A stretch of 32,490 nucleotides of DNA, from contig NJED01000001.1 in assembly GCA_002254745.1 (NCBI GenBank), forward strand, positions 1 to 32,490, read 5' to 3'. Made by a program: the position numbers and the translations under genes. How positions within the stretch are numbered: the first letter of the stretch is position 1; each line of letters opens with the position of its first letter. Of the stretch, positions 1-32,490 are shown piece after piece. The stretch comes from Desulfurococcales archaeon ex4484_217_1 (GTDB taxonomy: Archaea; Thermoproteota; Thermoprotei_A; EX4484-217-1). The notes under the pieces were generated by a model, which made no database searches, was not told the DNA's origin, and saw nothing but the letters and a program-made list of their open reading frames with translations.

Positions 1-11
1 AAGTTTGTGGG

Positions 12-725
12 ATGTTTTCAGATAATATGGCTAATTTAGAGAAAGACATTTTCTTCAAGAAAATAGGATTTGAGTACATTAAGTACTTTTACTCCATACC
101 TTCAACAATGGACTATGCTAAGAAAATAGCTGATAAGTATAATAGGGCCATAATTTTCTCCGAAATACAGACCAGGGGTAGAGGAAGAGCTGGGCGAATA
201 TGGTTATCGCCTCCTGGAGGAATTTGGACCACAATAACGTGGAGTATAGAGAACATGCACATGCTTAACATTTTAAGCTTGGCTATCGGTGTATCTGTAA
301 TTAAAGCACTTAGTAATGTGTTGTTGCTGAGCTTTAAACTTAAATGGCCCAATGATGTAATGTTCTCTGCAAAGAAAATTGGTGGAATACTTATTGAAAA
401 CATATTTAGAGAGAGAAAAGTTCTAAGCATTATAGGCATAGGATTAAATGTGAATAACAAAATGAAGTTCTCAGGGCTTAGCGGCGTTACGTCTAATACC
501 TTAAGGAGGAGAAATAGAGGGGAAATTATTAATTCGTGGAAGAAAGCAGACATAACCTTAGGCAGAAAAATTATCATTAAACTTAGCCAAGGAGGAATAG
601 TAGAGGGTAAAGCACTAGATATTTCTAACACAGGGGGACTATTGATTAAGGATAATAGTGGGAGAATAATTGAAGTACATATAAGCCTATATCCTAATTA
701 CTCCTCTATGTTTCAATTTGAATAA
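12..725 (+). CDS. birA: biotin--protein ligase (BPL/BirA catalytic domain family)
   Basis: 237-aa ORF with the BPL signature GRGRAGRIWLSPPGG, then KWPNDV, GGILIE and GIGLNVN blocks in the expected order. The last ~13 codons overlap the convergent ORF 687..986. Confidence 0.8.
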   Translation: MFSDNMANLEKDIFFKKIGFEYIKYFYSIPSTMDYAKKIADKYNRAIIFSEIQTRGRGRAGRIWLSPPGGIWTTITWSIENMHMLNILSLAIGVSVIKALSNVLLLSFKLKWPNDVMFSAKKIGGILIENIFRERKVLSIIGIGLNVNNKMKFSGLSGVTSNTLRRRNRGEIINSWKKADITLGRKIIIKLSQGGIVEGKALDISNTGGLLIKDNSGRIIEVHISLYPNYSSMFQFE

Positions 726-986
726 TTCCTCTCTTATATTCTTAGCTAAGTTATAGCATCCTTCACCCTTCTCTAGTACCCCTTTGAGGATAAGAGATCT
801 AATTATTTTTGCAGGGTTCTTTACGCCTAGGATTTCGAGTTCTCTTAAAGCTAAAAATTCTCCGACCGAAATGTTCCTTATAAAGTATAATACAACTTTC
901 TTCTCGTCTTCACTAGTGATTTCTTTATCTTTCAATGTCTTCAACAATCCGCGGAAGTAGTTAAAGTTTATTTCCTTACCAGACAT
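687..986 (-). CDS. small winged-helix-like DNA-binding protein (hypothetical)
   Basis: 99-aa ORF. The segment LRELEILGVKNPAKIIRSLILKGVLEKGEGCYNL looks like a wHTH recognition helix plus wing. No specific family recognised. Confidence 0.45.
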   Translation of the reverse strand: MSGKEINFNYFRGLLKTLKDKEITSEDEKKVVLYFIRNISVGEFLALRELEILGVKNPAKIIRSLILKGVLEKGEGCYNLAKNIREELFKLKHRGVIRI

Positions 987-1213
987 AGACTGAGAAACCT
1001 CTTAACGTAGTTTTCTCCAGTTTATTTACTTACTTCTAACCTTAAACCTGTAGTAGTTACGTATAAGCAGCGCTATTCCACGTCTTATAGCTTCACTTCG
1101 CGAGGAAGCATCTTTACTGAGACAACGACAACTCTTCCCATAATTAATGCCCCGCTGAAGCGATTTCGAATATATTTTCGATAATGCGCATAGTATAAAA
1201 GACTATTCCCTTA

Positions 1214-2176
1214 TCAATAGTACCATGTTTTTACATAGGTATGTTCGGTTAATTTAGCGTAGTTCTTATCCCTATATCCTCTGCAAACCTCTTTAAGCGG
1301 GCAGCTGTAATAGCCCAATACTTTACATTGATCACATTTAGGTAAGGGTTTAGTACAGCACTTTCTGCCTAAGGACCATAGTAGATCGTCTAGGTATAGT
1401 GGTGAAATAGAAGCTTTCATAGACAAGAACTTATACGCTTTCCTTACAGTTAGTCTTATGATTACGTCGTCTTCAAATGTTAAGTGCCTCTTAGATACTA
1501 TAAGGTTCATTAGCTTCTTACTTAAATTAACTATACCTAGCCGAAAAGCTATTCTCGTTAAGTGGTTATCTACGGGTATTTCAACGTGTTCATGGTCTCT
1601 TATCTGTATTATTTTCCTTCTCTCAAGAAACTTCACTAGTAAATATGCTTTCTTCTCTACAGGGTCTTCGTAGGCCTTGAATATTTTTAATGAGTCTACT
1701 AAGCCTCTTCCCTTTCTCTTTAAATATCCTTTACTTTCAGCTAGAAGGTTTAGTACTCTACCCTTATACAGTTTTACAAGCTTAAACCCCAAGTCCTTTA
1801 AGAGCATAGTTCTTACTTTTATATCCCAAATTTTTGCCCTTCCATAATTGAGCCATGCTTTAACATTTTCTACGGTTATTTTCGCCATATTTTGTGGCGA
1901 GAAAAACTCTGGGTTTTTCTTATACTTCGTAATACCTAGTTTGTACAGTAAGTCTGCACCATGGTATACCTTGCCGTTAACTATTTCTTCATAACTTATA
2001 CCTCTATAGCTAGTTCTATGATCTATAGCTACCATGAACATAAAATACCTCGCTATGTCCTCTAAACTCCCCTTTACCGGGTAGTAATCAGGGTTTGTGA
2101 AACTATCTAAGGGTATTTTGAGAAGCTTTAGCCTCTTATATATGTTAGCTACATGTTCCTCATTAACGTCTATCAT
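1214..2176 (-). CDS. EndoIII-superfamily (HhH-GPD-like) DNA glycosylase-like protein with C-terminal Fe-S cluster loop
   Basis: 320-aa ORF. IPVDNHLTRIAFRLGIV resembles the VDTHV.RV..RLG block of Nth/MutY-type enzymes. C-terminal GRKCCTKPLPKCDQCKVLGYYSC gives a C-x6-C-x2-C-x7-C spacing like the [4Fe-4S] cluster loop. The canonical GVG.KTA hairpin was not seen. Start overlaps the dUTPase stop (ATGA). Confidence 0.55.
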   Translation of the reverse strand: MIDVNEEHVANIYKRLKLLKIPLDSFTNPDYYPVKGSLEDIARYFMFMVAIDHRTSYRGISYEEIVNGKVYHGADLLYKLGITKYKKNPEFFSPQNMAKITVENVKAWLNYGRAKIWDIKVRTMLLKDLGFKLVKLYKGRVLNLLAESKGYLKRKGRGLVDSLKIFKAYEDPVEKKAYLLVKFLERRKIIQIRDHEHVEIPVDNHLTRIAFRLGIVNLSKKLMNLIVSKRHLTFEDDVIIRLTVRKAYKFLSMKASISPLYLDDLLWSLGRKCCTKPLPKCDQCKVLGYYSCPLKEVCRGYRDKNYAKLTEHTYVKTWYY

Positions 2177-2649
2177 ATGTTTTCGCCTTTATACATGCCT
2201 GAGTAGAGCTTGTGAGGTTTTTCTACCAACTTTATGAAAACTATTTGAGCTATCCTAGCATTTTCCTCAATAATAACGCCATGTTCATTATGAACAACTA
2301 GTAATATTTCGCTTCTACCATAGTAACCAGGATCCCAAAGAGCGCATCTCACATCTACACCCATTCTCAGAAGCGTTGATCGGGGAAAACACAGTCCTAT
2401 AGCATCTTCCGGTACCTTTATTATTTCATTAATTAAGATCTTATATGCTCCCTTACTCAAATGCCATTTTCCATTTTTCTTAGGTACTTCTTGAACTTTC
2501 GATATTCTCCTATAATCGATACCTAGATATCCGCTTGATATTAGCTTAAAGATTTTATATACAGTTAAGTCTATTCCTGCTGGTTGTAGCTGTTTTTCAC
2601 TAAAAAGGTTTTTTATATATTTCAGTACTTGAAACCCAGGCATAGCCAT
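2173..2649 (-). CDS. dut: dUTPase (dCTP deaminase/dUTPase family)
   Basis: 158-aa ORF with PAGIDLTV, CFPRSTLLRMGV, WDPGYYGRSEILL and ARIAQIVF blocks typical of the archaeal dCTP deaminase/dUTPase fold. The short length favours dUTPase. Confidence 0.7.
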   Translation of the reverse strand: MAMPGFQVLKYIKNLFSEKQLQPAGIDLTVYKIFKLISSGYLGIDYRRISKVQEVPKKNGKWHLSKGAYKILINEIIKVPEDAIGLCFPRSTLLRMGVDVRCALWDPGYYGRSEILLVVHNEHGVIIEENARIAQIVFIKLVEKPHKLYSGMYKGENI

Positions 2650-2735
2650 TACGTAGTCACCTGAGGATACGGAAGGAGGATATTGTTTAATATTCTATTC
2701 TAACATTTCTTTGAGGGTAAACTTTAAATGTTATA

Positions 2736-2771
2736 GGGGGGTAATCCCCCAAGAGGGGGGGTGTTAGGGGG
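2736..2771 (+). promoter_or_regulatory. G-run / hairpin element in the speH promoter-leader region
   Basis: G6 (2736..2741)-TAAT-C5 (2746..2750) hairpin, then G7 (2755..2761) and G5 (2767..2771) just before ATG 2774. TTTAAA TATA-like box at 2723..2728. The G7-TG may double as a Shine-Dalgarno site. Confidence 0.35.
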
Positions 2772-2773
2772 CG

Positions 2774-3160
2774 ATGACGGAACTCGTAGCTTTGCAAAGA
2801 AGAGTCTCTGTGCCGAAGGTTGTTGGTAAACACGTTTATGGAGAGCTTTACGACTGTGATGCTGAGCTCCTCAGAAACGAGGAAATGCTGAAGGATATCG
2901 TTATTGAGGCTACAAGAATAGGCAACATGACGCTACTTGATGTTAAATCTTGGAAGATTGGTGATGGAGTAAGCATAGTTGCTATAGTTCTTGAAAGCCA
3001 CATAGCTGTTCATACATGGCCTGAGTTCAGTTTTGCAACAGTTGATGTTTACTCTTGCGGAGAACATACAGAACCAGAGGCAGCTTTTCACTACATAGCT
3101 TCAAGTTTAAAAGCTAGGAAAGTCATTAGAGGCTATGTTGACCGCTCGTATCGGGGATGA
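2774..3160 (+). CDS. speH: pyruvoyl-dependent S-adenosylmethionine decarboxylase proenzyme family (SpeH type; could be the crenarchaeal arginine decarboxylase paralogue)
   Basis: 128-aa ORF with [11 protein letters not shown], the self-cleavage region [13 protein letters not shown] and VDVYSCG, all hallmarks of small class-1 AdoMetDC proenzymes. Confidence 0.85.
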
Positions 3161-3200
3161 GTATTACTTTACCAATACTCGTTGAGCTCAATTATTTTTT
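3159..3200. terminator. hairpin plus T-tract between convergent genes
   Basis: GAGTATT (3159..3165) / AATACTC (3174..3180), a 7-bp stem with an 8-nt loop starting inside the speH stop codon. A T6 run follows at 3195..3200. It lies between the convergent speH and ORF 3209..3640. Confidence 0.4.
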
Positions 3201-3208
3201 AAGCTAGC

Positions 3209-3640
3209 CTACTCGCCTAGAAGCTTCTTGACCTTGCTCAGATAACGTGCCGTTTTAACTACTTTAGGAGAAACTTCTATTACATCCCCCTTGTATATTA
3301 CGTAATGTTTAATTGCTATTCCTGGAACAAGCTTTAAACACTCCTCAACCATCATGTGTAATTGTACACAATGGGGGCTACCATCTACTGTTAAAACCAC
3401 TATTTCATGAGGCCCACAAGTTTTCATCATTGTAGCTAGTTTAAAACCTACCATATTCATATGTTCTTCTTCTAAACACACTGCTAAAGGTACGCGGCTC
3501 TTAGAGAAAGTTTCTAATATTTCCGGATGTTCGTCTCTTAAGCAAGTACCGTAAATGAGTATTTTCCTAAGTTTCCTTATCATACGTGAACAAGCATTTA
3601 CATGTATAAGTTTCCTAAAGAGTATAGTCTTTCCAGACAT
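3209..3640 (-). CDS. hypothetical Cys/His-containing protein
   Basis: 143-aa ORF with no stops in an AT-rich context and several conserved-looking Cys/His residues (GTCLRDEHPE, AVCLEEEH, TCGPHE, SPHCVQLH). Family not recognised. Confidence 0.5.
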   Translation of the reverse strand: MSGKTILFRKLIHVNACSRMIRKLRKILIYGTCLRDEHPEILETFSKSRVPLAVCLEEEHMNMVGFKLATMMKTCGPHEIVVLTVDGSPHCVQLHMMVEECLKLVPGIAIKHYVIYKGDVIEVSPKVVKTARYLSKVKKLLGE

Positions 3641-3713
3641 AACATATACCTACATATTAATTCTAAGTAAAATACATTAAACGTAACCTATTTTAAATAT
3701 CATGTGAAATCCC

Positions 3714-4913
3714 ATGAGAAAGCATTACGATATTATCATTGTAGGTGCCGGTTCTGCCGCATTATTGTTTCTAAATTTTCTTAAAGACCATTTTGATGTA
3801 GCAGTCTTTGAGGAACAAAGCAACGTGGGGTTAAGGAGACATTGCACAGGAATAGTTAGTCATAGAGTATTAAGTATTGTAGGTAAGGTTGCCCGTAGAA
3901 GCGTTGTTAATGAATTTAATAGACTAAATATCATGGTGGAGTCAGGCGCTAAAGTAACGGTAATTCCGAGTAACCCTGTTTATGTTTTAGACAGAGTAAA
4001 ATACTTGAGAGAACTGTTTTACAGAGTTCAGAATAAGTTTGAATTTTATTTCGCTAGTAAAGTAACAAACGTGAGATTTAATGGAAAAAAGATTAAACCA
4101 TGTGTGTTACTCGGTAATAGGATCATTTGTGGCAATATTGTAGTGAATGCTGAAGGAGCTATGCATAGAATAAGGAAGAGCATATTTAAAAATAGTATTA
4201 TGAGAAAAGCTAAAGTTTATGGTATTCAAATAGACTGCATAGGAAAAACACCACACATAGACGAATTCACAGTAGTGTTTTCTGATAAGTACTCTAAAGG
4301 TTTTTTCGGATGGATAGTTCCACTTGATGAGAGCCATGTAAGAATAGGAATAGGCGGAGAAAATGTGAACCAAAATATTTTAAACTCCTTTATCGACTTT
4401 GTAAATTCTAAAGGAATAGTTTATGTAAAAGAAAAAGGGAAACCTTTTGGAGGCATAATATTGAAGAACCCTCCTTACTGGAAAGATCACTACAAGAAAG
4501 TAGTGATGTTAGGTGATTCAGCTTTCCATGTAAAACCGCTAACCGGTGGCGGTTTATACGTGCATGCATTGTTTGGAAGGGAACTGGCTAATTTAATTAA
4601 TATGGAATTTAGTGATGTAGAGGATTTACTTAGTAAGTATGAAAGACGTACGGCGAGGTTAAGGTTAAAATTAAAGATCCAAGGAGTAATCTCTCAAGTA
4701 TTCCATGAGCTATCGTTAAAAGAGAAAGAGAAGATAATTAAGTCTATTGGTGAAAACGTTGAGATGAAAGATGTTGATTACGACTACCATGAAAAGCTCC
4801 TAGAAACAATTCTTCTTAGAAAAACTAGTCTTGCATATAATGTTTTACGTACAGCTTTAACTGTGAAAAACATCAAAAACTTGGTTTATAGCTTAAAAAT
4901 ATTCCTTCAATAA
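3714..4913 (+). CDS. FAD-dependent oxidoreductase, geranylgeranyl reductase family
   Basis: 399-aa ORF. N-terminal dinucleotide fold YDIIIVGAGSA and the GDSAFHVKPLTGGGL motif characteristic of archaeal geranylgeranyl reductases. Confidence 0.8.
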   Translation: MRKHYDIIIVGAGSAALLFLNFLKDHFDVAVFEEQSNVGLRRHCTGIVSHRVLSIVGKVARRSVVNEFNRLNIMVESGAKVTVIPSNPVYVLDRVKYLRELFYRVQNKFEFYFASKVTNVRFNGKKIKPCVLLGNRIICGNIVVNAEGAMHRIRKSIFKNSIMRKAKVYGIQIDCIGKTPHIDEFTVVFSDKYSKGFFGWIVPLDESHVRIGIGGENVNQNILNSFIDFVNSKGIVYVKEKGKPFGGIILKNPPYWKDHYKKVVMLGDSAFHVKPLTGGGLYVHALFGRELANLINMEFSDVEDLLSKYERRTARLRLKLKIQGVISQVFHELSLKEKEKIIKSIGENVEMKDVDYDYHEKLLETILLRKTSLAYNVLRTALTVKNIKNLVYSLKIFLQ

Positions 4914-5478
4914 TACAGGATGAAATAGTTGCTAAGTAACTTGTCACGATAATCCCTATGATACCCGTGATTATTAGTACAACACTTATATTTCCCAGGG
5001 GTCTGTTTTTCATTTTTGAAAATATTATTTGAAATAAGCCGCTTTCGATAAGAGATATTGATATTAAATCACCTACAGTTACGGGTATGTACATTACTAG
5101 AATAAGCCTCATTACATACTCTGAAGTTCCTATGAACAAGCCCTCTATAAAATATGTAAAGGCAACATACGGTGGTAATAAGGCTGTTATAAGCTCAGAT
5201 AGGGATCTAAGAAAGCCTATGACTATGATTAGTAAGGTAGCTTCAAGGGTTTTTTCATTAAACCATAGATTTGATGCTTCCTGACATAGCTTTGTTAGAG
5301 GGCTTTCCTCAATACTTTTAATAGCTGGTTCTAGAACTTCATGAGCGTATGTTGGGTTTGTAGCAGCTATTGATACGCCAAATAGTAAGGTACTGGAATA
5401 TGTAACTATAAGAATTACAGGTAAAATTTTTGCTAGGTATTCGTGCTCTATACGTATGCTGTACTCTGTAGTACTCAT
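4873..5478 (-). CDS. integral membrane protein (possibly SpoIIM/DUF95-like)
   Basis: 201-aa ORF with about five to six hydrophobic helices. Its 3' end overlaps the convergent reductase gene by 41 nt. The family assignment is tentative. Confidence 0.5.
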   Translation of the reverse strand: MSTTEYSIRIEHEYLAKILPVILIVTYSSTLLFGVSIAATNPTYAHEVLEPAIKSIEESPLTKLCQEASNLWFNEKTLEATLLIIVIGFLRSLSELITALLPPYVAFTYFIEGLFIGTSEYVMRLILVMYIPVTVGDLISISLIESGLFQIIFSKMKNRPLGNISVVLIITGIIGIIVTSYLATISSCIIEGIFLSYKPSF

Positions 5479-5593
5479 CTCTCAACCCTTGATACAGACT
5501 GTGCAGAGCTTTGACAGCTATGGAATATATGGACATAGGGAATATTTTTACCTGTCTATATTACTTTAACTAAGAGGTTTATGGCGATTCAAG

Positions 5594-5857
5594 TTGGGAA
5601 AGAAAAATGCTAAGTGCGAAATATGTGAGGAACTTGAGGCTGTACATATTTGTAAAATTTGTGGGAGATGCGTTTGCTCAGAACATTTTAATGCTAAGAG
5701 GAGAATATGCGTTGTCTGTGAAGAAAGTTTATGCGAAATATGTAGAAAATACTTAGCCATAGGTTCATGCACTAAATGCGGTAGAATAGTTTGCGAAAAA
5801 TGTTCTAGACAATTAGATCCTGTTAGGCTAGTATGCATTCTATGTTATGGTAAGTAG
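5594..5857 (+). CDS. Cys-rich zinc-finger protein with two B-box-like repeats
   Basis: 87-aa ORF with a TTG start and about eight CxxC/CxC pairs. Internal duplication: CEICEELEAVHICKICGRCVCSEH versus CEICRKYLAIGSCTKCGRIVCEKC. Confidence 0.6.
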   Translation: MGKKNAKCEICEELEAVHICKICGRCVCSEHFNAKRRICVVCEESLCEICRKYLAIGSCTKCGRIVCEKCSRQLDPVRLVCILCYGK

Positions 5858-5871
5858 TAGTCGAGTTGCAG

Positions 5872-6117
5872 TTAGCTCTCTTGCTTTCCTAAGTTTTCAA
5901 GAATACTCTTTAAATACTCAACATTCTTTTCATGTTTTGAACTTCGTCTCCTATCAACATATATTCCTAGTTTTTTCGCTAAATTTAGCGTTATACCTGC
6001 TTCTTTAAGTTCAGGTAAGCTAAAGCCTCTTCCCTTCCTCCATTTTGGCGTTGTTTTTCCCCTACTTATTAGTCTAGGTGTTTTAACTAATGGTCTATGC
6101 TTCTCCATTAACAGCAC
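5872..6117 (-). CDS. rpl13e: 50S ribosomal protein L13e (eL13)
   Basis: 81-aa [17 protein letters not shown]...[12 protein letters not shown] matches the eL13 signature region. The likely true start is ATG at 6108, preceded by GGGGTG. It lies 3 nt downstream of the Lrp gene. Confidence 0.8.
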
Positions 6118-6120
6118 CCC

Positions 6121-6579
6121 TTAGGGAACCTTAAGTTTAAAGTTTTCTTTTACTACATTTAATGCTATACTCGTATTAGTACTTAGGACATAGGGTTTCG
6201 AAAGTAAGTTTTTAATAAACTTATTTAGCTCCCCTATATTTCTAAATTTCGCGACAACTATTACGTCAAACTCTCCAGTAACATCATAGACTGCACATAC
6301 GTTCGGATACCTGGCTACTTCACGTTCAACATCTATTATGTGTTTTCCATCAACCTTTACCAGTATCAGTGCCGTTACATCATATCCTACCTTTGAGAAA
6401 TCCACTTGTACTGTAAAATCTCTTATAATACCCTGCCCTATTAGCTTCCTTATTCTGTTATATACTGTACCAACCGATACACCTAAACTTCTAGCTAGTT
6501 TCCTATACGTTATCCTGGGATTATCGATGAGCTCGTTTATTATCTTCTTATCTAGCTCGTCCAGCACCATTAGAGACAC
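6121..6579 (-). CDS. Lrp/AsnC family transcriptional regulator
   Basis: 152-aa ORF. N-terminal HTH (LDELDKKIINELIDNPRITYRKLARSLGVSVGTVYNRIRKL) plus a C-terminal RAM/ACT-like domain (GYDVTALILVKV...FDVIVVAKF). Confidence 0.9.
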   Translation of the reverse strand: MSLMVLDELDKKIINELIDNPRITYRKLARSLGVSVGTVYNRIRKLIGQGIIRDFTVQVDFSKVGYDVTALILVKVDGKHIIDVEREVARYPNVCAVYDVTGEFDVIVVAKFRNIGELNKFIKNLLSKPYVLSTNTSIALNVVKENFKLKVP

Positions 6580-6654
6580 TCCTATCTCTGGAGTTCTAAA
6601 TTCACATAAATGTTTTATGTTCTTATTTTTATTAATGTTTATAAGGAAAAGAGC

Positions 6655-6675
6655 CCACTATAGTAGTTATAGTGG
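6655..6675. promoter_or_regulatory. perfect 8-bp inverted repeat (candidate operator / leader hairpin)
   Basis: CCACTATA (6655..6662) - GTAGT - TATAGTGG (6668..6675). It lies between the divergent Lrp gene and the DUF211 gene. The right arm runs into the GGAGGGTGA Shine-Dalgarno-like sequence. Confidence 0.35.
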
Positions 6676-6678
6676 AGG

Positions 6679-7005
6679 GTGAAGCAGGGGTATATGAGTA
6701 AAACAGGTAGAGTTAGAATTAGAAGGCTTGTTCTTGACGTTTTGAAGCCTTTAAAGGAACCTTCAGTTGTTGATGTGGCCAAGGCATTAGCTAGGGTTAG
6801 AGGAGTATCTGCTGTAAACGTTACTGTTAATGAGGTTGATGTTGAAACTATGGGTTTAATAATCACTATTGAGGGTGAAAACATAAATTTCGACGACATT
6901 GAGAGGGAATTAACAAGAGTAGGAGCTGTAATTCATAGCGTTGACCAAGTTGTTGTTGGTGAAAAAATTATTGAATCTGCCCAACCCCCTCAAGCTAGAA
7001 CCTAA
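6679..7005 (+). CDS. DUF211 family protein
   Basis: 108-aa ORF. RRLVLDVLKP....VVDVAKAL..V.GV..VNVTV.EVD.ET..L.ITIEG..I.FD.I resembles the DUF211 fold family. The start may be ATG 6694 rather than GTG 6679. Confidence 0.7.
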   Translation: MKQGYMSKTGRVRIRRLVLDVLKPLKEPSVVDVAKALARVRGVSAVNVTVNEVDVETMGLIITIEGENINFDDIERELTRVGAVIHSVDQVVVGEKIIESAQPPQART

Positions 7006-7516
7006 ATTGCGGCACGAAGTTTTAAGATACATTATCTTAGGTATGAGCGATGGTGTACTTTTCGCTTTAGGAATACTACTAGTTACACTCAGTTTTTCCG
7101 TTCAAGAAGCCGTTAAAGCATGGATCGGTGGAGTAGTAACTGCAGCTTTAACAAACTCTTATGGGGCATATTTTGCAGAAAGGTCGTTTGAGGAAGCCAG
7201 GCTTTACGTCCTTGAAAGACACCTACTGAGAAGTTTAAAGGGAACCATAATATCGAAGAAAACTGCTTTTAAAGTACGTGTGAGGGTATTTGCAGCAGGT
7301 GCTTCAACTCTTCTTGGAGGCCTAATACCAGCAACACTTTTCTTCACCCTACCTTATCCTTTTAATGCTATTGCTGGTATTGTTTTAGCTCTGAGTACGC
7401 TGGCGTTTACAGGTTTCATTACCTCAAGAAAAAAGAGAGTGAAAACGGCGTTCCTATACACGGGCGGGGGAATGCTGGTAGCATTGCTGACCTATGTTAT
7501 TGGTCAAGTACTCTAA
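6941..7516 (+). CDS. VIT1/CCC1-like membrane protein (iron/manganese transporter family)
   Basis: ILGMSDGVLFALGILLV matches the V.G..DG block of the VIT family, and hydrophobic helices are present. The first ~22 codons overlap the DUF211 ORF, so the real start is probably TTG 7007 or ATG 7043. Confidence 0.6.
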   Translation: MTKLLLVKKLLNLPNPLKLEPKLRHEVLRYIILGMSDGVLFALGILLVTLSFSVQEAVKAWIGGVVTAALTNSYGAYFAERSFEEARLYVLERHLLRSLKGTIISKKTAFKVRVRVFAAGASTLLGGLIPATLFFTLPYPFNAIAGIVLALSTLAFTGFITSRKKRVKTAFLYTGGGMLVALLTYVIGQVL

Positions 7517-7851
7517 CAAACTTTGCTCCCAGGCTTAACTTCCCCATCAACCGTCAATATTCTAGGTACTTCACCTTTTCCACAACCCGCAGCTAACAAC
7601 ATACCTTCGCTTAAATACCCCCTAATAGTCTTAGGCTTTAAATTAGTAACAACAACTATTCTCTTACCTAGAAGCTCTTCAGGAGAATATACGTCACCTA
7701 GCCCTGCTATTAATTGTCTCTTTCCTAGTTCTCCTAAATCAACTATTAGCCTTAGGAGTTTTCTTGTACCAGGGATTTTCTCAGCTTCTCTAACTATACC
7801 TACCCTTAAGTCGATTTTAGAGAATTCTTCAATAGTAATAGTTCTTTCCAA
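7513..7851 (-). CDS. tRNA-binding domain protein (Trbp111/CsaA/MetRS C-terminal type)
   Basis: 112-aa ORF. F.KIDLRVG.I..AE.IP...KLL.L.VDLG.....QI.AG.......EELLGK.IVVV.NLKP...RG..SEGMLLAA is the classical OB-fold tRNA-binding domain pattern. Confidence 0.85.
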   Translation of the reverse strand: MERTITIEEFSKIDLRVGIVREAEKIPGTRKLLRLIVDLGELGKRQLIAGLGDVYSPEELLGKRIVVVTNLKPKTIRGYLSEGMLLAAGCGKGEVPRILTVDGEVKPGSKVC

Positions 7852-7943
7852 CTATAATGCACCAGACATCACTACGTCTTCTACGTATTCATACTTTTCT
7901 ATCGTGATACTTAATTTAAACAAGTTAAGATACCTAACTTGAG

Positions 7944-8564
7944 GTGTATGATGTGAGCACATCTGTTGACTACAACACTTGGATTAATAGGAAACGAGCA
8001 TTCTTACGGCGTCTCGAAAGAGATCTAGTAACAGGGTATTTTGATATGGAATTGTACACTCTAATTAAACTATTAAATAGTTTCGATGATATGTTCACCT
8101 TAAGTAGTTGTTCAGGAAGACTTATGCTATTCTCGTCTAAAAGACCATGGGATAGGAAATCCATAAAGATTTACTTGAAAAAACATAATAAGGCGTGTGT
8201 AAGTGAGGTTATTAAAACTTTAGAAGAAAGTAAAGATAAGAACTTATGGTTTGTTTTACAACCTCCTATACTTCACGTATCATGTTTAACTGTTGACAGA
8301 GCTCAGGAACTTCTAAAACTGGCGAGAAACGTTGGGTTTAAGCATAGTGGTATAATAAGTTTTGCTAGAACAGGTATAGTTGTTGAGCTTAGAGGTAATG
8401 AGCATTTGGAAGTCCCTTTAAAGCTTAAGGGTAAGCTTATATGTAGGAAAACGCGCTTGAAAACATTGGTTAAGTGGGCTAATAGAATGCTTATTGAGTC
8501 TAAGAAGAAGATATTTAAATTAGAAAGTGAAATCAAAAGAAACTGGTTAGAAAGGAAAAGGTGA
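7944..8564 (+). CDS. taw3: tRNA wyosine-derivative methyltransferase Taw3 (TYW3 family)
   Basis: 206-aa ORF with the TYW3 hallmark LSSCSGR and LQPPILHVSC blocks. GTG start preceded by TGAGGTG. Confidence 0.8.
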   Translation: MYDVSTSVDYNTWINRKRAFLRRLERDLVTGYFDMELYTLIKLLNSFDDMFTLSSCSGRLMLFSSKRPWDRKSIKIYLKKHNKACVSEVIKTLEESKDKNLWFVLQPPILHVSCLTVDRAQELLKLARNVGFKHSGIISFARTGIVVELRGNEHLEVPLKLKGKLICRKTRLKTLVKWANRMLIESKKKIFKLESEIKRNWLERKR

Positions 8565-9727
8565 TACTGTTGTCTAGGACCGTGAAAACCCCTTTAGACG
8601 TAATTAAACCTCTAACTCCAGGTCAAGAAGAATTTCTGAAAGCTTTACATAGTAAGGATTATGACATAGTTGGAGTTTTTGGTCCTACAGGTACGGGTAA
8701 AAGCCTTCTATCTATAGCTTACGGTATTACAGAGGTTTTAAAGGAAAAGTATCAAAGGTTTATCATAGCAAGGCCGCTTATAGATATAGTGTTGGAAAAG
8801 GAAATTACAGCTGTAGAGCTCGGTAACCTATACTATGATATTATCTCAACGTACATCAGAGACATATTAGCAAGCTTCATAGATTGGAGCATTGTTGAAA
8901 ATCTTATAAAGAAAGAGAAAGTCATACTAGCCGACATACACTTTCTTAGAGGAAGAACATTTGATAACTCAGTACTTTTCCTTGATGATGCTCAAAACAT
9001 TCCTCCTGAAAGCTCGTTGGAATTGCTTATGAGAATGGGTAATAATAGTAAAATGATTATTGCAGGAGATCCTGTGTTCCAGAAGAACCCTGAAATAACC
9101 TTAGATGGAGCTACGCTTCTCCGTGAAGCTTTAATGGGTGAGGAAAGAGCTATTGTAATAGACTTGGGACTCAAAGACATTGTAAGAGTTGGTGCTAAGA
9201 GAGGAATAAAGCTGATATTAGAAGTACGTATGAGAAAAAGAAAACTCAACGATACGGAGAAAGAAATTCTAGATGCAGCTAAAATATACGCTCCTGATGC
9301 CGATATAATAACAGTTGCAGAATTCATTAACGATAAGAAACGATACGAAATAATGAGCGAACATACGCCGGATGCGTTAATAATTACAAAAGAAGGGCAC
9401 TTAGGTAGGCTTATTGGTAGGGGTGGTGAAAGAATAAACAAAATCCAGGAAGAAATAGGGTTAAAATTGAGAGCAATAGAGCTAACGTTAGACTTTAAGG
9501 AGTTTATCAGGGCAATTCATCCAGTAAGCTGGATTCATAAGCATGTAATAGACGCTGATTTCGCTGGTCCTTATATGTTGTTTAAAGTAAACAGAGATGA
9601 CTTTGGACCTTTCGTAGGCCAAAAAGGCTTTCATGTTAAATTCCTAGATGCCGTACTGAGAAAGCTTATGGGTGTAGGTGCTAGAGCATTGGAAGTAGAA
9701 GCACCTAGGAGACGTAGGAGAAGGTAG
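8561..9727 (+). CDS. PhoH-like P-loop ATPase with C-terminal KH domain
   Basis: 388-aa ORF. Walker A GVFGPTGTGKS, Walker B FLDDAQN and the GDP.Q block fit the PhoH family. The C-terminal GRLIGRGGERINKIQEEIG is a KH GxxG loop. The tail is RRRRRR. GTGA overlap with taw3. Confidence 0.75.
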   Translation: MILLSRTVKTPLDVIKPLTPGQEEFLKALHSKDYDIVGVFGPTGTGKSLLSIAYGITEVLKEKYQRFIIARPLIDIVLEKEITAVELGNLYYDIISTYIRDILASFIDWSIVENLIKKEKVILADIHFLRGRTFDNSVLFLDDAQNIPPESSLELLMRMGNNSKMIIAGDPVFQKNPEITLDGATLLREALMGEERAIVIDLGLKDIVRVGAKRGIKLILEVRMRKRKLNDTEKEILDAAKIYAPDADIITVAEFINDKKRYEIMSEHTPDALIITKEGHLGRLIGRGGERINKIQEEIGLKLRAIELTLDFKEFIRAIHPVSWIHKHVIDADFAGPYMLFKVNRDDFGPFVGQKGFHVKFLDAVLRKLMGVGARALEVEAPRRRRRR

Positions 9728-9738
9728 GTAGTGTTTAA

Positions 9739-10599
9739 CTATTTTTCAATGTAATAGTCTAAAACTACTTGGTATTTTCTCGGTCCTACAGATCTTACAA
9801 CACGACTGGATATGAGCTTATAATTTTCAACGTATTTTTTAAGTTCTTGAGAATAAGTTTTCTCTGCTTTTTCTAAACCTTCCCCTCTATTGTCAGCTCT
9901 TATGAACAAATATGTGTGTAAGAACCCTCTATTTTTCAATGATAGAATTGCGTATTTTAAATAGCTAATAGCTAGTTCAGGTAATGGCATAAGTACTCTA
10001 TCGGCAACATGTACTAATTTTTCTAGTATAATTTCAGCTGCATCACCTAATATTGGAATTACATAATCCTCTACCTTATTTATTCTCACGTTCTCAACCA
10101 TGTATTTATAAGCATAAGGGTTAATATCTATTGAAAAAACTTTAACGAGTGAAACTTTTCGAGCTATTATTATCGAAAATATGCCAACACCTGCAAACAT
10201 ATTAACAATTGTTTCACCGGGTTTCACCATTTCCGCTATTCTTTTATGCTCATAGTTTAAAGCAGGAGAAACATATACTTTAGTTATATCGAGCTTAAAT
10301 TTACATCCATGTTCAACATACACTGTTTCACTTCTATACTCTCCAGCTAAGTGAACGTAGTTTCTTAAACGATAAACACCCCTTACTTCAGATGTAGCAC
10401 ACCAGACGCTCTTAACATAGGGTAGTTCTTTAAGTATTTCTTCGCCTATAGCCTTTATGTCTTCAATATTTACGTCAGGAGGTTTACGTATAATAGCTAT
10501 GTCTCCTACTATTTCGATTCGTGACCACACCTTTTTAGCCTTCTTATCACCTAGAACTTTATGGGCAAGTTTACGAATTAAAGACATACGCTTACCCAA
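9739..10599 (-). CDS. Trm5/Taw2(Taw22) family SAM-dependent tRNA methyltransferase
   Basis: 286-aa ORF. NMFAGVGIFSI (SAM motif I of Trm5/TYW2), DINPYAYKYMVENVRINKV and MPLP blocks. It is convergent with the PhoH-like gene. Confidence 0.75.
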   Translation of the reverse strand: MGKRMSLIRKLAHKVLGDKKAKKVWSRIEIVGDIAIIRKPPDVNIEDIKAIGEEILKELPYVKSVWCATSEVRGVYRLRNYVHLAGEYRSETVYVEHGCKFKLDITKVYVSPALNYEHKRIAEMVKPGETIVNMFAGVGIFSIIIARKVSLVKVFSIDINPYAYKYMVENVRINKVEDYVIPILGDAAEIILEKLVHVADRVLMPLPELAISYLKYAILSLKNRGFLHTYLFIRADNRGEGLEKAEKTYSQELKKYVENYKLISSRVVRSVGPRKYQVVLDYYIEK

Positions 10600-10633
10600 T
10601 CCTAATCAATCACCTTAGTGGAAGTGCTTTAGT

Positions 10634-11071
10634 ATGTCAGGAAAACTGTATGTTGAGTGGATTCCTAAGAGAGGTTCTTTAATGGTTACGTTTAAACCTT
10701 ACGAGTTAACTATAGCATTTAAGAATATAGTCTTTATGTTTCTTCCAAGAGAAGCTAGAGTTTCGAATAATGTAAAAGAGTATAGGGGAAGCAAGTACGG
10801 TAGAAAACGTTACATATGTGTTAAACTAAGTAGTAGCGTTATCCCTATATCTGCAAAAGGAGAACCTATAGTAAAACCAAGAATTATTGGGAACTTTGAG
10901 CTTAGATATACTAATTTAGATTTCTTAAGATTCCTAACCATAATAACCCCGGGCGCTTTTCTATACAACTATGCTATTTTGTTCGATGAAGGATTATGTA
11001 TTGAAACTTCAGCTAATAAGGAAGTTTATTTTGAAGAAATAAAGGACTCGTTAACTATTTACTTTGTTTAA
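10634..11071 (+). CDS. hypothetical protein
   Basis: 145-aa ORF with no recognisable motifs. Its 3' end overlaps the convergent amidohydrolase remnant by 17 nt. Confidence 0.4.
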   Translation: MSGKLYVEWIPKRGSLMVTFKPYELTIAFKNIVFMFLPREARVSNNVKEYRGSKYGRKRYICVKLSSSVIPISAKGEPIVKPRIIGNFELRYTNLDFLRFLTIITPGAFLYNYAILFDEGLCIETSANKEVYFEEIKDSLTIYFV

Positions 11072-12211
11072 AGATAGGAAGCTCTTCTAGTTTCTTTGAC
11101 AAAACCCTTTTAGCCTTTTCAATATCCCTGTCTCCTATTGTAAGTACTTCGCCTCCATCAACTAATACTTCGCCTCTAACAATAACTGTTTCAATATTAG
11201 CTCTAGAGAACAGTACTGCAGAATAGTACGCTTTCCTATAGGGCCATCCTTCAGGCGTTTTTGCATTTATAGCAACTATATTTGCATCGTAGCCTGGTTT
11301 TATGAGACCATGTTTCTCTATGCCTGGGAATTTAGCTAGGCCTCCTGTGGCCATTTTTAATATTTCGAAAGGCTGAAGTCTGGGAGGAGTACCGTACAGA
11401 TTGTTTGTTAAATACATTGCCAATCTGGCTTCTGCTAGTACATCCCACTCAGGATTTATGTCTATTCCAAACCCTACTCTTACATTTTTGCGTAACATAT
11501 TAATTAATGGCGCTATGCCGGATAGTAGCAATGTATTCGATATTGGGCAATGGGCAATATTAGTTAGCGTTTTAGCTACATAGTCTATTTCTCTTTCAGA
11601 AACCCAGACTGCGTGAGCTAGCAGCGTTTTCTCTCCTAGAAACCCCATGTCCCTAAGCACTTCTACGGGTCTTTTACCGAACTTCTTCTTAGCGTATTTT
11701 ACATCCTCTTGTACTTCAGATATGTGCATGTGTATGTAGAAGTTTTGTTCTTTAGCTATAGTGGATATTTCTTGAAGCTGATCAGGCTTAAGAAACCTTA
11801 TACCGCATGGACCTAGGGAAACTGTTATCCTATTATCATCTACTCCATTCCATTTTTTAAAGAGAACCATATTTTCCTTTAGCGTTTCTTCATACGTTTT
11901 TATTTGAGTATCCATTATTGCAACAGAGAGATTAGCTATTATACCTGATTCTTGAACAGCTTTAGCAACGGAGTTGGTAGGATTCTTCCGGTGTAAGGGA
12001 TTTCTTTATGGTAACTTATAAAGCCTGGAAGAACTATTCTACCCCTTAGGTTAAGTACTAAGTCAGCATACCTATAGTCGTGAGGTAACTCACTTACTTT
12101 GCCAGCACTAATTATTTTGCCATTGTCAATGTATATGTAACCTTCATCTATTACATCATTTTCGCTTACCATAGTAAGCACTGTAGGGTATAAGAGAAGA
12201 ATAGACGTCAT
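11055..12211 (-). pseudogene. amidohydrolase (MTA/SAH/adenosine deaminase MtaD-like family) disrupted by internal deletion plus frameshift
   Basis: Two ORFs, 11939..12211 and 11055..11915, lie in different frames. The N-fragment ends at LPGFISYH, where the HxH metal motif should begin. The C-frame is open from about 12005 and resumes with NSVAKAVQESGIIANL, then KKWNG...SLGP, YIHMHISE, LLAHAV and GFGIDIN. About 50 residues expected between these blocks are absent. Confidence 0.6.
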
Positions 12212-12255
12212 AAATGTAATACACCTTATACTAAGTTTTTAGAAAAATGTTTAAG

Positions 12256-12828
12256 CTATATTGAAGCTAATATTCTTTTAATTTCTTCTATTTTCTGCCT
12301 ATACTTAGATATTTCTGCTTCTAAGTTTGACTTTTCTGCTTCAAGGCTTCTAACTTTCTCTTCCAAGTTCTTCACTTTGTTTTCTAAAGCTGCTTTAGCG
12401 CTATGAAGTTTCTCAATTTCTTTTTTTAACTTTTCTACTTCTTTCTTATACGCTTCCTCTGGCGTGATTTTAGCTACTATTTCCGGGATTTCTATTTTAA
12501 CTCCTTCGCGGAGAAATCTTTGGTAAGTTTCTTGAATCAGTTTACCTGCTTTAGTTTTCCCGGTAAGGTGATTTCTTATTGTGCCTTCGCTTCTACCAAG
12601 CTCATCGGCTATCATGGTAACTGTATAGCCTGCTTTAGACCTTGCAAGTGCAGCTGCTGCAACAGCTAAGCTGTCAACCCATGTTAATCTTTCTTCAGCT
12701 TTCCTTATTTCCTCTATTACATCAGGTCTTAGTAGTGTAGCAATTAGAAGGGCTGTTTCTAGTTTATGAATATCCTGCTTACCTAAGGGTCTTAAAGGTA
12801 TTTCCTCGGCCATATTCTTTTTCACCAT
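12256..12828 (-). CDS. HTH DNA-binding protein with C-terminal coiled coil
   Basis: 190-aa ORF. GYTVTMIADELGRSEGTIRNHLTGKTKAG is HTH-like. The C-terminal ~70 residues are heptad-like and rich in E, K and L (EKLKKEIEKLHSAKAALENKVKNLEEKVRSLEAEKSNLEAEI). Confidence 0.55.
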   Translation of the reverse strand: MVKKNMAEEIPLRPLGKQDIHKLETALLIATLLRPDVIEEIRKAEERLTWVDSLAVAAAALARSKAGYTVTMIADELGRSEGTIRNHLTGKTKAGKLIQETYQRFLREGVKIEIPEIVAKITPEEAYKKEVEKLKKEIEKLHSAKAALENKVKNLEEKVRSLEAEKSNLEAEISKYRQKIEEIKRILASI

Positions 12829-12878
12829 TGTAATATAGTGGTTTAATGTTTTAAGTATTTTAATCTCCGTAAACTAAG

Positions 12879-13385
12879 TTGAGGCTTAACGAAATGGTGT
12901 TTATTGAACTACGTATAAAAAACATCCAAAAACCTAGATTTAGAGAGAAAATATTAGGATACATTATTGCTGAATACTCAATATTTAAACTGGGGTTAAT
13001 GTGTTACGAAGATATACCGAGAGGCAAAGTTTTCGAGCTATTCACGTTAGTTGATAGATACGATGACTACCCGCTATTTAGATATACTGAAGTAGAGGGA
13101 GATGCAGGGTATGGTACATTACTTGGACAGACAAAATACTTTAACGAGCTACGTAAGTTAATCCCTAAATTAAAATACTATGTAAGCCCATGGAATACTG
13201 TGCTAAGCCTCATATCCTATGTTGAAGGTAAAGTATTTGATAGTGAGAGTTTCAAAAAGAGAATAGCCATTAAGGACAATAAGTTTACTAGAGGGTGGAA
13301 TAACTTCTTTACGACATTCGATCAAGAAGTCTTCGAAAGTACGGTAAAGAAAATAGGGATTTCATTTATAGTTAAGGTTATTTAA
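12879..13385 (+). CDS. hypothetical protein
   Basis: 168-aa ORF with a TTG start (alternative ATG 12894). No recognisable motifs. Confidence 0.45.
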   Translation: MRLNEMVFIELRIKNIQKPRFREKILGYIIAEYSIFKLGLMCYEDIPRGKVFELFTLVDRYDDYPLFRYTEVEGDAGYGTLLGQTKYFNELRKLIPKLKYYVSPWNTVLSLISYVEGKVFDSESFKKRIAIKDNKFTRGWNNFFTTFDQEVFESTVKKIGISFIVKVI

Positions 13386-13389
13386 ATTC

Positions 13390-15191
<1,802 letters not shown>

Positions 15192-15199
<8 letters not shown>

Positions 15200-16187
15200 T
15201 TTTCGTTACCTCCAATATATTGCTTATTATTTCGCTAACATCTGCTGCCTTAGGGGGCCATGTCCTTAAAAGATCACGCATAAGTAGCGGTATGGCTTGA
15301 GGAGCTATTACCCCATACTCTGTTATTATGGCATCTACGTACTCTGGAGGTATGACATCTAATACAGGTATTTCTGTTTTAATACCTCCTATTTTCTCCT
15401 TTACTTCTCCGGGTAATATGGTTTCTTCAGGTGCTTGAGGTATCCTAACGAGTTCTCCAAAAACTGTTTCATAGTTGAATTTGAGCGTTGATGCGGCTAC
15501 GAAAACCCTAACCCTAGCTTCATGAGCTATTAGGGCCATGAGCGACGAGCCGACTTTACTAATTACTGCTCCATTAGCTGCTACAGCTTCTGCTCCCAGA
15601 AGCACCCTAGTAGTATACTTCATGAAATATCTCATGGCCGAGTCTACAATTAAAGTTACCTTTAGCCCCAATTTGCTTAGTTCAGAAGCAACTATTTTCC
15701 CATCGTCGCCTGGCCTAGATTCTGTAACAAAAACTTCGAATTTTTTACCTTGTTCCAAAGCTTTTTCAAAAATCTTCATAACTGTCTTACTATAAGCAGA
15801 AGTCATTATTATGTCTCCTGGAATTATTCTATTAGCACCTATGGTAGCTATTCTTTCTATGCTGTTCGTCATTCTACCTTTTATTCTCCTGATCTTGTTC
15901 AGTAATGCTTCCTTGGCTTTGGGCAATTTAGGCTTACTATTAACTACATTGTTTAATTCTAGTAAAATGTCCCTAGAACAGTTAATTAGCATTGCAGCTG
16001 TAGGTCTAACCTTAATTACTTCATTTACCATATAGATAATGTCTAATACTAATGAGTTAAGATCTTTAGACTTCTTAATTATGCACTCTAGAGTATTAAG
16101 AGTTTCCTCAACTAGCTCTGTTGAACTTCTAATTTTCCAAGATATAATGTTACTGACAAGTTTCGAAACTAAAGTTTTTGCTTCCAT
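15192..16187 (-). CDS. aIF-2B alpha/beta/delta-like family protein (non-catalytic-looking paralogue)
   Basis: 331-aa [54 protein letters not shown] and DVIPPEYVDAIITE fit the eIF-2B family. It has IMTSAYS and GAEAV where the neighbouring remnant has THC and ADT. Confidence 0.8.
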
Positions 16188-16204
16188 ATTTTCATCCTTA
16201 AAGC

Positions 16205-17044
16205 TTACATGGTTAAGGAAGGATAGAAATACTTCTTGCCTTTTTTTGTCTTTATATTATCCCACCCGTAAAGTATGCGGACAGCTTCATTAGCTACTTT
16301 TATAGCATCTTCTACGCCAGCATCTACAATGAATTCGTCAGTTACCCTATTGGCTACTGCAGCACATACACTACCAGCTCTGGCACCATAAATGTTAGCT
16401 AGTGTAAATATTGTAGAAGATTCCATTTCAAAATTTAAAACATTTGCTCTTTGAAGATCAGAGATTATGTTTTTCATCCAGCTTAACATATAACCCTTAA
16501 ACCCGGGTCTACCTTGTCCAGTATAGAAAGAATCCGTGGAAGCTGATATGCCTACGTGATATTTTACTCCTAAACTTTCTGCCGCTTCAATAAGTGCTAA
16601 AACAACTTCATAGCTGGCGGCAGCAGGGTACTCTGTAAATACGTACTGCTTACTTGTTCCATCAAGTCTTACAGCAGCTGTAGTAATTATTAAGTCCCCA
16701 ACTCCAATGAACTTTTGAATAGCCCCCGTAGTACCTACTCTTATGAATGTGTGGGCACCTACACGTAAAAGCTCTTCAACAGCTATTGCAGCCGCCGGCC
16801 CGCCTATACCAGTACTTGTTGCAGATATGGGAGCTCCTCTATACTTCCCGGTGAAAGTTACGTACTCTCTATGCTTTGCTACTTCTCTTTTCTCATCCCA
16901 GTACTTGGCGATTCTGTAAACTCTTCCTGGGTCTCCAGGCAAAAGAACATATGGAGCTACATCTCCAGGTTTGCAGTGAATGTGGTATTGTTTACCCTTC
17001 TCTGTTTGAGGCACTGCTGCAGAAACTATTTTCTCCTTAAACAT
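16205..17044 (-). CDS. udp: uridine/nucleoside phosphorylase (PNP_UDP_1 family)
   Basis: 279-aa ORF. LLPGDPGRV..IA, REY.TFTG.Y.G.PIS..STGIGGPAAAIAVEEL and FIRVGTTGA fit the pattern of Udp/DeoD-type phosphorylases. Confidence 0.8.
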   Translation of the reverse strand: MFKEKIVSAAVPQTEKGKQYHIHCKPGDVAPYVLLPGDPGRVYRIAKYWDEKREVAKHREYVTFTGKYRGAPISATSTGIGGPAAAIAVEELLRVGAHTFIRVGTTGAIQKFIGVGDLIITTAAVRLDGTSKQYVFTEYPAAASYEVVLALIEAAESLGVKYHVGISASTDSFYTGQGRPGFKGYMLSWMKNIISDLQRANVLNFEMESSTIFTLANIYGARAGSVCAAVANRVTDEFIVDAGVEDAIKVANEAVRILYGWDNIKTKKGKKYFYPSLTM

Positions 17045-17118
17045 TGTTCACCTCAATTAAGCTTTAATATACTATATGCGTTGAAAAGCTAAATACTTCT
17101 CTCACAACAGTAAATATT

Positions 17119-17188
17119 CTAGGAGATGATGAACCTTTCCCTCTCTGAGCGAAAGCCGATGATATAAATGGCCGCAGCTGACCAGTAG
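17119..17188 (+). ncRNA. C/D box sRNA (2'-O-methylation guide)
   Basis: C box ATGATGA 17126..17132; 12-nt guide ACCTTTCCCTCT; D' box CTGA 17145..17148; GC-GAAA-GC mini-hairpin; degenerate C' box ATGATAT 17159..17165; 12-nt guide AAATGGCCGCAG; D box CTGA 17178..17181. Flanking CTAGG/CC..TAG can form a short terminal stem. The element is intergenic. Confidence 0.7.
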
Positions 17189-17199
17189 GGTTTTAAATA

Positions 17200-17586
17200 A
17201 TGTCTAAAGTAAGAATAATTGACGGCTATAGGAGAATTCTTGCTGTTCAAAGAGAGTACGTAGAGGAACTTAAAGAATACAATAACTTAGTTAAGAAGTT
17301 TGGATTTTACTTAAAACCAACACACGTAGTCAGTGTGAAAGGTAAGAAGTATATTTATCATGGTCGCTACTGGTGGAAAATAACCTACGTTAGAGAACAT
17401 GGAAAAACTAAGGTCAAGTGGAAATATGTGGGTAAAGATGTTCCCAGAGGCCTTCCTCAACCCCCTCGCAATCCTCTTAAAGGGTTAAACTATATGAGAG
17501 AAGGAAACGATGTCATTCTTAACCTAGACTCCTTCTCAAAATTTAAACACATATTTTACGGATTAAAACTAGTTATTAAGGAATAG
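17200..17586 (+). CDS. hypothetical protein
   Basis: 128-aa ORF, basic and rich in Trp/Tyr (KKYIYHGRYWWKITYVREHGKTKVKWKYVG). It begins 19 nt after the sRNA D box. Family not recognised. Confidence 0.5.
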   Translation: MSKVRIIDGYRRILAVQREYVEELKEYNNLVKKFGFYLKPTHVVSVKGKKYIYHGRYWWKITYVREHGKTKVKWKYVGKDVPRGLPQPPRNPLKGLNYMREGNDVILNLDSFSKFKHIFYGLKLVIKE

Positions 17587-17662
17587 TTTAGAAGCCAACA
17601 TAGTGTATTATGTTTTAGAGTTTTTATTTAAAGCTTTTATACTCATACATTTTTAGAAATAC

Positions 17663-18238
17663 TTGAAACGGAATTTAGAAACCAAGGTGTATGTGTATAT
17701 GCCTAGAAGAAGAAAAAGTTTCTGGGACATTTTTGACGAATTTTTTGAAGACATTTTTGAAAACCTTGATAAGGAGTTTAGAGATTGGATGAGAAGAATA
17801 GAGAGAATGGAAGAATTAGCTGAAGAATTTGGAGAAAGAAGAGTATATGGTCCTTACGTTTACGGTTTCAGTATAACCATAGGCCCCGACGGTAAACCTA
17901 TAATTAAAGAGTTCGGCAATGTTAGACGTATTGCAGGCAGACCAAAGATTTCTGAGGAAAGAGAACCTCTTGTAGATGTTATAGAGGATAAGGATACAAT
18001 AACAGTTGTTGCTGAAGTTCCCGGAGTGAACAAGGAGGATATAGATGTAAAAATTAAGGGCAGGACATTAGTAATCTCAGCAGCTAGTGGTGATAGGAAG
18101 TACTATAAAGAAGTAGAATTACCTGCTGATGTTAAACCTGAAACAGCTAAAGCAAACTATAGAAACGGCGTCCTTGAAGTTAAAATAAAGAAAGTAAAGG
18201 AGGAAGCTGAGGAAGGATTTAAAATTAGGGTAGAGTAA
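17663..18238 (+). CDS. small heat shock protein (Hsp20/alpha-crystallin family)
   Basis: The alpha-crystallin domain is VDVIEDKDTITVVAEVPGVNKEDIDVKIKGRTLVISA...YKEVELPADVKPETAKANYRNGVLEVKIKK. The probable true start is ATG 17699, preceded by AAGGTG. The ORF-track start at 17663 is TTG. Confidence 0.85.
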   Translation: MKRNLETKVYVYMPRRRKSFWDIFDEFFEDIFENLDKEFRDWMRRIERMEELAEEFGERRVYGPYVYGFSITIGPDGKPIIKEFGNVRRIAGRPKISEEREPLVDVIEDKDTITVVAEVPGVNKEDIDVKIKGRTLVISAASGDRKYYKEVELPADVKPETAKANYRNGVLEVKIKKVKEEAEEGFKIRVE

Positions 18239-18262
18239 TTTTAGTGCCCAAGCTGTTTAACT

Positions 18263-19396
18263 ATGAACAGACAAAGTTCTAGGAAAAGCGTGAAAGTACA
18301 CATAGACTTTACTAAATACCCTTTTTTAATTCAACCTACACAATATTTTAACATAAAGTATAATGTGAAGCTAGGTTTTATAGAGATCTTAAAAACCATG
18401 GACATTGAAAAGTTAAAGAGAAGAGTAAGAGAGAGAATTTTAGGTGCAATAAAAGGAAAAATACCTGATCCCTTCGGAGTATCTGATGATGAAGAAATTG
18501 CAGCATACTATTTAAGCATAATTGTACTATCCATTATCAATGATAAATGGCTTATCAGAAGGTATGCAGTAGCTGAAGCTGAAAGAATAAGGAAGTACTT
18601 GGTAAGCGAAAGTAATGATGTTTTGTCCGTAATAGCAAACACATTAGGAATATTGCTAGATAATATAGAGCAGAGACCTTTGAGAATTCCTTACTTTATC
18701 AGTAAGGGAATAATATATGATGTAAAATATGTATTTAGAGTTCACGTTAAAGATTATCTTAAGTCCATAAGGCTTCATAGCGACCTTTCTTGGAAACTAG
18801 TTAATCAAATAGTTTCAGAAGGATTTGTTTACTTAACCAGGGAGAAGGTTATTAGGTATTTGGTTGAAATCATAACTAATATTATAGAACGTCAAGTTAA
18901 GCCCTTAACTAAGGAAGAAGTACCTAGCTTAATTAAGGAAATCTTAAGTGACGTAGAAGTAGAAGTGCAGAAAATTAGGAAAGAGCACGCACAATATGCA
19001 CTCTATGCTAGTATGAGAGAGAAATTTGATGAACTCCGAAGTTTAGGAATTATAGTTTTTGAAGCTTTTCCCCCATGCATCAAAGCCCTATATCAAGATG
19101 CATTAGATGGTAAACATCTTTCACACCATGCTAGATTTGCTTTAGCCACTTTTCTCCTCAACATAGGATTAGATGTAAACTCTGTTGTTAACGTTTTTAG
19201 GAAACTGCCAGATTTTGATGAAACTATTGCCAAATACCAGGTTGAACACCTTGCAGGCTTAAGAGGTTCTAGGAAAAAATATAAACCCTACAATTGCGAT
19301 ACTATGAGAACACTTGGTCTATGTATCGAAGAATGTAATGTAAAGAACCCTTTAGTAAAGTATTATAGGAATGTGCTGAAAATTAAGCGAGCTTAA
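18263..19396 (+). CDS. priL: DNA primase large subunit PriL
   Basis: 377-aa ORF. FPPCIKAL, HHARFALATFLLNIG and the C-terminal Cys set (YNCDTMRTLGLCIEEC) match the Fe-S domain of the archaeo-eukaryotic primase large subunit. Confidence 0.85.
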   Translation: MNRQSSRKSVKVHIDFTKYPFLIQPTQYFNIKYNVKLGFIEILKTMDIEKLKRRVRERILGAIKGKIPDPFGVSDDEEIAAYYLSIIVLSIINDKWLIRRYAVAEAERIRKYLVSESNDVLSVIANTLGILLDNIEQRPLRIPYFISKGIIYDVKYVFRVHVKDYLKSIRLHSDLSWKLVNQIVSEGFVYLTREKVIRYLVEIITNIIERQVKPLTKEEVPSLIKEILSDVEVEVQKIRKEHAQYALYASMREKFDELRSLGIIVFEAFPPCIKALYQDALDGKHLSHHARFALATFLLNIGLDVNSVVNVFRKLPDFDETIAKYQVEHLAGLRGSRKKYKPYNCDTMRTLGLCIEECNVKNPLVKYYRNVLKIKRA

Positions 19397-19913
19397 AAAC
19401 TATTCTTTCGCAACCTGACATCCTATCGCCCTTTCTAACCCAAATGAAGAGTTTATTGTTGCTTACAAGGTCATAGTCTCCATCAACGTAAACTTCAAGT
19501 ATTTTGGTTCGTTCCGGGAAGAACCAATATACTTCATAGTCGTACTCTGCTACGGTCTTATCATAGTAGTCCTCAAAGATGTTAATGCCCCTCTTTAATG
19601 CTCCTTTAAACTTTATGAAATATACTATGTAAGGTAGATCAACGTACCCTATAAAGTCAATATTTATAAACTTAACGTCTAAGTTTACTTGCTGACCGTT
19701 TATGAGAACTTTCTCTTCTCTCAAGATTTCCTTAATAACAGAATATAGCCTGTTAATTTCATTATAATATTCACGGGGTTTATGGAGAAGCTTGTAAAAA
19801 TACTCTTCTGGGTCAAGATATTGATATTTCAATATTTGATTGAAAATACCGTTCCGTTCAACTATAAAGTAGGACTCGGCATGTATGGGTATAATACTAC
19901 TTAAATTGTTCAA
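19383..19913 (-). CDS. hypothetical protein (TTG start)
   Basis: 176-aa stop-free ORF in an AT-rich context, rich in Tyr, Phe and Asp. The only canonical start is TTG 19913, and there is no internal Met until about 12 residues from the C-terminus. Its 3' end overlaps priL by 14 nt. Confidence 0.5.
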   Translation of the reverse strand: MNNLSSIIPIHAESYFIVERNGIFNQILKYQYLDPEEYFYKLLHKPREYYNEINRLYSVIKEILREEKVLINGQQVNLDVKFINIDFIGYVDLPYIVYFIKFKGALKRGINIFEDYYDKTVAEYDYEVYWFFPERTKILEVYVDGDYDLVSNNKLFIWVRKGDRMSGCERIVFKLA

Positions 19914-20048
19914 GAAGAACCACCAAAGAGAGTGTTGATTGGGATGTATGATGCTGCCTAGGGGTGACCTCCGTGTTCATCCCTACCCTTGCGAGGTTAG
20001 ATCACACGGTTCTATTTCTAGAACAATAATACTGGGTTTTATTATATT

Positions 20049-21932
20049 TTACCTATTTTCCACCTTAGTTATTATGTTTCGTGTCTCCATGTTTTCCGGT
20101 ATTATTTTTACCCATATTGGTCTAGGATCTCCTGTAATTCTGATTAATGCTTCTCCTGTTTTTAACCATGTCATTCTCTCTTTCTCTTCCTCATTAAGTT
20201 TCATGTACTTAGCTACAGCTTCTATATAGTCTTTGCTGTTAGAGCCAAATACTATGATTGTACCAGCATTATCAAGTACGTCTTTCGGGAAATCAGTAAT
20301 ATCCTGTGATGCAAGGGCTACGGCTAAGCCGTATCCTCTACCTTCTTTTACTAAGCTTCTAACTATTTTCGAACTTGACTTAGTGTCAGTTAATCTCCAA
20401 GCTTCATCTATGAGAACTAAGTGCCTAAGCTTATTTGTTGGCGTCAATGTTAGCATGTAATTGGTAAGTATTTGCAAAATTGCTAATGCATATACTTTTC
20501 TATATTCTTCAGGTAGCTTGTATAGGGCAAAAATTACAGGTTTCTTCACTATGGAGAATACGTTGTTGTAGTTACTACCTAAAAATACTTTACTATTTAA
20601 TTGTTCTATTTTCGTAAGTAGTGTGTAAAATTTTAGCTCAAGTTCAGGATTTGAAGATTTTTCTTCTTTAATTATACTTATTAGAGTTTCCAAGTTGGGA
20701 TGTTGAGTGCGTTCATACGATTTAAGTATCGACATGTAGAGTATATATTCTTCAGCAGGTTCTAAGTCTGTTAATGCCTTAATAAGGTCTACTAATTGTT
20801 TAGCTCTAAGTCTTGGACTTGTAAACCATGGCAACATTAAATTAACTGGTGTTTTCTCAGGGTCTACTATTGAAACGCCTATAGTTTTACTTAGCCCAAT
20901 AAATTCTCCTCTCAAATCCAGAACCCATATAGGTACATCGTATTGCCCAATAACCCTCTTAGCTATTGTGTATAGTAATGTTGTTTTACCTCTACCTGTA
21001 GGTCCAACAATAACCATGTGCTTAGTTAAGTATTTTTCGAAGTCGTAAAATACTAGCGTTCCATAGTCTATATCTTCACCTATAAATATTCCCCCACCTG
21101 AAATCTTTGGTCTTTTAACATACCCTATGGGTGTTAGGAAACCCAAGTTGGATTCGAGCACGGTTATAGGTTTACTTTCACCTAGAAGACCATGTGTTAT
21201 AGCTTCTAATACTTCCTCTTCAGATGCTCTCTTCAACTCTAGTCCTAAACTCGCTTTAAAAGTCGATGATAATGTTTCACCTTTCCTTTTTAGCTTCTCG
21301 TAGAGTCTTCTAACATTTTTGTCTTGCGCTGTGGCTACTAAATACATTTTCACATTGACTGGCGTTTCTCCTCTACTTATTCTATTAAATAATGTTTCAA
21401 GTTTCTGCAGTTTTCTCTGGACATAGGGGTTAGCAGGATCCGCAGAAAGCAACACTTTATAGTTAGTTATGGTGCGCTCAAGATTTCTAATGTACTTCCT
21501 CACATCTCCGCTCTTTTTAATTAAAAGTAGAGAGGTATTATCTTCAGATGCAACTATAAAGTTAGTGAAAGCTCTTATTTGCTGCAGTAAGAAGCTTTGG
21601 GATACATCGGCAAACGTATATGGTATTTCGCTTACCGCATATACTACTGCTCCTTTGTATACATCTTTGCTGGGTATAATCGCTATGTTCTCTTCAACAT
21701 GAAAATCGTTTATGTCTTTAATATTCCTTCCTCTAAATCTAATGCTTAGCAGTCTCCCAAATTTCCCTTTACCTATCATCATTAAAGATGCGGCAATAAT
21801 TGTTGGGAGCACCAGTAAGACTAGGTAATATGGATATTCGAGAAAGCGAATACCAGAAATGTATATGAAAACAGTTAGGCCTACTGTTATAAGCACATAT
21901 GGTATTACTTTATTACTTTCCACTAATCTCAC
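20049..21932 (-). CDS. membrane-anchored VirB4/HerA-type ATPase (CedB-like / conjugative TrbE-like)
   Basis: 627-aa ORF with two N-terminal hydrophobic helices. Walker A VIVGPTGRGKTTLL, VLDLRGEF strand, Walker B LVLIDEAWRL, then ALASQD. GTG start overlaps the preceding small ORF by 20 nt. Confidence 0.7.
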   Translation of the reverse strand: MRLVESNKVIPYVLITVGLTVFIYISGIRFLEYPYYLVLLVLPTIIAASLMMIGKGKFGRLLSIRFRGRNIKDINDFHVEENIAIIPSKDVYKGAVVYAVSEIPYTFADVSQSFLLQQIRAFTNFIVASEDNTSLLLIKKSGDVRKYIRNLERTITNYKVLLSADPANPYVQRKLQKLETLFNRISRGETPVNVKMYLVATAQDKNVRRLYEKLKRKGETLSSTFKASLGLELKRASEEEVLEAITHGLLGESKPITVLESNLGFLTPIGYVKRPKISGGGIFIGEDIDYGTLVFYDFEKYLTKHMVIVGPTGRGKTTLLYTIAKRVIGQYDVPIWVLDLRGEFIGLSKTIGVSIVDPEKTPVNLMLPWFTSPRLRAKQLVDLIKALTDLEPAEEYILYMSILKSYERTQHPNLETLISIIKEEKSSNPELELKFYTLLTKIEQLNSKVFLGSNYNNVFSIVKKPVIFALYKLPEEYRKVYALAILQILTNYMLTLTPTNKLRHLVLIDEAWRLTDTKSSSKIVRSLVKEGRGYGLAVALASQDITDFPKDVLDNAGTIIVFGSNSKDYIEAVAKYMKLNEEEKERMTWLKTGEALIRITGDPRPIWVKIIPENMETRNIITKVENR

Positions 21933-22104
21933 CTCTTACTATGTTCCTGTAATAAGTTAAGATAGCTAATACGGGGAAAAATATTAGAATAGAGAGCAGT
22001 ATTGATAAGGATAAGTCTATTTGGTTTAAATGCGTGAGCACACTGTATACTACAAATATTATGGTAAGGATATACATTATTATCATAGTTTTAAAGGGTT
22101 CCAT
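21913..22104 (-). CDS. small two-helix membrane protein (CedA2-like position)
   Basis: 63-aa ORF with two hydrophobic helices. It is tightly packed between the 487-aa membrane protein gene and the ATPase gene. Confidence 0.5.
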   Translation of the reverse strand: MEPFKTMIIMYILTIIFVVYSVLTHLNQIDLSLSILLSILIFFPVLAILTYYRNIVRGEISGK

Positions 22105-22114
22105 AATATCACGC

Positions 22115-23578
22115 TCAAGTTTTTATAGGTAACCGCACTCTTCTACCACCAATAACGTATGCTAAAGAATAAGTTGACATTATGAGAATAGAAAGATAGG
22201 TTATTGGCAGCATTATCCATTCGAAAATAGCACTAGCTATGGTTCTACCTAAATCCTCTAAATTATTTATGTTTCCTGATAGAGATTCTAAGTAGCCCCT
22301 ACTGCTTATTTTTGGTTTCTTTATCTGCTGCTTAGGGTTAATGAATATTTTTATCTCATACAAGCCTTCCTCTATAGTGACGTTGTAAATGTAGAAGTTA
22401 ATTTGGCCCCACTTCCTCACCTCAGTAGGACTTTCTAACTGCACATTGTTAACCTTGATTTTGCTAACATTGTAGTCTTCATGTACAATTGTAGTCAATA
22501 TTGATGATTTACTTGCATTAAGCTTCAACGCTACCTCGTTCTCATTTTTACTAATTTTTAACAAGCTTATGGCTCCAGTATCGCTTAACTTAATGATGAA
22601 ATATTCATCTACGATAATAGTGTCTTTCATTCTCAGCTCGATAAAGTAGTCGGCGTTAGGGTCTTTGAAAGGATCATATATGAAGTCCCTTTGCGGATCT
22701 ATTATTTCTAATTCTGGAGATAGTTTTGTACCACAATAAACCACCTTTAGTTTTAACGGTATACTATATGGAAGGCCTCCACGCGGTCTACCGGCATCAA
22801 ACCAACCATTATCCAAGGTAATATATGATGCTGCAAAGACTTCTTCCCCCCCATGTCTCGCATACCATTTTGTAAGCGCTCCAACTATTGGATGTCCTTT
22901 TATATCAAGTATTTGTCCTTTAACAAAAGCTATTCCCCATTTTTCAATATTTATGCTGCCTATTCTCTCAATAACTTCACTGATGTTTTCCTCAGCACTT
23001 TCAACAACAAAGGCTTCAGCAAACGCAGGCAGTAACGGTAAGGCAAGAGAGAAAATTATCGACATGGCAATTAAAGATGCTCCCGCACCTCTTGTTACTC
23101 TGAAAGGTACGGAATATAGTAACACACCTATAACAAGTATTTTTGCGAAGAATTGTTGGAAAATGAGGCCTAGTATGAAGAGAAGCTCAAGAACAATTAG
23201 CGTATATGTTGCTAAACTTATTATAGGGCCAAGACCTGCCGTAGATAGTGCTTTCATGCCTGCACTAGACAGCATCGTAGAGAAGGTCATAAGAGTAGAA
23301 ATGAACGAACCCAAGATGGCAATTCTACCTGTAATCCATTCAAAATATAGTTGCCAATCTACATTCAATATAGAGCCAAGATAGTTCACCACTTCGATTA
23401 TGGAGGAAAACATAAAGATAAGAATAGATGCAGCAAGAGCGTCATAAATAAGCGTGGGAGCCCATTTCTTAATACCCCACCATGGTATAGGTAGAGCGTA
23501 AATAAGTACACCTAAGTAGTATGTAAGTATTGCCAACGAGTACGCTAGTATAAGAAACTGATCCATGATACTTCCCAT
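22115..23578 (-). CDS. polytopic membrane protein with large non-membrane domain (CedA/VirB6-like position)
   Basis: 487-aa ORF with about six N-terminal hydrophobic helices (residues ~10-200). A ~240-residue hydrophilic, beta-rich-looking region follows, then C-terminal hydrophobic helices. It starts 10 nt after the 81-aa ORF. Confidence 0.55.
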   Translation of the reverse strand: MGSIMDQFLILAYSLAILTYYLGVLIYALPIPWWGIKKWAPTLIYDALAASILIFMFSSIIEVVNYLGSILNVDWQLYFEWITGRIAILGSFISTLMTFSTMLSSAGMKALSTAGLGPIISLATYTLIVLELLFILGLIFQQFFAKILVIGVLLYSVPFRVTRGAGASLIAMSIIFSLALPLLPAFAEAFVVESAEENISEVIERIGSINIEKWGIAFVKGQILDIKGHPIVGALTKWYARHGGEEVFAASYITLDNGWFDAGRPRGGLPYSIPLKLKVVYCGTKLSPELEIIDPQRDFIYDPFKDPNADYFIELRMKDTIIVDEYFIIKLSDTGAISLLKISKNENEVALKLNASKSSILTTIVHEDYNVSKIKVNNVQLESPTEVRKWGQINFYIYNVTIEEGLYEIKIFINPKQQIKKPKISSRGYLESLSGNINNLEDLGRTIASAIFEWIMLPITYLSILIMSTYSLAYVIGGRRVRLPIKT

Positions 23579-23588
23579 GCTCGACTTT

Positions 23589-23834
23589 CTAAAATGCTGA
23601 AGCCAAGTATTTGATAAGTGCGAAAATACTAGTACCTATGGCTAGCCAAAAAGCTCCCATTATTGCGTCTTCAACCATGTCCTGGCCGAATCTTTTAACT
23701 CTATATATTGGGATAGGTGAGCCCTTCAATAACCAGCCTATAGCCCATGATAGCATGAATAAAGCCCAAGCTGCCGTAATGACTCTTGTAGTTAAATCGC
23801 TAATTATACTGTCTATACTCACTCTCTCACCCAT
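23589..23834 (-). CDS. small two-helix membrane protein (candidate CedA1/VirB2-like pilin)
   Basis: 81-aa ORF, the first gene of the operon. It has two hydrophobic helices (ITAAWALFMLSWAIGWLL and AIMGAFWLAIGTSIFALI) joined by a basic loop, KGSPIPIYRVKRFGQD. Confidence 0.5.
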   Translation of the reverse strand: MGERVSIDSIISDLTTRVITAAWALFMLSWAIGWLLKGSPIPIYRVKRFGQDMVEDAIMGAFWLAIGTSIFALIKYLASAF

Positions 23835-23953
23835 AAAAATATAGGGGGTTTTAAAAGAAACCTTGCGGGAACCTTAAAAACTACTGAAGAAACACTATAC
23901 CAAAAATACTTTTATATTATATACTACGGTATTACTTTTAGGTGATATTCTAA

Positions 23954-24166
23954 TTGTCGACCATATGGCTTGACGATACTGTTGTTGTAACTTTTAAGCT
24001 AAGGAGGGAAATCCTTGAAGAACTCGATGAACTTGTCAGGAAAGGCTACTTCTCAAGCAGAAGCGAAGCAATAAGGAAAGCTATAATAGAGCTATTAAAT
24101 CATTATAGTGAGGAAAGAAAAGGTACTGTAAAGAAAGCTCAATTGAAAGCTACTGCCTTAAGGTAA
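23954..24166 (+). CDS. ribbon-helix-helix (CopG/NikR-N type) DNA-binding protein
   Basis: 70-aa ORF. VVVTFKLRREILEELDELVRKGYFSSRSEAIRKAIIELL is a textbook RHH beta-alpha-alpha pattern. TTG start; divergent from the membrane/ATPase operon. Confidence 0.7.
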   Translation: MSTIWLDDTVVVTFKLRREILEELDELVRKGYFSSRSEAIRKAIIELLNHYSEERKGTVKKAQLKATALR

Positions 24167-24380
24167 TCAGTTTTCCTCGAAGTCCAACTCTTATACTTGA
24201 CAAAGTAGGTTTTCTAAGTTTCGAATTACATTTAGGGCAAACACCACCATACCAGTTCATTATCTCACTAGGTGTTGGCAGTCCATAGTAATCTTGCCCT
24301 ACTCTCTCAAACCGGTATAATATAAAGCCACAGTTTCTGCAAAGATAAATAACAGGCATAGATATCACCTTAGTGTACAA
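24150..24380 (-). CDS. small zinc-ribbon protein
   Basis: The CRNCG ... CPKCN pair forms a four-Cys ribbon. The probable start is the internal Met of MPVIYLCRNCG. Its 3' end overlaps the RHH gene by 17 nt. Confidence 0.5.
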   Translation of the reverse strand: MYTKVISMPVIYLCRNCGFILYRFERVGQDYYGLPTPSEIMNWYGGVCPKCNSKLRKPTLSSIRVGLRGKLITLRQ

Positions 24381-24388
24381 CAGTTTTC

Positions 24389-24511
24389 TGTGAAGCTAAA
24401 ATATATACCTCCTTTCCCTAAGTAATACCCATTAACATCTTTAATCATATATTGAAAAATTCAGAGCAAATATTCAATGTGAAGTTTAAACATATACTTC
24501 AGTAATACCTA
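24389..24511. repeat. imperfect direct repeat pair in a divergent intergenic region
   Basis: TGTGAAGCTAAAATATATAC (24389..24408) versus TGTGAAGTTTAAACATATAC (24478..24497), 17 of 20 identical. Each is followed by AGTAATACC, at 24421..24429 and 24501..24509. Confidence 0.4.
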
Positions 24512-24579
24512 TGATTAAATATAAATATGACTAAAAAGGAATTTAAACAAACCATATATTTATAAGTCTAAAACCTATA

Positions 24580-25332
24580 TTGTCAATACTTCGGCCTAGT
24601 ATGGTAAGGTGTGTATTAATGTTCTATGTGTCTGAAAAAGCTACTTTAGGCAACGTAATACTAGAAGGCTATGTAGTTATTTTAGGTGAATCTGTAATAG
24701 GGGAACATACTATATTGGGAAATAATGTTATTGTAGGTTATCCTGCGAGAAGAAAAATCATCAACGTATTAAAGAAACTGCCCAAAATGAAACCATTTAA
24801 CCTATATAATGAAATAAGTAAGGGATCAAGACTAGGTGAAAAATGTATAATCAGAGCAAACACCATAATATACGAGGAAACAGTACTAGGAGATAATGTG
24901 GAAACAGGTCATAACGTCCTTATAAGAGAACATGTAATTATAGGAAGCAATACGAAAATAGGTACTCAATCAGTAATCGACGGTTACGTAACCATAGGTA
25001 ATAATGTTAGCATACAGTCAAATGCCTATATACCACCTAAAACTACAATAGGAAATAATGTCTTTCTAGGGCCGAACGTGATCATAACTAACGACAAATA
25101 CCCTCCAAGTAGAAGACTATGCGGGGTGACTATAGAGGATAACGCAGTTATAGGCGCTAATGCTGTTCTTATTGCGGGAATAAAAATAGGCAGAAACTCC
25201 GTAGTAGCTGCTGGAGCAGTTGTTACAAAGAGTGTACCTGAAAACGTTGTCGTAGCAGGTGTTCCAGCAAAAATAATAGACACCAGAGAAAACTATGAGA
25301 GGAAAAAGAGAGAATATGAGAGGAAAAGTTAA
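24580..25332 (+). CDS. hexapeptide-repeat (left-handed beta-helix) acyl/acetyltransferase
   Basis: 250-aa ORF with many [LIV]-G-x-x-x-x hexapeptide turns (IGNNVSIQSNAYI, IGNNVFLGPNVII, IEDNAVIGANAVL, IGRNSVVAAGAVV). Start uncertain: TTG 24580, ATG 24601 or ATG 24619. Confidence 0.85.
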   Translation: MSILRPSMVRCVLMFYVSEKATLGNVILEGYVVILGESVIGEHTILGNNVIVGYPARRKIINVLKKLPKMKPFNLYNEISKGSRLGEKCIIRANTIIYEETVLGDNVETGHNVLIREHVIIGSNTKIGTQSVIDGYVTIGNNVSIQSNAYIPPKTTIGNNVFLGPNVIITNDKYPPSRRLCGVTIEDNAVIGANAVLIAGIKIGRNSVVAAGAVVTKSVPENVVVAGVPAKIIDTRENYERKKREYERKS

Positions 25333-27306
25333 GTGGTATTCAAAAAATATTGGCCCCTAACATCAAGAACATATTGGTGCCCTACGTGTAATGTCCCCCT
25401 TTTAAGTAGCCGATGTTATAAATGTGGTGGTGAGGGTTACGAGATAAAACTCAGAGAACCCGGAGATGTTAGAATAGCATTTGAACATGACATAAGTCAG
25501 ATTCTAAGCTCATTGAACATCAGAGAAAAATTAAAGACCAAGTTCTTCTATGAGAAAATAATCTTGCTTAATAAAACAACACACATAGATGACGCTAAGG
25601 AGGTAATAATTGACGGTAATATTTTCGGCATAATGTTATATAACCCATTTGAGAACAGATGGGAATTTAGGCCATCATATTATGGTGCTTTAAAACTAAT
25701 TGAGGAGAACAGCATTGAAACAGTAATTGTCCGCGGGAAAGTGAAACCAACACAAATAATAGCCTCGCCCACTCTCTCGGAAAAACGATATGTAGTACTA
25801 CTAAATGCCAGAGAAGAACCTATAGGGCTAGCTAAGGTAGTGTCTTATGGTAAAATGAAGGTAGTTAAAGTATATAGGCGGAAGTTCTACTTTGAAACAA
25901 GCGCAAGAAAAGCAACCATAGAGGATGTAATTAAGGCAAACGAGGAACGTCTAAATAGTATGGTGCAGGAGGCTACAAAGTTTCTTGAAAAAATACGCGC
26001 TAAGATTTCTAAAAGAATCTTGGTATCGTTTTCTGGGGGTAAGGACAGTTTAGTCTCACTACATTTAACTTTACAAAGTTTGGGGGATTGTCCACTTCTA
26101 TTTAACAACACGGGTATTGAACTCCCCGAAACCATAAGAACAGTGCATGAAGTAGCAGACCGTTATGGCTTAGACTTAGAAGTAGCTGATGCAGGAAACG
26201 CTTTTTGGGAGTCCGTAGGTTTCTATGGGCCGCCAGCAAGAGACTACAGATGGTGCTGTAAGGTAGCGAAATTAGTACCACTAGCCAGGAAAATGCTTAA
26301 AGACTATCCTAACGGAATACTCAACATAGTGGGTCAAAGAGCATACGAGTCTCTCGATAGGGCAAGAAGCCCAAGGATATGGAGGAATAAATGGATACCG
26401 ACAATAGTAAGTATATCTCCAATTCAGTATTGGAACCAATTAGCTATTTGGCTATATATCTTTAAGAATAAGCTCCAAGTAAATCCGCTATACTCCATGG
26501 GATTTGACAGAATAGGTTGCTACATGTGCCCAGCAAGTAGACTAGCAGAGTTTGAAGTAGTAAAGAAAACCCATCCCGCATTATGGGATAAATGGGAGTC
26601 TTTCCTATACAAGTGGGCAAAAAGAATTAATGCTCCAAAGGAGTGGGTAACTCTAGGTTTGTGGAGATGGCTTGGGCCAGCAACTCCTAAAAAACTCTTG
26701 GCCAGAAAACATAGGGAATTTATTGAGAAATGGCGTGAGCAATATAGAGCATGGCTTGACATGTACGTAGTTAAAACCAATATTGATAATGAAGAAGCCA
26801 GCATACTGTTTTCTAAGAGCATTGATTTGACCAAAGTGGAAAAGGCCTGTAGCATACTAGGAAATAATGTGGTAAGGAAAGAAGAAGTGTTAGTAGTAAA
26901 AAATGATAGTAGAGATGCGAAATTTACCTTCAACAAGAGAGGACTGTTGATAGTTAAAGCAAAGAATAATATAGTTGAGGAAACATTGGACGCCGTTAAG
27001 CTCACTTATAGAAGCATGTTCTGTACGAAATGTCTATCCTGTGTTACACTATGCCCCACTGGATCAATAAGTATATCTAAAGACTATGAAGTTATAGTTA
27101 ACTCCACAACATGTATTATGTGTAGGATATGTTTAGATATATGTCCAATAGCTGATGTCATGGTTGAGAAAATAGTAAATGCGTTAATCCTAAATAGGTA
27201 TGATGCGTGGAGAAGAGAAACTAGGAGGAAAAGAGAAGAAGTAGCTAAGTTTTTAGAAAAGCTATTAAGGGTAAGGTTAGCAGCTAAATGTCCCAATATT
27301 TCCTAG
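25333..27306 (+). CDS. PAPS-reductase-like PP-loop ATP pyrophosphatase with N-terminal Zn-ribbon/PUA-like region and C-terminal 2x[4Fe-4S] ferredoxin domain
   Basis: 657-aa ORF. Zn ribbon CPTCN...CYKCG; PUA-like stretch ending VVLLNAREEPIGLAKV; PP-loop SFSGGKDS; C-terminal CTKCLSCVTLCP and CIMCRICLDICP. GTG start immediately follows the acyltransferase stop. Confidence 0.8.
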   Translation: MVFKKYWPLTSRTYWCPTCNVPLLSSRCYKCGGEGYEIKLREPGDVRIAFEHDISQILSSLNIREKLKTKFFYEKIILLNKTTHIDDAKEVIIDGNIFGIMLYNPFENRWEFRPSYYGALKLIEENSIETVIVRGKVKPTQIIASPTLSEKRYVVLLNAREEPIGLAKVVSYGKMKVVKVYRRKFYFETSARKATIEDVIKANEERLNSMVQEATKFLEKIRAKISKRILVSFSGGKDSLVSLHLTLQSLGDCPLLFNNTGIELPETIRTVHEVADRYGLDLEVADAGNAFWESVGFYGPPARDYRWCCKVAKLVPLARKMLKDYPNGILNIVGQRAYESLDRARSPRIWRNKWIPTIVSISPIQYWNQLAIWLYIFKNKLQVNPLYSMGFDRIGCYMCPASRLAEFEVVKKTHPALWDKWESFLYKWAKRINAPKEWVTLGLWRWLGPATPKKLLARKHREFIEKWREQYRAWLDMYVVKTNIDNEEASILFSKSIDLTKVEKACSILGNNVVRKEEVLVVKNDSRDAKFTFNKRGLLIVKAKNNIVEETLDAVKLTYRSMFCTKCLSCVTLCPTGSISISKDYEVIVNSTTCIMCRICLDICPIADVMVEKIVNALILNRYDAWRRETRRKREEVAKFLEKLLRVRLAAKCPNIS

Positions 27307-30142
27307 TCCTTATAAAATCCATTTCAGCCTTAAGTAATGCTTTGTAAAAGTTTTCTTCACCATAAACTATCTCACCTAAAACCCTAGCAGCAGTTTTTGG
27401 ACCTACACCATACGTTGAAAGAGCTATTACTGCGTATTTTCCAAATCTTAGAACAAGGTCAGCTTTAAGTATCTCATCTTTCAAAACATTTTTCTCAAAA
27501 GAACTCAGTTTCAAGCCTCTCGCTCTTTTCCTAATAATATTCTCTGCTTCAACATCATTGGGTGAAAGCACGGTCAAGAACCCGGCTCCGCATTTTCTAC
27601 ATTGCAATCTTTCAGGAAGATCCCTTACTCTAACATTGTTAAACACGTAGCCGCACTTAACACATACTAGTTTAACTTTCTTGTTAAGTAATCTTTCTTT
27701 AAATGCCTTAACGATGGAGGGTATTTCGTGGGAGGCTTCAATAAACGTTATTTGAGCACTTAAAATTTTAGCTGTTAATGGCATTGGATCTTTTTCCTTA
27801 TAAACTAAGAGCTTTATTTTGCCATCTCTTAAATCTCTTAGCACCTTTAGTACGGAATCTAAATCAGTTCTAAACGTGATTATTTCATTAAGAGCTTCTA
27901 ACCCTATTAACGTATTCTCGTATGTTGGTAGAATTCTCAATACGGCACTATAAGAGACGCCAGGTTTTAAAGCGCCAAACCGCTTAGCCACATTGAATAA
28001 ATGCCATTTAAAAAGTTTAGTTCTTTTAAGTTCATCTGCTAGCATCGTTCTAAGCACGTGTTTAGTGGTGGAGCAAAGACTCTCCAGTATTTTAACTATG
28101 AAGTCAGCTTTTATGAATTTACTTGAAATGATAAATACTCTATAGGGATCGTTTTTGAGAATAAAGTTTAAACCTGTACTCCTCAGCATGTGGGAAATGA
28201 GAGTAGATAATGTGAACGTCCCTCTACTACCTAGATGTATGTGAATTATAGCTATTTTTCCCAGAGACTCTACAACTACGTGTCTATCTGAGGGAATAAA
28301 GCCTACTTTACTCTTTTGGTAACGTATTTTCTCTAATATAATGTTCTTTGCTTCTTCACTTAGGGGGTACATGTCTAAAGCGGAGAAATCGTTGTTAAAC
28401 ACTCTTCTCTTGAAGGCACCAACTTCTCTGGCAACTTTGAAATCAACCGGTATTAGTTCTCCTTCCCACCACGGTAAAATACCTAAGTCTTTAATAGTAG
28501 GTTTTACATAAACACATTCTTCGCCAATACCAATAACCTCCCATACCATACCCGATAAAACGAACTTAGAACCTACATCGCAGTTAGCAATTACAAATTT
28601 TTCATCAAGCATTCCAATAACTTTGCCTGTTACAATATCTTTAACTGCATATTGCCTCACATCAGGTATCATAGTGACTTCATAGTAGTATTTCCAGGAT
28701 TTAGCGGTTCTCCCTAGGAGCTCTCCACGGTACCTTATAACTCCTATTTCATTAAGAAATTTAATGAGCTCTTTAAATGTTTCATAGTCAAAATCTCTAT
28801 ATGGGTAAGCCTTGCTGATTATAGAGAAGGCCTTGTTTATATCTAAAACCTTATACTCTAGAGCTAAGCCTACAATTTGATGTGCTAAAACATCTAAAGA
28901 CCCAGCTGGCATAATAGGTTTTTCTAAAATACCGTTCAATGCTCTCCTAGCAATTACAGCGGATTCTAGAATATCATCAAGGTTATCTGTAGTGATTATT
29001 ATACCCTTAGAAGTTTCAAACTCTTTATGTCTGCTCCTACCTATTCTATGAATAAGCTTAGTAGCCTGTCTAGGAGAACCATATTGTATAACGAGATCCA
29101 CGAAACCTATATCAATTCCCAGTTCAAGCGATGATGTTGCAACTATAGTTTTCACAGACTTTTTCCTCAACATCTCTTCGGCTTTTAACCTTACTTCCCG
29201 AGATAAGCTTCCATGATGAACCAGGACATTGACGCCAAATATCTTTTTAAGGTTTAAACCTACAATTTCAGCAAGATCCCTAGTATTGGTGAAAACTATG
29301 GTTAAACCCGTTTTCCCTATAAATTCCTTTATCTTCCTAAGTCTTGCAGCGAATTCAGGTCGGATCAGATAAGCGTTCATTAAATAATCATCGTCTAATA
29401 TGGGTTTAGAATAGTCTACAATTATTGACATAGGCTTCTTTACATCTTCGATAGCAACTTTAACCTTCCTAAAACCTCCAAGGAATCTTCTGGCTAAATC
29501 AACATCTCCTATAGTGGCTGAAAGTCCTATTCTCTGAATTCTCTGATTAGATAGCACAGAAAGCCTCTCTAGCGCCACAGCGAGCGAAATCCCTCTCTTA
29601 CTACATATAAGCTCATGAAGCTCATCTATTACAACCCATTTAACGTTTCTAAGAAGCTCTCTTAAACGTGGGCCAACTAAGAGGAATTGAAAAGTTTCCG
29701 GAGTGGTTATGATGATATGTGGAGGATTTCTAACTATCTTTCTTCGCTCATTTTTCGGCGTGTCTCCGTGCCTTACTGAAACTTTTATATTTAAAGCTCT
29801 ACCTACTTTCCCCATTCTCCTCATAATATCTCTGTTTAGGGCTCGTAATGGTGTAATGTATATACAATAAACATTACTCATTTTCTCAAGACCTAAGTCT
29901 AGTATTTTAGAATATATTGGAAATAGCGAGGCTTCTGTTTTTCCAGATCCAGTAGCGCTAACTACTAATGTATGGTAGCCTTTAAGAATTAAAGGAATAG
30001 CCTTTCTTTGAATCCTAGTTGGTTCTACGTATCCGAACTTCTTAATTACGTTAATGAGTTTTCTGTTTAAACCTAAGTCTTCAAACTTTATGGTGCTCAT
30101 TGTGACCAAATTATTTACAACACTTTTGCCTCTATACTTCAA
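27284..30142 (-). CDS. lhr: Lhr-type large SF2 helicase (DEAD/DEAH box)
   Basis: 952-aa ORF. Motif I VSATGSGKTEA, Ia ITPLRALN, II DELH, III SATIG, VI HRIGRSRH. The long C-terminal extension carries a Zn ribbon (CVKCG...CRKCG). The likely true start is ATG 30100 (MSTIKFEDLGL); the ORF-track start at 30142 is TTG. Confidence 0.85.
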   Translation of the reverse strand: MKYRGKSVVNNLVTMSTIKFEDLGLNRKLINVIKKFGYVEPTRIQRKAIPLILKGYHTLVVSATGSGKTEASLFPIYSKILDLGLEKMSNVYCIYITPLRALNRDIMRRMGKVGRALNIKVSVRHGDTPKNERRKIVRNPPHIIITTPETFQFLLVGPRLRELLRNVKWVVIDELHELICSKRGISLAVALERLSVLSNQRIQRIGLSATIGDVDLARRFLGGFRKVKVAIEDVKKPMSIIVDYSKPILDDDYLMNAYLIRPEFAARLRKIKEFIGKTGLTIVFTNTRDLAEIVGLNLKKIFGVNVLVHHGSLSREVRLKAEEMLRKKSVKTIVATSSLELGIDIGFVDLVIQYGSPRQATKLIHRIGRSRHKEFETSKGIIITTDNLDDILESAVIARRALNGILEKPIMPAGSLDVLAHQIVGLALEYKVLDINKAFSIISKAYPYRDFDYETFKELIKFLNEIGVIRYRGELLGRTAKSWKYYYEVTMIPDVRQYAVKDIVTGKVIGMLDEKFVIANCDVGSKFVLSGMVWEVIGIGEECVYVKPTIKDLGILPWWEGELIPVDFKVAREVGAFKRRVFNNDFSALDMYPLSEEAKNIILEKIRYQKSKVGFIPSDRHVVVESLGKIAIIHIHLGSRGTFTLSTLISHMLRSTGLNFILKNDPYRVFIISSKFIKADFIVKILESLCSTTKHVLRTMLADELKRTKLFKWHLFNVAKRFGALKPGVSYSAVLRILPTYENTLIGLEALNEIITFRTDLDSVLKVLRDLRDGKIKLLVYKEKDPMPLTAKILSAQITFIEASHEIPSIVKAFKERLLNKKVKLVCVKCGYVFNNVRVRDLPERLQCRKCGAGFLTVLSPNDVEAENIIRKRARGLKLSSFEKNVLKDEILKADLVLRFGKYAVIALSTYGVGPKTAARVLGEIVYGEENFYKALLKAEMDFIRTRKYWDI

Positions 30143-30190
30143 GATAATAGGTGGTTAGGGTTATTTAATATTTTATTTTAAACTTTTATT

Positions 30191-32026
30191 GTGGGAAAGT
30201 ACGCCATGGACTTAGGGTTGAAATGTATCTTACTTACCGTAGTTCAGCTGGCTATAATACTCTACTTACTATCCGGTGTTTATGCAGCTTTTATAGCGAA
30301 CATATACATAGTGTGGGCTTTTATCTCTTTATCCTTAATAATTGCTTCCATACTTCTCGAGTCCCCAATAGCAGCATTAGTAGAAACATTTTCAGCCGTA
30401 CTATCTTTGCTTATTATAAAGAAATTACTAAACGTATGTTTAACGTTTATTCATGAGTATAGGTTAGCTGTAATAACGATAAATATAGATAATATAATCG
30501 GCAATCCAATAACCTACGCCATAGTGTTTTCAGCTTTTATAGCATCATATTATTCATGGAGCTTAATTCTTAAAAGAGGAGACGTAGTAGTTGATAGGTT
30601 AAAAAATATAGGAATGTCTTTAAGAAGCATTCAGAAAAACCTATTAGCTAAGTCTTCAGTTGTAATGTTAATTGCCTTTCTTATAACGTTAATTAAGCCT
30701 ATGGAGATATATGAGGAAGTAATGTACATTCTCGGAGTTGTTTTTTCTCTACTATTGCTTGTATTAAAAGGGTATAGAGCAAGTAAAAATTTATGTGCTG
30801 TAGCCTCATGGATTATCCTTCCCTATGCTATGTTTAAAGGTGTTGCACTTGAAAGCACCGTGGAAGAAGAAAAGGTAATAGAAGGTGTCAAAATAGGTAA
30901 AATAGTTTCTAGACTAGTGTATGGTAAACCTGCTAACGTGTGGTTGAAAGAGAAACTTCACTTACCCAAATCTCCAAGTTGGTATTGGAAAGTTGAATCA
31001 GGGACATATACTTACAACCCCTATTCTCAAATAAACTACCATATTTTAATAGCTGGAAGCAGTGGGACTGGAAAGTCGAGCCTAGCTAAAAAACTAATAA
31101 AAGAACTTTATTACCAATGGGCAATACCTTGCTTAGTTATAGATCCACACAATGAATATGTTAGAGTTATTGAGGAACTTGACGGCATAGTCGTAGATGC
31201 TTCCAAAATATCTATAAACCCCTTAGAACTTGATGAATGTTCTCCAAGAGAAAGAATAGTTCAAGTAGCTGATACTATACAACGCGTGTTTAGACTAGGT
31301 AACCTCCAAAGAGCCGTTCTCGAAGATCTCCTAGAAGAAGCTTACGCTGAGAAGGGAATAATAAACGATGATCCTGAAACATGGAAGCTAAAGCCACCAA
31401 CATTTCTGACATTGCTTAAGGTTATAGAGAAGAGAATAGAGTACGCTAGAAGCAGTGGTGAGAGATCAAGATATGAGGGGTTAAAGCCATACATTAGACT
31501 GTTATCAACATCGATATTTAGAGAGACCACGATAAGCTTTTCAGACATTCTTAGTAAACCTAGTGTAGTAGCTATGGCTAATTTGCCTGGTGACCATGTG
31601 AAAGCTATTTTATCAGAAACCCTTCTAAGAAAAATAGCCCATTACATGTATGTTTCAGGAGAAAGCATGGGATTGTCGCATTACATAGTTATTGATGAAG
31701 CTCATAGAATATGTAGAAGAAGCACAGAACCTTCTCTGGTAGCGAGACTAATGATGGAAAGTAGGAAGTACGGTATAGGTTTCATAATAATAACACAACA
31801 ACCATTAGACATAGATGAAGGCATTATAGCAAATAGTGCTTTAAAAATATCCTTTAAACTTTCTGAACCGGAAAACTTGGACTATATGGCTAAGACCTTA
31901 GCAGGGTATATTTCGGAAAATAGGCTGGAAATTTTTAAGGAAGCACTTTATTATATGCCTAGATTCTATGCTATAGTAAGAGATAGTAGACTAGCAGAAC
32001 CCGCCATAGTGAAAATAGAAATCTAA
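30191..32026 (+). CDS. polytopic-membrane-anchored HerA/VirB4/FtsK-superfamily ATPase
   Basis: 611-aa ORF with about six to seven hydrophobic helices in the first ~220 residues. Walker A ILIAGSSGTGKSSLA, VIDPHNEY strand, Walker B YIVIDEAHRI, then IIITQQP. GTG start (alternative ATG 30206). Confidence 0.7.
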   Translation: MGKYAMDLGLKCILLTVVQLAIILYLLSGVYAAFIANIYIVWAFISLSLIIASILLESPIAALVETFSAVLSLLIIKKLLNVCLTFIHEYRLAVITINIDNIIGNPITYAIVFSAFIASYYSWSLILKRGDVVVDRLKNIGMSLRSIQKNLLAKSSVVMLIAFLITLIKPMEIYEEVMYILGVVFSLLLLVLKGYRASKNLCAVASWIILPYAMFKGVALESTVEEEKVIEGVKIGKIVSRLVYGKPANVWLKEKLHLPKSPSWYWKVESGTYTYNPYSQINYHILIAGSSGTGKSSLAKKLIKELYYQWAIPCLVIDPHNEYVRVIEELDGIVVDASKISINPLELDECSPRERIVQVADTIQRVFRLGNLQRAVLEDLLEEAYAEKGIINDDPETWKLKPPTFLTLLKVIEKRIEYARSSGERSRYEGLKPYIRLLSTSIFRETTISFSDILSKPSVVAMANLPGDHVKAILSETLLRKIAHYMYVSGESMGLSHYIVIDEAHRICRRSTEPSLVARLMMESRKYGIGFIIITQQPLDIDEGIIANSALKISFKLSEPENLDYMAKTLAGYISENRLEIFKEALYYMPRFYAIVRDSRLAEPAIVKIEI

Positions 32027-32106
32027 CTTAGCAATAATACTTTTAAACTTCCTTAAAATACTAAATGTTGCAAATAAGCTTTCAAACAATAGCGCGGGAG
32101 GTTTAA

Positions 32107-32337
32107 ATGCTATTGACTTCTGAAACAGAGGAATTGTCTGAGGAAACAGAGAGAACACGTACTGAGATAACTGAAGAAGAATATGGAGAAGAATTTTCTA
32201 TTCAAGATCTAGAGTTTTTCATTGAAATAACAGAGTTTTGGGAGAACATTCTTGGAGGGAAAATGTCAATAAAAGAACTTATAAAGGCTAAGAAAGCTAA
32301 GGTCAAACCTAAACCTAAGAGAAGAAAGAGAAAGTAA
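32107..32337 (+). CDS. small bipartite acidic/basic protein (hypothetical)
   Basis: 76-aa ORF preceded by GGGAGGT 6 nt upstream of the ATG. The N-half is rich in Glu and Thr (SETEELSEETERTRTEITEEEYGEE). The C-terminal tail is KAKKAKVKPKPKRRKRK. Confidence 0.45.
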   Translation: MLLTSETEELSEETERTRTEITEEEYGEEFSIQDLEFFIEITEFWENILGGKMSIKELIKAKKAKVKPKPKRRKRK

Positions 32338-32340
32338 TGT

Positions 32341-32490
32341 TCAAATAGAGCTTTCAATGACATTAACTTCAAAACCTAAACTCTTTAGTGCCTCAACTAT
32401 ATCTTTTAGCTTAATATTTTTATCGAAAAATAAACCTATCTTCTTAGTGTTGCTCGTTCTTATGAGCTTAACCTTATCAAATAACACTCT
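32341..32490 (-). CDS. 3' end of an ORF running off the window (hypothetical)
   Basis: The reverse strand reads stop-free from the window edge: ...RVLFDKVKLIRTSNTKKIGLFFDKNIKLKDIVEALKSLGFEVNVIESSI, ending at TGA (32341..32343). It is too short to assign. Confidence 0.3.
   Translation of the reverse strand, partial: RVLFDKVKLIRTSNTKKIGLFFDKNIKLKDIVEALKSLGFEVNVIESSI

Follow-up and report, generated by a model that had tools for sequence, protein, structure and literature searches.

The window that we analysed is a stretch of 32,490 nucleotides. Between positions 23834 and 20049 it carries four close-packed genes on the minus strand, which encode products of 81, 487, 63 and 627 aa in the ORF listing (Table 1). 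The preliminary description had reported gaps of 10 nt or less, or overlap, and the ORFs are exactly as it described them: with the longest ORFs, the successive spacings are 10 nt, 10 nt and a 20-nt overlap. Hydropathy analysis revealed two TM segments in the 81-aa protein, two in the 63-aa protein and two, both N-terminal, in the ATPase encoded by the last gene. In the 487-aa protein, residues 1 to ~200 form a hydrophobic core, residues ~205-440 are hydrophilic, and the final TM segment lies at ~447-473.

Table 1. Features of the ced locus and its neighbourhood in the window
Feature	Coordinates	Strand	Basis
Four ORFs, in order of transcription	23834..23589; 23578..22115; 22104..21913; 21932..20049	-	ORF listing
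cedA1, VirB2-like two-helix pilin, 81 aa	23589..23834	-	NCBIfam CedA1 NF041797; PDB 8DFU
cedA, polytopic membrane channel protein, 487 aa, N-terminal CedA1-like hairpin	22115..23578	-	NF041796; APE_0220
Predicted all-beta ectodomain of CedA (residues ~216-425), in the last extracytoplasmic loop	22304..22933	-	AF2; Foldseek
cedA2-like two-TM protein, 63 aa	21913..22104	-	Position, size, topology
cedB, membrane-anchored VirB4/HerA-superfamily ATPase, 627 aa (longest ORF)	20049..21932	-	NF041017; Pfam AAA_10/DUF87
Putative operon promoter: TATA-like TTTTAAAA box	23849..23856	-	Upstream of cedA1; read from sequence
Second T-rich box TTTTTAA, putative promoter element	~23874-23880	-	Read from sequence
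Lhr helicase, 952 aa, C-terminal CxxC...CxxC as in aLhr1	27284..30142	-	Pfam DEAD, Helicase_C, WH_Lhr, DEAD_assoc
Second membrane ATPase, 611 aa, ~6 TM segments in residues 1-220 plus DUF87/HerA-type ATPase	30191..32026	+	Divergent from Lhr

Comparison with the orthologues in two other loci, L001 and L002, gave dN/dS values of 0.07 for cedA1, 0.10 for cedA, 0.15-0.21 for the 63-aa ORF and 0.08 for cedB; purifying selection across this range indicates that all four genes are real. From their spacing, cedA1, cedA, the cedA2-like gene and cedB appear to be transcribed as a single operon, with a promoter immediately upstream of cedA1. The TATA-like and TTTTTAA boxes found there are putative promoter elements, and both are kept in the orthologous intergenic regions of the clade. 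A conserved DNA-damage element was not found in the promoter comparison, as conservation of the ANTTTC-like GTTTC motifs stops at the closest relatives.

Two of the genes have alternative starts. For cedA1, a GTG at 23822, preceded by GGTGAG, is a possible start that would give 77 aa, as in 77-aa homologues. The start of cedB is probably the GTG at 21923, which is preceded by a Shine-Dalgarno-like GGTGA motif; the resulting 624-aa product is that of the public gene call, and the overlap with the small ORF shrinks to 11 nt.

Relationship of the four proteins to Ced components

A search with the 81-aa protein revealed a match to the NCBIfam CedA1 model NF041797 with 119.9 bits (E 3.5e-35), above the curated cutoff of 100, and to the pilin of the solved A. 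pernix CedA1 pilus (PDB 8DFU; E 5.7e-23, 49% identity), which identifies it as the CedA1 pilin that had been proposed. In relatives, CedA1 is 80-96% identical where CedA is just 41-80% identical.

The 487-aa protein matched the NCBIfam CedA model NF041796 (E 2.8e-46; 158 bits, cutoff 330) in an alignment split by an insert. Over 98% of its length the protein is homologous to A. pernix APE_0220, the CedA whose gene adjoins that of the CedA1 pilin. On these two results its assignment as CedA holds. The N-terminus of the CedA family profile matched the 8DFU pilin (E 9.5e-8), and the CedA1 model was matched there too. The preliminary description had also called this protein VirB6-like and suggested a structural comparison, which did not bear this out: when the AF2 model of CedA (pLDDT 84) was compared with the PDB by Foldseek, only matches to the beta domain were obtained, and neither VirB6 nor TrwI was among them. 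The published CedA-VirB6 link relies on HHpred and Cealign. The VirB6 similarity is therefore taken from the literature; it was not recovered by Foldseek and is not established here.

A hydrophilic domain of ~240 residues had been noted in the 487-aa protein, and hydropathy and AF2 place a predicted all-beta module in an outward loop. Only strands were modelled across residues 219-415. Foldseek matches of this ectodomain were weak and comprised transthyretin-like, CnaB and Ig-type sandwiches, the S-layer proteins SlaA and SlaB and Gram-positive pilins, and a profile search added a weak match to a carboxypeptidase-regulatory-like domain; in the model, the ectodomain is an all-beta module of sandwich-type folds. 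It evolves ~5x faster than the CedA TM core (dN/dS 0.16 vs 0.03), and N-x-S/T sequons are 3.8-fold denser in it than in the membrane part of the protein. The C-terminal tail of CedA has a net charge of +3/+4. The ectodomain occurs in all non-Sulfolobaceae loci with a callable CedA and is missing from all five Sulfolobaceae-type loci. It is a normal trait of non-Sulfolobaceae CedA and no peculiarity of this locus.

The ATPase, in whose translation Walker A (GPTGRGKT, residues 310-317) and Walker B (LVLIDEAW) motifs are visible, matched the NCBIfam CedB model NF041017 with 260 bits (E 3.9e-77), residues 35-610 aligning to positions 19-586 of the 590 in the model. We considered whether it could instead be a HerA protein, either a repair helicase or part of an anti-phage module, that stands beside unrelated membrane proteins. 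The protein does have Pfam DUF87/HerA_C matches, PADLOC HerA and mad8 matches at 54-99 bits, and anti-phage HerA proteins as its best PDB sequence matches. However, the rival models scored far below the near full-length CedB match (CedD 78 bits, VirB4 36, HerA 21-40, the HerA cutoffs being 800-970), and the two N-terminal TM helices also speak against a HerA protein. In addition, cedB overlaps or abuts the ced membrane genes, a position that is kept across orders, and the HerA partner genes NurA, Sir2 and DUF4297 were not found in the window. In a Foldseek search of the CedB model the top eight hits were VirB4 structures (8rtd, 4ag5/6; E 3e-8 to 1e-6), ahead of HerA, with TM-scores of at most 0.45; this ranking is weak evidence because the model is poor (pLDDT 53). 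A HerA-type identity of the ATPase is thus extremely improbable, and its placement in the CedB group rather than with HerA-NurA-type helicases, as first proposed, is upheld by the model scores. Like CedA, CedB scores under its NCBIfam equivalog cutoff (700), and both are accordingly divergent members of their families. The two cutoffs presumably reflect Sulfolobales-type members.

The order and sizes of the four products had been described as matching Ced, and this was borne out for the order CedA1-CedA-small ORF-CedB and for the homology of CedA1, CedA and CedB, but a sequence match to CedA2 was not obtained. The 63-aa protein has the position, size and topology expected of CedA2, and the loci of Sulfolobaceae and Pyrodictiaceae hold a small two-TM ORF in the same slot after cedA. 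No resemblance in sequence to the Sulfolobaceae ORFs was detected, a profile of five of them scoring -3.5 bits on the 63-aa protein, and none of the curated Pfam and NCBIfam family models matched. Its identity to the counterparts in individual loci falls from 73% (L001) and 57% (L002) to 36% (L005) and 19% (L007), and a C-terminal YYRNIVRG motif is common to close relatives. By position and topology the protein is CedA2-like; its identity as CedA2 is not established.

Chromosomal setting and neighbouring genes

Ced evolved from conjugation machinery (PMC9905601), so the genes might be what remains of a conjugative plasmid that had integrated, or of another mobile element, with a T4SS-like export apparatus. 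DUF87/VirB4-like proteins of plasmids, Sulfolobus plasmids among them, are indeed remotely similar to CedB, at 22-26% identity and in the ATPase domain only. However, a Pfam scan of the window ORFs of at least 90 aa turned up no gene for an integrase, a relaxase or replication, the window holds no tRNA gene, and its GC content is even (33-40%). The housekeeping neighbours PriL, Hsp20, aIF-2B and Lhr are retained around the locus in genomes whose CedA is 41-80% identical, and CedA had no match in 72,556 plasmids. The locus is chromosomal and non-mobile. The Pfam scan, synteny and plasmid search together agree with the preference for a chromosomal system over an integrated plasmid in the preliminary description; the mobile-element reading is largely refuted and very unlikely.

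Across 75 loci of Desulfurococcales, Acidilobales and Pyrodictiaceae, the order cedA1-cedA-(small ORF)-cedB was found in most. Sulfolobaceae-type loci had no adjoining cedB, in agreement with the published picture. In ~17 loci of other lineages, Lhr is the next gene upstream of cedA1 and has the same orientation; in the clade of the window it lies 3.4 kb upstream. Considering this linkage, the Lhr helicase is a candidate accessory factor of Ced.

The gene for the second membrane ATPase adjoins Lhr and ced in the clade of the window and also in 13 loci outside that clade, which belong mostly to Pyrodictiaceae-type lineages. Its top NCBIfam match was CedD, with 65.8 bits (cutoff 600) in the ATPase domain only; the N-terminal polytopic domain was unmatched. 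Among 71 members of this family, CedD was the best match, at E<=1e-20, in 40, CedB in two and HerA in one. The assignment to CedD is unproven, because the ATPase domain also matches DndH/DptH strongly, with scores equal to or above those of CedD. We therefore call the protein CedD-like, and its linkage to the locus suggests that it may take part in Ced.

Comparison with known systems and proposed function

The region very probably represents a chromosomal, Aeropyrum-type Ced system that belongs to an uncultured archaeal relative of Desulfurococcales. Homology to Ced components holds for three of the four proteins, and the genes stand in a Ced-like architecture, in a chromosomal context and under purifying selection. 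The closest parallel is the Ced locus of A. pernix (APE_0220a CedA1, APE_0220 CedA and a DUF87 ATPase), where cedA1, cedA and the ATPase gene likewise lie on one strand in a chromosomal housekeeping setting and CedA is also of the long type, carrying the beta ectodomain seen here and ending in a TM helix. However, in A. pernix cedA is followed by the ATPase gene with no small two-TM ORF in between. The ATPase ORF there is listed with only 461 aa and is ~31-33% identical to the CedB described here over the ATPase motifs, and its ced genes are flanked by ribosomal protein genes, with no Lhr or second ATPase within 10 kb.

The Ced system of S. acidocaldarius comprises Saci_0569, Saci_0568 and Saci_0567 (CedA1, CedA and CedA2), Saci_0748 (CedB) and Saci_0667 (CedD). 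The Sulfolobales systems have the same four component types as this locus, if the 63-aa protein is counted as CedA2-like by position and topology, and share the order cedA1-cedA-small two-TM ORF. CedA1 in Sulfolobaceae loci is 58-64% identical to the CedA1 found here, and the membrane core of CedA can be aligned throughout. In contrast, Sulfolobaceae CedA is 259-268 aa long and lacks the ~220-residue ectodomain, and cedB, adjacent here, lies at a distant locus.

The locus shares with the core of bacterial T4SS a two-helix lipid-binding pilin, a polytopic channel with a pilin-like N-terminus and a motor ATPase of the VirB4/HerA superfamily; the homology of Ced to T4SS and the A. pernix pilus structure have been reported (PMC9905601). 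Unlike those systems, it is chromosomal and non-mobile, lacks a relaxase, VirB3/5/7-11 and VirD4, and presumably works in import. The Ted system of Thermoproteales (TedC/TedA/TedB/TedD) is likewise a domesticated set of pilin, channel and ATPase, linked to HerA, Rad50 and ParA genes, and this linkage to DNA-processing genes parallels that of Lhr to the ced locus. However, no similarity in sequence can be recognised between Ted and Ced components, and TedC is made with a signal peptide that is cleaved, whereas the proteins described here clearly belong to the Ced family.

Pilus formation, the direction of import and a role in repair may be extended to this locus by analogy with findings in S. 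acidocaldarius, Sa. islandicus and A. pernix. DNA import needs cedA1, cedA2, cedB and cedD (PMC11823120, PMC11868833). In the mechanism that we propose, CedA1 subunits would be drawn out of the membrane and assemble, together with lipids, into a conjugative-type pilus of the VirB2 kind, at the base of which CedA, with its pilin-homologous N-terminal hairpin, would form a membrane platform or channel. The beta ectodomain of CedA would point outward, perhaps through the pseudoperiplasm and S-layer or touching the partner cell, and the small two-helix protein may be a minor pilin-like or assembly subunit. CedB, held by its two N-terminal helices, would be the ATPase ring driving pilus assembly and DNA uptake, and the imported DNA would enter recombinational repair. 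In Sulfolobales, Ced is induced by DNA damage; to our knowledge, tests of the direction of DNA transfer and of inducibility have been confined to that group.

The main role of the CedA1 pilus might instead lie in adhesion or biofilms, in exporting DNA or in exchanging it both ways, and the CedA ectodomain might be an adhesin. The A. pernix CedA1 pili came from ordinary cultures, with UV treatment unmentioned (PMC9905601), and in Sa. islandicus CedA1 and CedE contribute to export too (PMC11868833). At the locus itself, the lack of a conserved damage-response motif and the presence of adhesin-type pilins and S-layer proteins among the weak fold matches of the ectodomain point the same way. However, all genetic tests to date place CedA, CedB and CedD in import, and the cross-lineage linkage of the Lhr repair helicase suits DNA processing more than adhesion; we consider a mainly non-import role unlikely.

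As a probable Ced import system, the locus adds a further member to the known Ced machinery, by which heat-loving archaea acquire DNA from neighbouring cells, and draws attention to the CedA ectodomain missing in Sulfolobaceae. It is conceivable, though we hold this as a tentative and rather doubtful proposal, that outside Sulfolobaceae the Ced machine is larger than the textbook four proteins, through the ectodomain, through Lhr and second-ATPase roles, or both. Incoming DNA could be received and unwound by the aLhr1-type helicase and the polytopic HerA/DptH-like membrane ATPase, which would then be core components of Ced that have gone unrecognised. The fast-evolving ectodomain could be a surface-exposed module for partner recognition or for spanning the S-layer. 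In Sulfolobales, cell contact is made by Ups pili, and Ced pili have not been observed there according to the literature. If the proposal is true, the ectodomain would replace the cell-contact and specificity role of Ups in lineages without Ups pili.

The ced genes and their products

The ORF list contained the four minus-strand reading frames of the proposed Ced operon precisely at the site given in the preliminary description and with the same sizes. In order, the first two intervals are gaps of 10 nt each, and the last two genes overlap by 20 nt; hydropathy analysis confirmed the transmembrane (TM) layout described there for all four proteins. When compared with two orthologous loci, L001 and L002, the dN/dS values were 0.07 for cedA1, 0.10 for cedA, 0.15-0.21 for the 63-aa ORF and 0.08 for cedB. 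Because these values are low, the four ORFs are genuine genes. An alternative cedB start, a GTG at 21923 preceded by GGTGA at a distance of 5 nt, gives a product of 624 aa, the form present in the public protein collection. The cedA1 gene may likewise start at a GTG at 23822, after GGTGAG, which would yield 77 aa as in many homologues.

Coordinates of the ced genes and of other features of the window
Feature	Coordinates	Strand	Description
cedA1	23834..23589	-	81 aa, two TM segments
cedA	23578..22115	-	487 aa; hydrophobic core, hydrophilic stretch of ~235 residues, last TM segment
cedA2-like ORF	22104..21913	-	63 aa, two TM segments
cedB	21932..20049	-	627 aa, two N-terminal TM segments
Soluble ORF	19383-19913	-	176 aa; 135 nt downstream of cedB, overlaps 3' end of convergent PriL gene
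RHH regulator	23954-24166	+	divergent from cedA1 across a 119-nt intergenic region
Zinc-ribbon ORF	24150-24380	-	76 aa, CxxC...CxxC; overlaps 3' end of RHH gene
PAPS-reductase-domain protein	25333-27306	+	C-terminal 4Fe-4S clusters (PRK13795 family, 'hypothetical proteins'); between Lhr and ced
Lhr helicase	27284-30142	-	aLhr1-type, C-terminal CxxC...CxxC; 3.4 kb upstream of cedA1
Second ATPase	30191-32026	+	611 aa, ~6 TM segments in first 220 residues, DUF87/HerA-type; divergent from Lhr
Second aIF-2B-family gene and stretch before PfkB	14334-15199	-	gene product only 169 aa, N-terminal half of Pfam model

The 81-aa protein scored 119.9 bits on the NCBIfam CedA1 model (curated cutoff 100) and aligned over 73 residues with the Aeropyrum pernix pilin (PDB 8DFU; E 5.7e-23; 49% identity overall), in agreement with its proposed identity as the CedA1 pilin. 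At this identity to the only solved CedA1 pilus, it is close enough to be modelled on that structure. In the Pfam scan, no model matched any of the three membrane proteins; the newer PF27251 'CedA1' was found only in precomputed annotations.

The 487-aa protein matched the NCBIfam CedA model in two stretches (E 2.8e-46), residues 7-201 aligning to positions 6-202 of the 259 in the model. The N-terminus was matched by the CedA1 model as well, in agreement with the reported homology between the N-terminus of CedA and CedA1 (PMC9905601). The database relatives of this protein are all 450-505 aa long and include A. pernix APE_0220 (452 aa, 98% coverage), whose gene directly follows that of the pilin with the solved structure. 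The model match and this homology identify the protein as CedA, as had been proposed. The resemblance to VirB6 proposed with it was not recovered, as Foldseek of the CedA model returned no VirB6 match.

The 627-aa ATPase, in which Walker A (GPTGRGKT) and Walker B (LVLIDEAW) motifs are readable, aligned with the NCBIfam CedB model from residue 35 to 610 (model positions 19-586 of 590; E 3.9e-77, 260 bits). The competing models scored far lower, with 78 bits for CedD, at most 36 for VirB4 and 21-40 for HerA, which places the ATPase in the CedB family, as the preliminary description had it, rather than with HerA. CedA and CedB both score below the NCBIfam equivalog cutoffs (330 and 700, respectively). 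Because the alignments run from end to end, with far lower scores for even the strongest rival families, we read this as divergence from Sulfolobales-type sequences, which presumably underlie both models, and not as non-membership. The AlphaFold model of CedB was poor (pLDDT 53, from a shallow alignment), so its fold ranking is weak evidence; the best eight Foldseek matches were VirB4 proteins (R388 TrwK and T. pseudethanolicus VirB4; E 3e-8 to 1e-6), followed by HerA hexamers, an order that is consistent with a CedB identity. Word-indexed homologue searches with CedB and CedA1 returned close relatives only and no named Sulfolobales proteins.

The 63-aa protein had been taken for CedA2. Its position and two-TM topology fit this proposal: it occupies the place of a 49-59 aa two-TM ORF after cedA in Sulfolobaceae loci, to which the literature assigns CedA2, and related loci retain it (identities of 73, 57, 36 and 19%), the close relatives sharing YYRNIVRG at the C-terminus. 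However, neither Pfam nor NCBIfam gave a family match, and a profile of five Sulfolobaceae small ORFs did not detect it. The label CedA2-like used here thus refers solely to its position and topology.

A probable beta ectodomain of CedA

The hydrophilic domain of ~240 residues that the preliminary description could not place can be explained as a family-wide ectodomain. An AlphaFold model of CedA built from 16 family members (mean pLDDT 84) showed helices up to residue 207 and a long last helix at 437-476, with nothing but strands between 219 and 415. Foldseek matches of the ectodomain were weak (E 6e-4 to 1e-2, low TM-scores) and consistently of sandwich-type folds, namely the Gram-positive pilins BcpA and SpaA, the S. 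acidocaldarius S-layer proteins SlaA/SlaB, transthyretin and an SSV19 tail protein. The family profile gave a marginal match to the carboxypeptidase-regulatory-like domain of carboxypeptidase M. Sulfolobaceae CedA aligns to residues 1-~225 plus ~445-487 of the window protein, which puts the beta module exactly into the loop that precedes the C-terminal TM helix. Nearly all members have a C-terminal tail with a net charge of +3/+4, and the density of N-x-S/T sequons in the beta module is 3.8 times that of the membrane part; the module is therefore probably extracellular.

CedA length was surveyed wherever CedA could be called among 75 loci retrieved with a CedA1 alignment. Lengths of 259-268 aa were found only in five Sulfolobaceae-type loci, and all other callable loci had 447-531 aa (one ORF of 618 aa), including those of Pyrodictiaceae, Hyperthermus, Acidilobaceae, Caldisphaera, Ignisphaera, Aeropyrum and two MAGs labelled Sulfolobales. 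By these alignments and lengths, the CedA of the model organisms, the Sulfolobaceae, is the exception, without the beta domain present in every other lineage surveyed. The two MAG proteins are 447 aa (L061, Sulfolobales archaeon SKW299) and 456 aa (L039, an uncultured Sulfolobales MAG, in which cedB adjoins as well), suggesting either that the short CedA is derived in Sulfolobaceae or that the MAGs are misassigned.

The ectodomain is fast-evolving, with a dN/dS of 0.16 versus 0.03 for the membrane core; it is 48% identical where the core is 78% identical, and 13% where the core is 31%. The pilin is about 80-90% identical in genomes whose CedA is only 41-80% identical, and is far more conserved than the ectodomain of the channel. 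We found no mention of the ectodomain in the accessible Ced literature, the original 2015 and 2016 papers aside, and claim no priority.

Chromosomal setting and upstream region

By Pfam and NCBIfam, the window encodes biotin ligase, dCTP deaminase, AdoMet decarboxylase, an Lrp/AsnC regulator, TYW3, PhoH, Trm5/TYW2, PfkB, aIF-2B-like proteins, MTAP, Hsp20, the primase subunit PriL, the PAPS-reductase-like protein and Lhr. No integrase, relaxase or replication gene was found among the window ORFs scanned, tRNA and Rfam scans of the window gave no match, and GC content is even throughout. The ced genes are flanked by the same neighbours in uncultured Desulfurococcales/Thermoproteota genomes with CedA 80%, 63% and 41% identical. 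The alternative considered was an integrated conjugative plasmid; however, CedA had no match among 72,556 plasmids, and the similarity of CedB to plasmid proteins, those of Sulfolobus plasmids included, was remote and confined to the ATPase domain (at most 26% identity). On the basis of context, synteny and plasmid search, we rejected this reading in favour of the chromosomal locus originally proposed. PADLOC and PHROGs scans for defence systems and viral families gave generic ATPase-domain matches only.

Upstream of cedA1, the clade conserves two boxes, TTTTAAAA at -22 to -15 and TTTTTAA at about -46 to -40, together with the leader of the divergent RHH gene. The ANTTTC-type damage-response element of Sulfolobales (PMC6061795) is not conserved in this region; two GTTTCTT copies are kept only in the nearest relatives, and the damage-element reading was therefore dropped. 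A promoter/terminator scan showed no enrichment, the method being a bacterial one that does not apply to archaea. The 119-nt region between cedA1 and the RHH gene shows high conservation in the clade. The RHH protein, which gave weak aCcr1/CdrS-like matches below cutoff, is a candidate for regulating the operon locally. Outside the window's clade, the RHH and zinc-ribbon ORFs are not kept beside ced.

The 176-aa ORF downstream of cedB is also confined to this clade (58-82% identity, low dN) and had no match in Pfam, NCBIfam, PADLOC, PHROGs or PDB. Homologues of the PAPS-reductase-domain protein also lie beside cedA1 in two distant loci, L044 and L059. Elsewhere in the window, the short aIF-2B gene is accompanied by a stretch of ~355 nt before PfkB that lacks any ORF of at least 90 aa, where the syntenic locus L005 has a 333-aa gene; this could reflect a frameshift, a pseudogene or an assembly error.

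Linked Lhr helicase and second ATPase

The C-terminal CxxC...CxxC of the window Lhr is a feature described for aLhr1 (PMC8301817). In ~17 loci, from Pyrodictiaceae, Hyperthermus, Ignisphaera and other Desulfurococcales (ced loci L017-L021, L023, L024, L029, L031, L032, L036, L037, L046, L048, L063, L064 and L082), an Lhr gene immediately precedes cedA1 and has the same orientation. In the window's clade, four genes intervene, encoding the PAPS-reductase-like protein, a hexapeptide transferase, the zinc-ribbon protein and the RHH regulator. The arrangement resembles that of the aLhr2 gene Saci_1500, which van Wolferen et al. in 2015 reportedly placed downstream of the ups operon in S. acidocaldarius. 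A survey of Lhr proteins, which used only TIGR profiles for neighbours, reported that neither aLhr1 nor aLhr2 has a conserved neighbour shared by all archaeal genomes. Neither this survey nor the accessible Ced literature, again excepting the original 2015 and 2016 papers, mentions a linkage of ced and Lhr.

Proteins with the architecture of the second ATPase are encoded at the corresponding site in the window's clade and also in 13 loci from other lineages, mostly of Pyrodictiaceae type. Among curated families, CedD, a recently described second import ATPase (PMC11823120, PMC11868833), scored best for the window protein, at 65.8 bits against a cutoff of 600 and over the ATPase domain only. 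An exhaustive search yielded 184 cluster representatives at E<=1e-30; 40 of the 71 members scanned matched CedD at E<=1e-20, as against two for CedB and one for HerA. Because the score is low and restricted to the ATPase domain, which matches DndH/DptH as well as or better than CedD, we regard the protein as CedD-like, with orthology unproven. In the Pyrodictiaceae locus L020 (1325-3141, minus strand), its place is taken by two ORFs that overlap by 25 nt, one for a membrane part of 275 aa and one for an ATPase part of 337 aa, which may reflect a frameshift or a true two-gene arrangement. By gene order, Lhr and the CedD-like membrane ATPase accompany ced in several families.

The interpretation in the preliminary description is supported, and the locus is best read as encoding a domesticated T4SS-like machine of the Ced family, located on the chromosome, for DNA exchange. 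CedA1 would be the pilus subunit, as its A. pernix homologue is known to form a pilus; CedA would be the membrane channel or platform, here with an outward beta module; the 63-aa protein may be a minor or assembly subunit, and CedB would be the motor. We infer an import and repair function from Sulfolobales genetics. The locus contributes a Ced system that is well resolved and complete in one operon, from a lineage not in culture. The comparative by-products are the ectodomain lacking only in Sulfolobaceae, the contrast between a strongly conserved pilin and this quickly diverging module, and the recurrent proximity of Lhr and the CedD-like ATPase to ced. They are more useful than the locus itself and worth following up, as the ectodomain, Lhr and the ATPase are testable candidates for specific cell contact without Ups pili and for DNA handling on the cytoplasmic side.

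Follow-up and report, generated by a model that had tools for sequence, protein, structure and literature searches.

DNA import in the Sulfolobales requires two membrane-anchored ATPases of the HerA clade of the FtsK-HerA superfamily, CedB (Saci_0748) and CedD (Saci_0667/SiRe_1715; PMC11823120, PMC11868833), each of which is essential, and the ATPase that exports DNA from the donor cell is still sought. Several other members of the superfamily have been described. HerA (PDB 4D2I) is a double-strand-break repair helicase and the partner of NurA. FtsK/SpoIIIE proteins join an N-terminal polytopic membrane domain to a hexameric P-loop pump at the C-terminus. VirB4 carries a large N-terminal domain and works with type IV secretion partners, and DndH is a soluble protein of ~1,700 amino acids (aa) from a phosphorothioation-dependent restriction system.

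In this work we focused on a gene encoding a 611-aa ATPase in a stretch of 32,490 nucleotides (the window) from Desulfurococcales archaeon ex4484_217_1 (contig NJED01000001.1). The gene stands between a divergently transcribed Lhr-type helicase gene and a small ORF. An earlier note on the sequence had proposed that the ATPase could be the true CedB or, alternatively, that the three might form an uptake, DNA-processing or defence module. We found the three ORFs to be real and the modular interpretation to be mostly wrong, the small protein being RNA polymerase subunit Rpo13, the ATPase not being CedB and the genes lying in a housekeeping cluster. Taken as a whole, the most satisfactory explanation, which we consider likely, is that the ATPase is a third paralogue of the arCOG00285/DUF87 family, located in an Rpo13-PCNA housekeeping cluster and probably acting as a membrane-docked nucleic-acid translocase.

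Results

The coordinates of the features discussed below are given in Table 1.

Table 1. Features of the ATPase locus and of the CedB-like gene in the window
Feature	Position	Strand	Basis or remark
CedB-like ATPase of the window	20049..21932	-	NCBIfam CedB 260.2 bits, model positions 19-586 of 590
Lhr-type SF2 helicase, aLhr1 orthologue by synteny with Saci_0814/SSO0394	27284..30142	-	probable ATG 30100
Divergent Lhr/ATPase intergenic region	30101..30205	.	probable starts 30100 and 30206; promoter putative
Membrane-anchored HerA-clade ATPase (arCOG00285/DUF87 family)	30191..32026	+	ORF, GTG start, 611 aa as listed
N-terminal polytopic membrane domain, aa 1 to ~220	30191..30850	+	hydropathy, AF2 helices
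Short β-hairpin linker, aa ~225-280	30863..31030	+	AF2 strands 233-245 and 263-275
HerA/VirB4/DndH-like RecA-fold ATPase domain	31031..32026	+	conserved residues, Foldseek
Walker A GSSGTGKS, aa 289-296	31055..31078	+	motif
Walker B IVIDEAH	31685..31705	+	motif
ATPase-Rpo13 spacer	32027..32106	+	TATA-like TTTTAAA 32041..32047; Shine-Dalgarno GGGAGGT 32096..32102
Rpo13 (76 aa), an RNA polymerase subunit with an acidic N-tail, a helix-turn-helix core and a basic C-tail	32107..32337	+	
Conserved 125-129-aa ORF, C-terminal part, running off the window end	32341..32490	-	no Pfam match

Architecture of the ATPase

The earlier note had proposed an arCOG/Pfam assignment as a check. In this genome the orthologue of arCOG00285, a crenarchaeal gene family with vertical inheritance, is the 611-aa ORF; Pfam DUF87 (PF01935) matched it at 52.2 bits, the gathering threshold being 23.2. 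Six to seven hydrophobic segments were found by hydropathy within residues 1-220, and in the AF2 model (pLDDT 85.3) helices span residues 8-215. This N-terminal domain would comprise approximately six transmembrane helices and a membrane-proximal helix with a conserved SWIxLP motif, in which W207 and P211 are nearly invariant across homologues. The previous description of a HerA/VirB4-type P-loop ATPase with a membrane anchor much larger than that of the operon ATPase at 20049..21932 was borne out. A Pfam search with the membrane domain at E ≤ 1 returned nothing meaningful, and its comparison with the CedA-like protein by hhalign, a profile-profile test of a fused VirB6-like channel, gave a probability of 1.7%. 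When modelled separately with AF2 (pLDDT 71), the domain matched no fold in the PDB (best E 4.4).

The linker that follows occupies the site of the N-terminal barrel in HerA and of the VirB4-like N-terminal domain in CedB and CedD; there the AF2 model shows a β-hairpin (aa 233-275) in place of any VirB4-like domain, and the G236 and WYW motif (W264 and W266) of this hairpin are kept among homologues. In the ATPase domain GSSGTGKS, VIDPHNEY, VIDEAH and ITQQP are invariant or nearly so, and K295, D502/E503, R525 and Q536 are conserved. In each member of the family a catalytically intact ATPase core is joined by the short hairpin linker to a membrane domain of approximately six helices without detectable relatives.

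The best structural matches of the ATPase domain in Foldseek were DndH-C (7es4; E 6e-15) and VirB4-C (4ag5), with target-normalised TM-scores of 0.75 and 0.74, respectively; S. solfataricus HerA (4d2i; E 7e-13, ranks 2-3) was the second-ranked entry. The likeness to DndH and VirB4 is confined to the ~330-aa motor, the partners of both systems are absent here, and VirB4/TraC models gave partial matches of 26.7 to 50.4 bits, where the cut-offs exceed 560. HerA shares the ATPase fold, but its models NF040937 and NF040819 matched at 43.4 and 37.2 bits, below their cut-offs of 800 and 970. Unlike HerA, the 611-aa ATPase lacks both the HAS-barrel and the helical bundle and is predicted to be membrane-embedded, and its S. 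islandicus orthologue is non-essential, whereas herA is essential in that species. No nurA, mre11 or rad50 neighbours were present in any locus examined. The layout is analogous to that of FtsK/SpoIIIE within the same superfamily, but this motor falls in the HerA/VirB4 clade and has neither a long linker nor a gamma domain; FtsK_SpoIIIE (PF01580) was absent from the Pfam matches of the ATPase at E ≤ 0.01.

Identification of the small ORF as Rpo13

The note had described the 76-aa ORF as preceded by a Shine-Dalgarno sequence and as having an acidic N-half and a basic tail, all of which we confirmed: GGGAGGT ends 4 nt ahead of the ATG, and the N-half has a pI of 4.05 and the tail one of 11.8. 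It had also suggested that the product, with its nucleic-acid-binding-type tail, might be a partner of the ATPase, and had named a lack of homologues as grounds for rejecting its proposal; homologues exist, and they point to another identity. Alone, the small ORF scored 17.5 bits on PF12136, under the threshold of 25, but 6 of 7 orthologues match this family (best E 3.2e-10). The top five matches of a profile built from the 7 orthologues were all five distinct Rpo13 chain sequences of the PDB, including 3hkz_Y and 2wb1_J, at E ~1e-7 (best 1.3e-7). Conversely, an HMM seeded on the small ORFs of L006, L007 and A. hospitalis (L010), chosen for their strong PF12136 matches, retrieved the ORF of the window at E 3.3e-18. 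These profile matches identify the 76-aa ORF as Rpo13, a subunit already known from the RNA polymerase of crenarchaea. It resembles Rpo13 (3HKZ chain Y, 2WB1 chain J) in its helix-turn-helix core, glutamate-rich N-tail, lysine/arginine-rich C-tail and PCNA neighbour, and differs in length, with 76 aa against the 104-105 aa of SSO0396/Saci_0816. The polarised charge of Rpo13 and its DNA-binding basic tail have been published (PMC3479171), as has the co-transcription of SSO0396/Saci_0816 with a pcna gene (PMC2675907).

Gene order, starts and spacers

The divergent Lhr-type helicase of the earlier note is real, its four domains DEAD, Helicase_C, WH_Lhr and DEAD_assoc all scoring over the Pfam gathering thresholds and NCBIfam PRK13767 matching at 459 bits; the S. 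acidocaldarius counterpart, aLhr1 (SacaLhr1), is Saci_0814 (PMC10003305). The order ATPase, Rpo13, PCNA was kept in all 10 related loci (L003 and L004 taken as one), and the divergent Lhr gene stands beside the ATPase gene in 9 of them, the exception being L012. These loci range from Sulfolobales to Desulfurococcales/Acidilobales-type genomes, at 27-87% identity. The conserved neighbourhood on which the note had made its proposal depend is present, and its remark that no pilin or VirB6 partners lie alongside was also correct, the immediate neighbours being Lhr and Rpo13. A 125-129-aa ORF separates Rpo13 from PCNA in Desulfurococcales-type loci. The position of the cluster, near PCNA, Rpo13, tRNA synthetases and riboflavin genes, is fixed in every lineage examined. 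The divergent Lhr gene and the ATPase, Rpo13 and PCNA genes are a conserved housekeeping cluster and not evidence of a three-part machine, and the linkage of Lhr, Rpo13 and PCNA to the ATPase may be inherited gene order without functional coupling.

Because homologues of the ATPase begin at MDLG and the TATA-like TTTTATTTTAAA (30171..30182), a putative promoter element, lies ~29 nt upstream of ATG 30206, the true start is probably this ATG, giving 606 aa, and not the listed GTG. Lhr probably starts at ATG 30100 (937 aa, the same as its L003 homologue). With both starts revised the divergent spacer would be ~105 bp, against 48 bp between the listed ORFs, and the L003 relative at 87% identity has the same spacer; the region is shared with Lhr, as the note had it, but would be longer than its 50-90 bp. 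Directly past the ATPase stop codon an AT-rich TATA-like element recurs in L003 and L005-L009, which suggests a separate promoter for Rpo13 in Desulfurococcales-type loci. The gap between ATPase and Rpo13 in Sulfolobales is 2 to 8 nt, with the ATPase, Rpo13 and PCNA genes packed in an operon-like manner. No Rfam or tRNA feature was found in the region. Of other ORFs, only short ones (≤77 aa) overlap the two genes.

The arCOG00285 family

Homologues of the ATPase were found at identities from 97% down to 23%; BLASTP gave 32% identity (E 1e-62) with the A. hospitalis protein, compared with 23% (E 3e-21) for the CedB-like paralogue of the window, in favour of orthology to the Sulfolobales proteins. 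An exhaustive profile search retrieved 650 representatives at E ≤ 1e-30, and 74 of the best 150 have the layout of N-terminal multiple transmembrane segments followed by the ATPase. In the listed branches of an NJ tree these 74 group together, with a Sulfolobales sub-clade inside and the CedB-like protein of the window outside. A word-indexed search with a 20-sequence alignment yielded no homologues beyond those of an earlier homologue search.

Orthologues were named in Sulfolobus, Saccharolobus, Sulfurisphaera, Metallosphaera, Stygiolobus and Acidianus. The S. acidocaldarius orthologue (AAY80182.1; CP000077.1, 653,665-655,284) lies between aLhr1 (Saci_0814) and Rpo13 (Saci_0816), the S. solfataricus member is AAK40724.1, and the S. 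islandicus member, by gene position, is M164_1755; the tags Saci_0815 and SSO0395 were inferred from the published locus tags on either side. Sequence, architecture and place between Lhr and Rpo13 all support orthology of the 611-aa ATPase to M164_1755, Saci_0815 and SSO0395. M164_1755 belongs to arCOG00285 and is non-essential by Tn-seq (PMC6249222, supplement).

PGAP labels the orthologues only 'ATP-binding protein', and other databases use 'HerA helicase' or COG0433. Gene models of the S. acidocaldarius member differ as well (446, 539 and 566 aa), the shortest truncating the membrane domain; such variation may have hidden the family from earlier surveys of membrane-bound HerA paralogues. 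Literature searches, including the tags SSO0395 and Saci_0815, found no paper on its function.

Discussion

Sequence comparison thus places the 611-aa ATPase as a third paralogue, distinct from both CedB, represented in the window by the ATPase at 20049..21932, and CedD. With these it shares the clade, the predicted membrane anchoring, a core that can be aligned (23% identity with the CedB-like protein over 345 aa, E 3e-21, in agreement with the paralogy proposed in the earlier note) and a range across Sulfolobales and Desulfurococcales/Acidilobales-type genomes, orders in which Ced has been reported. It differs in belonging to an orthologous group of its own, found alongside both in Sulfolobales, in having approximately six transmembrane helices and not a small anchor, in having a β-hairpin at the site of the VirB4-like domain, in neighbouring Lhr, Rpo13 and PCNA and not cedA or tfb3, and in lying outside the UV-TFB3 iModulon.

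That the ATPase is nevertheless the true CedB orthologue is extremely improbable. It would be a HerA-clade ATPase at the membrane, as expected, and a ced-like operon lies ~6.6 kb away in the window, L003, L005, L006 and L012; according to the note, cedB is unlinked from cedA in S. acidocaldarius. But the CedB model NF041017 matched at 43.9 bits (cut-off 700) over positions 268-521, the ATPase core only, whereas the operon ATPase matches over nearly the whole model and lies near an ORF (22115..23578) with a CedA match of 158 bits. The S. acidocaldarius orthologue is separate from Saci_0748 and scored 40.5 bits, and the AF2 model shows no VirB4-like domain. To the extent that HMM and synteny comparisons can show it, this candidate is refuted. 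A divergent CedD orthologue, and hence a second Ced ATPase essential for import, is scarcely more credible, even though CedD is the best NCBIfam match of the ATPase and a membrane-bound protein reported in Desulfurococcales and Acidilobales (PMC11823120, PMC11868833). The score on NF053655, 65.8 bits, is far under the cut-off of 600 and partial (positions 219-476 only), and the CedB-like protein of the window scores higher on the same model (78.5 bits). The orthologues from S. acidocaldarius (50.6 bits), S. islandicus and S. solfataricus reach 40 to 51 bits in organisms that also carry the published CedD genes, and PGAP does not call them CedD. S. islandicus CedD adjoins tfb3 (SiRe_1715, 1717) and not Lhr or Rpo13, and the S. 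acidocaldarius locus between Lhr and Rpo13 is distinct from Saci_0667, which argues against orthology to Saci_0667/SiRe_1715. The exclusion of CedB and CedD rests on the NCBIfam models and on the identity of the S. acidocaldarius locus.

Three further readings concern what the motor does. It might act on proteins, on a membrane complex or on another cargo that is not DNA, moving or remodelling it, in which case only history would link the gene to its information-processing neighbours. The FtsK-HerA superfamily includes the protein translocases EssC/EccC, and the membrane domain lacks relatives from which a DNA channel could be surmised; HerA, VirB4, DndH, CedB and CedD, the proteins closest to the ATPase in structure and sequence, nevertheless all act on DNA, as do the conserved neighbours Lhr and PCNA, and we hold this reading to be unlikely. 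It is also rather doubtful, and slightly more so, that Lhr and the ATPase form a membrane-associated unit in which Lhr unwinds DNA and the ATPase pumps it, as a donor-side exporter or in FtsK-like clearance at division. The pair is divergent in 9 of 10 loci at 27-87% identity across two or more orders, both genes are non-essential in S. islandicus, which fits an accessory pathway, and the family was seen only in lineages that also have Ced. A HerA-like ATPase, TdtA, drives DNA donation in Thermus (cited in PMC11868833), and the DNA-export ATPase is still sought (PMC11868833). On the other side, Saci_0815 is absent from the uncharacterised UV-TFB3 iModulon gene list of S. acidocaldarius (PMC11823120), and because of this we see no expression link to DNA exchange; the orthologue is likewise not among the UV- or NQO-induced genes shown in a published set. 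Lhr is missing at the L012 position, and the taxonomic range fits Rpo13 equally well and is thus not specific to Ced. An anti-virus defence module made of Lhr, the ATPase and the small ORF, as the note had also suggested, is highly improbable because the cluster is fixed beside PCNA in every lineage examined. PADLOC gave domain-level matches (DndH core at 98.9 bits and HerA; BrxHI/SngC for Lhr at 291 bits), but these cover only generic helicase and ATPase cores of far larger defence proteins. Each gene is apparently present in one copy at a housekeeping position, the opposite of a variable defence island, and one of them encodes an RNA polymerase subunit.

We infer that a membrane-docked, hexameric nucleic-acid translocase is the most likely mechanism for the arCOG00285 ATPase. 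By analogy with other HerA-clade motors it would probably assemble as a hexameric ring, held on the cytoplasmic face of the membrane by ~36 transmembrane helices, and ATP hydrolysis would power the threading of a polymer at or across the membrane, DNA being the most plausible one, in a role dispensable for growth in culture.

Conclusions

Two misleading readings can be set aside, since the small charged protein is a subunit of RNA polymerase and the 611-aa gene is not CedB. A third HerA-clade motor embedded in the membrane is part of the crenarchaeal repertoire; its gene is conserved, non-essential and apparently present in one copy. Cell division in crenarchaea has so far not been connected with any membrane-bound DNA translocase. 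As a speculation to which we give little weight, the arCOG00285 ATPase, possibly with aLhr1, could be the missing crenarchaeal DNA pump, either the donor exporter of the Ups/Ced system or a DNA-clearing motor at the ESCRT site; if so, the DNA conduit would consist of, or be gated by, its unique six-helix membrane domain. The gene is present, between aLhr1 and rpo13-pcna, in every genetically tractable Sulfolobales model, which makes it a directly testable candidate.

Gene models and start sites

The membrane ATPase, the 76-aa ORF and the divergent Lhr-type helicase described in the earlier note were all present as it had stated (see the table). The 611-aa protein has six to seven hydrophobic segments inside residues 1-220, as judged by hydropathy, and a Pfam match to DUF87/HerA-central (52.2 bits, threshold 23.2), and the minus-strand 952-aa protein matches DEAD, Helicase_C, WH_Lhr and DEAD_assoc. 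The similarity in motif layout to the ATPase of the ced-like operon, pointed out in the same note, corresponds to real paralogy (23% identity over 345 residues, E 3e-21). Because 606-aa homologues begin with MDLG and a TATA-like element (TTTTATTTTAAA, 30171..30182) is found about 29 nt upstream, the ATPase probably starts at ATG 30206. The Lhr gene probably starts at ATG 30100, in agreement with a 937-aa homologue, and with both corrections the divergent spacer would be approximately 105 bp. A search for Rfam families and tRNAs in the region of these genes gave none.

Features of the locus in the window and in the loci L003 to L013, which encode relatives of the 611-aa protein
Feature	Location	Strand	Source, or identity to the window protein
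Membrane ATPase ORF, 611 aa, GTG start	window 30191..32026	+	ORF listing
Small acidic/basic ORF, 76 aa (assigned to Rpo13)	window 32107..32337	+	ORF listing
Lhr-type helicase ORF, 952 aa, divergent from ATPase	window 27284..30142	-	ORF listing
ATPase of the ced-like operon	window 20049..21932	-	
CedA-like protein of the ced-like operon	window 22115..23578	-	
CedA-like protein	L003 1910..3361; L012 1808..3196		
PAPS-reductase fusion, 657 aa	window 25333..27306	+	
125-129-aa ORF, partial	window 32341..32490	-	
125-129-aa ORF, full length	L003 12148..12528; L005 10132..10521; L011 8361..8738; L012 8200..8577	-	
Ribbon-helix-helix protein, 62-82 aa	L003 3754..3966; L005 1641..1889; L006 1694..1942; L007 570..758		
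Membrane domain helices	residues 8-215		AF2
β-hairpin linker	residues 233-275		AF2
RecA-type ATPase	residues 285-608		AF2
ATPase homologue	L003/L004		87%
ATPase homologue	L005		53%
ATPase homologue	L006		52%
ATPase homologue	L007		47%
ATPase homologue	L008		about 40%
ATPase homologue	L009		about 46% (local)
ATPase homologue, A. hospitalis	L010		32% (E 1e-62)
ATPase homologue	L011		27%
ATPase homologue	L012		31%
ATPase homologue, S. acidocaldarius	L013 5001..6620 (CP000077.1)		

Assignment of the small ORF to Rpo13

The 76-aa protein, which the earlier note had suggested as a possible partner of the ATPase and the helicase, has an N-half of pI 4.05 and a tail of pI 11.8, and the reported Shine-Dalgarno sequence is present (GGGAGGT, 4 bases 5' of the ATG). 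Taken alone, it scored 17.5 bits against the Rpo13 helix-turn-helix family PF12136, under the threshold of 25. Clear Rpo13 matches were obtained with the small ORFs located 3' of ATPase homologues on related contigs; six of seven orthologues matched PF12136 (best E 3.2e-10), as did the small ORF of S. acidocaldarius. The five best PDB matches of a seven-orthologue profile were Rpo13 chains of Sulfolobus and Saccharolobus RNA polymerase structures (3HKZ_Y, 2WB1_J, 2Y0S_J, 2WAQ_Q and 36RP_Y; E 1.3e-7 to 1e-4). An Rpo13-seeded HMM, built only from the small ORFs of L006, L007 and A. hospitalis, which match PF12136 strongly, recognized the window ORF at E 3.3e-18 and matched nine of ten small ORFs (the window's own and those of nine loci, L013 left out), L011 being marginal. 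On the basis of these profile matches, we assign the 76-aa ORF to Rpo13 rather than to a novel partner, and the published description of Rpo13 fits its acidic/basic character. The Rpo13 gene (SSO0396/Saci_0816) shares a transcript with a pcna gene (PMC2675907).

A family of membrane-anchored ATPases

A word-indexed search returned only 32 relatives of the 611-aa protein, each of them in a metagenome-assembled genome of Thermoprotei, Desulfurococcales or Acidilobales, and an exhaustive profile search gave 650 cluster representatives at E<=1e-30. Among the best 150 of these 650, 74 have at least three N-terminal hydrophobic helices followed by a Walker A motif at around residue 200-340. In a neighbour-joining tree of the ATPase domains these 74 group together in the lower part, with a Sulfolobales sub-clade inside the group, among the branches listed; the soluble relatives among those listed cluster apart, and the window CedB-like protein lies outside. 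The few group members lacking transmembrane helices (337-382 aa) resemble gene models cut short at the N-terminus. Named members belong to Acidianus, Metallosphaera, Sulfolobus, Saccharolobus, Sulfurisphaera, Stygiolobus and Sulfuracidifex, and are labelled only 'ATP-binding protein' or 'DUF87 domain-containing protein', or mislabelled 'HerA'.

Public models of the S. acidocaldarius orthologue conflict (446 aa for AAY80182.1, 539 aa and 566 aa), and several Metallosphaera and Acidianus entries have 337-467 aa; the membrane domain is partly or wholly missing from the shorter models, so that the anchor is hidden. The nearest soluble relatives of the ATPase domain (P0060, P0063, P0066, P0070, P0080 and P0086 of the profile search, about 790-840 aa) carry an N-terminal extension of about 470-510 aa without transmembrane helices and form their own clade in the tree.

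The AF2 model of the 611-aa protein (mean pLDDT 85.3, pTM 0.74) comprises a membrane domain, a linker and a RecA-type ATPase. By the positive-inside rule, a basic loop at residues 127-148 and the basic N-terminus suggest a membrane domain of six helices with N-in/C-in topology, and an additional membrane-proximal helix bears a conserved SWIxLP motif. The top Foldseek matches in the PDB were confined to the motor domain and included the DndH C-domain (7ES4, E 6e-15, target-normalised TM-score 0.75), S. solfataricus HerA (4D2I, E 7e-13), the VirB4 C-domain (4AG5, TM-score 0.74) and many anti-phage HerA complexes. Since the homologues show little or no variation at the Walker A K295, the Walker B D502/E503, R525 and Q536, the enzyme should be catalytically active. 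The membrane domain had no Pfam match, hhalign showed no resemblance between it and the CedA-like protein (probability 1.7%), and a separate model of the domain (pLDDT 71) matched no PDB fold (best E 4.4).

In S. islandicus M.16.4, rpo13 (M164_1754) and the gene of the Lhr-like helicase (M164_1756) flank M164_1755 (arCOG00285, COG0433, 'HerA helicase / ATPase AAA'); all three were scored non-essential by Tn-seq and pcna1 (M164_1753) essential (PMC6249222 supplement). We found no functional study of the arCOG00285 family in the literature searched. We assign the 611-aa ORF to this family with high confidence.

Distinction from CedB and CedD

The earlier note had proposed that the 611-aa ORF could be the true CedB orthologue. 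Against the NCBIfam CedB model it reached 43.9 bits (cut-off 700), over the ATPase core only, whereas the operon ATPase reached 260.2 bits over positions 19-586 of 590 and lies near a 487-aa protein with a CedA match of 158 bits. In CedD (SiRe_1715, Saci_0667), described in 2025, a HerA-like ATPase is combined with a transmembrane segment and an N-terminal domain resembling that of VirB4. The protein is indispensable for DNA import, and its gene, a member of the UV-TFB3 iModulon, is two locus tags away from tfb3 (SiRe_1717) in S. islandicus (PMC11868833, PMC11823120). The CedD model gave 65.8 bits (cut-off 600) with the 611-aa protein, again over the core only, and 78.5 bits with the operon ATPase, which indicates generic core similarity.

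The deciding test was orthology in S. acidocaldarius, where both Ced ATPases were defined. The 539-aa homologue of strain DSM 639 (CP000077.1, 653,665-655,284; CedD 50.6 bits, CedB 40.5 bits) is flanked by a 911-aa Lhr on one side and by a 105-aa Rpo13 and then PCNA on the other. From the published tags of its neighbours, Saci_0814 (SacaLhr1) and Saci_0816 (Rpo13), we infer that it is Saci_0815, and this position makes it a third locus, apart from both Ced ATPases. The proposed orthology with CedB was thus abandoned, and CedD was rejected on its partial, low-scoring match and the separate S. acidocaldarius locus.

Gene order

The order ATPase, small acidic/basic ORF, PCNA was found in all ten loci (L003 and L004 counted as one), and the divergent neighbour was Lhr in nine, a PAPS-reductase/ferredoxin gene taking its place in L012. 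In Sulfolobales the spacing between ATPase and Rpo13 is 2 to 8 nt, and the Rpo13 and PCNA genes adjoin or overlap; these three genes look like an operon. In the window and its relatives the ATPase and Rpo13 genes stand 41 to 86 nt apart, and an AT-rich TATA-like element directly 3' of the ATPase stop codon (window, L003, L005-L009) suggests that a separate promoter may serve Rpo13 in these loci. For S. islandicus, the gene of the Lhr-like helicase (SiL_1597/Saci_0814) is listed with a motif of the cell-cycle ribbon-helix-helix regulator aCcr1 in its promoter, and it is down-regulated upon aCcr1 overexpression (PMC9976892). As the Lhr and ATPase genes have a common upstream region, cell-cycle control might extend to the ATPase.

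All Desulfurococcales-type loci contain a minus-strand ORF of 125-129 aa between Rpo13 and PCNA, absent from the Sulfolobales loci and without a Pfam match at E<0.01. On the other side of the window locus, a fusion of a PAPS-reductase domain and a 4Fe-4S dicluster domain, preceded by a hexapeptide-repeat transferase gene, converges on Lhr with a 23-nt overlap of the 3' ends. A PAPS-reductase gene is present in L003, L005-L009 and L012, and the transferase gene in L003, L006, L007 and L009; neither was found at the Sulfolobales loci.

Only in the window's sub-clade (L003, L005, L006) and in L012 are there Ced genes at a distance of a few kb. The flanks of the remaining loci contain none, so having ced genes nearby does not characterize the family. 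The CedA-like protein (462-489 aa) matches the 259-position NCBIfam CedA model with its first ~200 residues only (158 bits, cut-off 330), leaving a conserved C-terminal extension of ~290 aa without an assigned family. The ribbon-helix-helix gene is divergent from and adjoins cedA1/cedA in L003, L005 and L006, and in L007 is not near any ced gene; its product could regulate the ced-like operon locally.

Discussion

The locus encodes a conserved, non-essential HerA-clade ATPase with intact catalytic residues, fused to a unique polytopic membrane domain and located beside aLhr1, Rpo13 and PCNA. HerA, VirB4, DndH, CedB and CedD are ring-forming motors acting on DNA. With such closest relatives, the likeliest arrangement would be a ring-shaped hexamer anchored on the inner side of the membrane, which would translocate DNA and might be functionally coupled to the divergently encoded Lhr helicase. 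Given the family assignment, we put the chances of a membrane-docked nucleic-acid translocase slightly short of even. The ATPase resembles the CedB, CedD and VirB4-type motors in fold and FtsK in layout, but the membership tests of these families place it outside each of them.

The DNA uptake or defence module suggested in the earlier note found no support. A defence role of the cluster, for which domain-level PADLOC matches would speak, is unlikely in view of the fixed housekeeping surroundings of the locus. The UV-TFB3 iModulon genes examined in PMC11823120 do not include Saci_0815, which argues against participation in UV-induced DNA exchange.

For crenarchaeal DNA exchange, the ATPase behind DNA export from the donor is explicitly given as unknown (PMC11868833). 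In this light the protein catalogued as arCOG00285 is of interest as a third HerA paralogue bound to the membrane, present in all Sulfolobales model organisms.
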